In this document: in pieces, positions 1 to 64,000 of the stretch
How positions within the stretch are numbered: position 1 is the first letter of the stretch
How the letters are laid out: every line of letters starts with the position of its first letter
The notes under the pieces: model-generated
What the model saw: only the letters and a program-made list of their open reading frames with translations
What the model was told of the DNA's origin: nothing
The model's database searches: none
Made by a program: the position numbers and the translations under genes
Assembly: GCA_963713865.1 (NCBI GenBank)
Contig: OY970208.1
Span: forward strand, 1,632,001 to 1,696,000
Reading direction: 5' to 3'
Length of the DNA stretch: 64,000 nucleotides
Source of the DNA: an uncultured candidate division Zixibacteria bacterium
GTDB taxonomy: Bacteria > Zixibacteria > MSB-5A5 > RBG-16-43-9

Positions 1-16
1 TTATACCATTGTAAGC

Positions 17-1441
17 ATGGATGAGATTGGCAAATCCGGGATAGGATCCAGAGAGCTTGAAGTCTTAGCTGGAAAGCCTGTGCCTCCAACTGGTCTGGTA
101 GCTGTTTCTGATAATAAAGAAATTTGTTTAACCTGGAAACCTCATCCTGAAAAAGACATTATAGGATATAAAATTTATCGAAAAGAGGAAAGAAAAGGAT
201 ATGAGTTTATCAAGGGGACAGGTTTATCAGGTCTGGATACTAATTTCTGTGATAAGAATATAGAAGATGGAGTAGTCTATTATTATGCCGTTTCAGCAAT
301 GGATAGAGAGGGCTTGGAAAGTTTTCTTTCAAATAGTGTTAGTGCCTATATAATGGCTTTTGACCAGGGTATTCTCTTAGTGGATATGACTAATCCGGGT
401 GGTAGTATATTTGTTCAGGATGATAGCGTTAATGCTTTTTACAATCGCGCATTACAGGGCTACCCTTTTATTTACTCAAAGCATGATCGATTTTCGATTC
501 AGTATATCCCTCTTAAAGAATTAAGTCCTTATCCTGTTTGTATTATCCATTCAGAAGGGAGATTTGGACCATTTTACAGTAACTTTGATAGTACTCTGGT
601 AAATTTAAGACTCTATTTGAATGCAGGAGGTAAATTAGTTTTAATCGGTAGGAATATAATCATATATCCTTATTCTGAGTGGGTAATCACTAATTCGTTT
701 AGCAAAGGTGATTTTGCTTACGATATTTTGCATCTAAAAAAAATAATTCTACCATTCTGGGCCTGCGGATTGGAGGAATTTATTGGGACTCATTCCACTT
801 TAATATCTGAATTTTCTGATTTAGAGGTTGATACAGCCAGAGTAAACCGGAGTTATCCAAAGAGTTCGTGTGATTTGCAGGGGGAACTTCCTGTGATAGG
901 TTATTTTGTTCCCCTGTATCCGGAAGAAGTGATTTATAGCTTTAATTCAGCTTACGATACATCTGATTTTGAGGGAAAAGCAATAGGGATGAGGTATATC
1001 GGGGACGATTATCAAGTTTATTTCTTTGATTTTCCTTTGTATTATATCAAGGAGGAGCAGTCAATTCCATTATTACACAAGATATTAGAGAAGTTCGGGT
1101 TTTCTCCCACTGAGGTTGGAGAGGAATTTGTAAGTATTCCTGAAGGTTTTTCTCTGGAGCGAAACTACCCCAATCCCTTTAACCCCACCACCACCATACC
1201 CTTCACCGTTTATGGTTCGCAGTTCATAGTTCATAGTCCCGTCCGCACCACCCTCACTATATATAATATACTGGGGCAGAGAGTGAGGACACTGGTAGAT
1301 GAGGATAAATTACCGGGGAGATATGATATCGTCTGGGATGGAAAAGATAATTCAGGGAAAGAAGTAGGAAGCGGGATATATTTCTATCAGTTGAGAACCA
1401 AGGAGTATAATACTTCCAGAAAAATGGTTTTGTTGAGATAA
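17..1441 (+). CDS. Secreted fibronectin type III domain protein with C-terminal FlgD-Ig/T9SS-like domain (probably 5'-truncated by the window edge)
   Basis: FN3 pattern (PPTGL..LTW..IIGYKIYR..YYYAVSAMD); C-terminal NYPNPFNP..IYNILGQ..WDGKD..SGIYFY..KMVLLR; frame is open back to position 2. Confidence 0.75.
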   Translation: MDEIGKSGIGSRELEVLAGKPVPPTGLVAVSDNKEICLTWKPHPEKDIIGYKIYRKEERKGYEFIKGTGLSGLDTNFCDKNIEDGVVYYYAVSAMDREGLESFLSNSVSAYIMAFDQGILLVDMTNPGGSIFVQDDSVNAFYNRALQGYPFIYSKHDRFSIQYIPLKELSPYPVCIIHSEGRFGPFYSNFDSTLVNLRLYLNAGGKLVLIGRNIIIYPYSEWVITNSFSKGDFAYDILHLKKIILPFWACGLEEFIGTHSTLISEFSDLEVDTARVNRSYPKSSCDLQGELPVIGYFVPLYPEEVIYSFNSAYDTSDFEGKAIGMRYIGDDYQVYFFDFPLYYIKEEQSIPLLHKILEKFGFSPTEVGEEFVSIPEGFSLERNYPNPFNPTTTIPFTVYGSQFIVHSPVRTTLTIYNILGQRVRTLVDEDKLPGRYDIVWDGKDNSGKEVGSGIYFYQLRTKEYNTSRKMVLLR

Positions 1442-1623
1442 GATCTCTTCCAAGCTTCTCCCTAAAAGAAGAGGAGAAAACTTAGTCTTTCGATTTATCG
1501 AACCCGGATTGAATATTTTGTTTGGATTTTGGAAGGTTTTAGCGTATAATAGTGAGTGGAAAAATATTAATTCTGGCTTAATTATTCTAAGAGTTGGATT
1601 AAATAAATTTTAAGGAGGAAAAA

Positions 1624-1824
1624 ATGCTTGGAGGAATTGGAGCCCAGGAACTTTTATTAATCCTTTTGGTCCTTTTGCTTCTCTTCGGTGCGAAAAAGAT
1701 ACCGGAGATCGCCAGGGGTTTGGGGAAAAGCGTAAGCGAATTTAAAAAAGGGATGAGAGACCTCGAAAACGAGGTTAAAAAAGAAGAGGAAAATCCAGAG
1801 GAAAAGAAAAAGCTGGCCGGCTAA
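1624..1824 (+). CDS. tatA: Twin-arginine translocase subunit TatA/E
   Basis: [48 protein letters not shown] upstream. Confidence 0.93.
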
Positions 1825-2010
1825 AGAGAGTTTTTGGTGATATTTATTTTTATTGAGCAAGTATCTGATTAGCCTGTTGTTAAAGAGTGACCCACGTTTA
1901 GGGCAACGTGGGTTTATTATTTAGAGCCAATTCGACGGCATGACAGGAATGTCTGACTTGTCATTTTCTCGTAACTTTCTACGTTTCTATCGGACTCTAC
2001 AAATATATAA

Positions 2011-2038
2011 AGAAGGGCAATTCATGAATTACCCCTAC
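2011..2038 (-). repeat. GTAG-type REP-like palindrome
   Basis: Minus strand GTAGGGGTAATTCATGAATTGCCCTTCT, an imperfect inverted repeat with a GTAG head. Confidence 0.7.
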
Positions 2039-2052
2039 TTCCAACAAAAAAA

Positions 2053-2081
2053 TTGACAACTGCCTTTTATTATAATATAAT
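2053..2081 (+). promoter_or_regulatory. Sigma70-type promoter of the fetA-bsh operon
   Basis: TTGACA-17nt-TATAAT exact consensus, 23 nt before the ATG at 2105. Confidence 0.75.
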
Positions 2082-2104
2082 CCAAAAAACTAACCTGCTC
2101 AGTT

Positions 2105-2858
2105 ATGTTAAAATTAGAACTTAAAAAGGTTACCAGAAAAAGGGTAATAAAAAACGGCAACACGCTCAAAGATATGGAAGTACTAAAAGGAATAGACTTG
2201 TCTATTGAGCCAGAGGAGATCTGTACCATTCTGGGACCTTCAGGGAGTGGGAAAAGTACCCTGCTCCGCCTTATAAACCGGCTGGAGGAGGCTTCATCTG
2301 GTTCTATTCTTTTGGACGGCATAGATATAAGGGAGCTTAAGGTTCTTGATTTACGTCGAAGGGTTAGTTTGGTGTTTCAAGTGCCGGTTATGTTTGAAGG
2401 GGATGTTAAAAATAATCTTTTATTCGGACTGAAGATTAAAAATGAAAGTGAAACTGTGGAGTTAGAGAAATGCCTTGAGTTAGTTGGTTCTGGAATCAAA
2501 TTTTCTAAAAAGGGACTCAGCCGAGCTGTCAAGCGGGGAAAAACAGAGAGTATCCTTAGCCCGGACTTTGATCCACAACCCCGAAGTCTTACTTTTAGAT
2601 GAGCCAACTTCAGCCTTAGACCCTACTGCCACGCTTCAGATTGAAAAGCTGATTAAAGATCTAAACCATGTATTGAAACTAACAGTAGTTTTTGTAACTC
2701 ACAATTTAAGCCAGGCTTTAAGATTAGGACACAAATGTGCCATTATAGTAAATGGAGAGAAAATAGAGGAGGGAAAAGCAGAGGTAGTTTTAAATAATCC
2801 AGAAAATTTGCTGACTCAGAAATTTATAAAAGGGGAGCTTGTAAAGGAGGAAAATTGA
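2105..2858 (+). CDS. fetA: ABC transporter ATP-binding protein (FetA/YbbL-like), split by a +1 frameshift near 2489
   Basis: Walker A GPSGSGKS in ORF 2105-2602; LSSGEKQR signature and LLLDEPT Walker B in ORF 2484-2858; removing one T from GGTTCTG joins them. Confidence 0.75.
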
Positions 2859-3610
2859 CAGGGAATATCGGCGAACTTTTTTTAGCCTTAATCCTGGTAG
2901 GTATCTCCATAGGAATATCTTATTATAAAAAAATCAATTTAGAGAAAGATCTCCTTATCGGAACGATTCGCTCTTTTGTCCAACTCATAGCCATAGGGTA
3001 TGCCTTAGAATTAGTTTTTAATCTTAATAAGCTCTGGTTGATCTTGTTAGTTATCCTGATTATGGTTTTAGTAGGTGGACAGACTGCCGGGTCAAGATCC
3101 AAGGGTAGCTTAAAGGGATTCAGCATCTCCACTTTTTCTATCGGAATTGGAGCTTTCTTTACCTTAGGATTACTGCTCATCTTAGGAATTATAACTACCG
3201 ATCCAAAATATGTTATACCTTTGGCTGGTATGACCATAGGAAATTCGATGAATGCTTCAGCTTTGGCTTTGGAAAGAATTCATTCAGAGATGAAAAATAA
3301 AAAAGACCAGATAGAACAAGCTCTATCTTTAGGTGTTACCTCCACTCAGGCAGTAGAGGGTTCGTTTAAAGCTACAGTCAAGGCGGCGATGATACCGACT
3401 TTGAACTTAATGAAGGTTGTAGGCTTGGTTCAGCTACCGGGAGCGATGACCGGGATGATCTTAGCAGGTGCCAGCCCGCTTGAAGCGGTAAAGCTTCAGA
3501 TCATAGTGGTCTATATGCTTATCTGTGCAGTAAGCATAACCGCAGTAATTACTGCCAGATTATCTCAGAATACTTATTTTACCAAATATCATCAACTGGT
3601 CGTTTCATAG
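2855..3610 (+). CDS. fetB: ABC transporter permease FetB/YbbM (UPF0014)
   Basis: RSFVQLIAIGY, IPLAGMTIGNSM, GLVQLPGAMTGMILAGASPLEAVKLQ. Confidence 0.88.
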   Translation: MTGNIGELFLALILVGISIGISYYKKINLEKDLLIGTIRSFVQLIAIGYALELVFNLNKLWLILLVILIMVLVGGQTAGSRSKGSLKGFSISTFSIGIGAFFTLGLLLILGIITTDPKYVIPLAGMTIGNSMNASALALERIHSEMKNKKDQIEQALSLGVTSTQAVEGSFKATVKAAMIPTLNLMKVVGLVQLPGAMTGMILAGASPLEAVKLQIIVVYMLICAVSITAVITARLSQNTYFTKYHQLVVS

Positions 3611-3617
3611 GGTAAGA

Positions 3618-4334
3618 ATGTTAAATAAATCAAACAACATAAAAATCTTATCAAATCTCTTAGAGAAAGAGTATGGCAGAAAATATTTAAGACCATCATT
3701 TGACCCTTTGTCAGAGCTTATTGCGACTATCCTTTCTCAGAACACCTCAGATCATAACAGCCACAGGGCTTTTAGAAATTTAAAGAGTAGCTTCAAAAAC
3801 TGGGAAGAGCTTAAGGATGCCCCTTTAAAAAAGGTTGTGCAGAGTATAAAAACCGGAGGGCTGGAAAAAATCAAAGCGATAAGGATAAAAAAGATTCTGG
3901 TTCAAATCTATAAAGAAAGAGGGAATTTTGACCTTTCTTTTCTAAAGGAATGGAGGACTGAGGAGATAAGGAAATATCTGAATAAATTCAAAGGAGTCGG
4001 AGACAAGACGGCTGCCTGTGTATTGCTCTTCTCCTTAGGACGGCCAGTCTTGCCAGTTGATACTCACATCTTGAGGGTGAGCAAAAGGCTTGGCTTGCTC
4101 CCTCCAAAAAGCGATTCGAAAAAAGCACACCAGATTTTGCAGAAACTAATTCCTCCGAATCTGGTTTATCCTTTTCATCTGAATCTGATAGAACATGGTA
4201 GAAAAATCTGCAAAGCCAGAATTCCTTTATGCGGTGATTGTGTTCTTTTAAAGATATGTAAATTCAAAGAAAAACCTAAATATATCCAAAAAAGGAGTCA
4301 AGATGCCAAAAGTGAACCTTTTAAAAGAGGGTAA
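3618..4334 (+). CDS. nth: Endonuclease III family HhH-GPD DNA glycosylase
   Basis: ILSQNTSD, GVGDKTA HhH, PVDTH, C-x6-C-x2-C-x5-C Fe-S motif. Confidence 0.85.
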   Translation: MLNKSNNIKILSNLLEKEYGRKYLRPSFDPLSELIATILSQNTSDHNSHRAFRNLKSSFKNWEELKDAPLKKVVQSIKTGGLEKIKAIRIKKILVQIYKERGNFDLSFLKEWRTEEIRKYLNKFKGVGDKTAACVLLFSLGRPVLPVDTHILRVSKRLGLLPPKSDSKKAHQILQKLIPPNLVYPFHLNLIEHGRKICKARIPLCGDCVLLKICKFKEKPKYIQKRSQDAKSEPFKRG

Positions 4335-4623
4335 AAAGGTGAAGGACCCTTTTAAGCCGGTGCCAATAAGCCGGGTGGGAGATGCTAATATCTTACTCTC
4401 AGTAATCAAGGGTGAATATAAAAAGCACAACCATCCCTATGACGAGTTCTTTTATGTTTTAGACGGAAAAATCGAGCTGGAGTTTGATAAGGATAAACTG
4501 GTTTTGAAAAAAGGGGAAGGGATACTGGTGAAAAAAGGACAATGGCATAAATCCAGGTCCAGAGGGAGATCGATAGTAATGCTCTTCGAGAGAAGCGGTA
4601 TGGAAAGTCAGTTTGTGGATTGA
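4303..4623 (+). CDS. Cupin domain protein
   Basis: HNHPYDEFFYVLDG and VKKGQWH cupin motifs. Confidence 0.8.
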   Translation: MPKVNLLKEGKKVKDPFKPVPISRVGDANILLSVIKGEYKKHNHPYDEFFYVLDGKIELEFDKDKLVLKKGEGILVKKGQWHKSRSRGRSIVMLFERSGMESQFVD

Positions 4624-4627
4624 AGAT

Positions 4628-6253
4628 ATGCAAGTAGATTTCAGAAAAATACCTGGTACTTACAAGCTCTTCTCTGATTTTCTCTACGATTTTCAAAAAG
4701 TAGAGAAATTCTATGCGGGTGATTTTCGTAAAGACAAGAATTATTTAAGGATTTTCAAATCGATAAAAGATAGAAAACATCAGAGAGAATATCTATCTTC
4801 CATCCTCAGGAAGCAGAATCAAATATTTGGTTCGGGGAGTGAAGCTTTTAAGAATATTGAGCTTCTCCAGAAACCAGATTCGCTGGTAGTATTTACCGGT
4901 CAGCAGGTAGGACTTTTTGGCGGTCCTTTATATACTATTTATAAGGCAATCACCACTCTTAAATTAGCTCAAGCATTATCTTTCAGGTTCTCCAGACCCT
5001 TTGTGCCTCTTTTCTGGTTAGATTCGGAAGATCACGATTTTGAAGAGGTCAGGTCAACTTGTATCGTAGATAAAGAGAATCAGATTCAGGAGATCAAATA
5101 TTCTCCAGCAAAAGTTTCTTCGGGTAGTCCAATGTATCAGGTTGTTTTGGAGGAGGAGATCACTTCTTGTGTAGAGTTACTCAAATCTTCTCTTTATCCT
5201 AGCGAATTTAAGGATAAAGTAACCCAGAAACTTGATGAATTCTATGTCAAAGGAGAAACAATCTCAAATTCTTTTGCAAAATGGATAGCTACTCTTTTAG
5301 GTAAATACGGGCTGGTTATAGTTGATCCCGGGGATAAAGAGCTTAAAGAGTTGGCTGTAGAATTATTCTTGAAAGAAATTAAAAATCCCAGTAAGTCTAT
5401 TAAGCTGGTAAAAGAAACTGGAGAAAAATTAGAATCTTCAGGGTATCATCAGCAGGTGATTAAACCCGGGGAGATAATAAACCTTTTCTTAGAGGTGGAG
5501 GGAAGAAGGTCTTCCTTGAAATGGAGTGGTGACCTGATAGAGGTAGAAGGGTCTGATAGAAAAATAACCATAGAAGAGTTTATGCATATAATAGAAAATG
5601 AACCTCAAAGGCTCAGCCCGAATGTTCTTCTATTACCTCTGGTGAGGAGTCATCTTTTTCCTACCGCAGTATATATCGGTGGTCCAGGTGAGATCAGCTA
5701 TTATGCTCAGCTGAAATCTGTTTTTGAATTTTACGATATTCCGATGCCTGTGGTTTATCCTCGAGCCAGTTTGAGTTTAATAGAGGATAAAGTTAAACAG
5801 GTATTTCAAAAATATTCTTTTTCTTTTATCGATTTATTCCAGGATCCAGAGATATTGATAAGTTCCATATTGAAAGAGAAATTTCCAAATCCTTTGGATA
5901 AAAAATTGGAAGAGAAAATAACGAAAATAAAAGATCTCTTGAATAGCTTAGAGGAAGAGCTTATAGTTGACGAGCCGGATTTAAAATCCAACATCGAGAA
6001 TACCCGAGGAAAAATAGATTATGAGCTGAAAAGATTAGGAGAAAAACTTTTTCAAATACACCGGCAGAAAAACCAGCTCTTAAAAGGGCAGATTTATAAA
6101 GCCAAGAATAATCTTTTACCGGGGAATAAGCTTCAGGAAAGGGTTTTAAACCTTCTGCCTTTCTTGGTAAAATATGGATTTGAATTCGTAGATATTTTAT
6201 ATCAAAAAACGGAGATCGAAAAGATCGATCATCAACTCTTGGAGGTAGGGTAG
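4628..6253 (+). CDS. bshC: Bacillithiol biosynthesis cysteine-adding enzyme BshC
   Basis: TGQQVGLFGGPLYTIYKA, SEDHDFEE, SPNV, GGPGEISY, LQERVLN; next to bshA and bshB1. Confidence 0.93.
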   Translation: MQVDFRKIPGTYKLFSDFLYDFQKVEKFYAGDFRKDKNYLRIFKSIKDRKHQREYLSSILRKQNQIFGSGSEAFKNIELLQKPDSLVVFTGQQVGLFGGPLYTIYKAITTLKLAQALSFRFSRPFVPLFWLDSEDHDFEEVRSTCIVDKENQIQEIKYSPAKVSSGSPMYQVVLEEEITSCVELLKSSLYPSEFKDKVTQKLDEFYVKGETISNSFAKWIATLLGKYGLVIVDPGDKELKELAVELFLKEIKNPSKSIKLVKETGEKLESSGYHQQVIKPGEIINLFLEVEGRRSSLKWSGDLIEVEGSDRKITIEEFMHIIENEPQRLSPNVLLLPLVRSHLFPTAVYIGGPGEISYYAQLKSVFEFYDIPMPVVYPRASLSLIEDKVKQVFQKYSFSFIDLFQDPEILISSILKEKFPNPLDKKLEEKITKIKDLLNSLEEELIVDEPDLKSNIENTRGKIDYELKRLGEKLFQIHRQKNQLLKGQIYKAKNNLLPGNKLQERVLNLLPFLVKYGFEFVDILYQKTEIEKIDHQLLEVG

Positions 6254-6257
6254 CTTA

Positions 6258-7382
6258 ATGAGAATAGGCGTTACCTGTTATCCGGTACCAGGCGGTAGCG
6301 GAGTGGTTGCCACTGAATTAGGGATAGAAATGGCGAAAAGGGGACATCAGGTCCATTTCATCACCTATTCCCCACCTTTCAGATTGCAGAGATTCATCGA
6401 AAACCTTTTCTATCATCAGGTAGAGGTTACGAATTATCCTCTTTTCAAATTCCCTCCCTATACCCTGAGCTTAGCCTGTAAAATGGCAGAAATTGCCGAA
6501 CTCTGGTCCTTAGACCTCTTGCACGTGCATTACGCTATACCTCACGCAACCGCAGCCTACTTAGCCAAAAGCATTCTGAAAGAGCATAGTCCAAAAGTAA
6601 TAACTACTCTGCATGGCACAGACATAACTTTAGTTGGCACGGACAAATCTTTTTGCGGAATCACCAGGTTCAGCATCGAGGAAAGTGACGGAATTACTGC
6701 GGTTTCTGATTTCTTGAAAAAAAGAACCGAGCAAGAATTCGGTCTAAAAAAAGAAATTGAGATGATTCCAAACTTTGTGGATACAGAAAGGTTCGCTCAG
6801 AAAAAAGATAGGTCTCAAAGAAGACACTTTGCTGAAGATAATGAAAAAATCCTGATGCATATTTCTAATTTCCGACCGGTGAAAAGGGTTGAGGATATCA
6901 TTAAGATATTTCATAGAATTAATAAGAAGATTCCCTCTAAACTGGTATTGATAGGTGATGGTCCTGATTTGAGCAAAGCTTTGCTCCTGGCAAAAGAATT
7001 TGGAATAGAGGATCGAGTTATCTCCTTAGGAGGGCAGAATTTTGTAGAAAATCTTTTACCTGTAGCTGACCTTTTCCTTCTGCCCAGCGACCAGGAGAGC
7101 TTTGGTCTTGTGGCTTTAGAAGCAATGAGCTGTGGCGTTCCGGTTATCGGTACCAGGAGTGGAGGTTTACCAGAAGTAGTCCTGGATGGAGAGAATGGTT
7201 TTTTAGGATCCTTAGGCAATGTTGATGTTATGGCAGAAAAAGGGATTGAATTGCTATCAGATGAAAATAGATTGAATAAATTTAGAGAAAACTGCAGAAA
7301 AAGAGCAGTAGAGAAATTCGATTCAAAGTTGATTGTACCGAGGTATGAGAAATACTATGAAAAAATAGTAAACAGTAAGTAG
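6258..7382 (+). CDS. bshA: N-acetyl-alpha-D-glucosaminyl L-malate synthase BshA
   Basis: CYP..GGSGVVATELG, HVHYAIPHA, TTLHGTDITLVG, HISNFRPVKR, ESFGLVALEAM. Confidence 0.95.
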   Translation: MRIGVTCYPVPGGSGVVATELGIEMAKRGHQVHFITYSPPFRLQRFIENLFYHQVEVTNYPLFKFPPYTLSLACKMAEIAELWSLDLLHVHYAIPHATAAYLAKSILKEHSPKVITTLHGTDITLVGTDKSFCGITRFSIEESDGITAVSDFLKKRTEQEFGLKKEIEMIPNFVDTERFAQKKDRSQRRHFAEDNEKILMHISNFRPVKRVEDIIKIFHRINKKIPSKLVLIGDGPDLSKALLLAKEFGIEDRVISLGGQNFVENLLPVADLFLLPSDQESFGLVALEAMSCGVPVIGTRSGGLPEVVLDGENGFLGSLGNVDVMAEKGIELLSDENRLNKFRENCRKRAVEKFDSKLIVPRYEKYYEKIVNSK

Positions 7383-7441
7383 TAGATAGTAGACAGGGGA
7401 AAAGATTTTTCCTGTATGCTGTCTACTGTTTACTATCTACT
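7367..7441. repeat. Inverted pair of heptamer tandem arrays
   Basis: AGTAAAC AGTAAGT AGTAGAT AGTAGAC ... GTATGCT GTCTACT GTTTACT ATCTACT; contains the bshA stop codon. Confidence 0.8.
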
Positions 7442-7459
7442 TTTGAAAAGGAGGTTGGA

Positions 7460-8173
7460 TTGAAATTAGATGTTTTAGCGATTTTCGCTCATAGGGATGA
7501 TGCGGAGATCACCTGCGGAGGGACTCTTATTAAATTAGTCGAGTTCGGATATAATGTTGGAATTGTTGACCTGACTCAAGGGGAGATGGGAACCAGGGGC
7601 TCAGCCAGGTTGAGAGGGATTGAAGCTAAATGTGCGGCTAAACTGATGGGAGTGAAAATCAGAGAAAATCTTAAAATTCCTGATTCCAAAGTTGAGCCAA
7701 CCTGGGAAAATAAACTAAAACTTGTTCGGGTAATAAGAAAATATAAACCTCATATAGTTATTTTGCCCTACTGGGAACAAAGACATCCTGACCATGCTAA
7801 CTGCTCTAAATTAGGTTATGATGCCTGTTATCTTTCAGGCTTAGCAAAACTAAAAGTCCCTGGAGAGCCTCACCGGCCTTATAAGATAATCTACTCGACT
7901 TCCTTTAGAGAGAAACTTGAACATTCCTTCATTGTAGACATAACCAACCAGCTTGAAAAGAAAATCGAAGCGGTAAAATGTTACCGTTCGCAATTTAAGG
8001 GTATGAAGAAGCGAAAAGATGTTTTTGTGCCAGGGATTGACGTCTTCGATTTTATGAGAATTAAAGCGGCTCATTATGGCACCCTGATTGGTAAAAGATA
8101 TGGCGAAGCATTTATGATTAAGGAGATTTTTGTAGTCGAAGACCCAATGAAGCTTCTGGGAAGATCGATTTAG
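7460..8173 (+). CDS. bshB1: Bacillithiol biosynthesis deacetylase BshB1 (PIG-L family)
   Basis: AHRDDAEITCGG, DLTQGEMGTRG, RHPDH; TTG start after an AGGAGG RBS. Confidence 0.92.
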   Translation: MKLDVLAIFAHRDDAEITCGGTLIKLVEFGYNVGIVDLTQGEMGTRGSARLRGIEAKCAAKLMGVKIRENLKIPDSKVEPTWENKLKLVRVIRKYKPHIVILPYWEQRHPDHANCSKLGYDACYLSGLAKLKVPGEPHRPYKIIYSTSFREKLEHSFIVDITNQLEKKIEAVKCYRSQFKGMKKRKDVFVPGIDVFDFMRIKAAHYGTLIGKRYGEAFMIKEIFVVEDPMKLLGRSI

Positions 8174-8181
8174 TTTTTTTT

Positions 8182-8287
8182 GTAGGGACAGAACATTGTT
8201 CTGTCCTCCATAACCGAGAACCTCTCCCTGATCCCTCATTGGAAGGGAGAGGTAATAAAATTGTAGCGTCGGGCTTTATGCCCGACG
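8182..8287 (+). repeat. Cluster of three REP-like palindromes
   Basis: GTAGGGACAGAACATTGTTCTGTCC; CCTCTCCC..GGGAGAGG; GTAGCGTCGGGCTTTATGCCCGACG, which recurs at 13140, 33406 and 63591. Confidence 0.8.
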
Positions 8288-8317
8288 TTTCTGTCTTCTT
8301 GTTTAGCCATAATTTTC

Positions 8318-8346
8318 TTGCAAATATAATCTGAAAATTTTATATT
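8318..8346 (+). promoter_or_regulatory. Putative sigma70 promoter for selC-selDAB
   Basis: TTGCAA-17nt-TATATT ending 11 nt before tRNA-Sec. Confidence 0.55.
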
Positions 8347-8357
8347 GATTTCAGATC

Positions 8358-8453
8358 GGAAGAGGATGGGATCTGGTGGTCCTCGCGGACTTCAAATCCG
8401 TCGTTCCTGACCAAAAATCGGGTTGGTGGGTTCGATTCCCACCCCTTCCGCCA
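8358..8453 (+). tRNA. selC: tRNA-Sec (anticodon TCA)
   Basis: GGAAG start, 6-bp D stem with 4-nt loop, CTTCAAA anticodon loop, long variable arm, TTCGATT T loop, GCCA end; directly upstream of selD. Confidence 0.95.
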
Positions 8454-8573
8454 ATTTTGAAGTAAGAAATTTATTCTGTGATCGTCGTCCACCTCAGGCG
8501 GACTGACCCGACGGGAAGATTGCCAGGTCAGTCCCTCCCTTGGCGGGATGGCAAGCACAAACTTCTTGAGGAT

Positions 8574-9626
8574 ATGGAGCAAAAACAAAAAATAAGACTG
8601 ACGACACTGGCTTCAAGTTCTGGCTGAGCGGCAAAGTGTAGTCCTCAGGACTTGACGCAGGTTCTGCGTCACTTGCCAAAGATAAAAAACAATAGAGTGC
8701 TGGTTGGTTATAACAGCGTGGATGATGCTGGAGTGTATAAACTGAGTAAAGATTTAGCTCTGGTGCAGACTGTAGATTTTTTCCCTCCCGTAGTAGATGA
8801 TCCTTATGACTATGGTGCTATATCCGCAGCCAATGCCTTGAGCGACATTTATGCTATGGGCGGAAAACCAATCTCAGCTTTAAATATCGTAGGATATCCA
8901 AAAGAACTAATGCCTTTGTCTGCCTTAGAAGAAGTCTTGAGAGGAGGGGCAGATAAAGCTAAAGAAGCCGGGATACCTATTATCGGAGGACATACTCTAA
9001 AAACTAAGGAGCCTATGTATGGGCTTTCGGTAAATGGGATAATTCATCCAGATAAAATTGTTACCAATGCCGGAGCAAAACCTGGTGATATGCTCATCCT
9101 GACTAAACCCTTAGGAATCGGGATTATTACCACCGCTATTAAAAAGGGCATTGCTCCGCCAAAAGTGGAAAAAGAAGCTGTGAAGATAATGAGCCAACTG
9201 AATAAAACCGCTTCTGAGGTAATGCTTGAATTCAGAGTAAAAGCCTGCACCGATATAACCGGCTACGGATTTTTAGGTCATCTCTGCGAGATAACATCTG
9301 CTTCTGGAAACGGGGCAAAAGTTTATTTATCCAAAATACCCGTACTTGAGTATGCCTGGAAGTTGGTTGAACAAAATATAATTCCTGGAGGGACTCTCTC
9401 TAACCGTAATTTTATGGAAGATAAAGTTCTCTGGGGGAAAGATATCTGCGAAGAGGCAAAACTTGTTCTGTGCGATGCACAAACCTCTGGAGGCCTACTG
9501 ATTAGCATTTCAAAGAATAAAGTTTCTAAACTTTTAAACTCTTTGAGAAAAAAAGGGGTTAAAAATTCCTCCATCGTGGGTGAAATTATCAAAGATAGAA
9601 AATGCAAGATAAAAGTAGAGTGGTAA
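8574..9626 (+). CDS. selD: Selenide, water dikinase SelD, selenoprotein (UGA at 8625-8627 read as Sec)
   Basis: ATG 8574 gives MEQKQKIRLTTLASSSG-U-AAKCSPQDL in frame with ORF 8652; DDAGVY, QTVDFF, ANALSDIYAMGG, DAQTSGGLL. Confidence 0.93.
8630..8677 (+). promoter_or_regulatory. SECIS element in selD
   Basis: Hairpin TGACGCAG-GTT-CTGCGTCA (8653-8671), side hairpin AGTCC/GGACT and closing stem GGCAA/TTGCC just 3' of the UGA. Confidence 0.75.
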
Positions 9627-10993
9627 ATAGTAAAAAGCTCAGACAGATTCCCAGCATTGAGGAGATTTTGCAATCCGAGAAACTGCAAAAGTACATCTCT
9701 TTTCTCTCCCGACCTTTTGTAACTCAAATCAGTAGAAAAATAGTGGATGAATTAAGAAAACAGGTAAAGAGAAAAGGATTGAATATTTCTAAAGAAGAGA
9801 TAATCACGAAAATTTCAGAAGAGCTTGAGAATTTAGTTTCTGCTTCTTTGAGACCGGTGATAAACGGAACCGGTGTAATAATCCATACCAACCTTGGGCG
9901 TGCTCCTATAGGCGAAAACGTATTAAAACATATCGCTGCAGTAAGTAAGGATTATTCTTCTTTAGAATATGATCTCGTAAAAGGAAAAAGAGGAGAGAGA
10001 ACCGTATTTCTGGAAAAACTGTTGATCGAGCTTTCAGGCGCAGAAGGTGCTCTGGTAGTAAATAACAATGCCGGTGCGGTTCTGCTTATCCTTTCAGGTT
10101 TAGCCAAAGGAAAAGAGGTTATCATATCCAGGGGTGAACTGGTTCAGATAGGCGGAGGTTTTAGAATTCCGGATATTTTGAATGAAAGCGGAGCGATAAT
10201 GAAAGAGGTTGGAACAACTAATCAAACCTCCATTTCCGATTATCAGAGAGCCATAAATAAAAACACCAAGATTCTCTTAAAGGTCCATAAAAGCAATTTC
10301 TGGATGTCCGGGTTTGTGGAAGAGGTTTCCATTGAAAAGTTAATTCCTCTGGGCAAAAAATATCACTTGATAACAGTTATGGATTTAGGAAGTGGAGCTG
10401 TTACTTATACTGAGAATTATGGGCTGGGACATGAGCCCAGGGTCTCAGAAACAATATATTCTGGCACTGATTTAGTCTGTTTTTCAGGTGATAAGCTTTT
10501 AGGTGGACCCCAGTCTGGGGTAATTGTTGGCAAGAAAAGATATATTGATCTTTTGCGAAAACATCCTCTTTATCGTGCTCTGCGAGTTGATAAGATGGTT
10601 ATTGCTGGTCTTGAACAGGTCATTCTTAGTTATCTTAAAAAAGAAGAGGAGAAGATTCCTATCTGGAGGTTTATTTCGACTCCTCTGGATGGCCTCAGAA
10701 AAAGAGGAGAAGAGATCTCAGGAAGATTAAAAGAGTTTGATATCTCTATTTCCTTAAAGGAGAGCAAAAGCACCGTAGGAGGCGGCTCCCTGCCGGGTGA
10801 GACTCTTCCAACAATCGTATTATCCCTAGAGTCACAAACTCCTCCTGAAAGTTTAGCTGAGAAATTCCGCAGTTTAGATTGCCCGATAATCGGGCGAGTC
10901 GAAAAAAATAGATTAGTTCTGGACTTAAAGACAATCTTACCAGAGCAGGATGAGATTGTCATTGAAGGCATAAAGAAAGTACTTAAATCGTAG
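9602..10993 (+). CDS. selA: L-seryl-tRNA(Sec) selenium transferase (true start may be GTG 9620)
   Basis: VINGTGVIIHTNLGRA, VVNNNAGA, SRGELVQIGGGFRIP, FSGDKLLGGPQ (PLP lysine). Confidence 0.95.
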   Translation: MQDKSRVVNSKKLRQIPSIEEILQSEKLQKYISFLSRPFVTQISRKIVDELRKQVKRKGLNISKEEIITKISEELENLVSASLRPVINGTGVIIHTNLGRAPIGENVLKHIAAVSKDYSSLEYDLVKGKRGERTVFLEKLLIELSGAEGALVVNNNAGAVLLILSGLAKGKEVIISRGELVQIGGGFRIPDILNESGAIMKEVGTTNQTSISDYQRAINKNTKILLKVHKSNFWMSGFVEEVSIEKLIPLGKKYHLITVMDLGSGAVTYTENYGLGHEPRVSETIYSGTDLVCFSGDKLLGGPQSGVIVGKKRYIDLLRKHPLYRALRVDKMVIAGLEQVILSYLKKEEEKIPIWRFISTPLDGLRKRGEEISGRLKEFDISISLKESKSTVGGGSLPGETLPTIVLSLESQTPPESLAEKFRSLDCPIIGRVEKNRLVLDLKTILPEQDEIVIEGIKKVLKS

Positions 10994-11149
10994 GGCAACT
11001 CTTTTCTTTCAGGGTGTGTTGAAAAACATTAACCGGAGTGCACCAGCTTGCTGGTGCCGTTTTTTATCGAAATTCTGACAAATTGAAATCAAAAGAAATT
11101 AGCATTTCAGAAAAATAGCAAAAGCAAGCCTTTGCACTCCCAATTCTAT

Positions 11150-13042
11150 ATGTTTGTAATCGGAACCGCAGGTCATGTTGATCATGGTAAATCCTCTTTG
11201 ATTCTGGCATTAACCGGAATCGATCCGGATAGACTACCAGAGGAGAAATTAAGAGGGATGACTATCGATTTAGGGTTTGCCTGGCTACCCTTGCCGGATG
11301 GAACTGAAGTGGGGATAGTTGACGTGCCCGGACATGAAAGATTTGTCAAGAATATGATTGCAGGAGTTGGTGGAATTGATGCCGCACTCTTGATCATAGC
11401 AGCGGATGATGGCTGGATGCCACAGACTCAAGAGCATTTAGAGATTTTAGGACTCTTAGGAGTCAAAGCAGGGATTGTAGTTATTAACAAAATCGACTTA
11501 GTTAAAGAAGACTGGCTTAATTTAATTGAGGAGGACATTAAACAGAAACTTAAAGGGACATCCTTAGAAAATGCTGTTATAGTCAAAACTTCATCCACTC
11601 AAAAAACCGGAATTGACGAACTGAATAAGCAGATCCAGAAACTTGTAAGCAAACTCAAAGTTAGGAAAGATATAAATAAACCCAGACTTTATATCGACAG
11701 GGTTTTCACTATGACCGGAATGGGAACAGTTGTTACCGGAACTCTGATCGATGGCTCTTTCCAAGTTGGACAGGAGGTGGAAATTGCTCCTCAGGGGATA
11801 AAGACCAGGATAAAAAACCTTCAGAAGTACAAAAAACAGGTAGAGATTGCAGGTCCAGGAACAAGGATAGCTTTGAATCTTATCGGGGTAGAAAAAGAAA
11901 AGATTAAAAGAGGAGATGTGATAATAAATCCAGGAACAGCCATTCTGACCTCATTCTTAGATGTAAAAGTAAATATGATTCCGGATGCTCCCTATAATTT
12001 GAAACATGGCTCTGGTCTTCTTTTCATGCTGGGTACAAAAGAGATTATGGGCAGAGTAATTCTTTTAGATGCAGGGGTGCAAAAATTTGAACCCCTGCTT
12101 AAACCTGGTCAGACTGGTTTTGCCAGGATTAAACTAAAAGAGCCAGTCCTGGGAAGAATAGGAGATCATTTTATCTTAAGATTACCCACACCAGCAAAAA
12201 CCCTTGGGGGTGGTGTAGTACTGGATGTATTCCCTTCAAAGCTTAAAAGGAAAGATAAAGAACTAATAACTTTTTTAGCCCGAAGGGAGAATTTAGATAT
12301 AGTAGAGTTAATTCTATCCGAGCTTAAAAAAGTAGATTTTCTGCCCAGAAGGGAGATTCTCAGTGCCTCCATCTTTAGCTCAGAGGAGATCGAGTCAACC
12401 TTGATATCTCTGGAAAACAAAAAGGAGATAGTAGCTAAAAAGAATCTGGTAACAACTAAAGGAAAGTGGGAAAAACTTTTATCTCAGATTTTAGAAAGAG
12501 TGAATAAAGAGCATATAGATAAACCTTTTACTTACGGGTTACGCATTTCAGACCTTGTATCAAAGATCGACTTCAAAGAGAGGCTAATCGCAGAAGGAGT
12601 AGAACATCTTCTGTCAACTGGCAATTTAATTCAGAAAGATAACTTTTTAGCTATGCCAGATTACCAGCCTAAACTGAGCGATAAACAATCAGCTTTAGCA
12701 CAAAACATTATAAAGAGATTTGAAGAGGACCGGTTTTCAACTCCTACCAGAGGTGAGCTGTTAGAGGAGAATCCAGATTATCAGAAGATCCTTCTTTTCC
12801 TGCTTCAACAAGGAAAACTTATAGAATTAAAAGAGGGGATACTTTATATAACAGAAGATTTCGAAATGATTACTAAAAGGATAAAAGACTTCATTAACAG
12901 AAATGGACCATCTACGGTTAGTCAGATAAGAGAATATCTGAATATAAGCCGCAAATATGCAGTTCCGATTTTAGAAAAATTAGATGAATCAGGAATTACA
13001 CTGAGGGAAGAGGATAAGAGGGTTCTGTTTAAAAAGAAGTAG
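11150..13042 (+). CDS. selB: Selenocysteine-specific elongation factor SelB
   Basis: GTAGHVDHGKS, DRLPEEKLRGMTIDLGFA, DVPGHERF, C-terminal winged helix SRKYAVPILE. Confidence 0.96.
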   Translation: MFVIGTAGHVDHGKSSLILALTGIDPDRLPEEKLRGMTIDLGFAWLPLPDGTEVGIVDVPGHERFVKNMIAGVGGIDAALLIIAADDGWMPQTQEHLEILGLLGVKAGIVVINKIDLVKEDWLNLIEEDIKQKLKGTSLENAVIVKTSSTQKTGIDELNKQIQKLVSKLKVRKDINKPRLYIDRVFTMTGMGTVVTGTLIDGSFQVGQEVEIAPQGIKTRIKNLQKYKKQVEIAGPGTRIALNLIGVEKEKIKRGDVIINPGTAILTSFLDVKVNMIPDAPYNLKHGSGLLFMLGTKEIMGRVILLDAGVQKFEPLLKPGQTGFARIKLKEPVLGRIGDHFILRLPTPAKTLGGGVVLDVFPSKLKRKDKELITFLARRENLDIVELILSELKKVDFLPRREILSASIFSSEEIESTLISLENKKEIVAKKNLVTTKGKWEKLLSQILERVNKEHIDKPFTYGLRISDLVSKIDFKERLIAEGVEHLLSTGNLIQKDNFLAMPDYQPKLSDKQSALAQNIIKRFEEDRFSTPTRGELLEENPDYQKILLFLLQQGKLIELKEGILYITEDFEMITKRIKDFINRNGPSTVSQIREYLNISRKYAVPILEKLDESGITLREEDKRVLFKKK

Positions 13043-13152
13043 AGACGCATTGCTATGCGTTTCATTTTTTATAAATTAAGTTATGAGAGTAATAGATTAA
13101 CCTCACCCAGAACCCTCTCCTTAAAAAGGAGAGGGGAAAGTAGCGTCGAGTT

Positions 13153-13905
13153 TTACACCCGACGTTTATTTTTAATTTGCTCCCAGCATACCCGAATGCA
13201 GATTCCGCAAACTTCATTTTCCAGCCCCACGTTTTTCAATCGTATAAGACAATTCTGTCGGTAATCATCATGCTTACCAGGTTTACTGACCTGGCAAGCT
13301 AACTCTTTAAGGAAAGGACAAATCTTCAAACAAGCTTGGCAATCTCTGCAACCTTCAATATTTCTCTTTACAGATTTTATCTTATAAGGGATAAAAATAG
13401 TTGATAGTCTTAAAGCCGGTCCCTGTTCAGGGGTAATTATCAACCCGGATTTACCTCTCCAGCCTAATCCGGATGATTCTGCAAATACCCGATGGGAAAC
13501 ACATAGATCAAAATATTCCTCCACATAATTTATCATGCTGGTATAGCCCTCCAAGGTAGCCTGTTCTGAGATTCCGCCAAATTTCTCTGCGATGCTTCTG
13601 GTTAGGCTGTTAAGGATTCGGTTCAATTCACCGCAAGCCCGGGCATAGATGTTCCAGTCAACTTCCTTAGAACCTTTTCCAATCCATCTGTCTGGAATTG
13701 ATAATACTTCATCTGGAGTATAAAAAACTCCAAGGGAGATTGCAGTTATTGGTTTAGTTAAATCGAAAGAAGATAGTTTTCTTTCAAGATAATTTCTCTG
13801 AACAGGAAGAAGTTTTGTCTCCTTAAAAGAGGAATATCCGATAATTCCCTTTCTCTTATGAATGTCACAGAGCTTTTGAAATTCTTTTTCAATTTTTTCT
13901 TTCAT
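13153..13905 (-). CDS. Epoxyqueuosine reductase (QueG)/reductive dehalogenase-like 4Fe-4S protein
   Basis: SHRVFAESSGLGWRGKSGLIITPEQGPALRL, CxxCxxCxxxCP and CGICIRVC. Confidence 0.7.
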   Translation of the reverse strand: MKEKIEKEFQKLCDIHKRKGIIGYSSFKETKLLPVQRNYLERKLSSFDLTKPITAISLGVFYTPDEVLSIPDRWIGKGSKEVDWNIYARACGELNRILNSLTRSIAEKFGGISEQATLEGYTSMINYVEEYFDLCVSHRVFAESSGLGWRGKSGLIITPEQGPALRLSTIFIPYKIKSVKRNIEGCRDCQACLKICPFLKELACQVSKPGKHDDYRQNCLIRLKNVGLENEVCGICIRVCWEQIKNKRRV

Positions 13906-14107
13906 AACGAATCAGGTGGTTGTACTGTAGCGTCCAAATGGATGAAAAAACGTCCGGGATAAACCCGGGCGCTACATTTTAAAGCTCGCCTAAATCGAAT
14001 TGAGGCAGTGGACCCAACGACCACACGAATCTATCTCTTTTATCGTCTCGCGTCTCACTTCTCACTTTTTTCATCTTTCATCTTCATTTTTCTTTATCCG
14101 TCATTCG

Positions 14108-15991
14108 TCATTTTACTAAAATCATCCTCTTCGTCTCTGAATAATCTCCTGCTTCTAATCGGTAGAAATATATACCTGAGCTAACTTTTTCACCTTTATC
14201 ATCTCTTCCATCCCAGACCACCTGATAATTTCCAGGCATTTTTTTCTCATCCATTAGAGTCCTCACTAAGTCCCCAAGTATATTATAAATCTTGAAGGTG
14301 GTATGGATGGGACTATGAACTATGAACTGCGAACCATATACTTGAAAAAGTATGGTGGTAGAAGGGTTAAAGGGATTTGGATAGTTCTGAGATAAAGTAA
14401 AAGAGTGGGGCGCTGCAACTGGTTGCTCTTCAACCTCAGTCAGAGTGCTGTCATAGATTCCCTGATAGGTATAGTTGAAAGAGCCGGAGGTTTTGGTAAC
14501 CACTGCCGGGATCATAACTATCCGGTAATAATCATTCCAGTTACTGATTTTTAGATTACCCCTCTGTTGACTATCTAAGGTAAATTCGGTAAAATATTTG
14601 GGATTAGTGGTAGAATATCCTATCGCCGAATTTTTCCACAAAGCCAAGTCTGAGCCGTCGAAATTTATGGACAGGCCACCAGAATTGCCATTCGGAACGA
14701 ACAGGACATAATTTGTTCCTAAGACCTCAGGCGGATGAAGCACCGCACTAACATCTACCGGGTAAAGATAATGGATCTGGCTCGGATCCACCTTTATCAC
14801 CGGATAAAGGTTCCCTTCGGAATAGTAATTGGCGGTATCTGCCCGATAATTGGTGAAATAGTTCCACACGGAAAACTCCCTGAACCCCTGATCAAAAGAG
14901 CTTCCCTTGGTTAAGAGGATATCGTCTGTGGCTGAAAGGACATTGTCACCTTGAACGTCAGCACATAGTATCCAGATATTCTTTATTACATCCGCTCCAA
15001 ATTTTTCGGATAAATAAAAAGCCCAAACGCAAGAAGCGTAAGCATGAAAATATCGGGCTGTATCAGCTGGAGTATTGTTAATAAGTGTGTCAGAAAAGGT
15101 TTTCAGCGAGAACCAGGGGTAATTATAAAAAAAACGCAGATAACTTATATAATCATTAATGTTATCATATACCACATCCTCCATCCAGGTTGCAGTAAGC
15201 TCCATCCAGTAAGGTCTGATAGGGGTTACCGGATCTGAAGGGACATATTCGTATTCATTTACATCATAAGCGAATTGAATTGCATGAAAAAACTCGTGTG
15301 CGGCGGTTACTCTGAGATAGTCATTATAATCCGGACGGAACCCGGCATAAAGGCTATAGTCACTCCTTAATACTATGTAACTGGTAGCGCCAATATAATC
15401 CGGTGGGAAATAATGTTCCGGCTGAGTATACCCTAAATAAAGAGTATCCAGCCATTCCAAATAAATGTCATACTTGGGATTCCCCCCATTATCCGTATAC
15501 CAGCCATCATTGGGTGGAGAAAGATAACCTAAGGTATCAACTTCTTTTCTCCACATAGAGTCCATAACCGCACCAACGAAATTGACATAATCCGGATAAC
15601 CATCTACTGGTGAAGTATCCACACTTGATTTATAAACTGAATCCACTGTAGAGGTAACGTAATGTATCCTGAAATGCCCGCCCGGAGTATCATAGATTTT
15701 TTTTGTAGTGGAATATGTTGGTCGATCAGGCATAAGCGCTGAAAGCTCTTTTTGAGCTTCGGGGCTTAATTCGTTTCTATGCGCAGGGAGCCAGACAAAA
15801 GCCGGGGTAGCGCAGACTGGATGAAAATCTGCTGGATAGCCTTTTGGAGCTGAAGTTGTTGGAGTTAAAACTTCTTTAATTTTCTGAATAAGCTTCTCTT
15901 CAGCCGGAAGCTTTGCGTTAACATCAACTAAAAATGAATTCAATCCTAAAAGAGAGATAAGAAAAACAAAAATTATCTTCCTCATAACCAC
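14108..15991 (-). CDS. Secreted putative zinc metallopeptidase with FlgD-Ig/T9SS-like C-terminal domain
   Basis: Signal peptide; TAAHEFFHAIQ..WMELTATWMED; QNYPNPFNP..WDGRD..SGIYFY..KRMILVK. Confidence 0.75.
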   Translation of the reverse strand: MVMRKIIFVFLISLLGLNSFLVDVNAKLPAEEKLIQKIKEVLTPTTSAPKGYPADFHPVCATPAFVWLPAHRNELSPEAQKELSALMPDRPTYSTTKKIYDTPGGHFRIHYVTSTVDSVYKSSVDTSPVDGYPDYVNFVGAVMDSMWRKEVDTLGYLSPPNDGWYTDNGGNPKYDIYLEWLDTLYLGYTQPEHYFPPDYIGATSYIVLRSDYSLYAGFRPDYNDYLRVTAAHEFFHAIQFAYDVNEYEYVPSDPVTPIRPYWMELTATWMEDVVYDNINDYISYLRFFYNYPWFSLKTFSDTLINNTPADTARYFHAYASCVWAFYLSEKFGADVIKNIWILCADVQGDNVLSATDDILLTKGSSFDQGFREFSVWNYFTNYRADTANYYSEGNLYPVIKVDPSQIHYLYPVDVSAVLHPPEVLGTNYVLFVPNGNSGGLSINFDGSDLALWKNSAIGYSTTNPKYFTEFTLDSQQRGNLKISNWNDYYRIVMIPAVVTKTSGSFNYTYQGIYDSTLTEVEEQPVAAPHSFTLSQNYPNPFNPSTTILFQVYGSQFIVHSPIHTTFKIYNILGDLVRTLMDEKKMPGNYQVVWDGRDDKGEKVSSGIYFYRLEAGDYSETKRMILVK

Positions 15992-16083
15992 TCCTTTTTT
16001 AAAGGTATTTTAGAATTGCTTAACAAAGGTTCAACCTGATCTAACTGTTTTCAGCTATTTGGTCTCCTTTATTTTTGTTTTTC

Positions 16084-16315
16084 GTAGGGGAGGGGCTTGT
16101 CCCCTCCCGTTTTTCTATCGGGAGCCCACAACGGACTCCCCTACTAATTCAACTCCGTCGGGTCAGGGGACCCGACGACCACATAAAGAATTAACCTTTC
16201 AGAATAGTTATAGGAAATCTGTGTCCTAAGTTATGTAAGCGACCCTGTCCTACGGATCCGAAAATAGGAAAAGAGTCACGCTACGAAAACTGTGGCAGGG
16301 CAATTGTCCTGCCAC
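16084..16315. repeat. Dense cluster of REP-like palindromes
   Basis: GTAGGGGAGGGG..CCCCTCCC..CTCCCCTAC; GTCGGGTC..GACCCGACGACCAC; GTCCTACGGATCCG..AGGAAAAG..CGCTAC (also near 52795); GTGGCAGGGCAATTGTCCTGCCAC. Confidence 0.75.
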
Positions 16316-16349
16316 AGCTCCTTCTTACTTCTTACGTCTCACTAAAGAT

Positions 16350-17120
16350 TTACTCCTTTTTATCCGACCCCTCTTGTAACTTCTTTATAAAGGGAGTGAA
16401 AAGGTCAATTGGCACCGGAAAGATGATAGTGGAGTTTTTCTCGACTGCAACCTCAGTCAAAGTCTGCAGAAATCTCAACTGTATGCCAGCCGGAGTTTTG
16501 CCGATTATACCGGCTGCCAGGGCTAATTTCTCCGCGGCCTGGTATTCACCTTCAGCATGAATAATCTTAGCCCTTCTCTCCCTTTCCGCCTCTGCCTGTC
16601 TGGCAATTGCCCTCTGCATCTCCTGAGGCAGGTCAACATTCTTTACCTCTACCACTGAAACTTTAATCCCCCAGGGCTCGGTCTGGTCATCGATTATCTT
16701 CTGCAGTTGTTGATTAATCTTCTCCCGGCCAGATAAGAGGTCATCTAATTCCACCTGCCCTAAGACGCTTCTCAAAGTAGTCTGGGAGATCATCGAGGTT
16801 GCATAAAGGTAATCCTCTACTTGCACAATGGCTTTGCTGGCATCTATCACCCGAAAGTAGATTACTGCATTAACCTTAACGGTAACGTTATCCCGGGTGA
16901 TAACGTCCTGAGGTGGCACATCCATTGTCACTACCCTCAAGCTGACCTTAACCATCCGGTCAACTATGGGGATCAGTAAGATCAAACCTGGACCTTTGGT
17001 ACCGAGCAATCTCCCTAATCTGAAGATTATCCCTCTTTCGTACTCCCTTAAGATCCTGATCGCATTGGCTAAGATAAAAAGAGCGATGATGATTAGGGTT
17101 AAAATACCTGCACCTGCCAT
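16350..17120 (-). CDS. SPFH/stomatin (slipin) family protein
   Basis: [45 protein letters not shown]. Confidence 0.93.
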
Positions 17121-17160
17121 AACTCCTCCTCTTAAGTTTAGAAGTTTAGAAGTTTAAACT

Positions 17161-18468
17161 TCATATTTTGGTTACTTTCAGCATTAAATTTTCTATCCCG
17201 ATAACTTTCACCTTTTCACCTTTTTCTATCCCACCAGTTTGTGGGTCACACTCAGCCTTCCAGAGTTCACCATGAATGAAAACATAACCTTCGGGCTTAA
17301 TCTCTGTTCTTGTTACACCGATCATCCCGATCATTCCTTTATCTCCGGTGGTGACTTTTTTCATTTGCGCTTTTATCCCTAATCCAACCGCGAAGATAAA
17401 AAACAGAGCAGTCCCCATTACCACGGTGAGAACAACTACTAAAGAGACGCGCATATAAGGTTCAGGTGAATTTATAAGCATCAAAGACCCTAAGATCATA
17501 GAGATTATACCTCCTATAGTTAAAAGCCCGTGGCTAACCACCTTAACTTCGGCGATAAATAAAATCACAGCTAAAATCATTAGAAGTATACCGGCATAGT
17601 TAATCGGCAGGGTCTGAAAGGCAAAAAAGGCTAAGATCAAGCAGATCCCACCCACAACTCCGGGAAGAATTGAGCCTGGATTAGAAAGCTCAAAGAAAAG
17701 TCCCCACATCGCCAGAGTGAAAAGGATATAGGCGATTGTAGGATTGGAGATGGTCTCCAGGATTTTATCCTTCCAGCCGATCTCTACTCTTTTTACCTCT
17801 GCGCCCCTGGTATTTAGAATTTTCTCGCCTGAGGGTAAATTCACTTTTCTTCCATCTACCAGGTTTAATAGTTCCCTTAAATTGTTAGCCACCAAATCAA
17901 TGACACTATCTTTTAGAGCTTCATACTCAGTTACGGAAATACTTTGTCTGACCGCTTTTTCAGCCCATTCCGGATTTCTTCCTCTTTTATTAGCTATGGT
18001 TTTGATATAGGCTACTGCATCATTGGTAACTTTCTCTTTCATAATCGAATCTATCTGACCACCGATACTAACTGGATGGGCTGCGCCTATATTAGTCCCG
18101 GGAGCCATAGCCGCGATGTGAGCGCTTAAGGTGATGAAAACTCCGGCGGAGGCGGCTCTGGAGCCGGAGGGAGCCACGTAGACTATAACCGGTACTTCAG
18201 CATTCAAAATCTTTTTAGTTATCAATCGGGTGGATTCATCTAAACCTCCGGGGGTATTCAATTCCACCACTAATGCTTCTGCGCTATCTTCTACTGCTGA
18301 ATTTATTGCTTCTCCGATGATCCTGGCAGTAATCGGGCCAATGGCTCCATCTATAGTGATTAAATCTACTCTATTATCCGAGTCTGGATCCCTAGGACTG
18401 GCTGAAAAAAGTAAACCGGTAAAGGATAACAAGATTATGAAGATATATACAAAGATTCTTTTTTTCAT
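17161..18468 (-). CDS. nfeD: NfeD family membrane-bound ClpP-class serine protease
   Basis: LNTPGG, RAASAG, MAPGTNIGAAHPV, C-terminal OB fold GELWKA; paired with the SPFH gene. Confidence 0.92.
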   Translation of the reverse strand: MKKRIFVYIFIILLSFTGLLFSASPRDPDSDNRVDLITIDGAIGPITARIIGEAINSAVEDSAEALVVELNTPGGLDESTRLITKKILNAEVPVIVYVAPSGSRAASAGVFITLSAHIAAMAPGTNIGAAHPVSIGGQIDSIMKEKVTNDAVAYIKTIANKRGRNPEWAEKAVRQSISVTEYEALKDSVIDLVANNLRELLNLVDGRKVNLPSGEKILNTRGAEVKRVEIGWKDKILETISNPTIAYILFTLAMWGLFFELSNPGSILPGVVGGICLILAFFAFQTLPINYAGILLMILAVILFIAEVKVVSHGLLTIGGIISMILGSLMLINSPEPYMRVSLVVVLTVVMGTALFFIFAVGLGIKAQMKKVTTGDKGMIGMIGVTRTEIKPEGYVFIHGELWKAECDPQTGGIEKGEKVKVIGIENLMLKVTKI

Positions 18469-18649
18469 AAAAGCTCCTCGTAAATTTAATATCCTAATTA
18501 TAATATCTAAATCTTTTGAAAATAGCAATAAAAATTATTATTCCACTCTAGATAGAGAGAAGAAGGGTGTAAAGCAGTGTCGAGATGTCGCTTCTAATAG
18601 TTTTGTTCTGTTACAATAAATACAGGTTTTTGAGCTTACGCTTAAGTGG

Positions 18650-20380
18650 CTATGTCACCTGACTGACCTGTTTTTTAACTCCATGGTATTTATGTAAATA
18701 AACAATGAAAGCTGTTCCCTGACCCAATTTGCTTTTGCACTCTATTCGACCATTCAGGTTGTTGACTATCCTCTGGACAATAGCTAAACCCAAGCCAGTA
18801 CCACTCTTTTTGTTGGAATAAAAGGGAAGAAAAGCTTTTTGCATCTGTTCTCCGGTCATCCCTTTACCCTGGTCGACAATAGTCAGAGGGATATAAAAAT
18901 CTTCGCTTGAATTCTGGTGGTGATAATTAAAGACCATTTCCAGATCAGACTGCCGGGTAGTTATTAAAAGCTCGTTTCCCTTTTCCTCCATAGCTTCCAA
19001 GGCATTGACCAAAAGATTTATAAGGAGTTGTTTGAGCTGGTTTTCTTCGGCTAAGATGTAAATCGGGGAATCATCCAATCTCTTTCGTATGCTTATTCTT
19101 TCTTGATAGGAAGGATGTTTTTTTACGATCTCAATGACTTCATCTACAACTCTTTTTAATTCTACCCTCCCTAGGGAAGTCTCTCCTGATTTAGCGTATT
19201 GAAGAAATTCCTTTAAAATCGTATTTAACCGACTGCTTTCTTTGAGGATTAATTCCAGAAGCTTTTGATTTTCTCCTTCCAGCTTCATTTCGTTTTTCAA
19301 AACCTCTACCGAGCCAGATATAGAGGCCAGAGGGTTTCTGATCTCATGAGCAATACCAGCTGAGAGCTCTCCTACTGCGGCTAACCTATCCTGAAGCCGC
19401 ATTCTCTCCTCGATTTTTTTAGCTTCAGTCAAGTCCTGAAATACGGCGATAACCCCTCTTTTTTTTGTATTTTTATTCTGAAGCATAGAAGTGCTTATTC
19501 CCAAAGGGATTTTTTGTCCAAAACGGTTCTGGACTTCTAGTTCGCTCCGGGAGTCAATCTGTTCTGAACTTAAAGCCTGTTCTAATTTATCACATAGCTC
19601 CGGCATCCTTTTGTGGAAGATCTCATAAAAATTCCTGCCTTTTAGTTCTTTGGCCTGGTATCCTAATATCTCCTCAGCGGTCTTATTGTAATAGATTATC
19701 CTGCCCAGAGTATCTATGGTTATAAGTCCACTGTGCATATGCTGAAGGATATCGTGCGTGTCCATCTTCATGCGGTCCAATTCCAAAGACGCCAGGAAAA
19801 GCTCCTGCCCCTTCGTTTTCAGGCGCTGAGCAAGATATCCACTTAAAAAAGCTATTAAATAAAAAGAGCAAACGTATAGAAATATCTGGTAAAAATCTGA
19901 ATCACTCAGTAAATAGATATTTTTTAACCAGTTAATCGAGAAAAGAATTTTCACCGAAGAGGGATTCCCCATGATAAAAGTGGAAGCAAATCCAAAACTG
20001 GTTAATGTGGCTATTAGTAATACCCCTGCCAGATTGTAAACCAGGCTGGCGGAGACTATAGTCAATAGGAAGAGTATGGCAAAGGGACTTTCCACTTTGG
20101 CACTTGCAGCCATTATACCGGTCTCCACTAATACTTCAAAAATTAACTGAAGAGCGATGATACTTTTAAACAAAATCTCAGACTGAAGTCGTTCTTTGAA
20201 AAGTAAAAGGACGAGGAAAATAAAAGTTATCAGACTATAGCTAAAAAAGGGCAGGAAAAGTGCTTTGGAAACTTTAAAATATAAGATCACCACTAAAAGG
20301 ATGAAGATATAGATAAATAGACGAAAGAAAAGGGGAAGAGAAATCTTAGCCTGTTCCACTATTCTCTTTTTAGGGTTCAT
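18650..20380 (-). CDS. PAS-domain sensor histidine kinase, PilS-like
   Basis: N-terminal TM helices, PAS domain, AHEIRNPL H-box, NLLVNA, DQGKG, GTGLGL; follows pilT-pilC. Confidence 0.85.
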   Translation of the reverse strand: MNPKKRIVEQAKISLPLFFRLFIYIFILLVVILYFKVSKALFLPFFSYSLITFIFLVLLLFKERLQSEILFKSIIALQLIFEVLVETGIMAASAKVESPFAILFLLTIVSASLVYNLAGVLLIATLTSFGFASTFIMGNPSSVKILFSINWLKNIYLLSDSDFYQIFLYVCSFYLIAFLSGYLAQRLKTKGQELFLASLELDRMKMDTHDILQHMHSGLITIDTLGRIIYYNKTAEEILGYQAKELKGRNFYEIFHKRMPELCDKLEQALSSEQIDSRSELEVQNRFGQKIPLGISTSMLQNKNTKKRGVIAVFQDLTEAKKIEERMRLQDRLAAVGELSAGIAHEIRNPLASISGSVEVLKNEMKLEGENQKLLELILKESSRLNTILKEFLQYAKSGETSLGRVELKRVVDEVIEIVKKHPSYQERISIRKRLDDSPIYILAEENQLKQLLINLLVNALEAMEEKGNELLITTRQSDLEMVFNYHHQNSSEDFYIPLTIVDQGKGMTGEQMQKAFLPFYSNKKSGTGLGLAIVQRIVNNLNGRIECKSKLGQGTAFIVYLHKYHGVKKQVSQVT

Positions 20381-20403
20381 CTTAAGCTAAAAAAGTTATG
20401 ATT

Positions 20404-20430
20404 AAAAAACGCCCCGGCATTATCCGGGGC
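20404..20430 (-). terminator. Intrinsic terminator between pilC and the kinase gene
   Basis: Minus strand GCCCCGG-ATAATG-CCGGGGC followed by GTTTTTT. Confidence 0.6.
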
Positions 20431-20463
20431 AGAAGGTAATTGATTATCCAACAGATTGTTTTT

Positions 20464-21666
20464 TTAACTAATCTTGCCAATAATGTCAAACATAGGTAGA
20501 TACATAGATATAAGAATGCCACCAACTATTACACCCATAAAGATGATCACAACTGGTTCAATTATGGAGGTAATAGCAGAAACAGCTGCATCCACTTCCT
20601 CCTCGTAGAAATCAGCAATCTTATTGAGCATATCGTCCAAGCCACCGGTTTTTTCACCCACGGAGATCATTTGGGTTACCATAGGCGGAAATACCCCGGT
20701 TTCTTTTAAAGGCTGGGTTATAGTTTCACCTTCTGCGATGGAGATAACTGATTTTTTAATAGCGTTCTGAATCACCTTGTTACCAGCGGTTTTGGCAGTG
20801 ATGTCCAGAGCTTCCAGTATCGAGACACCAGAAGAGATCAGGGTTCCAAGGGTGCGGGTAAATCTGGAGACTGCGCTTTTTCTGAGAAGCTCACCGATTA
20901 AGGGTAACTTCAAAAGGATTTTGTCAATCAGTAAACGGCCATGATCGGTACGGCTATAAAATTTAAAACCAATAGCTAACAAAACTAAAAATATCAGTCC
21001 AGTTATAAAGTTACTTCTCAGGAAATGACTTAATCCCAGGACAAATTTAGTTGGTCCAGGTAGTTCAGCCCCTAATCCGGAAAACAACTTGGCAAAAACG
21101 GGCACGATAAAAGTAAGCATTGCGGCGGTAACTCCAATGGCTACGATAAAAATAACAGAAGGGTAGATCAGAGCGCCTTTTACTTTTCTGACTAAAGCAT
21201 CAGCTTTCTCTCGATAGGCAGCTAACCTTATGAGGATAGTATCTAAGGCTCCTCCGATCTCGCCTGCATCTACCATATTGACATAGAGATCATCAAAGAT
21301 TTTCTTATGTTTGGACAGAGCTTCAGCCAGGGTTGTGCCGGCCTGGACACTTTCCTTAACCTGCCCGATCACTTTTCTTAATTCGGCTGATTCGCTTTGC
21401 TGAGATAAGATCTCCAGGCATTGAACCATAGGAAGTCCTGCCCCGATCATAGTGGCGAATTGTCGCGTGAATCTGGAGATTTGTACTTTTTTTACTCTTT
21501 TCATGCCAAAGCTGAGTTTGATGCTGGATGGTTTTTTTATGACCGAAGATACCAGGATCTTGTTACTACGCAAAAGTTTTTCCAGCTCATTCCGGTCTTT
21601 GGCTTTAAGCTCTCCAGAAACGGTTGTCCCCGCTAAGGTTTTCCCTTTGTATTCATAGATAGGCAA
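20464..21666 (-). CDS. pilC: Type IV pilus inner membrane platform protein PilC (GspF family)
   Basis: FTRQFATMIGAG, AGEIGGALD, ALIYP, GEKTGGLD, IEP..MYLPMF. Confidence 0.93.
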   Translation of the reverse strand: MPIYEYKGKTLAGTTVSGELKAKDRNELEKLLRSNKILVSSVIKKPSSIKLSFGMKRVKKVQISRFTRQFATMIGAGLPMVQCLEILSQQSESAELRKVIGQVKESVQAGTTLAEALSKHKKIFDDLYVNMVDAGEIGGALDTILIRLAAYREKADALVRKVKGALIYPSVIFIVAIGVTAAMLTFIVPVFAKLFSGLGAELPGPTKFVLGLSHFLRSNFITGLIFLVLLAIGFKFYSRTDHGRLLIDKILLKLPLIGELLRKSAVSRFTRTLGTLISSGVSILEALDITAKTAGNKVIQNAIKKSVISIAEGETITQPLKETGVFPPMVTQMISVGEKTGGLDDMLNKIADFYEEEVDAAVSAITSIIEPVVIIFMGVIVGGILISMYLPMFDIIGKIS

Positions 21667-21692
21667 TTTAATCCTCCTTTATATCAGTAAAG

Positions 21693-22772
21693 TTATGCGA
21701 AAGTAGAGATCTCCTGTTTTTTGGATACGATCTCGTTTAGCTCCTGCGAATTAGAGCTTCTTCCCATTGCATCTCCAATGGTTATCTTATGGGTAAGATA
21801 AAGCTCAGCTAAGGATTGATTCATAGTTTTCATACCGTATTTCTGCCCAGCCTGCATCATCGAATAAATCTGATGGATTTTGTCATCCCGGATCAAAGCC
21901 CGGATAGCTGGAGTGCAGATCATTACCTCTAAAGCTAAGGCTCTGCCACCACCTATCTTAGGGATCAATTGCTGAGTTACTACTGCTTGCAAAACAAAAG
22001 AAATGGTTACCCTTACCTGTTCCTGTTGATTAGTAGGGAAAACGTCGATTATTCGGTTCATTGATTCAACACAGGAGTTGGTGTGTAAAGTGGCAAAGGC
22101 TAAATGTCCGGTCTCAGAGATATTTAATGCTGCCTCCATTGTTTCTAAATCTCTCATCTCGCCTATCAGGACAACATCCGGGTCTTCTCTTAAAGCGTAT
22201 TTTAAAGCAGAGGCAAAAGATGTGGTATCTGAATATACTTCCCTCTGATTTATCAGGGAACAGTTATGGCGATGTAGATATTCTATTGGGTCTTCAATAG
22301 TGATTATATGACAGTGTCTTTCTTTATTTATTTTGTCGATCAAAGCGGCTAAGGTGGTTGATTTACCCATACCGGTTGGGCCAGTGATCAAGACTAAGCC
22401 CCGAGGTAAATTAGCAAATTCCGTTATTACCTTTGGCAGCCCCAATTCCTCAAAACTTGGTATGTGGTGCGGGATCATACGTAGAGCCACTGCCACGTTT
22501 CCCCTTTGCATAAACACGTTACATCTGAACCGGCTGAGGTTTTCTATCCCGAAAGAAAGGTCTAACTCACTCTTTTCCTCGAATTTTTGTTTTTGTTTTT
22601 CACTCATTATAGAATAAGCAAGCTTTTTGGTATCTTCTGGGGTCAAAAGGTCATAATTGGTTTTAATTAGTTTGCCATCAATTCTCAATTGCGGCGGACT
22701 ACCTACAGTCAGATGAAGATCAGAGGCATTCTTTTTGACCATCGATTCTAAAAGTTCTCTTAACCCTACCAT
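21693..22772 (-). CDS. pilT: Type IV pilus retraction ATPase PilT
   Basis: ASDLHL, GPTGMGKSTT, TIEDPIE, ALREDPD, ETGHL..TLHT, AIRALIR. Confidence 0.93.
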   Translation of the reverse strand: MVGLRELLESMVKKNASDLHLTVGSPPQLRIDGKLIKTNYDLLTPEDTKKLAYSIMSEKQKQKFEEKSELDLSFGIENLSRFRCNVFMQRGNVAVALRMIPHHIPSFEELGLPKVITEFANLPRGLVLITGPTGMGKSTTLAALIDKINKERHCHIITIEDPIEYLHRHNCSLINQREVYSDTTSFASALKYALREDPDVVLIGEMRDLETMEAALNISETGHLAFATLHTNSCVESMNRIIDVFPTNQQEQVRVTISFVLQAVVTQQLIPKIGGGRALALEVMICTPAIRALIRDDKIHQIYSMMQAGQKYGMKTMNQSLAELYLTHKITIGDAMGRSSNSQELNEIVSKKQEISTFA

Positions 22773-23071
22773 GTGTTCTCCAGGTTTTATTTGGGGATAA
22801 AAAGTACTAAATATATGCTCCAGGTTATTCTTTTACTATTATCGACTTTAAGGTAAAATTCTTTATTAAAACTGGAATAAAGCAGGGAAGTAATTTATTC
22901 CATCCTTACCTTGTCTCCTGACCAGGCAAATCGGCTTCGTCGGGTGAAGATACCAGATGGTAATAATCGGAGAGACAAAGGCAATTTTATAAATTGTCTT
23001 AATTTCCTCTTTTTTATTTACAAACTTGGCTCAAAAGATTAGATTTCAACAGGCTTTAACTTATAGTTGTT

Positions 23072-24352
23072 ATGAACCAGAGAAAATTTGCCCTGTTTAC
23101 AGTAGGATGTAAGCTAAATCAATACGAGACAGAATGGATGGGGGAATGCCTGGAAAAATCCGGGTTTAAGAGGGTAAATTTCTCCGATCAAGCAGACTTA
23201 TATATAATCAATACCTGTACAGTTACGGCTCAAAGCGATTATTCCTCCAGGCAGGCGATCTATCGAGTTTTCAGGAGGTCGCCCAACTCCAAGATCGCGG
23301 TGGTGGGGTGTTATTCAGAAATCGAGCCGGATTTTCTAAAAAAATTGCCGGGAGTCATTTTAGTTTTGGGAAATGAGAAGAAGAAAAGAATCGATGAGAT
23401 TATACTGGAAAAATTGTATAATCAGAAACCAGAGATTAGAGAAGAAAAAACTATAATCACCAGCAGGTTTAAACATACACGTGCTCTGGTGAAGATTCAG
23501 GATGGATGCAATCAAAGTTGTGCCTATTGCATTGTGCCTAAGGCCAGGGGTAAGGAAATATCCAGAGATGTAAATGAGGTGGTTCAAGAGATAAATGGTT
23601 TAAAGGATCAAGGGTTCAAAGAAGTGGTTCTAACCGGGGTACATATAGGGAAATACTGTGAGGAGGGATTAAATCTTTCAGGTCTTTTAAAGAAAATTTT
23701 AGTTGAAACTGAGGTAGAGAGGATCAGACTTAGTTCTGTAGAACCCCAAGAGTTAGATGAGGAATTAGTAAAACTTCTGGAAAAAGAGAAGAGAGTCTGC
23801 CGGCACCTGCATATCCCTTTGCAATCCGGGAATAATGAAGTACTCAAGAAGATGAAAAGAAATTATACGGTGGAGGAATACAGCAATTTGATTCAAACTG
23901 TTTATAAAAGAGTAAAGGGTATTACCTTAGGTGCAGATGTGATGGTTGGTTTTCCAGGAGAAAAAGAAGAGGATTTTGAAAAAACCTGTGAATTCATTTT
24001 ATCTTCACCCTTAGCCTATCTACATGTATTCAGTTATTCAGATAGAAAAGGGACTTTAGCCTCCGAGATGCAGGATAAAATTGAGCCTAAGGTAATTCAG
24101 AAGAGAAGTAAGCTTCTTCATCAGATAGGGAAGGAGATCTGGGAAAAACACTTAAACAATTTTATGGGTAAAAAACTGGAGATTTTGGTGGAAAGCAACA
24201 AAGATAAGAACTCTGGCAAATTGATCGGGTTAACCGATAACTATCTCCGTGTGCTGATAGCGGGTAATGAAAATTTGAAAAATCAGATATTACCGGTCAA
24301 GGCGATTGGAAGGGAAAGTAAATATCTGACAGGGGAAATCTTTAATGGATAG
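23072..24352 (+). CDS. mtaB: tRNA t6A37 methylthiotransferase MtaB
   Basis: GCKLNQYET, NTCTVT, KIQDGCNQSCAYC radical SAM motif, TRAM domain. Confidence 0.9.
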   Translation: MNQRKFALFTVGCKLNQYETEWMGECLEKSGFKRVNFSDQADLYIINTCTVTAQSDYSSRQAIYRVFRRSPNSKIAVVGCYSEIEPDFLKKLPGVILVLGNEKKKRIDEIILEKLYNQKPEIREEKTIITSRFKHTRALVKIQDGCNQSCAYCIVPKARGKEISRDVNEVVQEINGLKDQGFKEVVLTGVHIGKYCEEGLNLSGLLKKILVETEVERIRLSSVEPQELDEELVKLLEKEKRVCRHLHIPLQSGNNEVLKKMKRNYTVEEYSNLIQTVYKRVKGITLGADVMVGFPGEKEEDFEKTCEFILSSPLAYLHVFSYSDRKGTLASEMQDKIEPKVIQKRSKLLHQIGKEIWEKHLNNFMGKKLEILVESNKDKNSGKLIGLTDNYLRVLIAGNENLKNQILPVKAIGRESKYLTGEIFNG

Positions 24353-25220
24353 ATACTTTACTCAGATAAAGCTAACTCTTTCTCAATCTTTGTCTGAACT
24401 TTTCGGAAATTTTATGGTGGAAAATGGCTGCAGGGGTTATAGCATAGAGGAAGATAATAAGGACAGGGTTATATTGAAAGGGTATCTTAGAGAAAGGAGA
24501 AAGGCAAAGGTTTTAATTGAGAAAATTTACAGATATGCTGAAGCGTTGATTGGTTTTCATAAAGGAAATTTGGAGATTAGGGTTGAGCTAAAAAGAATAA
24601 AAGAAGAGGACTGGTCAAAAGGATGGAAAGAAACCTTTAAACCGATTGAAGTAACTGATAAGATTGTGGTGAAGCCAGGTTGGATCAAAAAAAGATTTCC
24701 ACATAAAATAGTGATTGAACTTGAGCCAAAGATGGCTTTTGGAACCGGAGAGCACTCTACTACTCAGATGTGTTTGAGGGCATTAGAGAAATATATTAAA
24801 CCTGAGGATAAAGTTTTAGATTTAGGAACCGGAAGCGGGATTCTATCTATTGCCTCTGCTAAAATAGGCGCATCTTACACCCTGGCTCTCGACATTGATC
24901 CTGAGGCTATAAATAATGCCAAAGAGAATATAATTAAGAACAAAGTGCAAAAAGTCGTGGATTTAAGATTGGGGACCTTAGAGGATTCTATTCCAGATGA
25001 CTATTTCAATCTAATCCTTGCTAATCTGACTAAAACTCAGATAATTGAGTTTTCTGATAGTATGAATCGGGTTTTGAAAAAAGAGGGAATTCTTATCTTA
25101 TCCGGGATTCAAATAGAAGAGAAAGGAGAGATGGAAGAGTACTTTTGCTCAAAAGATATTTTATTAAAGGAGACTCTTTCTGATAAGGAGTGGATTGGTT
25201 ATGTTATACAAAAGATATGA
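24345..25220 (+). CDS. prmA: Ribosomal protein L11 methyltransferase
   Basis: EEDW..WK, PKMAFGTGEHSTT, LDLGTGSGILSI. Confidence 0.93.
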   Translation: MDRYFTQIKLTLSQSLSELFGNFMVENGCRGYSIEEDNKDRVILKGYLRERRKAKVLIEKIYRYAEALIGFHKGNLEIRVELKRIKEEDWSKGWKETFKPIEVTDKIVVKPGWIKKRFPHKIVIELEPKMAFGTGEHSTTQMCLRALEKYIKPEDKVLDLGTGSGILSIASAKIGASYTLALDIDPEAINNAKENIIKNKVQKVVDLRLGTLEDSIPDDYFNLILANLTKTQIIEFSDSMNRVLKKEGILILSGIQIEEKGEMEEYFCSKDILLKETLSDKEWIGYVIQKI

Positions 25221-25261
25221 TGATTCCAATTTTCAAAGGTAATAATCAAGAGAGGAGATAG

Positions 25262-26008
25262 ATGATTACTTATTTTTATGTAGAGCCAAAAAATGTAGAC
25301 AAAAATTTTCTAAAGATCGAAGGGGAGGAAGCTAAACATATCTGTCAGGTATTGAGAAAAGGTGAAGGGGAGGTTATTGAGGCAGTGGATGGCGAAGGGG
25401 TAAAATATCAGGTCCTGATTACCAACACCGGTAGAGATTGGGTGCAGGGTAAGATTCTTACTCAGATCAGAAAAGAGAATGAGCCTTTAACTCATCTGAC
25501 ATTAGCTCAGGGCTTGATCAAAGGGGTGAGAATGGATTTTTTAGTAGAAAAGATTACAGAGATTGGAGTCTTTTCTATCATACCTCTTATAACTGAAAAA
25601 AGTGTGGTTAAATTGGAAAAAGATAAAAGAGAGATTGCGAGGTTAAATCGGTGGAAGAGGATTGCCATCAGTGGGATGAAACAATCTTTACGTTCAAGAT
25701 TTACTGAGATTCAAAAACCGACTTTATTTCAAGAGCTTTTATCAAAAGTCAGGGGATATGATTTAGCTCTTATAGCCTGCCAGACAAAAAGATCACAATC
25801 TTTAAAGGGGATTATTGATGCAAAAAAAAGATTAAAGAATATCTTACTTTTAGTTGGTCCGGAAAGTGGATTTACCCAGGGAGAGTTAGACCTTGCTTTA
25901 AAATCTGGTGTTATCCCGGTCTCTTTAGGACCAAGAAGGCTTCGTTCTGAAACTGCCGGGATCGTGTTTTCCTCTCTGGTATTGTATGAATTAGAAGATT
26001 TAGGATGA
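25262..26008 (+). CDS. rsmE: 16S rRNA m3U1498 methyltransferase
   Basis: HICQVLR, EKITEIGV, VGPESGF, LGPRRLRSETA. Confidence 0.93.
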   Translation: MITYFYVEPKNVDKNFLKIEGEEAKHICQVLRKGEGEVIEAVDGEGVKYQVLITNTGRDWVQGKILTQIRKENEPLTHLTLAQGLIKGVRMDFLVEKITEIGVFSIIPLITEKSVVKLEKDKREIARLNRWKRIAISGMKQSLRSRFTEIQKPTLFQELLSKVRGYDLALIACQTKRSQSLKGIIDAKKRLKNILLLVGPESGFTQGELDLALKSGVIPVSLGPRRLRSETAGIVFSSLVLYELEDLG

Positions 26009-26105
26009 TTTTTCTGGTAATATATCTGACAGACTTCCATTTTGTTAACCCCGCGTAGCCGAGCCTTTAGGGCTCGGCGGAGGTCTAAAACCTACGCTAC
26101 ATTTT

Positions 26106-26561
26106 CTACTTTGATATAAACCAGGTATAGAGATTCTTGCGGGCTAATATAAGCCATAAGACAAAGGGGATGCACCAGTTCAAAAAATAGAGGCACAAGG
26201 ATACGGTTAAGCCTGCTTTTGAGGGGTTTTCACTCAGTCCGTAGATTAAAAAAATGAGTTCAGCTATCAATATCTGCCATAAGAAGATTAGAAAAAGCCC
26301 CAGGAGAAGTTTTTTTACTATCTTTTGAGATTTTATCCCCGGGATGATTAAAAGAAGGGAGATAAAGGGCAAGTAATTGTAAAATAAAGAAGTTAAAAAA
26401 GGGAGAACGATCAGGTCTATGCCGAGGAGATTAAGAATTGGGGGAACTAGGTAGTCGAAGAAAAGAAAATAATAATATTCCCCTTTCCAGTACCAGAGGG
26501 CGAATAAAATCAAGGAAATTGCTGAAAATTTTAAGATAAAGGGGAGAAACTTCTCTTTCAT
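26106..26561 (-). CDS. Exosortase-associated membrane protein
   Basis: About four hydrophobic helices, directly downstream of the exosortase gene. Confidence 0.6.
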   Translation of the reverse strand: MKEKFLPFILKFSAISLILFALWYWKGEYYYFLFFDYLVPPILNLLGIDLIVLPFLTSLFYNYLPFISLLLIIPGIKSQKIVKKLLLGLFLIFLWQILIAELIFLIYGLSENPSKAGLTVSLCLYFLNWCIPFVLWLILARKNLYTWFISK

Positions 26562-26589
26562 AGAATCGTAGTGCGACCCTTTCAACCGC

Positions 26590-26617
26590 GTAGAGACGCA
26601 TAGCGATGCGTCTCTAC
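26590..26617. repeat. GTAG REP palindrome
   Basis: GTAGAGACGCAT-AGCG-ATGCGTCTCTAC; a related copy at 13039 contains the selB stop. Confidence 0.8.
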
Positions 26618-26621
26618 ATCG

Positions 26622-27198
26622 CTAAAATCTTTCGGATTTTACTATCTTCTCTATCCATAGAATCCAGGTACAAAGAATGATTAATATCAAAGCTACCTGC
26701 CAGAAATATAGATGCAAAAACTCAAAGGCATCCGGTCGATAATTAGAGATAACTGCTATAAAAACCATCCTTATAATGTTGATCAAAAATATAAACGGAA
26801 TCCCAAAAAGAGTACCCCAGAGCTTCTTTTTAAGGCTGGATGGATAAGCTAACATACCTAATAAGAAGATGAACATCTCATATAACCCGGTGCACTCAAC
26901 CACAATTTCAACATTGAAATTTTTCATATTCAAAAATTGCCCGCTGACTTGGGTATCCATTCCAAAAAGATTTAAGACCAGAACCGACTACATAAGCAGT
27001 GGCAAACACTAATTTTTCACTAAAGGGATATAAAAGGTTATCCCGGGTCAGGGAGAACAAAATGGTGAAAGGGATTAATAGCCCAATGAATAAAAGCACA
27101 AACCTAAAAATTGGCTTATAAGCTTTTCCTTTCTTTTCATCTTTCTGAATGATTTCTTTTTTATGGTCTGAGGCAGAACCTTTGAGCTTTTTTTTCAT
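26622..27198 (-). CDS. xrtH: Exosortase H-like (IPTL-CTERM-associated), split by a +1 frameshift near 26982
   Basis: Cys (VECTG), Arg (NIIR) and His (LHLYFWQ) triad; removing one T at minus-strand GGTTCTG fuses ORFs 26908-27198 and 26622-26960 as AYVVGLVLNLFGMD. Confidence 0.75.
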
Positions 27199-27317
27199 AC
27201 GGTATAAGATTCAAAGCATAACCTCGATTTGTCAATGTTATTTTTGTTTTATGTAGCGGAAGGACATCAAGCTCTTGACGCTTCAGCCTTTCCATCTCTT
27301 TCCTTCCACACATAATT

Positions 27318-27347
27318 TTAAGGGCTGGCCTTTCGACCAGCCCTTAA
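27318..27347. terminator. Strong hairpin after the IPTL-CTERM gene
   Basis: TTAAGGGCTGG/CCAGCCCTTAA 11-bp stem; a U tract only on the plus strand, so direction is uncertain. Confidence 0.45.
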
Positions 27348-27365
27348 GTTTTTTGCCTACACCAC

Positions 27366-27836
27366 TTATGCAGTTACAGGTTTTCTCCTCATCAAAAGAT
27401 AGACCCCGGCTACAATAATCAAAGCAACCAGAATGATCATACCCCACTGGGTTAGGCTTGGAGTGGAATATTTTTTATTATATGCAGCATCACAGGCGCT
27501 GACTTTACGGCCTATGTCATCTACTAAGCAGGCAGTTACACTGACAGCACCACAGGGTCCTGTCCATGTCTTACTCCACTTTCCAGAGCCATTTGTTACG
27601 ACGACCTGCTTAGTTTCGATTAAACCGCCCTGGCTGTCTAAGTTCTCTAGATCAACGTGATAGTTATTTCCTACATTATTAGCTTTCCCGGATACCCTAT
27701 ACAAGCATTGATTATTTCCCAGATCTTTCTTAATAGCAATTGTGATAGAAACAGTGGGTGCTTGTGCCATGAGAGTTCCCCATGCTATTGCCACAAAAGC
27801 AAGTGCTATAAAAATGGCACACATTTTTCTAAACAT
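27366..27836 (-). CDS. Secreted protein with IPTL-CTERM sorting signal
   Basis: Signal peptide; four Cys in the mature part; C-terminal TPSLTQWG + TM helix + RRK; GGAGGA RBS before ATG 27836. Confidence 0.85.
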   Translation of the reverse strand: MFRKMCAIFIALAFVAIAWGTLMAQAPTVSITIAIKKDLGNNQCLYRVSGKANNVGNNYHVDLENLDSQGGLIETKQVVVTNGSGKWSKTWTGPCGAVSVTACLVDDIGRKVSACDAAYNKKYSTPSLTQWGMIILVALIIVAGVYLLMRRKPVTA

Positions 27837-27897
27837 AGCTTCCTCCATCTATGAATTGGCCTAAAGTTACTTTATTGAAAATAATCATCGGAAGAAA

Positions 27898-28617
27898 TCA
27901 AAAGGAAGATATAGGTGGTCCACGCAACTGGGGAATTAGGAAGAACTTTTGAGAGAAAAGCTTGTGGTTCTCGGCAAAACTCCAAAATATTTCTTTAGTG
28001 GTAAACTTTATTCCGGTAGCTTTAAAGATTTTAACAGCATGTTCAATTATTTTTACTAATAGTGAATTAAGAAGAACTACTATGAAAGAAATGACTCCAA
28101 AACCAAACAGGGTTACAAGTCTCAGGAAAAAAGGAGTTGAAGGTGTGGAGTGAGTAAGCAAGCCGCTGGTGTAACCAAGCTTAATGAGTCCTAATTCAAA
28201 GAAAACCCACAGGACAGATACAATAATCGGACTAAATCCAAAATACTGTTTCGTCAACCCTACTGTCCAGCCCCAGAGGGCAAAAAGGAGGGTTCCGCCT
28301 ATAATCATTAAGATGGCTGAGGCAGGAGTAACCAAAAGAGCATCCAGGCTCCAGAAGGTAAAGAAGGTAAGACCGAGTAGAAACCCCAAACGAAAAGCTT
28401 CTCTGGTAGAAGCCTTATTGATTCTCCAAAGAAAGGGAAACAGTGCAACGAAAGAGAAATACCAATAGCCGGGGAATAGATTGGCTACTAATAAAAGAAG
28501 GGCACTTGTGCCTGAATATAGAAAATCTTCTGCCAGCTTGGAAAAGGAGTGCCCAAGTTCTAAGGAACCGGACAGACAATTATTACCTCTATGGCACCTT
28601 TTTGGGGGTAAAAACAT
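27898..28617 (-). CDS. Membrane protein resembling the N-terminal TM domain of apolipoprotein N-acyltransferase, no nitrilase domain, C-terminal RGPP
   Basis: SFVALFPFL..AFRLGFLLGLTFF..LWVFFE..LFGFGVISFIVVLLN resembles Lnt-N; ends LIPQLRGPPISSF. Confidence 0.6.
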   Translation of the reverse strand: MFLPPKRCHRGNNCLSGSLELGHSFSKLAEDFLYSGTSALLLLVANLFPGYWYFSFVALFPFLWRINKASTREAFRLGFLLGLTFFTFWSLDALLVTPASAILMIIGGTLLFALWGWTVGLTKQYFGFSPIIVSVLWVFFELGLIKLGYTSGLLTHSTPSTPFFLRLVTLFGFGVISFIVVLLNSLLVKIIEHAVKIFKATGIKFTTKEIFWSFAENHKLFSQKFFLIPQLRGPPISSF

Positions 28618-28958
28618 CTGATCCCCTTCTAATTCCTTACAAATGGTTTTAACCTTTTACATTCAGATATCCTCAGGTAAATACCATAATAGGACTGCAT
28701 CAAATTCGTAAGAAAATAAATATATTAATCTAAATTTACTCTTTATATACTTTACATTTTCAGGGAGCTTTTGTCAAGTAAAATCTTTATTTTTTTCGTA
28801 TTTATCATAAAGAAAGAGTTAACTATATATTTTAGAAGGCGTTATCTATCTTAGAATTCATTTCAAAGAAAGATTTAATTATGAATGTATTAGATGGCTC
28901 TACTAACCGATTTACAGGCAACAGGTTAAAAAAATGGTGCGATGGGGCAAATTTTTAC

Positions 28959-28987
28959 TTGACATCAATAGTATGTTATTATATAAT
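28959..28987 (+). promoter_or_regulatory. Sigma70 promoter of the rpsU operon
   Basis: TTGACA-17nt-TATAAT exact consensus. Confidence 0.8.
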
Positions 28988-29060
28988 AAAAATTTAAAAA
29001 AGAAGATATGCAAGGATATGAAACAATTTATAGAAGAGATGAAAGGGGGTTAGAGATGAG

Positions 29061-29258
29061 ATGACCGTTGTTAAGATTCGAGAGGATGAGAGCTTCGAGA
29101 AAGCTTTACGGCGTTTTACCAAGTCCTGCGAAAGATCAGGGATCCTGGCAGATATAAGAAAGCATCAGCATTTCGAGAAGCCGTCCGAAAAGCGGAAAAG
29201 GAAAATGGCGGCAGCCAGGCGAAAAAGCCGGCGTAGATTTTATGAGGAACAGCTTTAA
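29061..29258 (+). CDS. rpsU: 30S ribosomal protein S21
   Basis: ESFEKALRRF..HFEKPSEKRKRK. Confidence 0.96.
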   Translation: MTVVKIREDESFEKALRRFTKSCERSGILADIRKHQHFEKPSEKRKRKMAAARRKSRRRFYEEQL

Positions 29259-29707
29259 TGAGCCTCAGAGAACGAATTGATCAGGATATGAAAGTGGCGC
29301 AGAAGTCGGGTGACAGGCTTAAATTAAGCCTCACCCGACTTCTGAGATCTGATATCCGCTATAAGGAGATAGAAAAAGGGAAAGAGCTTTCGGATGAAGA
29401 AGTCCTCGAAGTCATTTCCTCTTCCGCAAAAAAACACCGGGATTCAATTGAGCAGTTTAGAAAAGGGGGAAGAGAAGACCTGGCAAAAAAAGAGGAAGAG
29501 GAGCTTAACCTGATTCTGGGATATATGCCAGCCCAGTTTAATTCTGAGGAACTGGAGAGATTGGTGGAAGAATCAATGACTGAAGTTGGTGCAGAGGGTG
29601 AGAAAGATATCGGCAAAGTGATGAAAGCTCTTATGCCCAAGGTAAAAGGGAGAGCGGATGGTAAATCGGTTAATCTTTTAGTTTCCTCTAAACTTAAAGC
29701 CGATTAA
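29258..29707 (+). CDS. GatB/YqeY domain protein
   Basis: SIEQFRKGGREDLA, GKVMKALMPKVKGRADG. Confidence 0.92.
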   Translation: MSLRERIDQDMKVAQKSGDRLKLSLTRLLRSDIRYKEIEKGKELSDEEVLEVISSSAKKHRDSIEQFRKGGREDLAKKEEEELNLILGYMPAQFNSEELERLVEESMTEVGAEGEKDIGKVMKALMPKVKGRADGKSVNLLVSSKLKAD

Positions 29708-29742
29708 AGATGAAAAGCTGTCTTGAATACTTAGCTTAGATT

Positions 29743-29780
29743 AAAGCGTCACTCTAAAAAAAGAGTGACGCTTTTTCTTT
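29743..29780 (+). terminator. Intrinsic terminator after the YqeY gene
   Basis: AAAGCGTCACTCT-loop-AGAGTGACGCTTT followed by T tract. Confidence 0.75.
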
Positions 29781-30064
29781 TTAAAGAGAAAAAATAACTT
29801 GCAAAGCTTTTTTTGAGGGTTAAATTATAGTGAAGATTGACCCATATTGAGGGCAACGTAGGATTACCGTTCTACCCAATATTTGGTAATCACGCCTTGC
29901 CCTCAAGGCGGGAAAGATGAATGCCAGAGTGTAGGGAGAGGGATTGTTGAGCTAAGCGAAATCCCGCTTATGCGGGATCCCTGTTTGATTCAGTCTCACA
30001 TAAAGGTGAGGAGGGTAGAATAATGATACATAAAAGGAAATTTTTAATATGAAAGGAGGGATTT

Positions 30065-30712
30065 ATGAATTGGATTGATTATGTTTTAATCGCTTTACTT
30101 CTGGTAGCGATTTTCATCGGTTCAAAACGCGGGCTTTTCAGCGGGATTATGGGACTGATCGGTCTTTTCCTGGGAGTGATCGTGTCAGTTAACTACATTG
30201 ACACAGTAACTTTAAGGGTTTTATCTCATATGAAAGTCTCGCCAGTGGTGGTTTCCTTTTTTAGTTTAATCTTTCTTTTTGCGATAGTCTATTTTGCAGT
30301 TAAGATAATAGCCTTTTTATTCTACAAGGTGGCTTCTCTAAATCCCTTAGGAAAGATAGATAAGTTCGGAGGGGCGATTTTTGGCCTTTTCCAGGGCTGG
30401 ATTGTTTTAGGGTTCATTCTGATACTTCTGGTTTTTCCTCCTCTCCCTTTGAGTTTAACCAATAAAATCGACACTTCTTTTCTTGGACCTCTGGTACGAG
30501 GCTCTGTTCCTCTGATTTATCAAGAATCCTCTTTTCTCCATCCTCAGAACACCTCTTTTGTAGAAAAGCTGAAGATTGCCTTAAAACAGGAGTCACCAGA
30601 AGAGGCAAAAAGTCCCTGGGAAGCTTTGGGAAGAACCCCGCCTAAAAGGACTAATCGGGCAGAGATTATCGCTCAGGATCTGGATGAATATTTTGGAAAA
30701 GAAATTAAATAA
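30065..30712 (+). CDS. CvpA (colicin V production) family membrane protein
   Basis: MNWIDY..G.KRG..IDKFGGAIFG; typical position upstream of mutS2. Confidence 0.85.
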   Translation: MNWIDYVLIALLLVAIFIGSKRGLFSGIMGLIGLFLGVIVSVNYIDTVTLRVLSHMKVSPVVVSFFSLIFLFAIVYFAVKIIAFLFYKVASLNPLGKIDKFGGAIFGLFQGWIVLGFILILLVFPPLPLSLTNKIDTSFLGPLVRGSVPLIYQESSFLHPQNTSFVEKLKIALKQESPEEAKSPWEALGRTPPKRTNRAEIIAQDLDEYFGKEIK

Positions 30713-30967
30713 GTTGTGCAGGGGTGGAGATTGTTGAGCGAAGCGAAATCCCCCGCCAAAGGCGGGGATCTCCACCCAAATTTATTCGGGCGGAGTTAGA
30801 CTCCCTACAGGGAGTGAAGTCTCCGCAGGATCGTAAAGTTTTATCGACCGCCTTACGTGAGTCTTGACCCCACGTTGAGGGCAACGTGGGTTGCCAGTTT
30901 AGAGTTTAATCCGCCGGGAGTGGATTGAACCCTTGAACTCTTGAACCTTTGAACCCTTGATCTTTCT

Positions 30968-33328
30968 TTGGACGAACATACTCTTAAAGTAATAGAATTC
31001 GATAAGATAAAGAAGATCTTAGAATCGAGGTGCCTTTCAGAGCTAGGCAAGAAAAAGGTATTACATCTTTTTCCGGTTATGGAGAAGGAGCTTATCTCTA
31101 AATGGCAAAAAGATACAACTGAACTTAAGGAGATTTTACAGTTCGAGGAAAATTTTCCTTTATATTCGATCCCGGATCTATCAGATTCTTTAAGAAAAGC
31201 AGAGAGGATCGGGGGATATCTTGAGCCAAAGGAATTTCTGAGGCTTGAGGAGATGCTCAAGCTCTGTGGTTTGCTCCTCAAATTCATTCAGGGAAAAGAA
31301 AAGAAATATTCTCAGATAAGCTCTCTGGTCCTCAAGCTCAGAAGATTTGAAGATATCTCTAAAGCCATAAATAAAGCCATAGACCATTCAGGTGAGATCA
31401 AGGATAAAGCTTCCCAGACACTTTTTTCCATCAGGCAGGAAAAGAATACCAACCGCAATCGTATCTTAGATAAACTCCAAAATCTTCTGAAGCTGAAAAA
31501 AAAAGAGGCTCAAGAAGAGATTATCACTTTAAGAGAAGACAGGTATGTGGTCTCTATACCAACAGAAGAGTTTCAGAAAAGTAAAGGGATAGTGCATGAC
31601 CGTTCCAGTTCTGGCGCTACTCTTTTTGTGGAGCCTTTGCCAGTGGTTGAGCTGAATAATAGACAGAGAGAGTTGGAGGTAGAGGAAAAAAACGAGATAG
31701 AGAAAATCTTAAAGGGGATAACCTCACTGGTTAGAAAAGATCTGGATAATTTAAAGATATCTTTAGAGGTGATTGCCGAGCTTGATTTTATACATTCAAA
31801 GGCGCTTTTCTCCCTGGAATGTAAAGGGAATGAACCCCTATTTAACTCAGAAGGTTTCATATATCTTAATAATGCTCGTCATCCTCTGTTATATCTTTCA
31901 GGTTCAATTCCCAGAAAACAGGTTATGCCTCTTTCTTTAGAGCTGGGTAAAAAATTCACTGTTCTGGTTATAACCGGACCTAATACTGGAGGAAAAACTG
32001 TAGCATTGAAAACCGTGGGGATTTTAGTTCTTATGGCTCAATCCGGGCTTCATATTCCTGCAGAGTCTGGCTCTTCACTTCCAATTTTCAAACAGGTTTT
32101 CTCCGATATTGGAGATGAACAGTCCATAGAGATGTCCTTATCAACTTTTTCTTCACATATCGGTCAGATAATCAAAGCGCTAGAAAATGTTGATAAGGAT
32201 AGCCTGGTTCTCTTAGATGAATTAGGTGCTGGGACTGATCCTAAGGAAGGAGCGGCCTTAGGTGAGGCGATCATTGCAGATTTAGCCCAGAAAAAAGCTA
32301 AGACGATTATAACTACCCATCAGGGGGTTTTGAAAACCTTAGCCCAAATCTATCCAGAGGTTGAGAATGCCTCCTTAGAGTTTGACAAGGAAAGCCTAAA
32401 GCCTACTTATGAATTTCATATCGGCTATCCTGGAGGAAGTTACGGAATAGACATAGCCAGAAAATTAGGCCTGCCTGAAAATATCGTCAAGAAATCATAT
32501 GAACTTTTAGGTAGTCAGGAAAGGGATTTAGGTCTTTTGATAGAGGAACTTGAGAAAAATTTAAAGGTAGTAAGGGAGAACAGAAAAGCTCTTGAGGAGC
32601 AGAAAAAAGTTTCAGACGAGCTTTTAAGTCTTTATCAAGATAGAATTAATAAGTTAGAAGCAAACCAGAAAGAGTTGAAGAGGAAAGCTCTTAAGGAATC
32701 AAGGGAGTTAGTGGAGAAAACCAGAGTGGAGATAGAGCACCTGATCGCTGAGCTCAAGAAAACCCGGGCCCAAAGGAATAGTATAAAACAGGCTCATACT
32801 TTTTTGGAAGAGAAGAAAAAGGGTTTAGAAAAGGAATTAACAGGTTTTGAGGAGGAAATACCTAAAGTTGAAGGTAAAATAAAAGCCGGGGATTTAGTCT
32901 GGCTCGATTCCTTAAAGATTGAAGGAGAGGTCCTGGCTGAACCTGATAGATCAGGTAAGGTAAAACTGAAGATCGGGAACATCACTTATACTGTAGACCA
33001 AAGGGAATTGTCCAAAGTAGAAGGGGAGAAAAAAGAAAAACAGCTCTCTTCTGTTAGGTATGAATTGTATTCGATTGAGAATATCTCTCCGGAAATAGAT
33101 TTGAGAGGATTAACCGCAGATGAAGCCACAGAGAAAGTAGATAAATATCTGGATGATGCCTATTTAGCTGGGTTGTCTGAAGTGGTTTTAATTCACGGAA
33201 AGGGAACCGGAGCTCTGAGAAAGAAGATTGGTGAGTTTTTAACCGGCCATCATCGGGTTAAAGAGACCAGGATGGGGAGTTTAGAAGAAGGAGGAGCCGG
33301 GGTGACGATTGTTAAGTTGAAAGAGTAA
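30968..33328 (+). CDS. mutS2: MutS2 (MutS ATPase plus Smr domain)
   Basis: GPNTGGKT, DIGDEQSI..SLSTFSSH, LDELGAGTDP, IDLRG..IHGKGTG. Confidence 0.95.
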   Translation: MDEHTLKVIEFDKIKKILESRCLSELGKKKVLHLFPVMEKELISKWQKDTTELKEILQFEENFPLYSIPDLSDSLRKAERIGGYLEPKEFLRLEEMLKLCGLLLKFIQGKEKKYSQISSLVLKLRRFEDISKAINKAIDHSGEIKDKASQTLFSIRQEKNTNRNRILDKLQNLLKLKKKEAQEEIITLREDRYVVSIPTEEFQKSKGIVHDRSSSGATLFVEPLPVVELNNRQRELEVEEKNEIEKILKGITSLVRKDLDNLKISLEVIAELDFIHSKALFSLECKGNEPLFNSEGFIYLNNARHPLLYLSGSIPRKQVMPLSLELGKKFTVLVITGPNTGGKTVALKTVGILVLMAQSGLHIPAESGSSLPIFKQVFSDIGDEQSIEMSLSTFSSHIGQIIKALENVDKDSLVLLDELGAGTDPKEGAALGEAIIADLAQKKAKTIITTHQGVLKTLAQIYPEVENASLEFDKESLKPTYEFHIGYPGGSYGIDIARKLGLPENIVKKSYELLGSQERDLGLLIEELEKNLKVVRENRKALEEQKKVSDELLSLYQDRINKLEANQKELKRKALKESRELVEKTRVEIEHLIAELKKTRAQRNSIKQAHTFLEEKKKGLEKELTGFEEEIPKVEGKIKAGDLVWLDSLKIEGEVLAEPDRSGKVKLKIGNITYTVDQRELSKVEGEKKEKQLSSVRYELYSIENISPEIDLRGLTADEATEKVDKYLDDAYLAGLSEVVLIHGKGTGALRKKIGEFLTGHHRVKETRMGSLEEGGAGVTIVKLKE

Positions 33329-33499
33329 TTAAGTAGCTCAATGGTTCAAAAGTTCAAGGGGAAAAAAGAATAAGATGTGAGACGTAAGATGTAAGAAAGA
33401 ATATTGTAGCGTCGGGCTCTATACCCGACGGAAGTGGTTTTGGAGTGTAAACCTTCAGGTTTGCCCTACTTTTAGAACGCAAAACTATAGACAAAAGAA

Positions 33500-35248
33500 A
33501 TGGCTAATTTTATTCCGGATGAACTGATAAACCAGATCAGGGAAGCAAACGACATCGTTGAGGTTATCTCTGAATATCTACCTCTGAAGAAAAAAGGGAA
33601 AAGCTATATGGCTTTGTGCCCTTTTCATCCGGAGAAGACCCCTTCTTTTTCAGTTAGCCAGGAAAGACAGATCTACCATTGTTTTGGTTGTGGCAAAGGT
33701 GGAAATGTCTATACTTTTCTGATGGAGCATGAGAAATTAAGTTTCTATGAAGCTTTGAAGCTCTTAGCTAAAAAAGCAAATATCTCACTTCCCCAAAAAC
33801 CTGTTGACCGCGAGAAGGTAGAGACTCTGGATCAACTTTTTTATGCCAATCAGGTGGCTGGTGAATATTTTCAACTTTCCTTAACTCACAGCAAAAGAGC
33901 TAAGGATTATCTGCATAGTCGGGGATTTACGAAAGAGATCATTGAGCTTTTCTCTTTGGGTTATGCACCTCCTGACTGGGAAGGATTAATAAAATTCTCA
34001 AAAGAAAAAGGATTGAAAAATGAGACTCTATTGTCTGCTGGGTTGGTAATAGAGAGGGAGAAAAAAGAGGGATGTTATGATCGTTTCAGGAATCGAATTA
34101 CCTTCCCCATCTTCAATCTCAGTCAGAAGATTGTGGGTTTTGGTGGAAGAGTCGTTGAGAATGAAGATGAACCCAAATATCTTAACTCGCCTGAATCTCT
34201 TATCTATCATAAGGGAAAAATCTTATACGGGCTGAATCTTTCTAAGGAGGTTATTCGGGAAAAAAGTGCCGCAGTGTTGGTAGAGGGGTATATCGACTTA
34301 ATCAGCCTTTATCAAGCCGGGATAAAAAACGTTGTTGCCGCATTAGGAACTTCCTTTACACAGGACCAGGCTCGTCTTATCTCCCGCTATGCTGAGAAGA
34401 CATATCTCTTATTCGATTCAGACCGGGCGGGTGAATCGGCGGTGTTTAGAAGCGTAGATCTTCTGTTTGACGCCGGAGTGGAGGTGATGATAGTGGTTTT
34501 TCCATCAGGTGAGGATCCAGATAGCTTTGTAAGAAAATCCGGGTTAAAAGGTATAGCTCAGAAATTTAGAGAAGCTAAAGGTTTTATCGAGTATAAAAAG
34601 GATACTCTGCCAGTTGAATTCAATTTACTCCCGATAAAAGAGCAGGAGAAGATAATCCGGGAATTAGCTGATACTGCCAGCCGGATAAAGAACCAGTTAT
34701 GGGAAGACCTTTTCATAAATAAGGTTGCCAAGGTTTTCAGGATAAATGAAAAGATCGTCCTGGATGGGATTAAAGGATTAAACCTCAGAGAAACAGGTCA
34801 AAAACTTAAACCAGAGGAAAAGTTAACCGGAGTCCATAAATTAGAAAGAGAACTTTTAAAGCTTCTAATTGAAGAAAGCAGTTTGATTGGTCAGGTTAAA
34901 ACCAGGATAAGCCAGGAAGATTTCTATTTTACGGAAGATAGTGAACTTTACGAGATGATCTTAAGTCTTTTTGAAGCTCAGGGAAAGTTTACACCAGCAG
35001 CACTGATAGATAAGACGAAAAATCAAAAAGTTAAAGAGCTGATATCCCAGATAGCTGCTTTAGACCTGGGTATGGCTGAGCCGCAGCTTTTATTAGAAGA
35101 TTATATCAAGAGAATTGAGCTGAGTAAAAAAACTAACCAGATAAAAAGATTGAAAGAAGAGATAAAAAATGCCTGGAATAAAGGGGATAAGAAAAAGGCT
35201 GAAGAACTGACAGTTGAACTTCATAAGCTGATGAAGTATAATCGTTAA
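33500..35248 (+). CDS. dnaG: DNA primase
   Basis: CPFH..KTPSF..CFGC zinc finger, KYLNSPE, VEGYID, DSDRAG, DPD. Confidence 0.96.
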   Translation: MANFIPDELINQIREANDIVEVISEYLPLKKKGKSYMALCPFHPEKTPSFSVSQERQIYHCFGCGKGGNVYTFLMEHEKLSFYEALKLLAKKANISLPQKPVDREKVETLDQLFYANQVAGEYFQLSLTHSKRAKDYLHSRGFTKEIIELFSLGYAPPDWEGLIKFSKEKGLKNETLLSAGLVIEREKKEGCYDRFRNRITFPIFNLSQKIVGFGGRVVENEDEPKYLNSPESLIYHKGKILYGLNLSKEVIREKSAAVLVEGYIDLISLYQAGIKNVVAALGTSFTQDQARLISRYAEKTYLLFDSDRAGESAVFRSVDLLFDAGVEVMIVVFPSGEDPDSFVRKSGLKGIAQKFREAKGFIEYKKDTLPVEFNLLPIKEQEKIIRELADTASRIKNQLWEDLFINKVAKVFRINEKIVLDGIKGLNLRETGQKLKPEEKLTGVHKLERELLKLLIEESSLIGQVKTRISQEDFYFTEDSELYEMILSLFEAQGKFTPAALIDKTKNQKVKELISQIAALDLGMAEPQLLLEDYIKRIELSKKTNQIKRLKEEIKNAWNKGDKKKAEELTVELHKLMKYNR

Positions 35249-35431
35249 GATCGCTCAGATTAACCTCAAGAAATAAGGATAGTAAGATTAAAAAGAACTT
35301 TTCATGAAAACGTATGGCTAATTAAGAGATGAATCCTGTTGTAGTTAAAAGAGAAAAAAGCTTGAAAGGTTAAGTAAAAAAATCTTGACTAATGAGATTT
35401 AAAAATCATATATTTCGTAAGTAGATTATTA

Positions 35432-35505
35432 GGGCCCATAGCTCAGTTGGTTAGAGCAACTGACTCATAATCAGTGGGTCCCAGGTTCAAGTCCTGGTGG
35501 GCCCA
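35432..35505 (+). tRNA. tRNA with CAT anticodon, probably tRNA-Ile2 (lysidine-modified); CCA not encoded
   Basis: GGGCCCA/TGGGCCC acceptor, ACTGA-CTCATAA-TCAGT anticodon arm, TTCAAGT T loop; Ile2 versus Met inferred from the acceptor stem. Confidence 0.85.
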
Positions 35506-35570
35506 AAAATGAGTGATTAAGTGACTGAGTGATAAAGTGATTAGTTAATCACTTCTTCACTAAAATATTT

Positions 35571-35647
35571 GGGCGATTAGCTCAGTTGGTTAGAGCGTTC
35601 GGTTCACATCCGAAAGGTCATCCGTTCAAGTCGGATATTGCCCACCA
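35571..35647 (+). tRNA. tRNA-Val (CAC)
   Basis: TTCGG-TTCACAT-CCGAA anticodon arm, standard D and T loops, ACCA end. Confidence 0.92.
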
Positions 35648-35822
35648 GAATATAGTTTGTGGTTGTTAGTTTATAGTTCATAGACAAGGGAGAATGGATG
35701 TCAGGTTTTCATGGAAAAGAAACTACTTTTTTACTCAAGAGTTATGCACGGTTTAATAAACAAAGAAGTGTACGTTGGAAAGTGCACTTCTTTGTTTTAA
35801 GTAAAATAATTTAAGGAGATCT

Positions 35823-38004
<2,182 letters not shown>

Positions 38005-38154
38005 CAATTTTTCTTAAACCTTTATATTGAATATAAGAATAGAGCTCAGAGGTCTCAAATAAGAGTTTAAAGATTCAGTAAATGAATGATAATCTCTGGG
38101 ACTTTAAACAGATATAATGTTATGATTGAAATAATGAAAAGAACTCAGCTCTTT

Positions 38155-38536
38155 GACCAAAACAGATCAGATGATCGCCCCACCTATGGCGGGGAGGAAA
38201 GTCCGAGCTCTCAAAGGCAGAATGCCTCGTAATTCGAGGGTCCCCTACGGGGGAACGGAAAGTGTCACAGAAACTATACCGCCCCCGCAGCAATGCGGGA
38301 GCAAGGGTGAAATGGTGGTGTAAGAGACTACCGTCTTGATAGTGATATCAGGAGCAGGACAAACCCCACTCGAGAGCAAGACCAAATATGGAAGGAGAAG
38401 TCGCCTGCTTCTTTTTACTTCCGGGTAGGTTGCTTGAGGCTGGAGGTAACCCCGGTCCCAGATAGATGATCGTCATACCTTGTATAGAGATAATCTTTCA
38501 GGGTAAACAGAACTCGGCTTATGGTCTGTTTTGGTT
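38155..38536 (+). ncRNA. rnpB: RNase P RNA (type A)
   Basis: GAGGAAAGTCC, AGTGTCACAGAAA, GGGTGAAA..GTAAGAG, GAGCAAGACCAAAT, TAGATGA, AACAGAACTCGGCTTA; P1 ACCAAAACAGA/TCTGTTTTGGT. Confidence 0.95.
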
Positions 38537-38703
38537 TAATTTTAAACATGTAGAGGAGGTCTTTAGACCTCCATATTAAAGATAATGAGAACAAAAGCAA
38601 GGAAGGCAAAAACCTTCTGCAATAATGATTGAAAGGATTTAAAAAAAGTGGTACTGCTTATTGGTGAACAGATCTCCTTAAGGGTGAAAAGGATCGGCTG
38701 ATT

Positions 38704-40407
38704 ATGGAAATAAAATGGGAGTTTCCAAAATATTTAGATCTGAATAAGTGTAAGGAACTATCAGCTGGATTAGAATTGCCTTTAGTAGTAGGGAAGATCC
38801 TACTTAACCGGGGAATCTCGCAAGTTGAGGAAGCCAAGACTTTTTTAAGCCCTAATCTAAAAGATCTTTATGATCCATTCAGTCTTAAGGATATGGAAAA
38901 GGGAGTTGATAAAGTGATCCAGGCGCTGAAAGAGAATGAAAAGATGATGATCTTCGGAGACTATGATGTGGATGGGATAACCTCAGCTTCTTTAATGTAT
39001 CTGGTTCTGAATAAATTAGGAGCTCAGATCTCATATTATCTACCTAACAGATTAGTGGAGGGTTATGGGCTATCAGAGGAAGGGATATTAGAGGCGGAGA
39101 GAAGAGGAGCAAAACTTATCATATCAGTTGATTGCGGATTACTGCAAGTAATGAAATCGATTTTGCCAGAAAGAAAGGGATAGAGTGTATAATCACTGAT
39201 CATCATGAACCAGCTGAAACCATACCGAAAGCTTGGGCAATTATTAATCCAAAGCAAGATGGAGAGGAATATAAAGGCAAGGAGCTTTCCGGAGTAGGAG
39301 TGGCTTTTAAATTTGCTCAGGCGATCTACAGGAAATTGGGACAGGATGAAAAAGAACTGGAGGAACATCTTGACTTGGTAGCTCTGGGAACTGCGGCGGA
39401 TATTGTTCCTTTAATAGGTGAGAACAGGATCCTGACCAGATTCGGATTATTTCAGGTTGCTAAAACCTCAAAACCAGGTCTTAAATCTTTAATATTTATA
39501 TCTGGTCTAATGGGAAAAGAGATCGGGACAGGTCAGGTGGTATTCGTCTTGGCACCCAGGATAAATGCAGTGGGAAGGTTAGGGGATGCAGAAAGAGCAA
39601 TTAAGCTTTTGACTACCAAGGATGAGAGATTAGCTTCGGAAATTGCCAGGGTCTTGGATAATGAGAACCGGAAGAGAAAAAATATCGATGAGGAAACCTT
39701 AGAGCAGGCTCTGGAGCTGGTCGAAGAGGGGGTAGATCTGAAGAAAGATAAGGCGATTGTTTTAGCTTCTACCGGATGGCATCAGGGAGTTATTGGGATC
39801 GTTGCCTCAAGGATTGCTGAAAGATTCTACAGACCCACCATAATGATCTCCATAGATGGCGATGAGGGTAGAGGGTTCTGCCAGGAGTATCCCGGGATTC
39901 CATTTGTTTGAGGCCCTGAAGGAATGTGAGATTCTTCTTTTAAAATATGGCGGTCATAAATATGCGGCAGGCCTTTCTATTTCTTCTAAAGAAATCGAAA
40001 CTTTTAAAGAGAGATTTAAACAGATCTCTGCCAGTAAACTTAAAGATGATGATTTGATTCCCAAGCTGTGCGTGGATGCCGAGATCGAGCTGGAGGAAAT
40101 AAATGATGAGCTGTTATCTGCCTTAGAACTTTTTGCCCCTTTTGGGCCTGGTAATCTCAAACCAGTTTTTGCTACCAGAGAGCTTGAGGTAACTGAAGAG
40201 CCTTATATAGTTGGTAAAAATCATCTGCGCTTGAAGGTAAGGAAAAACGGAATGGTTATGGATGCCATAGGTTTTAATCTGGGAGATTTTGCCAAACCTT
40301 TAGCGATGAGAGGGACTATGGTAGATTTAGCTTACGTGGTGGAGGTAAATATCTGGAATGGAAATACTAAAATCCAGATGCGGCTTAAAGATTTAAGGAT
40401 AAAATAA
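38704..40407 (+). CDS. recJ: Single-stranded DNA exonuclease RecJ, split by two frameshifts (near 39136 and 39877)
   Basis: GDYDVDG, EGYG, VDCG, TDHH, APRINAVGR, GSARS, GGH and APFGPGN spread over three ORFs. Confidence 0.88.
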
Positions 40408-40413
40408 AAATTT

Positions 40414-41357
40414 ATGTCTTTGTTAGAAAGGTTTTATCAAAAAGATGAACTGGCACTCTCCAGGCTTATTTCCTACGTTGAAAATCAGGCTCCGGATTAT
40501 TACAAGGTCTTATCTTCAATATATTCCGAACTGGAAAAGCCTATCGGATGGGGATAACCGGTCCACCAGGTGCAGGGAAAAGCACAATTGTTGATAAGCT
40601 AAGCAATTATTTAGCTCAAAATGGAGATCAAGTTGGGATAATCGCAGTTGACCCCTCCAGCCCATTTACCGGTGGTGCGCTATTAGGTGACCGGATCAGG
40701 ATGCAGGATTTGACCACCAAGAAAGGGATTTTTATCAGAAGCATGGCAACCCGGGGTTCTTTAGGTGGACTTGCCTTTACCACCAAAGAAGTAGCTTTAC
40801 TTTTAGATGCTTTTGGGAAAAATTATATTTTAATTGAGACTGTAGGGGTGGGGCAAGTGGAGTTAGATATAGCTGATACCTGTGATACTACCCTGGTGGT
40901 TTTGGTCCCGGAATCAGGGGATAGTATTCAAGGAATGAAAGCCGGCTTGATGGAGATTGCAGATATCTTAGTGGTAAATAAAGCTGATCGGGAAGGGGCG
41001 AAGAGGATTGTCTCGGAGTTAGATATGATCTTAGATGTACGCAGGAAGAAGGGTGAGTGGTGCTATCCAATTGTTTCTACCGAGGCGATTAATAATAAAG
41101 GGATAGATGAATTATTAAAACGAATTTTAGAACATAGAAAATATATAACTGAAAAAGGTCTTTTAGAGAAACATCGCAAAGAGCAGATTAAATCAGAGCT
41201 GAAAAAGATAGTTGAGGTAAGGATTAAAGAATTGATCGAAAAATACCTAGGTGATACTAATATAGAAAAGATAGCGGAAAAGGTCTATTCTGGCCAGGAA
41301 GACCCTTATTCAGCCGGGGAGAGGATTTTAGAGAAGTTAAACTTGAAGCTAGAATAA
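40414..41357 (+). CDS. meaB: MeaB/ArgK GTPase chaperone for B12 mutases, frameshift near 40527
   Basis: ATG 40414 MSLLERF..ALSRLISYVEN, then GITGPPGAGKST, DPSSPFTGGALLGDRIRM, ETVGVGQ, NKAD. Confidence 0.9.
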
Positions 41358-41371
41358 AAGGCAGGAGTCTT

Positions 41372-43039
41372 ATGTTTAATAAAGACGAACTTAAAAAAAT
41401 AGAAGAAGAGAAAAGAATTTGGGAAGAGCTATATAAAAGCTGTAAGGCTTCCAATAAGAAATTTATCACTGTTTCCGGGGAAGAAGTTAAGCCTCTTTAT
41501 ACTCCACTGGATATAAAAGAGATTGATTTCGAGAAAGACATCTCTTATCCAGGAGAATATCCTTATACCCGCGGGATCAGGACGAATATGTATCGGGGAA
41601 GAATGTGGACGATGCGCCAGTTCTCCGGAATGGGGACACCGAAACAGACTAACCAGAGGTATCATTTCCTGTTAGAGAAAGGGCAAACCGGGCTTTCAGT
41701 CGCTTTTGACCTGCCCACGCTAATGGGCTATGATTCAGACCACTCTCGCTCCTTAGGAGAAGTTGGAGTTTGCGGAGTAGCAGTAGATTCTTTAAGAGAT
41801 ATGGAGATAATCTTCGATGGGATCAGCCTGGATAAGATCTCGACTTCTATGACCATCAATGCTCCAGCTTCTGTTCTTTTTGCTATGTATATAGCGGTTG
41901 GGGAAAAGCAAGGGATACCTTCTGAAAAATTAACCGGGACCATTCAGAATGATATCTTGAAGGAATATATTGCCCAGAAGGAATGGGTTTTCCCGCCAAA
42001 ACCGCATATGCGTTTGATTACAGATACTTTAGCTTTTGCCTCTCAATATGTTCCCAAATGGAATACGATATCTATTTCCGGCTATCACATAAGGGAAGCA
42101 GGTTCTACTGCCGTGCAGGAACTAGCATTTACCCTGGCAGATGGGTTTGCCTATGTGGAGGCAGGGATTAAGACAGGCTTGGATGTGGACCAGTTTGCTC
42201 CGCGTCTTTCTTTTTTCTTTAATTCGCACCTGGATTTCTTTGAGGAAATTTCCAAATACCGTGCCGCTCGAAGGATCTGGGCAAGACATATGAAAGAAAG
42301 ATATAAAGCTAAAAAAGAAGAATCCTGGCTCTTGAGGTTCCATACTCAAACCGCAGGATGCAGTCTAACTGCTCAACAGCCGGAGAATAATATTACTCGT
42401 ACAGCTTTTGAAGCTTTAGCTGCGGTTTTAGGAGGAACTCAGAGTCTGCATACTAACTCGATGGATGAAACCTTTGCTCTACCATCAGAAAAGGCGGTTC
42501 AGATTGCTCTGAGAACTCAGCAGGTAATTGCTTATGAAACTGGTGTGGTTAATACCATTGATCCTTTAGCTGGCTCCTATTATGTTGAAGCTTTGACCAA
42601 TAAGATGGAGGAGGAAGCAGAGAAATATTTTGCTGAGATAGAGAGGAGAGGTGGTGTTTTAAAATGTATAGAGGAAGGATATTTTCAGAGAGAGATAGCT
42701 GAAGCAGCTTACCGTTATCAGAAAGAGATTGAAAGTAAGGACCGGATCGTGGTTGGGATTAACGATTTTGTAATTCCGGATGAACAGGTTGAAATCCCGA
42801 TTTTAAAATTAGATCCGGAGATTGAAAAGGAGCAGGTTCAGGCGGTTAAAAAGATTAGAACAGAAAGGGATAATGATAAGGTTAAAATGAACCTGGAGAA
42901 TTTGAAAAAAGTAATTCAAGGAACGGATAATACCATGCCCGCCATCTTAGAATGCGTGAGATGCTATACGACCGAAGGTGAGATTGTGGATGTGATGAGG
43001 GAGGTTTTTGGAGAGTATATAGAACCACCGTTGATATAA
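41372..43039 (+). CDS. B12-dependent acyl-CoA mutase large subunit, isobutyryl-CoA mutase type
   Basis: WTMRQF and ILKEYIAQ specificity positions; [26 protein letters not shown]. Confidence 0.85.
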   Translation: MFNKDELKKIEEEKRIWEELYKSCKASNKKFITVSGEEVKPLYTPLDIKEIDFEKDISYPGEYPYTRGIRTNMYRGRMWTMRQFSGMGTPKQTNQRYHFLLEKGQTGLSVAFDLPTLMGYDSDHSRSLGEVGVCGVAVDSLRDMEIIFDGISLDKISTSMTINAPASVLFAMYIAVGEKQGIPSEKLTGTIQNDILKEYIAQKEWVFPPKPHMRLITDTLAFASQYVPKWNTISISGYHIREAGSTAVQELAFTLADGFAYVEAGIKTGLDVDQFAPRLSFFFNSHLDFFEEISKYRAARRIWARHMKERYKAKKEESWLLRFHTQTAGCSLTAQQPENNITRTAFEALAAVLGGTQSLHTNSMDETFALPSEKAVQIALRTQQVIAYETGVVNTIDPLAGSYYVEALTNKMEEEAEKYFAEIERRGGVLKCIEEGYFQREIAEAAYRYQKEIESKDRIVVGINDFVIPDEQVEIPILKLDPEIEKEQVQAVKKIRTERDNDKVKMNLENLKKVIQGTDNTMPAILECVRCYTTEGEIVDVMREVFGEYIEPPLI

Positions 43040-43135
43040 AAAAGATGACGAATGACTAATGAAGAATGAAAACTCGTAAGCGGAGTACCTTGCTCCGCCA
43101 TAGATGAATTGGAGGATTAAAGAGAAAGGTAATTT

Positions 43136-43555
43136 ATGCGAAGAAAATATCGAATCCTTTTAGCCAAACCCGGTCTGGATGGGCATGACCGGGGAATCAA
43201 GGTTGTAGCGGCTGCCCTCAGAGATGCGGGATTTGAAGTTATCTATACCGGTTTAAGACAGACTCCGGAAATGATTGTGGGAGCAGCAATCCAGGAAGAT
43301 GTAGATGCCATCGGGATGAGCATTTTATCCGGTGCGCATCTGACCCTTTTTCCTGCAGTTCTGGATTTATTGAAGAAAAGAAGAGGTGAGCATATCCTTC
43401 TTTTCGGGGGAGGGATTATCCCGGATGAGGATATTACAAGGCTAGAGAAATCAGGTGTAGGAAAGCTTTTTACCCCAGGGGCTACAACCGTAGAGATTAT
43501 TGAATATCTCAAGTCAATATTAAGCTCAGGAAGGAAAGAAGAGGCGATTTTCTAA
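43136..43555 (+). CDS. Cobalamin-binding small subunit of acyl-CoA mutase
   Basis: [23 protein letters not shown]. Confidence 0.93.
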
Positions 43556-43719
43556 GAAAAGACGTGACCGGGACTCGTTCCTCGTGATCGTGAAAATAAA
43601 TTATAACTGACGAATATCGAATGACATATAAAAAAAATAACCGTAGAGCCACGTTGCCCGAAACGTGGATTTAAATAAGAAAAGCTATAAAATAATAACA
43701 TTCAAATACAGGAGGTAGG

Positions 43720-44862
43720 ATGAGTTTTAACCTGGATGATAAACAACAAGCAGTAAGAGATCTGGCCAAGGAGTTCGGTGAGAAATATATCGCTCCGGTA
43801 GCTAAGGAAATGGACCGGAAACCACCGGAATTTCCAATGGAGCTTTTCAAAAAGATGGCGGAGAAGGGGTTTTTAGCTTTTCCGGTGAAGAAAGAATATG
43901 GAGGTCTGGGTAAAAGTAAACTGGAATATGTTACCTTGATCGAGGAGGTTTCCTGGTTTGATGCTTCCTCTGCCATTATTATGGCGGTGAATAATCTGGC
44001 AAGTTATCCGATTGAGGCTTTTGGCTCTGATGAACAGAAGAAAAAATATCTGCCCAGGATGTGCTCGGGTGGGATGGTGGGTGCATTTGCTTTAACTGAA
44101 CCGAATGCAGGCTCTGATGCGGCTAATCAGCAGACTACTGCTAAGGTGGATGGGGATTATTTCGTGATAAATGGAGAAAAAATCTTCATCACCAGCGGAA
44201 ACGTGGCAGATATAATCATTCTTATTGCCAAGATAATAGAGGATGGAGATAAGGAAAAAGTCTCTGCTATTTTAATAGATGGGAAAACCCCTGGACTATC
44301 CTCAGAGGTTTTGAAATGGAAGATGGGATTAAGAGCTTCTACCACTGCACGGTTGAAATTAAACAACGTAAGAGTCCCGCGGACAAACCTCTTAGGTGAA
44401 GCGGGTAAAGGTTTCAGGATGTCTTTGATGACCTTAGATGGTGCCAGGATTGGAGTAGCTTCTCAGGCGGTGGGGATTGCCCAGAGAGCCTTTGATGAGT
44501 CAGTAAAATATGCCAAAACCAGGGAGCAGTTCGGAGCACCAATTGCCAAATTACAGGCTATCCAGTGGATGATTGCGGATATGAGCACCCGTTTAGAAGC
44601 GGCGCGGATGCTGACTTACAAAGCGGCATTGATGGAGGATAAAGGGGAGAAGATCTCCAGGGAGGCGGCTCAAGCCAAGCTATTTGCCTCTGAGGCTTCA
44701 AATTTTATCGTGGACCGGGCTATGCAAATTCATGGTGGATACGGTTATATTGGTGAGTTCTCTGAGATAGAAAAACTCTACCGGGATCAGAGAATTACAG
44801 AGATATATGAAGGGACTTCTGAGGTGCAGAGGTTAGTAATTTCCAGCGCTTATTTAAGATAG
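43720..44862 (+). CDS. Acyl-CoA dehydrogenase (short or branched chain)
   Basis: FALTEPNAGSD, NGEKIFIT, REQFG, QIHGGYGY, IYEGTSE. Confidence 0.93.
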   Translation: MSFNLDDKQQAVRDLAKEFGEKYIAPVAKEMDRKPPEFPMELFKKMAEKGFLAFPVKKEYGGLGKSKLEYVTLIEEVSWFDASSAIIMAVNNLASYPIEAFGSDEQKKKYLPRMCSGGMVGAFALTEPNAGSDAANQQTTAKVDGDYFVINGEKIFITSGNVADIIILIAKIIEDGDKEKVSAILIDGKTPGLSSEVLKWKMGLRASTTARLKLNNVRVPRTNLLGEAGKGFRMSLMTLDGARIGVASQAVGIAQRAFDESVKYAKTREQFGAPIAKLQAIQWMIADMSTRLEAARMLTYKAALMEDKGEKISREAAQAKLFASEASNFIVDRAMQIHGGYGYIGEFSEIEKLYRDQRITEIYEGTSEVQRLVISSAYLR

Positions 44863-44889
44863 AGAGATTGTTCATTTTGGGTCTTTAGT

Positions 44890-44923
44890 AAGGGCGACCC
44901 GGTGGGTGCCCTTGCTTTTTTTT
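44890..44923 (+). terminator. Intrinsic terminator after the acyl-CoA dehydrogenase gene
   Basis: AAGGGC..GCCCTT stem followed by T8. Confidence 0.65.
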
Positions 44924-45433
44924 AATAAATATATTTGCAGGGATAAAATCTACCTCTGGCAGACTCTGTTCTTTTATTGGTAAACCTGCCCGAGAAGCGG
45001 AGACTTCTACCTTGGGGCCCGCCCTGTGGGCGTTTGGCGTCCTATCCTATGGATCTGTAGGAGGCGTAGGCTGGTTCGTAGCCATCGTAAGGCTTTTATC
45101 GACCACCCCTATGCGGGTCTAAAGCTGCTATCAAAATTGTGAAGTGGTACAAAAGTTAATTCGTCTTTTTTTAGATATTTTTGGATTTTAATAGTGCTGG
45201 AAGATTATTCTAACGTTTAGTTTTATCACAAAAACGCATGATTGAAAAACCAACAGTACTAATTCATTCTAAATACATGCACAATTTTAATCTTACACCA
45301 TAATAGTCACTCTCCTGAGCTAACTTGTAAACTTTTCCTTGACTTGAAGCTTAAAAGTATTAAATTTTGCGGTGACTAAAAGGTTAAAGAGTTTAATCCA
45401 CCAGAGGCGGAAAGGGTTCAAGGGAAAAAACTT

Positions 45434-46276
45434 ATGCTTAAACTTGATGACAAAGAAGTCTATTCTATAGTGGATAATTCCTTTAAGATCGATGGTGGGG
45501 CGATGTTCGGAGTGGTTCCTAAAATTATCTGGGAAAGGTTAATGGTTCCGGATGAGTCAAACAGGATAACTTTAGACTTAAATCTTCTACTAGTTAAATC
45601 AGAAAATAAAAACATCCTGGTCGATAGCGGAATTGGTGATACTCTGAATGAAAAACAGAAGAAGATATATGGAGTGGAAAAAGAGTCTAATCTTGAAAAA
45701 GCTCTTTTCGAGATAGGGTTAAAACCTGAGGATATTGATCTGGTTATTCTTTCTCATCTTCATTTAGACCACGCAGGAGGGATTGTTAAATTTAATTCTC
45801 AAGGTGAGAAGGTTCCCCGTTTTCCAAAAGCGAAACATGTGATTCAAACCGAAGAATGGAAATATGCGCTTCATCCGGACGAGAGGACTAAAGCAACTTA
45901 TATGGTGGAGAATTTTCAGGTTCTGGATGAATACGGGTTGATAGAGTTAGTGAAAGGAGATAGGGAGATTGTGCCGGGGATAAGGGTGAAATTAACCGGA
46001 GGACATACAAAAGGACAGCAGGTGGTTTTTATCCAGGGAGGGGATAAAACGATTCTTTATCCTGGAGATATAATTCCTACTATTTCTCATCTTAGAATCC
46101 CTTATGTAGCCGGTGTAGATATTTATCCCTTAGAGGTTATGGAAGTCAAAAAGAAGTTGATTCAGGATTGTCTGGAATATAACTGGATGATTGCTTTTGA
46201 CCATGAGATCGAGACCAAGCTCAGTCATTTAGAAAAAATGAATGACAAGATAGAAATTAAAAAAGTTCCAATTTAG
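45434..46276 (+). CDS. Metallo-beta-lactamase fold hydrolase (YtnP-like)
   Basis: [27 protein letters not shown]. Confidence 0.88.
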
Positions 46277-46290
46277 AAAAAAGGTGTTTT

Positions 46291-47841
46291 ATGTCCTTAG
46301 AGAAAAAATTAGAAGAGTTAAAGAAGAAAAGAGCAGAAGCGAAATTAGGCGGAGGTCCCAAAAGGATAGAGGAACAGCATAAAAAGGGGAAATTAACTGC
46401 CAGGGAGAGATTGGACCTGCTTTTAGATGATGGTAGTTTTGAGGAATTCGATATGTTTGTTTTGCACCGCTGTACAGATTTTGGTCTGGATAAACAAAGG
46501 ATTTTCGGTGATGCGGTAGTCACCGGATACGGAACCATCGAAGGTAGATTGGTCTTTGTCTTCTCTCAGGATTTCACCACCTTTGGCGGGTCTTTATCCG
46601 AAGCCCATTCAGAGAAAATCTGCAAGATTATGGATTTAGCAATGAAAATTGGTGCTCCGGTTATAGGTTTGAACGACTCCGGGGGTGCCAGGATTCAGGA
46701 GGGGGTGGTGAGTTTAGGGGCTTATGCCAATATATTTTTAAAAAACACCTTAGCTTCAGGCGTGATTCCGCAGATCTCGGTAATACTGGGTCCCTGCGCC
46801 GGAGGTGCTGTCTATTCGCCAGCGATTACTGATTTTACCTTGATGGTCAAAGGGACAAGTTATATGTTTGTTACCGGACCTTCAGTGGTTAAGACGGTTA
46901 CGCATGAAGAGGTAAGTTACGATGAGTTAGGTGGTGCTCTGGTTCATTCAACCAAGAGCGGGGTGGCTCATTTTGCCTGTGAAAATGAAGCAGAGACTCT
47001 TCTTATAACCCGGAAGCTTTTTAATTTCATTCCTCTGAACAATATGGAAGACCCTCCGGATAAGAAATGCACTGACCCAGTTGAGCGAATGGATGAAGAG
47101 TTAAATTTCGTTGTTCCAGAGGAACCGGCCAAGCCTTATGATATGAAAGATGTGATAAAAAGGGTAGTGGATGATGGCGATTTCCTTGAGGTTCATAAAG
47201 ACTATGCTCAGAATTTAGTGGTGGGGTTTGCGCGAATGGGTGGTAAATCCGTAGGGATTGTGGGTAATCAACCAGCGGTCTTAGCCGGGGTTTTAGATAT
47301 AGATTCTGCTATTAAAGGAGCAAGGTTTGTCAGGTTCTGTGATGCTTTTAACATACCTTTAGTGGTATTTGAAGATGTACCAGGATTTCTGCCTGGCACT
47401 GCTCAGGAGTTTGGCGGGATAATAAAACACGGAGCAAAACTACTTTATGCTTTCTGTGAGGCAACAGTTCCCAAGGTAACGGTTATTACACGCAAAGCTT
47501 ATGGGGGGGCTTATGATGTTATGAACTCCAAACACGTGAGAGGGGATATAAACTATGGCTGGCCCACTGCGGAGATAGCGGTGATGGGCCCCAAAGGGGC
47601 GGTGGAGATTATATTTAAAAAAGAGATCGCTGAATCTCCTGATCGGGAAAAGGCAACTGAAGAGAAGCTTAAAGAGTTCATTGAAAAATTTGCCAACCCC
47701 TATATCGCGGCTGAAAGAGGGTATTTAGATGATGTGATTGAGCCCAAAGAGACCAGACCAAGATTAATCAAGGCTTTGTCGATGCTGGAGACGAAGAAAG
47801 ATTCTAATCCGCCGAAAAAGCACGGGAATATACCGTTGTAA
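46291..47841 (+). CDS. pccB: Acyl-CoA (propionyl-CoA) carboxylase carboxyltransferase subunit
   Basis: [51 protein letters not shown]. Confidence 0.9.
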
Positions 47842-47901
47842 AAACAGTTTGGAGTTTGTTCGTTTGTTAGTTTGGAGATCTGGCGTTGAACTAGAAAGGT
47901 T

Positions 47902-47995
47902 GTCATTCTGAGCCCGTAGGGCGAAGAATCTATATAAGACTCAAAGTTGACAGATTCTTCGGTCGTCTCGCCAAAGCGGACTCCCTCAGAATGAC
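47902..47995. repeat. GTCATTCTGA..GAAGAATC/GATTCTTC..TCAGAATGAC palindromic element
   Basis: Terminal inverted repeats GTCATTCTGAG/CTCAGAATGAC; second family member at 56888-56966. Confidence 0.8.
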
Positions 47996-48023
47996 AAAAA
48001 AAGAAAACCACGAAACCAATACT

Positions 48024-49550
48024 ATGTTCAAAAAAATTCTCATAGCTAACCGTGGAGAAATTGCGGTCAGGATTATCCGTGCTTGCAGGGAGCTTGGGAT
48101 AAAGGCAGTTGCGGTTTTCTCTGAGATCGATCGGAAGGGTCTGCACGTTAGAATGGCAGATGAAGCTTATTTTATCGGACCCTCACCTTCAGTTGCCAGT
48201 TACCTTAATATGGAAAAATTGATTGAAGTAGCTAAAAAAGCTAATTGTGAAGGGATTCATCCAGGATATGGATTTTTGGCTGAGAACCCTGTGTTTGCCC
48301 GATTAGTTGAAAAAGAGGGATTGGTTTTCATCGGTCCGCCTGACTCTGCCATTAAGCTTTTAGGGGATAAGATGGCTGCCAGAAAAACGATGAAAAAAGC
48401 CGGGATCGAAGTTGTTCCCGGAACTGAAGAGCCTTTGGAAACTGAAAAGCAGGGGCTTTCTATTGCTCAAAAAATAGGTTTCCCGATTTTAATTAAAGCG
48501 GCTGGTGGTGGAGGGGGAAAAGGGATGAGGATTGTCAGAAATGAAAAAGATTTGAAAGAGGCCATGAGAGCTTGCTCCTCTGAAGCTAAATCCGCTTTCG
48601 CGGATGCCAGGATCTATATAGAGAAATATTTAGAAAAACCCAGGCACATCGAGATTCAGATATTAGGTGATAAATTCGGGAATGTTATTTATTTAGGGGA
48701 GAGAGAGTGCTCAATTCAGAGAAGACACCAGAAGGTGATTGAGGAATCACCATCACCGATTGTAGATGAGATTATGCGAAAGAAAATGGGTGAGACGGCG
48801 GTCAAAGCAGCCAAAACTGCAGGATATAACAATGCTGGCACGATGGAGTTTTTAGTTGACTCGGACAAAAACTTCTATTTTTTGGAGGCTAATACCAGAC
48901 TTCAGGTAGAACATCCGGTTACAGAGATGGTTACCGGGATAGACATAGCCAAGGAACAGATGAAGATTGCCTCTGGTTTGCCTTTAAGCTATAAGCAGGA
49001 GGATATATCCTGGAGAGGGAACTCAATAGAATGTAGAATTTATGCAGAAGACCCGGAAAACAATTTTCTGCCTTCAACCGGTAAGGTTTCATATTATGAA
49101 GAGCCAGCCGGTCCAGGGATCAGGGTTGACTCTGGTTTATATGAAGGGTGCGAAGTTCCAATCTATTATGACCCGATAATAGGTAAATTAATCACCTGGG
49201 GTAAAAATCGGGAGGAAGCTATCCAAAGGATGAAAAGAGCTTTGTCTGAATATCATATTTCCGGTGTAGCTACCACCATACCTTTTCATATTCAGGTGAT
49301 GGAGAATGAAAAATTCAAGCAAGGAGAATTGTCTACTCATTTTATTGAAGAGGAGTTTAATCAAGACAGAAAAGCTCAACTCGAAGAAAATAGTTATAGA
49401 ATGGTGGCTTTGTTCTCGGCGTTGGCTGAATATCAAGATAAAAAAAGGATACAAGGGTTTAAGGGTTTAAGTGTTCAAGGAGAGAAGATAAAAGAAAGTC
49501 AGTGGAAGGTGGAGGGGAGAAGAAGAGGATTAAGAAAATTTAGGATTTAA
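48024..49550 (+). CDS. accC: Biotin carboxylase subunit
   Basis: KILIANRGEIA, HPGYGFLAEN, GGGGKGMR, RECSIQRRHQK, RLQVEHPVTE. Confidence 0.93.
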   Translation: MFKKILIANRGEIAVRIIRACRELGIKAVAVFSEIDRKGLHVRMADEAYFIGPSPSVASYLNMEKLIEVAKKANCEGIHPGYGFLAENPVFARLVEKEGLVFIGPPDSAIKLLGDKMAARKTMKKAGIEVVPGTEEPLETEKQGLSIAQKIGFPILIKAAGGGGGKGMRIVRNEKDLKEAMRACSSEAKSAFADARIYIEKYLEKPRHIEIQILGDKFGNVIYLGERECSIQRRHQKVIEESPSPIVDEIMRKKMGETAVKAAKTAGYNNAGTMEFLVDSDKNFYFLEANTRLQVEHPVTEMVTGIDIAKEQMKIASGLPLSYKQEDISWRGNSIECRIYAEDPENNFLPSTGKVSYYEEPAGPGIRVDSGLYEGCEVPIYYDPIIGKLITWGKNREEAIQRMKRALSEYHISGVATTIPFHIQVMENEKFKQGELSTHFIEEEFNQDRKAQLEENSYRMVALFSALAEYQDKKRIQGFKGLSVQGEKIKESQWKVEGRRRGLRKFRI

Positions 49551-49576
49551 GTATAAAGTAATACTTTAAAGCATAT

Positions 49577-50083
49577 ATGAAATACATTGCTAATATTGAA
49601 GATAAGAATTTTGAAGTTGATATAATCGAGACTGACGGTAAACTGATAACAAAGCTTGATGGTCAGCCTGTTGCGGTTGATTTTGTGCAAGTTAAACCAC
49701 CTAATCTTTTTTCATTTCTGGTGGATAATCAATCGTTTGATGTGGAGATAGTAAAAAATGCTGAAGGGTACTGGGTAAATTTTAATGGAAGAAGATATGA
49801 ATGTATTTTAGAGGATGAGAAAATTCAAAAGATAAAAGATATTGTCGGGTTTAAAAAAGAGATTTTACATGATAGAGAACTTAAATCTCCAATGCCTGGT
49901 TTAGTCGTTGCCATAGAAGTTAAAGAAGGGGAGATGGTGAAAACGGGGCAGGGAGTTGCCATAGTTGAGGCGATGAAGATGGAAAATGAGTTAAAGGCTA
50001 AATTTGATGGGAGAGTAAAAAAAGTCAGGGTGAAACCAGGACAAGCAGTGGAGAAAGATGAAGTGATGGTGGTATTTGAATAG
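49577..50083 (+). CDS. Biotin carboxyl carrier protein
   Basis: SPMPG..EAMKMEN biotinylation motif. Confidence 0.93.
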   Translation: MKYIANIEDKNFEVDIIETDGKLITKLDGQPVAVDFVQVKPPNLFSFLVDNQSFDVEIVKNAEGYWVNFNGRRYECILEDEKIQKIKDIVGFKKEILHDRELKSPMPGLVVAIEVKEGEMVKTGQGVAIVEAMKMENELKAKFDGRVKKVRVKPGQAVEKDEVMVVFE

Positions 50084-50177
50084 AAGAATTCAAAAGTTCA
50101 AAGGTTCAAGAGTTCAAGGGAGAAAAATCGTAGCGTTGCCACCCCTGTGGCAACGAATGGACTGAAAGGAGGAAAAA

Positions 50178-50918
50178 ATGGCATTAAAATTTAAGTGCGG
50201 GAAGTGTGAAGAGGATATCATTACTAAATTTGTTAAAATCGGTGAGATCGCTCAATGTCGCAATTGTGGTGCTGAAACTATGGTACCGGAGAATGCTATA
50301 GAAGTAGATGAGGAACCAAAATACAAAACACCCACAGTCACTAGGCAGGATGCAGTTACAAAAGTAAAGGATAAAGTCAGACCGATTTGGGATGTGCTTT
50401 TACTGTCTATCATAACGCTCTCAATATATTTCTGGGTCTATCTCTTTAAAACGCTTCGAGAAATGAAAAATACCTTCACATTCGAGGCTCAAGAAATAAA
50501 CCCAGATAAAGTTAGACCTATTTTGATTACCTACCTGATAGTAACAATAATATGGGTTATTAGTGTTATAGCAATTAGCGTTTCCTTGGGGTTTTTAGTT
50601 TACATCTTTAAAACCTACGAATTTTATGTTTTGGAGATGATTGGTACTGTCATTTCTACAGCGCTTTTTGTTGCATTTTTTCTATCTTTTGTAAAGTTGA
50701 TCGAAGTGTGTCAAAAGAAAGGAGGAATGGTTCCTTTAAACAAATCCATTTTCTGGACAGTAATTGCGATATCTGCAGTAATCTCTTTTGTCTATATTGG
50801 CATTCCATCTTTATCACATCCCGTCCCGCTCGTCCTCGTGGATATGGTTGTAAGCCTGGTCTTAATTTACCTAATAGTAAAACAAGTTAATAGAATCTGG
50901 GAAGAATCACACTTGTAG
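50178..50918 (+). CDS. Hypothetical membrane protein with N-terminal zinc finger
   Basis: CGKC..CRNC, then LLSIITLSIY..W and several TM helices; AGGAGG RBS. Confidence 0.6.
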   Translation: MALKFKCGKCEEDIITKFVKIGEIAQCRNCGAETMVPENAIEVDEEPKYKTPTVTRQDAVTKVKDKVRPIWDVLLLSIITLSIYFWVYLFKTLREMKNTFTFEAQEINPDKVRPILITYLIVTIIWVISVIAISVSLGFLVYIFKTYEFYVLEMIGTVISTALFVAFFLSFVKLIEVCQKKGGMVPLNKSIFWTVIAISAVISFVYIGIPSLSHPVPLVLVDMVVSLVLIYLIVKQVNRIWEESHL

Positions 50919-51111
50919 TAATGACAATTAGGCTAAGAAATCGTCAAATAGTGGAAAGGGATGAGATGCTGATAGTATTTGAGTAAAAAGACGTTATTGC
51001 TAGTGGTGTCAGGAGTTACCTCCTGACACCCATAAGACTATCAATGGATTTTTTAGCTACTTGCTCCAGGCTACGAGCTTAATGCTATAAAGAAATTTAA
51101 GAGGTAATTAA

Positions 51112-52710
51112 TTGACGAATGATAAACCAAAATTCTTCACCAGCTCTAATATTCCCATAAACGAGCTTTACACTCCGGAAGACCTTTCTGATTTCGATTA
51201 CACCAGTAACTTAAGCTATCCAGGGCAATATCCTTTCACCCGTGGGGTGCAGAAAGATATGTATCGAGGTCGATTGTGGACGATGAGGCAGTATGCTGGC
51301 TTTGGGACTGCTCCGGAGACTAATAAAAGGTTTAAATATCTTTTAGAACAAGGGCAGACTGGACTATCTGTGGCTTTTGACCTGCCTACCCAGATAGGTT
51401 ATGATTCTGACCATTCTTTATCTTCAGGTGAGGTAGGAAAGACCGGGGTAGCAATCGATACGCTTAAGGATATGGAAATACTTTTTGATGGAATTCCATT
51501 GGATAAAGTCAGCACCTCAATGACCATCAATGCTACAGCTTCAATCCTTTTAGCGATGTACGTGGCTTTAGCTAAAAAGCAAAATGTCCCCCTAAATCTA
51601 CTCTCCGGCACGATTCAAAATGATATTTTAAAAGAATATATTGCCAGAGGAACATACATCTTTCCCCCTTGCCCTTCGATGAGACTAACTACTGACATTT
51701 TTAAATACTCCAGTGAAAATCTTCCAAAATTTAATCCAATAAGTGTTAGCGGTTATCATATTAGAGAGGCTGGGGCAACTGCAGTTCAGGAGGTTGCTTT
51801 TACATTGGCTAACGGCATAACCTATGTGCAGGAGGCGATAAATTCCGGGCTGGAAGTGAATGATTTCGCTAAACGGGTTTCATTTTTCCTGAATTCTCAC
51901 AGTAATTTCTTTGAGGAGATAGCCAAGTTCAGAGCCACCAGGAGACTCTGGGCGAAAATCATAAAAGAGAGATTCGGGGCAGAAGAAGATGCATGTAAAT
52001 TAAGATTTCATACTCAGACTGCAGGAGGTACCCTTACTGCCCAGCAGCCTGAAAATAATATAATCAGAGTTGCCCTGCAGGCACTTTCCTCAATCCTGGG
52101 AGGGACTCAGTCTTTACATACTAATTCTATGGATGAGGCCTTAAGCCTTCCCTCAGAAAAAGCGGCCGAGATAGCTTTGAGAACACAGCAGATTATTGCC
52201 TATGAGAGCGGGGTTACTGATACGGTTGACCCCTTAGCTGGAGCTTATTTTATTGAAGCTTTGACCAATAGATTAGAGGATGAGGTGAGAAAATATATAG
52301 ATTATATTGTAAAGAATGGTGGTGCATTATGGGCGGTCGAATCTGGATATTATCAGAAGGAAATTCAGAAAAGCGCTTATGAATATCAAAAGATGATAGA
52401 ATCAAAAGAGAAAATTATTGTAGGGGTGAACAAATTTGAGACTGAAGTTGAAAAAGAAAAAAGAAAAAAGATTTTTAAGGTAAGTAAAAAGGGAACATTG
52501 GATCAGATTAAAAGATTAAAAGAAGTAAAAGAAAAAAGAGATAAAGAAAAGGTGAAATTTTCGCTGGATGAATTGAGAAACAAAATCAATACGGATGAGA
52601 ATCTTATGTATCCGATTATCCAGTGCGTAGAAGCTTATGTCTCAATTGGCGAGATATGTGAGGTATTAAAAAGCGTTTGGGGAGAGTATGAACAAAAAGT
52701 GATAATCTAA
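51112..52710 (+). CDS. Methylmalonyl-CoA mutase large (substrate-binding) subunit
   Basis: WTMRQYAGF and [11 protein letters not shown] (Tyr/Arg specificity positions). Confidence 0.88.
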
Positions 52711-52847
52711 AATACGTGTGAAGGATTAGATGATTGGAGATTTTAGCGCGAGGCCGTCAAGGTCTTGAGACTTTCAGCCTCGCAATGCGACCATGTCCTA
52801 CGGATCCGTTATTAGGAAAAGGGTTGCGCTACGAAAGGTCAAAAATT

Positions 52848-53246
52848 ATGAAAATAGAAAAAATCGAACATGTCGGGATTGCAGTAAAAAGTATAGATGA
52901 TGCTGCTAAGTTCTATGAGGGTATCCTGAATCTCAAGTTAACAGATAAAATCGAGGTTCCTCAGAGAAAAATCAGAATTGCTTTTGTGCAGGTATCTGAA
53001 ACTAAATTAGAGCTTTTAGAGTCTATGGAGGAAGGGAGTGTTATTGATAAATTCATTCAGAAAAAGGGAGAAGGGATTCATCATATTTGCTTTGAGGTGG
53101 AGGGATTTGATGAAGTTGTAGATGAGCTAAAGTCGAAAAAGGTTGAATTGGTAGACGAACCCCGAATAGGTGCAGAAGGGAAGAAAATCGTTTTCCTTCA
53201 GCCTAAAAATGCTTTCGGGGTTTTGATTGAGTTGAAGGAGAAGTAG
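52848..53246 (+). CDS. mce: Methylmalonyl-CoA epimerase
   Basis: IEHVGIAV, LELLE, GEGIHHICFEV, GVLIEL. Confidence 0.9.
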   Translation: MKIEKIEHVGIAVKSIDDAAKFYEGILNLKLTDKIEVPQRKIRIAFVQVSETKLELLESMEEGSVIDKFIQKKGEGIHHICFEVEGFDEVVDELKSKKVELVDEPRIGAEGKKIVFLQPKNAFGVLIELKEK

Positions 53247-53358
53247 TATAGCTGATTAGATGGATTAAGCAGATGGACTAAATAGCAGATTGTAGAACAT
53301 TCGCCCGACACAAAGGTCGGGCACTGCGAATAAAGAAAGATAAAAAGAGAGGAACAAT

Positions 53359-54432
53359 ATGGGTCTTTTTGAGATGATGGAGGAGAAAGGGCACGAGCAG
53401 CTGATATTCTGCTATAATCAGCCCACTCAGCTAAAAGCCATAATCGCCATTCACGATACTACCCTGGGAAAAGCTGTGGGTGGTTGCAGGCTCTGGAAAT
53501 ATAATACAGAGACAGAGGCGATTACGGATGCTTTGATTTTGTCTGAAATTATGACTTATCAATCTGCTATCTCGGATTGCGATACCGGCGGGGGCAAAGT
53601 AGTTTTGTGGCATGATTTTGAAGAAGAGGCAGATGAGGCTTATTATCGTGCTTTAGGAAGGTATATCGAGGGGCTAAAAGGAAGGATCGTGACCTATCCA
53701 GATTTAGGCACTGATACTCAGGAGATGAAATATATAAGAAGAGAAACCGAGCATGTCCTTTTTTATGAAACCTCCTCAGGCTTAAGAGCAGAAAGCTCAG
53801 AGCTTACCGCTTACGGTGTTTACTGGGGGATGAAAGCCTGCGTTAAAGAGCTTTATGGTATATCCTCTTTAGATGGGCTTACTGTGGCAATTCAAGGAGT
53901 AGGGAGTGTAGGTCGAATACTGGCTGATTATCTCAAGGAAGAAAAAGTAAAGCTTATCGTTACTGATTTGAACTACGATTCTATCAAAAAAGTTCAGGAT
54001 AAATTTCCGGATACAGTGATTACACACCCGGATAAAATCTTAAACTGCGAGTGCGATGTTTTTTCACCCTGTGCCTTGGGTCCGGTATTCACCAAACGTA
54101 ATATAGATACACTTCGTTGTAAAATCATTGCTGGAGGAGCTTATAATATTTTAGAAGAGGTTTCATTGGCTGAGGAACTATTTAAACGAGGGATTCTGTA
54201 TGCTCCGGACTTTGTGATAAACAGTGGTGAGCTTTTTATGACTGCGGATGCTTTAAAGATATTATCCAAAGATGAAGCTTTAGCCTCAGCTAAAAAGATC
54301 TATGATATAATGGCAAAAGTACTGGCTATATCCAGAAGAGGGAATATCTCCCCTTATAAAGCTGCTTACCAGTTGGCAAAAGAAAGGATAAAAAAAGTAG
54401 GGGATATAAAGAATATTTTATGTTGTATTTAA
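53359..54432 (+). CDS. Leu/Phe/Val dehydrogenase family protein, divergent
   Basis: IAIHDTTLG..GGCR, GGGK, TAYGV, QGVGSVG, PCALG, YAPDFVIN. Confidence 0.8.
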   Translation: MGLFEMMEEKGHEQLIFCYNQPTQLKAIIAIHDTTLGKAVGGCRLWKYNTETEAITDALILSEIMTYQSAISDCDTGGGKVVLWHDFEEEADEAYYRALGRYIEGLKGRIVTYPDLGTDTQEMKYIRRETEHVLFYETSSGLRAESSELTAYGVYWGMKACVKELYGISSLDGLTVAIQGVGSVGRILADYLKEEKVKLIVTDLNYDSIKKVQDKFPDTVITHPDKILNCECDVFSPCALGPVFTKRNIDTLRCKIIAGGAYNILEEVSLAEELFKRGILYAPDFVINSGELFMTADALKILSKDEALASAKKIYDIMAKVLAISRRGNISPYKAAYQLAKERIKKVGDIKNILCCI

Positions 54433-54545
54433 AAAATATAGTTCAAGGGTTTAAGGATTCAAGGGTAAGAAAAATTAAGAAGAAAGAAAATCAAATTGTT
54501 AATAGTTAGTTTCGATATCAAAGAAATAAAAGGACAAATAAAATT

Positions 54546-55638
54546 ATGAATAAGAAAAATAGTTTCAGGATTTTGGTGATTAACCCGGGATCGACCTCTA
54601 CCAAGGTCTCAATTTTTGAAGATGAAAAGGAGCTTTTTGGAAAAGCAATCTCCCATAGCAAATTAGAACTGGAACCATTTAAAAGGGTTCTGGGATCAAT
54701 ATGAGTTCAGAAAGAAGCTGATTAAAGACTTATTGGAAGTGTATGAGATTAAGCCAGAAACTCTTTCGGCAGTAGTAGGTAGAGGTGGACTTTTCAGGCC
54801 AGTGGTTGGTGGAACTTATCTGGTAAATGAACTGATGATCGAGGATGGTAGAAATGCTTTTGGAGGAGAGCATGCGGCTAATTTAGGTGCAGTTTTAGCT
54901 TTTGGGCTTGGCTGGGATTATCATATACCCGCTTTCATTGTGGATCCACCCTCTGTGGATGAATTCGAAGAATACTCCCGCTATTCAGGTTTGCCGGAGT
55001 TTCCCAGGAAAAGTCTTTTTCACGCACTAAACGTAAAAGCCACAGCCCGATTAGCCGCAAACGATTTGAAGAAAAAGTTAGAGGAGACAAATCTGATTGT
55101 GGCTCATTTGGGAGGTGGGATTACCGCAGCGGCTTTGAGAAAGGGAAGAGCAATTGATGTTAATAATGGCTTGCATAGTGGTCCGTTTACACCGGAAAGG
55201 TCTGGAACTTTACCGATGTTTGATTTTGCGGAATGGTGTTTTTCCGGGAAAGTGATTTTAGAACAGGTGAAAAAAAGGATGGTGGGTGGTGGTGGCCTGG
55301 TGGCTTATTTAGGGACAAACGATGCTAAAGAGGTGGAAAAAAGAATTAAACAAGGGGATAAAAAGGCTGAAGCTGTCTATAATGCAATGATCTATCAGAT
55401 TGCCTGTGAAATTGGTGCCAGAACTGTAGCCCTCAAGGGTAAGGTGGATGCTATCGTTTTAACCGGAGGATTGGCTTACTCGGATATGGTGGTTGAGAAG
55501 TTGAGAGAATATGTAGGTTTTGTTGCTAAGATATTAGTCTATCCAGGACAGGATGAGATGAAGGCTTTGGCTTTAGGTGCTCTCAGGGTGTTAAGAGGGG
55601 AGGAGGAGGCAAAGACCTATCCGGAGGTGGTCAAATAA
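54546..55638 (+). CDS. buk: Butyrate/branched-chain carboxylate kinase, frameshift near 54689
   Basis: ATG 54546 ..RILVINPGSTSTK; GRGG, HAANLG, HALN, AHLGGGI, GPFTPERSG, LTGG, PGQDEM. Confidence 0.9.
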
Positions 55639-55923
55639 AAAACGTTCAAAAGCTCAAAAGTTCAAATGTTCAAAGGTAAAAAAAGAAGTGATGTTGGAAT
55701 GCTTAGGTTGGTTCGGGAATTGTCGTTCAGATTTTCTAGGGTGAGAATTCCTGAACCAGAAACGTAACGTCCGACAATCCTGTCGGACGTTATTATTTTT
55801 GTAGCGGATCCGCCTTTGGCGGACAGGTTTCCATCTTCCTTTAACAAGAGAATGGAAGGCTGAAGCCTTCCGCTACACAAATCGGACTTGTCTGCTCATT
55901 ACACTCATACAAGAATGTCTGAG

Positions 55924-56784
55924 CTACTTCAGAGGTTTTGCGTTATCAGGAATCTTGAACTGGAATTTATTTTCCGAAATAGATGAATTTATCTGAATTT
56001 CCAAAAATTTAAGCCTGAGCTTCTCTTTTCCATCTAATGATTTTATCTCTATTGTCTGAGGGAGTTTTATCCCGTTGAATTTCCTAAAATCTTTATATTC
56101 TATCACAAATCCCTGAGCTTTTTCTTGTGCTGCTTCTAAAATATTCAACCTCTCCCAGATACTCTTTCTTAAAAGTGCCTCTTTTCTATCCAGCCAGAAT
56201 TTTCTTTTCCACATTTGAATGCTATCTTCATAGATGTAATTTTTCTGGTCAGCTCCGGTATAATAAGCCCTATCTTCTTTTATCTGGATTTCAACTGTAA
56301 GAATTTTTAAAAGACAGAAAAGGCTGATTTCACTCTCATAAATAGAATCACAAGAGCAGTTTTGAGTGATACCGTTATAATATTTTTTTAGACGGGGGAA
56401 ATAAAGAAGTAAGGTATCGCTATAAGCTACTCCAGACATGTAATCGGGCCCTAAAAACGCTTTTACTCTGAAAGCAAGACTATCCGGTTTTTTTAAAAAT
56501 AGTTCTAAGTCTCCGGAGAAATTTCCCTGTTTAGATTTGTAGTTGAAGTTTATAAGCGAAGAAGTGGTTTTGATCTGGCTTTGATTTGAGATCGCTTTTT
56601 CTAATACTTTTTGCGGAGTAAGCTCCTCTGGAGGAGGTTTCAGGCGAGCTGCTGGATAACAGCTGAAAAAAAAGAGAATTAGATAAGAAAAGAGAAGAAG
56701 CATTTTCAATTCTAGCTTTGTTATTCTGGGTATAATACTCAAAAGGTATTGCTTTTTTAGCTTGAATTGAAATATAGATTCCAT
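55924..56784 (-). CDS. Putative lipoprotein with LolA/LolB-like fold (start may be 56703)
   Basis: FFFSC lipobox-like motif; YKDFR..LPQTI..ISENKFQFKIP tail. Confidence 0.55.
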   Translation of the reverse strand: MESIFQFKLKKQYLLSIIPRITKLELKMLLLFSYLILFFFSCYPAARLKPPPEELTPQKVLEKAISNQSQIKTTSSLINFNYKSKQGNFSGDLELFLKKPDSLAFRVKAFLGPDYMSGVAYSDTLLLYFPRLKKYYNGITQNCSCDSIYESEISLFCLLKILTVEIQIKEDRAYYTGADQKNYIYEDSIQMWKRKFWLDRKEALLRKSIWERLNILEAAQEKAQGFVIEYKDFRKFNGIKLPQTIEIKSLDGKEKLRLKFLEIQINSSISENKFQFKIPDNAKPLK

Positions 56785-57004
56785 ATAAAGTCAGTCAGTA
56801 GGTCGGGCTGTTCAGCTTTTGACGGAACTGCCCGACATAATCTTATAATCAGTGTCGGGTAGCTTTGCAACCCGACCTACTAAAGCTGTCATTCTGAAGG
56901 AGTCCCCTACGGGACGACTGAAGAATCTCGAGATTCTTCGTCCGCCTGTGGCAAGACTCAGAATTTCAGTAGAGGATGTTGAAATCTTAAAACCTGAATC
57001 TTTT

Positions 57005-57667
57005 TCATACATAGATAAGCCGGATAAACTCCGGACCTGCGAAGAGTGTTCCAAAAAAGAGGATAAATGGTTTGAAAATAGACCAGAGTATTCCAAGATT
57101 TAAAAAATAATCTAAAAGGATCACACCCAATAAAATATAAGGTGCATATTTTTGAATCTGACTTATCTGGATATAATATTTAGGAGGTAAAAGGCCACTT
57201 AAGATATGGGAACCATCTAAAGGATTTACCGGGATAAGATTGAAGACTGCTAAAACCAGGTTCAATTGTATTCCCTTAACCAGCATTATCAGGAAAAGTT
57301 GCTGGGTAGAAGGTTCTGAGCTAAGAGTGTAGGGTGTGATAAGTAACCTGAAGATAAGTCCGAGAATTAAAGCTAAAAGCATATTTGAGCCAGGTCCAGC
57401 CAAGGAGACCCAGAGTTCATCTTTATGAGGATTTTTAAAATTGAAAGGATTTACCGGAACTGGCTTTGCCCAGCCGAAACCATAGAAATAGAGAAGCACC
57501 AGCCCGACTATATCGATATGGGAGAGTGGATTTAAGGTGAGCCTTCCAGCTTGTTTGGCAGTGGGATCGCCTTTGCGGTATGCCATCCAGGCATGGGAAT
57601 ATTCGTGCACGGTTATAGCGAAAAGAAGAGGGGGGGTTATTATCAGATAATATACAAGTCGATCCAT
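57005..57667 (-). CDS. Site-2 protease family (M50) peptidase
   Basis: HEYSH, GRLTLNPL, GWAKPVP, AGPGSN, FNLIPVNPLDG. Confidence 0.92.
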   Translation of the reverse strand: MDRLVYYLIITPPLLFAITVHEYSHAWMAYRKGDPTAKQAGRLTLNPLSHIDIVGLVLLYFYGFGWAKPVPVNPFNFKNPHKDELWVSLAGPGSNMLLALILGLIFRLLITPYTLSSEPSTQQLFLIMLVKGIQLNLVLAVFNLIPVNPLDGSHILSGLLPPKYYIQISQIQKYAPYILLGVILLDYFLNLGILWSIFKPFILFFGTLFAGPEFIRLIYV

Positions 57668-57668
57668 T

Positions 57669-58247
57669 TTATTTCCTCGAAACAAAGCCACTTTCTTTTA
57701 TATAAAAACGCCACTTTTTCTCTTTTCCTTTATCTACCCCAACCCGGTTAGTAGAAACGATTTTTCCTGTAGATTCACCTCTATCTTCTACATAGATGAC
57801 CTCAGAGCAGAGGTCAGCCCCGCATAAGGCTCTATCTATTCCCATAGCCAGACATAACTTTCCTGGACCGTTGGTTAGTTCTTCCATTATTTCTGTTTTC
57901 CTTCTTTGTTTCATCGTATCGATTCCTTGCTCCGGCTCTAAGGCCCGAATTAAAACTGCGGCTGGGTATCCATTTCTTTCGGTTACGAAATTCAGACAAT
58001 GGTACATTCCGTATGTAAAATATACGTAGGCATAGCCAGGTGCACCAAACATTATCTTATTTCTCTCAGACATTCCTCTGTGAGCATGAGAGGCAGGGTC
58101 GTTCAGGCCGATATAAGCTTCGGTCTCCACAATCTTTCCGGAAAGCTTTTCTCCATTCTTATGCACAACTAAATATTTACCTAATAACTCTTTTGCCACC
58201 TTTAAAGTTGAGCGATTGTAAAACTTTCTCTGTAGTATTTTTCTCAT
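57669..58247 (-). CDS. mpg: DNA-3-methyladenine glycosylase (AAG/MPG family)
   Basis: IVETEAY..DPASH, YVYFTYGMY, AVLIRALEP, NGPGKL. Confidence 0.92.
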   Translation of the reverse strand: MRKILQRKFYNRSTLKVAKELLGKYLVVHKNGEKLSGKIVETEAYIGLNDPASHAHRGMSERNKIMFGAPGYAYVYFTYGMYHCLNFVTERNGYPAAVLIRALEPEQGIDTMKQRRKTEIMEELTNGPGKLCLAMGIDRALCGADLCSEVIYVEDRGESTGKIVSTNRVGVDKGKEKKWRFYIKESGFVSRK

Positions 58248-58278
58248 AATTTGTTAAATTAGTTCGGGTCACCAGGAT

Positions 58279-59238
58279 TCAGCTGTAGGCAGAATAATCC
58301 AATCTCCGAACCAACGAAGATACAGCTTTAAGCTCATCTAAGGTTTCTTTTATCTTTCTTTTAACAAAGGGATGACTTTCTGTTTTAGATAAATCGATAA
58401 TTGCCTTTATTCCATTTTTATCTCCTATCTTTCCTAAAGCTTCTACTGCAAAACCTCGTTCAGCCCAATCCTCTGATCTTAATTTTTCTAAAAGATATGG
58501 AACCGCACGAGGGTCTTTAAGTTTTCCTAAGGACTCGATAGCTAGATACCTGGTATTATCGACTGAGTCGTTCAAAACTTTCAAAAGAGGGTCAACTGCT
58601 TTTTGTCCCAGTTTAACCAGAGAGATTGAAGCGGTCATCCTCACGCTGAAATGTTTATCTTTTAAAGCTTTCATCAGAAAATCTATTGCTACCGGATTAT
58701 TCAAATCCCCCAATGAAACTGCGGCACTTTTTCTTACTACTTCCACTGAATCGCTTAACAAAAAGCTTATATTATTTAAAATCGTGGTATCTCCTATTTT
58801 ACCCAGAGAGGAGCAAGCATTCGCACGGATGTTGAAATCGGGGTTATCCAGTAAATCTGAAAGTGGTTGAACTGCTCTTTTATCTTTTATATCTCCTAAT
58901 ATCCGGGAGGCAGTTTTGATTTTATCTTTGTTTTCACTTTTCAGACAATCGATCAGAGGGAGGACTGCCGGCTCTCTAATTTTACCTAAAATATCAACCA
59001 AGGCTAAAATCTCCCTGGCATCCTGAGTTTCTAATTTATCAACTAGAAAAGGAACTGCATCTTTTCCCATCTCTATTAAAGCTTTTTTAGATGGTTCTAC
59101 CAAATCCCGGTATTTTTCTTCAGCCGAGGAGGCTTTGATGAAAAGTTCATCAACCTGCGATTTTAAGTCTGAAGAAAAAGACAAAGAAAAAAGATTAACA
59201 AAAATCATTGAAATTAAATATAAGAAAAAAGAACGCAT
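58279..59238 (-). CDS. Secreted HEAT/PBS-lyase repeat protein
   Basis: Signal-like N-terminus; repeated VR..AA..LG.I.D..AV..L units. Confidence 0.85.
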   Translation of the reverse strand: MRSFFLYLISMIFVNLFSLSFSSDLKSQVDELFIKASSAEEKYRDLVEPSKKALIEMGKDAVPFLVDKLETQDAREILALVDILGKIREPAVLPLIDCLKSENKDKIKTASRILGDIKDKRAVQPLSDLLDNPDFNIRANACSSLGKIGDTTILNNISFLLSDSVEVVRKSAAVSLGDLNNPVAIDFLMKALKDKHFSVRMTASISLVKLGQKAVDPLLKVLNDSVDNTRYLAIESLGKLKDPRAVPYLLEKLRSEDWAERGFAVEALGKIGDKNGIKAIIDLSKTESHPFVKRKIKETLDELKAVSSLVRRLDYSAYS

Positions 59239-59273
59239 AGATAATTTCTCTTATTTATAAATTCTAACGCTAT

Positions 59274-60170
59274 TCAACTTACCACCGCACCTAAGGCTAT
59301 GGACAAAAGTTTAATCTCAGCTGAATCCGAGCGGGAGAGTAAGACGATGGGAGCACCACCTCCAACTACTATACCTCCCACTTTAGCTCCGGCCAAATAG
59401 ATTAATCCTTTAACCAGGATATTGCAGGAAGAAATGTTTGGACAGAGGAAGATGTCTGTCTCCCCTGAGACAGGTGAGATAATCCCTTTGATCTGTGCGG
59501 ATTTGGAATCGATAGCTACATCAAAGGCTATGGGACCATCCACTATCACGTCTTTTATCTCACCTCTTTCAGCCATCTTTGAAATTATAGAGGCATCGAT
59601 GGTCTCCGGCATATCCGGATTTACCAATTCCACTGCAGCCAAACAGGCAGTTTTGGGTTTCTCTATTTCCAACTTTTTTGCAACCTCAATTGCGTTTTTC
59701 AAGATATCGATTTTTTTCATAACATCAGGCGCGATATTCATCCCGCCATCAGTTATAAGCATAAGCTTGGGATATTTTTCTACTTCCATCACTGCTACAT
59801 GGCTTAACAGTTTTCCACTTTTAAGTCCTTTTTCCTTATCCAGCACTGCTTTTAAAAGAGTAGGGGTATCTACTTTCCCTTTCATCAGCATATCAGCTTT
59901 CTTCTGTTTAACCAGCTCAACCGCTAAGGAAGCTATTTTCTGAGGCTCTTTCTCTCCTAAAATCTCTAATCGACTTAAATCAAAGTTTAATTTTTTACAT
60001 AAACTCTCGATTTTATCCGGATCGCCAATCAGAATCGGAGAAATAATCTTTTCTTCAGTAGCAATCTTAACTGCTTCTATTATCTCCTCGCCCTCTGCAC
60101 CGGCAATTGCCAGGTATTTTTTCTCTTTGTTTTTGACTGATTCGAGAAGCCCTTTAAAACTCTTTATCAT
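59274..60170 (-). CDS. ptb: Phosphate butyryl/acyltransferase
   Basis: LMKG, LLSHVAV, TDGGMNIAP, DGPIAFD, LLSRSDS. Confidence 0.88.
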   Translation of the reverse strand: MIKSFKGLLESVKNKEKKYLAIAGAEGEEIIEAVKIATEEKIISPILIGDPDKIESLCKKLNFDLSRLEILGEKEPQKIASLAVELVKQKKADMLMKGKVDTPTLLKAVLDKEKGLKSGKLLSHVAVMEVEKYPKLMLITDGGMNIAPDVMKKIDILKNAIEVAKKLEIEKPKTACLAAVELVNPDMPETIDASIISKMAERGEIKDVIVDGPIAFDVAIDSKSAQIKGIISPVSGETDIFLCPNISSCNILVKGLIYLAGAKVGGIVVGGGAPIVLLSRSDSAEIKLLSIALGAVVS

Positions 60171-60208
60171 CTTTACCCTCTGGAAAAGTCTAACTTCTGT
60201 CTTCCAAT

Positions 60209-61132
60209 TTATTTCACGTAAGTAAGCCAGCCGTATTTATCTTCAGCCTCACATGACACTATCTGGAAAAACCTCTCCTGTAATTTTGCAGTTATAGGAC
60301 CTCGTTTTCCTGAACCAATGATTACCTTGTCGATTGAGCTTATCGGGGTAATCTCTGCGGCACTGCCTGTAAAGAAAACCTCATCTGCGATATAAAGCGC
60401 TTCACGGGGGATGTTTTCCTCGATCACCTTTATTTTTAACTCCTGGGCTAAATAAAGCACCGTATTACGAATAATTCCAGGTAGAATTGAGGAACCAAAG
60501 GATGGGGTGATTAAAGCGCCATCCCTGACTATGAATATATTCTCACCGCTTCCCTCGCTTACATATCCATAAACATCCAGGGCAATTCCTTCGACATATC
60601 CATGTTCTTTGGCTTCTAATTTTATCAACTGGGAGTTCATATAGTTGGCTCCGCTTTTTGCCATGGCTGGAAATGTGTTAGGTGCCATCCTGTTCCAGGA
60701 GGAGACACAAACCGGAACGCCATTCTCCAGAGCATCTTTGCCCAGATACTTTCCCCATTTCCAGACTGCAATGGAGACATCGATGGGACAGCCGGTTGGA
60801 TCAACTCCTAATTGTTCGTATCCGCGGTAAGCCACTGGTCGAATATAACATTCGTCTAATTTATTGACTTTAATAAGATCAATTATTGCCTGATTTATCT
60901 CCTCTTTAGTAAAGGGGATTTTCATCCGGTAGATCTTGGCAGAATTAAAAAGCCTGTCAGTATGTTCTTTCAACCGGAAAATAGCTGGACCTTTTTTGGA
61001 TTTATAACATCTGGCCCCCTCAAAAACACTGGAGCCATAATGCACCACATGGGAAAGGACGTGAATCTTGGCATCATCCCAGTTTACAATCTTTCCATTC
61101 ATCCATATTTTTTCGACTTTTTCAAACGGCAT
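60209..61132 (-). CDS. ilvE: Branched-chain amino acid aminotransferase
   Basis: [45 protein letters not shown]. Confidence 0.95.
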
Positions 61133-61150
61133 ACAATCCTCCTTTTTTTC

Positions 61151-61185
61151 GTTAGGTCATAGGTAATAGGTTATAGGTCATAGGT
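61151..61185. repeat. Heptamer array (NNTAGGT)x5
   Basis: GTTAGGT CATAGGT AATAGGT TATAGGT CATAGGT. Confidence 0.85.
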
Positions 61186-61279
61186 TTTTAATACCTCAAA
61201 AATATTTTTCCAGTTTAATTTAACAAAATTAATGATTCGCTTTCTATTTTCATATTTGTAAAACATATTTAATCCTTTA

Positions 61280-61474
61280 TTATTTTTTAGATTCCCAATA
61301 AATTATGATAACTGCCACATTACGATATTTGCCCGGTCTTACTGCGTAAATAAATTGAACTATAGATTTATCCTTATTAGAATCCAGCCACTTATTAAGT
61401 GCTTTATTAACTGTCAGAGAAAACATTTTATCTTCAACTGGCTCTAACTCCACCGTATCAAATCCCCTATCCAT
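61280..61474 (-). CDS. Small hypothetical ORF, possibly a gene remnant
   Basis: 64-aa ORF; the strong upstream RBS (GAGGAGG near 61556-61562) leads to ATG-TAG, suggesting decay. Confidence 0.3.
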   Translation of the reverse strand: MDRGFDTVELEPVEDKMFSLTVNKALNKWLDSNKDKSIVQFIYAVRPGKYRNVAVIIIYWESKK

Positions 61475-61573
61475 AGATCTACTTTTAAAAAAGGTTTAAA
61501 GTTAACTGTTCCGTGAAAATTTTCTTTATAAAAAGTTTAGACTACATTTTAAAAAACCTCCTCACACTCTGGA

Positions 61574-61963
61574 TTAACGGTGGAACAGTACTTTCTGTCT
61601 TTCTAAAGACCTTTCTAATCCCTTTAACATCCTTCCACATTCATCATACCGTGCAATATAATCAGTGTAGAGTTCCTTAGTGAGATAATTTTTTTTAAAA
61701 GCTATAGTTAGATGATGTGCAGTTTCTCTTAATTCTCCTAAGGCTCTATTTATGCCTTCTAAATAAAGATTTATATGTTTATTATTCCAGCCCTCAGCCA
61801 GATTAGCTGGAATCGAATTAGAAGACCTTCTTAACTGCGAACCTAACTCATGCAACTCGAATTTAGGGAAAGCTAATGTCAATTTATGAATATCCAAATG
61901 CAGCTTACAGAGCTTCTGATAAACTTCTAAATCCTCAAAACTTTTAATCCTTTCCTTTTCCAT
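61574..61963 (-). CDS. Four-helix bundle protein (23S rRNA intervening sequence protein family)
   Basis: SFEDLEVYQ, FPKFE..LGSQLRRSSNSIPANLAEG, ALGELRET. Confidence 0.9.
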   Translation of the reverse strand: MEKERIKSFEDLEVYQKLCKLHLDIHKLTLAFPKFELHELGSQLRRSSNSIPANLAEGWNNKHINLYLEGINRALGELRETAHHLTIAFKKNYLTKELYTDYIARYDECGRMLKGLERSLERQKVLFHR

Positions 61964-61997
61964 CCTACTACCTACCACCTATTACCTATCACCTACT
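61963..61997. repeat. Heptamer array (ACCTANN)x5, inverted relative to 61151-61185
   Basis: TCCTACT ACCTACC ACCTATT ACCTATC ACCTACT. Confidence 0.85.
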
Positions 61998-62888
61998 ACT
62001 TGCCACCCCCAAGGCAATCGACATAAACTTGGTCTCGTGTGAATCAGCCCTTGAAGTTAAAACCACTGGTACTTTTGTGCCTAAGACGACAGCGGCGCAT
62101 TTGGCTTTGGCGAATTCAACTAAAGTTTTGTATATGACATTCCCAGTTTCTATATCCGGACAGAGGAGGATATCTGCTTTTCCTGCAACAGGGCTTTTCA
62201 CCCCTTTTATTTTGGCTGACTCTTCGGAGATGACATTATCTAAGCCAAAAGGACCATCTACTATTGCTCCTTTGATCTGTCCCCTTTTTGCCATCATTGA
62301 CAGACAGGCGGCATCTACAGTTGCTGGCATCTTTTCTGGATTGACCTTTTCCGTTGCCGCAATACAGGCAACTTTGGGTTTTTCAATTCCTAAAGATATT
62401 GCTAAATCAACAGCATTCTGTATTATCTGAGCTTTTTCCATAAGGGTGGGGGCGATATTTATGGCCGCATCAGTTAGGATTAAAAGTCGAGGAAAATCCG
62501 GTATCTCGAAAACCGCTACATGGGTTAGAAGTTTTCCAATGGCTAACCCTTTTTCTTTATCTAAGATCCCCTTCATAAAAATACCGGTATCTAAAAGCCC
62601 TTTCATCATCAAATCTGCTTTTCCTTGATTAATTAATTGGGCACATAAAAGTGAAGCTTTCAATGAACCTTTTTCCTCAACTAATTCATACTCTGAGAGG
62701 TCTATCTTATTTTTATCAGCCAGTTCTTTTATCTTCTCCTCGGAACCAACTAAAATACATTGAATAACTTTTTCTCTGCGAGCCTGGTCTAAAGCTAAGA
62801 GTACTTCTTCATCCTCGGCCTTAGCCACAGCGATTATTTTAGGTCCGATTGATTTAGCTAAACTTAATATCTCCCTTAGTTCCTTCAC
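61989..62888 (-). CDS. ptb: Phosphate butyryl/acyltransferase, second paralog
   Basis: MMKG, LLTHVAV, TDAAINIAP, DGPFGLDN, LTSRADS. Confidence 0.88.
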   Translation of the reverse strand: MKELREILSLAKSIGPKIIAVAKAEDEEVLLALDQARREKVIQCILVGSEEKIKELADKNKIDLSEYELVEEKGSLKASLLCAQLINQGKADLMMKGLLDTGIFMKGILDKEKGLAIGKLLTHVAVFEIPDFPRLLILTDAAINIAPTLMEKAQIIQNAVDLAISLGIEKPKVACIAATEKVNPEKMPATVDAACLSMMAKRGQIKGAIVDGPFGLDNVISEESAKIKGVKSPVAGKADILLCPDIETGNVIYKTLVEFAKAKCAAVVLGTKVPVVLTSRADSHETKFMSIALGVASSR

Positions 62889-63205
62889 AAAAATTCCTTT
62901 GACAAAAAATCTCGGTATAATATATTGATTAAGAAGATATTTATCAACAGAAAAAGATGAAACGTAGTAGGGTTAACCAGATGATATAATATAATGTCGG
63001 GGACAAGTCCTGACGATACGAAAAATATTACCTCTCCTTTTCAAGAAAGGGCAGGGGAAAGGCTAAAAAATATCTTGCTAAAAATAATTTATATGCTATA
63101 CTTATAAATGGAGAAGTAAGTTAGATACATGAAATTATTCCGCCTGATCAGGGAATCTGACCGGTAGATAGATAGAGGAATAATATCAACGGGAAGGAGG
63201 TTTTT

Positions 63206-63586
63206 ATGTCCTTCTGTCCTTTCTGCGGAGAAGAAATAACTGAAGAGAAAACTTTTTGTCAGCGCTGTGGTTACTCGAACAGTTTAGCCCTTCCCTATCC
63301 TTCAACTAAGATTAGCTTTTCTAATATATTATTAGCTTCCGTGGGATTGATTTCAGGAATAGGCTCATGTATTTTTTCTTTGCTCCCATATTATAATTAT
63401 TTAGGATTTATTCTGGTCATATCCACGGTTGTCTTTTCGGGTATTTCTCTGGAGAAGCTAACTAAGAAATTTGATTCCGTTCCGATTAAAGTTCTTTCAG
63501 TAATTGCTCTGGTTTTTGCTGCGGCTGGTTATCTTCTTTTTATTTTCTATAACTCCCGTATGCCCGGTAGTGGTAGCCACGCATGA
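63206..63586 (+). CDS. Zinc-ribbon membrane protein
   Basis: FCPFCG..FCQRCG followed by three TM helices; AGGAGG RBS. Confidence 0.7.
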   Translation: MSFCPFCGEEITEEKTFCQRCGYSNSLALPYPSTKISFSNILLASVGLISGIGSCIFSLLPYYNYLGFILVISTVVFSGISLEKLTKKFDSVPIKVLSVIALVFAAAGYLLFIFYNSRMPGSGSHA

Positions 63587-63590
63587 TTTT

Positions 63591-63648
63591 GTAGCGTCGG
63601 GTTTTATGTCCGACGTGAAAAAACATCAGGGACAGGTCCTGACGCTAC
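63591..63648. repeat. Convergent pair of GTAGCGTC REP units (BIME-like)
   Basis: GTAGCGTCGGG..CCGACG and TCAGG..CCTGACGCTAC between convergent genes. Confidence 0.75.
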
Positions 63649-63673
63649 GAAATAAGGGAACGTCCTACAAGTT

Positions 63674-64000
63674 TTAGTACTCTTTTTCTTTCTCTTCTTC
63701 TGTCAATGCCCTTAAGGCTCCTAAGGTTAAAGCCTCCATCTCATCCTCACCTGGGAAAACCAGAACTTTGGAGAGGAAATCGACCCTCTGTTTAATCATA
63801 TTAATCAATCTTTCCGAATTGGCTATCCCTCCGGTGAGAACAATCGCATCTACTTTACCAGATAGAGTGGGTGCCATTGCCCCGATCTCTTTGGCGATCT
63901 GATAGACCATTGCCTCATAGATCAGTTTTGCTTTTTGATCTCCAGAGTCGATCATTTTTTCAATTTCTTCCACATTGTCTGTATCCAGATAAGCTAAAAG
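63674..64000 (-). CDS. buk: Butyrate kinase, second paralog (3' part only)
   Basis: AMVYQIAKEIG, DAIVLTGGIA, FPGEDEMEAL; frame continues past the window end. Confidence 0.88.
   Translation of the reverse strand, partial: LLAYLDTDNVEEIEKMIDSGDQKAKLIYEAMVYQIAKEIGAMAPTLSGKVDAIVLTGGIANSERLINMIKQRVDFLSKVLVFPGEDEMEALTLGALRALTEEEKEKEY

Follow-up and report, generated by a model that had tools for sequence, protein, structure and literature searches.

Gene A, found in a 64,000-nucleotide stretch of Zixibacteria DNA (the window), belongs to a Zixibacteria-wide family of membrane proteins in which the H1-H6 helical cylinder of the Lnt membrane domain is followed by some 40 residues of cytoplasmic linker, constant in length and ending in R-A/G-P-P. 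The motif is kept in almost all relatives and lies nearly always upstream of a gene for an exosortase-sorted protein, a pattern suggesting that these genes probably form a new family of translation-arrest leaders. By analogy with characterised arrest peptides, our main reading is that gene A would act as a RAPP/RGPP-type arrest module, released by membrane insertion, that sets expression of the cargo gene (gene B) in cis; we give this a rough probability of 55%. RAPP/RGPP arrest peptides are already known as a general class, and what is new is an Lnt-like leader with an exosortase cargo. The features of the region are collected in Table 1.

Table 1. Features of the gene A region, in window positions.
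Feature	Position	Strand	Basis or remark
Promoter-like site TTGACA-17-TAAAGT, about 130 nt upstream of gene A	28749..28777	minus	Consensus match alone, 10/12
Gene A, candidate arrest leader	27898..28617	minus	239-aa LNT_N-only membrane protein, C-terminal RGPP
LNT_N domain, residues 38-186	28060..28506	minus	Pfam PF20154, 44 bits vs cut-off 27.1
Last transmembrane helix, about residues 167-191, with conserved LLNSLL	28045..28119	minus	Model helix 163-201
Cytoplasmic linker, fixed length, residues 192-231, predicted disordered	27925..28044	minus	AlphaFold2 pLDDT, anchored profile
RGPP codons CGT GGA CCA CCT, residues 232-235	27913..27924	minus	Sequence
Unconserved tail ISSF and TGA stop (27900-27898)	27898..27912	minus	Sequence, family profile
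Spacer between genes A and B, 61 nt	27837..27897	minus	Contains ribosome-binding site GGAGGAAG and UUCUUCC
Gene B, 156-aa secreted protein with signal peptide and C-terminal sorting anchor	27366..27836	minus	ORF, homolog comparison
IPTL-CTERM-like sorting signal: TPSLTQWG, transmembrane helix, RRK	27369..27464	minus	Motif, related cargos
13-bp G+C-rich hairpin directly 3' of gene B	27318..27347	minus	No clear T run on minus strand
XrtH-like exosortase, split into 96-aa and 112-aa ORFs	26622..27198	minus	Frame broken by an additional base near 26982
Gene E, 159-aa membrane protein outside known families	26106..26585	minus	Family scans without match

A stand-alone LNT_N membrane protein

Translation of the gene A ORF gave a protein that ends in LIPQLRGPPISSF, with RGPP four codons ahead of the stop as originally noted; the positions first given for the ORF, RGPP, CTTCCT, TTCTTCC and GGAGGAAG were all correct. 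The Pfam scan matched LNT_N and no nitrilase (CN-hydrolase) domain, which bears out the earlier description of an Lnt-N-like domain without its catalytic partner. An AlphaFold2 model of the protein (mean pLDDT 78) contained six predicted membrane helices, and pLDDT fell below 50 at linker residues 204-227. Residues 19-181 of this model superposed on residues 1-198 of E. coli Lnt, the H1-H6 cylinder, with a VIA Z of 13.4 (rmsd 4.2 over 136 residues, identity 11-14%). The first 17 rows of the structure-comparison table were all Lnt (e.g. 8b0k, 5n6l); the top 19 Foldseek rows were also all Lnt, but with weak E-values (at least 0.15), and a family-profile sequence search of solved structures gave 0 matches. 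Gene A thus shares with Lnt the LNT_N membrane domain and its cylinder fold, but unlike Lnt it has no H7, periplasmic nitrilase domain or H8, ending 48 residues after H6, and therefore lacks the catalytic triad. It is a stand-alone LNT_N membrane protein that corresponds to the first six helices of Lnt.

Since gene A carries the N-terminal domain of Lnt alone, it could in principle be the decayed fragment of an Lnt gene in which RGPP occurs by accident. The chance of this is close to nil, and we consider it ruled out: a 512-aa Lnt ORF is present elsewhere in the same genome, the short LNT_N-only form was found in 65 of the 201 genomes sampled from the Zixibacteria phylum, with up to seven copies per genome, and the motif is conserved. 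A family search at E <=1e-30 returned 156 representatives of 50%-identity clusters, and the 150 of these that were listed all measured 135-291 aa, so that the relatives are the short form and not full-length Lnt. Conservation reached at least 90% at 21 columns of a 67-sequence family alignment. A narrower alignment of related loci found 12 loci, whose submitters' titles read Zixibacteria or "uncultured Ignavibacteria", and a broad alignment of related loci contained no conserved stretch. In the Protein Atlas, LNT_N-only clusters, assigned by domain content alone, are labelled Chloroflexota, Bacteroidota and Aminicenantota.

The R-x-P-P motif and its distance from the last helix

Conservation of R[AG]PP, on which the original prediction depended, was borne out: the motif was present in 117 of 120 homologs among the matches listed. 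R-x-P-P occurred in all 58 family genes taken from loci, comprising 45 genes from 41 loci (25 RAPP, 18 RGPP, 1 RVPP and 1 RTPP) and the 13 most distant copies, in which the linker is otherwise unrecognisable. Among representatives of 50%-identity clusters, 138 of 149 carried R-x-PP and three had lost the motif Arg. The only invariant columns of the 67-sequence alignment were P234 and P235. At each of the motif residues R, P and P the profile carried 4.2-4.3 bits of information, dropping to at most 0.8 bit from the next residue onward; the tails that follow the motif vary from 0 to 52 residues (median 7), and one family protein ends at RGPP. The motif codons show synonymous variation among family loci, which argues for selection on the peptide. 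Within this genome, R[AG]PP occurred four times in 5,695 six-frame ORFs of at least 60 aa, against 7-13 expected in the proteome (numbers too few to show avoidance), and gene A was the only ORF with R[AG]PP near its C-terminus.

Small membrane proteins that carry RAPP or RGPP close to their C-terminus and are encoded ahead of diverse genes were described in 2025 (Fujiwara 2025, PMC12992588). In that report, arrest by RAPP and RGPP is supported in four peptide contexts, and ribosomes stalled on all seven tested S. lividans proteins with RAPP/RGPP at the C-terminus and a co-directional gene downstream; six of the seven have predicted localization signals. Gene A has each of the sequence features of this class, namely the motif, a small membrane protein, a downstream gene and conservation that leaves the tail free. 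The fit with the published class makes it likely, by analogy, that the R-A/G-P-P motif stalls ribosomes. Sakiyama 2021 is reportedly also among the sources on the RAPP/RGPP arrest peptides ApdA, ApdP, CruR and the S. lividans proteins.

The same region might instead serve the completed polypeptide. In the main subfamily, the linker ahead of the motif is moderately conserved (W at -20, K at -8, Y at -6 and P at -3), and this could also mean a role in the finished protein, where R-x-P-P and the preceding residues would form a cytoplasmic motif, for example for exosortase docking, and would cause at most an ordinary Pro-Pro pause resolved by EF-P. The motif variants also fit such a role: RSPP was found in 10 of 149 cluster representatives and 3 of 13 distant copies, with RDPP, RVPP, RTPP and HAPP elsewhere in the family, and A132S is listed as a non-stalling variant of ApdP (Morici 2024, PMC10951233). 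A structural partner would likewise explain the tie to XrtH in distribution and position that we describe below. However, conservation ends exactly at the second Pro while tail length is free, the distant copies keep R-x-PP alone and not the residues around it, and the motif region is predicted to be disordered. Moreover, RAPP/RGPP arrests are reported to be refractory to EF-P, and all seven of the C-terminal cases tested stalled (PMC12992588). We regard a role confined to the finished protein as distinctly unlikely.

A second constraint on the linker also speaks for stalling at the motif. Across the family, the motif follows the last helix at an almost constant interval: the conserved Asn of this helix lies exactly 48 residues before the motif Arg in 233 of 294 sequences, 34-40 residues separate the end of the hydrophobic core from the Pro assigned to the P site in 268 of 294 (mode 36), and an ungapped profile anchored on the motif holds from -50 to +3. 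According to Fujiwara 2024, insertion-dependent release of an N-out/C-in segment needs a defined distance. MifM has a similarly narrow spacer distribution, with a reported median of 54 (PMC10987492).

Cargo gene, exosortase and intergenic spacer

Gene B is co-directional with gene A and begins 61 nt past its stop, a layout also seen in related loci. Its ORF could begin at 27848; the start at 27836 has a ribosome-binding site, GGAGGAAG at 27846-27839 (which contains GGAGG), 2 nt ahead of the ATG at 27836-27834 (MFRKM...). The C-terminal end of the product, TPSLTQWGMIILVALIIVAGVYLLMRRKPVTA, displays a visible motif, helix and basic cluster and scores below the IPTL-CTERM cut-offs (Pfam 15.9 vs 20.8; TIGR04174 14.2 vs 20.5). 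On a related-strain contig the sorting signal is kept and the passenger domain is replaced. The synteny with sorting-signal genes that had been proposed held across the family, with a signal peptide and sorting anchor encoded by the next gene in 39 of 45 genes from loci and 10 of 13 distant copies (49/58 in total); for five of the 45 leaders, the protein encoded next has no sorting anchor. The NCBIfam XrtH-recognition region matched 36 of 44 related cargos, and 22 of 44 matched IPTL-CTERM at E <=1 (best 1.8e-7). The genome contains one further IPTL-CTERM gene, which lacks a leader of this kind.

The exosortase passed the exo_archaeo signature (71.6 bits vs 23), scored 73.9-77.3 with the XrtH model, under the cut-off of 86, and scored higher with the archaeosortase B model (91.4 vs a cut-off of 150). 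Related-strain contigs lack the extra base that splits the frame. Gene E is 89% and 66% identical to proteins at the same position, 3' of the exosortase, in two same-genus loci (L033 and L034). The original prediction had placed the whole IPTL-CTERM/exosortase operon under control of the leader; comparison supports synteny of the leader with the cargo gene, but the exosortase lies behind the strong hairpin that separates it from gene B and is frameshifted in the assembly. The conserved unit is the leader with the cargo gene, not the exosortase gene.

A link to the exosortase at the level of genomes was clear, as the XrtH model was matched in 65 of 65 genomes with the family versus 22 of 136 without it, counts that include related and hence not independent genomes. 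Adjacency held in only about half: as read from coordinates, some 34 of the 65 genomes have a copy within 6 kb of XrtH. Regardless of what the motif does, the strict co-occurrence with XrtH makes the family a candidate for a so far uncharacterised part of IPTL-CTERM sorting. No NCBIfam model covers an Lnt-like partner of the cargo, and our literature searches returned no paper tying the XrtH/IPTL-CTERM system to an Lnt-like protein or an arrest peptide, in agreement with the earlier remark that no arrest peptide linked to an exosortase had been described. The main text of PMC12992588 makes no mention of Lnt, exosortase or Zixibacteria.

How a stall might reach gene B had been given a specific form, in which CUUCCU (27903-27908) and UUCUUCC (27890-27896) sequester GGAGGAAG until a ribosome stalled at RGPP frees it. 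Both elements are present on the minus strand (CTTCCT at 27908-27903, TTCTTCC at 27896-27890), and CUUCCU would fall roughly at +10 to +15 nt relative to the P site and therefore inside the ribosome footprint. The minimum-energy fold of 27825-27935 does pair AUCUUCCUUUUGA with the ribosome-binding site, as proposed, but this fold was no better than shuffled sequence (z +0.97, or +0.28 with the footprint masked). Nor did masking release the site: UUCUUCC took over the pairing (-10.6 kcal/mol), and predicted pairing of the ribosome-binding site in the window went from 0.73 free to 0.77 stalled. Across 45 loci the mean was 0.53 free versus 0.51 stalled and pairing fell by more than 0.2 in only two, in models that describe equilibrium folding and have a kinetic mechanism outside their reach; the footprint region was the main predicted partner (share >0.3) in eight of the 45. 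Neither element is present in L033 or L034, and in a related strain the whole A-B spacer is replaced, which argues against both as control elements. We judge sequestration by these two elements to be very improbable.

The distance from motif to cargo start ranges from 58 to 354 nt across loci, and an Rfam search of 25900-29100 at E <=1 gave no match. Among sequencing runs, no RNA run was listed as containing the locus. Spacers were much more structured than shuffles (z < -2) in 12 of 45 loci, and the window spacer had a z of +0.10. For some members of the family, this heterogeneous signal may be a sign of control at the level of the RNA.

Proposed stall and comparison with known systems

In the proposed mechanism, translation of gene A would halt once CCA (27918-27916) occupies the P site and CCT (27915-27913) the A site, an assignment made by analogy with ApdA, ApdP and CruR (PMC10951233, PMC12992588), and the stalled state would be the one seen for those peptides. 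At this point the linker would fill the exit tunnel and the last helix (N-out/C-in) would just have emerged. The force that ends the stall would come from the H5-H6 hairpin, which would tug on the chain as it folds or integrates into the membrane. How long the ribosome stays stalled would determine, in cis, the expression of the co-transcribed gene downstream, whose predicted product is a secreted surface protein with an IPTL-CTERM-type anchor, processed by the exosortase XrtH. That such a stall regulates the cargo gene is, to judge from sequence features, a question on which we hold even odds.

A stall at RGPP could also have its purpose in the leader, or in where the message is located: it would give H5-H6 time to insert, or would keep the two-gene mRNA at the membrane beside the translocon for the cargo to be produced at that site, with the amount of cargo unchanged. 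The evidence from motif, spacing and synteny applies equally to such a role, and we saw no sign of a conserved structure that sequesters the ribosome-binding site. In addition, a mere targeting signal would need neither the size nor the degree of conservation of the six-helix domain, which suggests that this domain has its own function beside each cargo gene. Pausing of XBP1u targets its own mRNA to the membrane. Our searches, however, found no description of mRNA tethering by a bacterial arrest peptide, the structured spacers noted above hint at control at the RNA level in some loci, and the characterised RAPP-type peptides in PMC12992588 and PMC10951233 all regulate a downstream gene. We consider this reading of the stall unlikely.

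Returning to regulation of the cargo in cis, we can tentatively extend it to a version in which each cargo gene has its own checkpoint: the Lnt-derived six-helix domain would be a sensor, and the stall would hold the two-gene message at the membrane and gate cargo synthesis by the state of the membrane, its lipids or sorting. If this were true, it would be the first link of ribosome arrest peptides with an exosortase sorting system and the first arrest peptide built on a polytopic domain that derives from an enzyme. Leader and sorting tail, both conserved, would then flank a hypervariable cargo in a swappable surface-protein cassette under common translational control. To our knowledge, the exosortase pathway is poorly understood, its acceptor and partners not yet being known. 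RAPP/RGPP arrest peptides were recently shown to extend beyond Sec/YidC genes, and the family would carry them to a candidate phylum and to the exosortase pathway. With at least 156 clusters at 50% identity and a fixed spacer, it also offers natural variants suited to work on insertion-force release of stalls.

Compared to the known XrtH/IPTL-CTERM system (TIGR04177, TIGR04174, NF033207), the loci described here are alike in having cargos whose C-terminal ends match the XrtH recognition region, in the XrtH-like exosortase that adjoins in the window and in the presence of XrtH in every family genome; they are unlike in that the window's own scores fall under the curated cut-offs. MifM (upstream of yidC2 in B. 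subtilis) and SecM (upstream of secA in E. coli) share with gene A a layout in which a spacer connects a segment for membrane insertion or secretion to an arrest site at the C-terminus, and they are released by pulling force; for gene A, both arrest and release are proposed. Their downstream genes encode the insertion or secretion machines themselves, forming a feedback loop, whereas the gene downstream of gene A encodes neither Sec nor YidC machinery but a secreted cargo with a sorting anchor, for which a monitor of Sec/YidC would make no obvious sense. In both MifM and SecM the stalled ribosome opens a stem that contains the downstream ribosome-binding site; no conserved stem of this kind was found in the loci of the gene A family.

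The closest likeness is to ApdA, ApdP, CruR and the S. lividans proteins. Like these, gene A is small (<300 aa), has membrane segments and R-A/G-P-P near its C-terminus, and is followed by a co-directional gene; it further resembles those S. lividans examples that are four-helix membrane proteins encoded ahead of genes linked to them in function. Gene A differs in having no sequence relation to them, in its N-terminal six-helix domain derived from an enzyme (Lnt H1-H6), in that its stalling is predicted from sequence, in the exosortase cargo encoded by its downstream gene and in its multi-copy cassette, with up to seven per genome.

An Lnt-like membrane protein with a C-terminal RGPP

The original prediction placed gene A, its RGPP, its stop codon, the two pyrimidine tracts and the downstream ribosome-binding site, and each of these coordinates was right. 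Its description of gene A as an LNT_N protein without a nitrilase domain also held: Pfam LNT_N matched residues 38-186 with 44 bits (cut-off 27.1), a nitrilase domain was not found, and NCBIfam had no model for the protein. The AlphaFold2 model (mean pLDDT 78) consisted of helices up to residue 201 followed by a low-confidence tail. The 17 best structural matches were Lnt in every case, the best with Z 13.4 over 136 residues (model 19-181 against Lnt 1-198); Foldseek E-values were weak. Wiktor et al. (2017) describe Lnt as a protein of eight helices whose termini both face the cytoplasm, with H1-H6 forming a cylinder and the periplasmic nitrilase domain bridging H7 and H8. Because the model aligns with Lnt 1-198, this published topology predicts that the family retains exactly the H1-H6 cylinder and that its tail is cytoplasmic, in agreement with a lysine-rich stretch behind the final helix of gene A.

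Features of the gene A neighborhood, in window coordinates
Feature	Position	Strand	Remarks
Gene A	28617..27898	minus	ORF, 239 aa, ends ...FFLIPQLRGPPISSF
RGPP codons CGT GGA CCA CCT	27924-27913	minus	sequence read
Pyrimidine tract CTTCCT	27908-27903	minus	sequence read
Gene A stop TGA	27900-27898	minus	sequence read
Pyrimidine tract TTCTTCC	27896-27890	minus	sequence read
Ribosome-binding site GGAGGAAG	27846-27839	minus	just before ATG at 27836
Inverted repeat	27318-27347		13 bp, G+C-rich, directly 3' of gene B; terminator-like on both strands, good T run on plus only
Exosortase	26622-27198	minus	two overlapping ORFs
Short G+C-rich palindromic elements	26589-26620, 26045-26100		flank gene E
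Gene E	26106-26585		159-aa membrane protein; no Pfam or NCBIfam match

The source genome is a single 2.72-Mb contig whose other LNT_N match sits in a 512-aa ORF, the genome's true Lnt. A decayed Lnt fragment, the outcome that the original prediction had named as fatal to its reading, was rejected for gene A, since this separate Lnt lies elsewhere in the genome and short homologs are common, forming a widespread family. A protein search with gene A returned 153 matches; among the 120 listed, lengths ranged from 132 to 321 aa, nearly all had LNT_N only, and those named were Zixibacteria. Searching 1.84 billion cluster representatives with a profile gave 156 matches at E <= 1e-30, and all 150 of those listed were 135-291 aa long. 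Within the phylum, 65 of 201 sampled genomes had a family match, with up to seven copies per genome.

Conservation of a C-terminal R[AG]PP among homologs, proposed earlier as a check, proved to be family-wide: the motif lay near the C-terminus in 117 of the 120 listed homologs, the remainder having RDPP, RSPP or HAPP. All 45 family genes from 40 fetched loci and the window carried R-x-PP (25 RAPP, 18 RGPP, 1 RVPP and 1 RTPP), and their motif codons differed freely at synonymous sites. In the most distant branch (E 1e-8 to 1e-23), the motif was present in 13/13 copies (nine R[AG]PP, three RSPP, one RDPP), in which the linker around it was no longer alignable. R-x-PP was found in 138 of 149 cluster representatives; most of the other 11 stopped before or inside the linker and looked truncated, and three had LSPP or KDPP. 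In a 67-sequence alignment with a mean column identity of 31%, the two prolines were the only invariant columns.

An ungapped profile of 160 unique sequences stayed in register back to LLNSLL of the last helix, at -50. At R, P and P the information reached 4.2-4.3 bits; from the next residue onward it was <=0.8 bit, and the tail after the motif was 0-52 aa long (median 7). The motif itself was the anchor, but all 160 sequences carried it. In 233 of 294 unique sequences, the last helix has its conserved Asn exactly 48 residues ahead of the Arg, and in 268 of the 294 the hydrophobic core stops 34-40 residues short of the P-site Pro. In the source genome, the 5,695 six-frame ORFs contained four instances of R[AG]PP, and only the one in gene A lay near a C-terminus. 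Two of the four matches (G000:C1:942199 and 1516889 on the source contig) were at position 24 of ORFs sharing KAGFRKAQRAPPL, which probably stems from a DNA repeat lying ahead of the true starts.

Cargo genes and the exosortase neighborhood

Gene B, the putative cargo, codes for a protein with a signal peptide and, at the C-terminus, TPSLTQWG followed by a hydrophobic helix and RRK. Its designation as an IPTL-CTERM gene stands as a resemblance, but the score fell below both curated cut-offs, Pfam and NCBIfam. The anticipated synteny with sorting-signal genes was borne out: in 39/45 loci the next same-strand gene encoded a signal peptide, P-[ST]-[LM]-[ST]-x-x-G, a helix and a basic cluster, and a signal peptide and anchor followed 10 of the 13 most distant copies. 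One of the remaining six loci was N-masked and five lacked the anchor, including three giant proteins of one genome. At E <= 1, the NCBIfam XrtH-recognition region matched 36 of 44 next-gene proteins and IPTL_CTERM matched 22.

The passenger domains were unrelated in size and sequence, and anchor-bearing proteins ranged from 156 to 944 aa. Same-genus gene B orthologs were only 28-31% identical, yet shared a common tail. A related-strain contig (two sediment runs) kept gene A up to its stop with 47 differences in 801 bases. In place of window 27446-27900, which holds the gene B passenger and the spacer between genes A and B, the related strain had 517 unrelated letters (runs X1 and X2), flanked by gene A and a sorting tail that were 94-97% alike. 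This pattern looks like a swappable surface-protein cassette.

Tandem cassettes occurred at loci L058 (two copies), L070 (three) and L071 (two). At L070, three divergent leaders preceded secreted proteins of 732-1,609 aa with Cys-rich tails and without an IPTL-type anchor; at L071, four anchor-bearing genes stood in a row behind one leader. Elsewhere the source genome encodes another protein ending in a canonical IPTL-CTERM tail (DIPTLSEWG..., G000:C1:1350682-1351500), alone and without an Lnt-like leader; the roughly 1 kb upstream held no ORF >= 90 aa.

The gene predicted to encode exosortase H passed the general exosortase/archaeosortase signature, but fell below the XrtH cut-off and was split in two. 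Relative to intact same-genus orthologs of 187 and 196 aa, it has one extra base at 26982. This base was absent from related-strain contigs in three runs (X1, X2 and X4), so the split reflects a frameshift peculiar to this strain or else an error in the assembly. Another gene of the exosortase family is found at G000:C1:129207-129491, in a 297-aa ORF.

Of the fetched 8-kb loci, only about one in four contained an exosortase. An XrtH model search of the same 201 genomes matched 87, comprising 65/65 genomes with the family versus 22/136 others, which we report as a pattern without a statistic because related genomes are not independent. Coordinate comparison put a family copy <=6 kb from XrtH in about 34 of the 65 genomes.

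Genes A and B are probably one unit with the exosortase beyond the hairpin, because a promoter-like site precedes gene A in the window and the hairpin follows gene B. In run X1, the related-strain contig with the replaced passenger also had 454 other letters in place of window 27160-27364, which lies between gene B and the exosortase and includes the hairpin. The first palindromic element (26589-26620) was carried by separate 335-base contigs and showed a depth spike in X4; it looks like a dispersed repeat. Gene E also followed the exosortase in the two same-genus loci, where its identity was 89% and 66%; more distant loci had a different protein of 223-233 aa in its place.

Ribosome-binding-site pairing and spacer structure

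The original prediction held that the pyrimidine tracts pair with the gene B ribosome-binding site and that a stalled ribosome frees it. The pairing does appear in the minimum-energy fold, but its stability was not above that of shuffles. Once the ribosome footprint is removed, this site is instead paired by the second tract, which speaks against the proposed release. Both tracts were absent in same-genus loci, and the related strain of runs X1 and X2 has a different spacer. Folding models for 45 loci put the ribosome-binding site and start codon at a paired fraction of 0.53 unmasked and 0.51 footprint-masked, with a fall of > 0.2 in only two. Part of the family may use RNA structure, because 12/45 motif-to-cargo-start spacers (L040, L037, L062, L066, L070 and L058 among them) greatly exceeded shuffles in predicted structure, the lowest z being -5.8; the window copy, at z = +0.10, would be an exception.

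Proposed translation arrest and comparison with known systems

Fujiwara et al. (2025, PMC12992588) report arrest by RAPP and RGPP in four different peptide contexts, and enrichment of these motifs near the C-termini of small secretory or membrane proteins upstream of diverse genes. Seven of seven such S. lividans proteins stalled in vitro and in vivo, and the CruR stall places Pro codons in both the P and the A site (PMC12992588). ApdA and ApdP stall in this state as well (Morici et al., 2024, PMC10951233). From the class architecture, the orientation of the last helix and the nearly invariant spacer, we propose that ribosomes would stall at Pro234/Pro235 of gene A, that integration of the H5-H6 hairpin would release them, and that the stall would act in cis on the cargo gene. 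We put the probability that the motif stalls ribosomes at roughly 0.8, whereas for regulation of the cargo gene by the stall the odds seem about even. Alternatively, the stall may tether the message at the membrane, or it may serve the leader's own insertion. The original prediction is partly supported: comparative evidence upholds its arrest-leader reading, and the suggested ribosome-binding-site pairing is not supported.

As the original prediction had supposed, literature pairing exosortase with translation arrest was not found, nor was any joining an arrest peptide with apolipoprotein N-acyltransferase or Zixibacteria with exosortase; in the literature searched, a single paper mentions IPTL-CTERM at all. 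Lnt, exosortase and Zixibacteria were absent from the main texts of the 2024 and 2025 arrest-peptide surveys, whose source-data gene lists may include the family uncommented. The RAPP/RGPP arrest class itself is already known, and the family is, by sequence, a likely further member. New here are the putative sensor domain derived from an enzyme, the tie to the exosortase pathway, and a cassette of leader and cargo that occurs in several copies.

The gene A family shares the architecture of the published RAPP/RGPP class and all of its sequence-level features. Release of an N-out/C-in segment upon insertion requires a defined distance, according to Fujiwara et al. (2024, PMC10987492), who also describe a narrow spacer for MifM. 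In the gene A family the last helix has the N-out/C-in orientation and the spacer is nearly invariant. Lacking the catalytic domain, the family does not qualify as an Lnt; nor is it strictly a SecM/MifM-type monitor, since its putative target is cargo rather than machinery.
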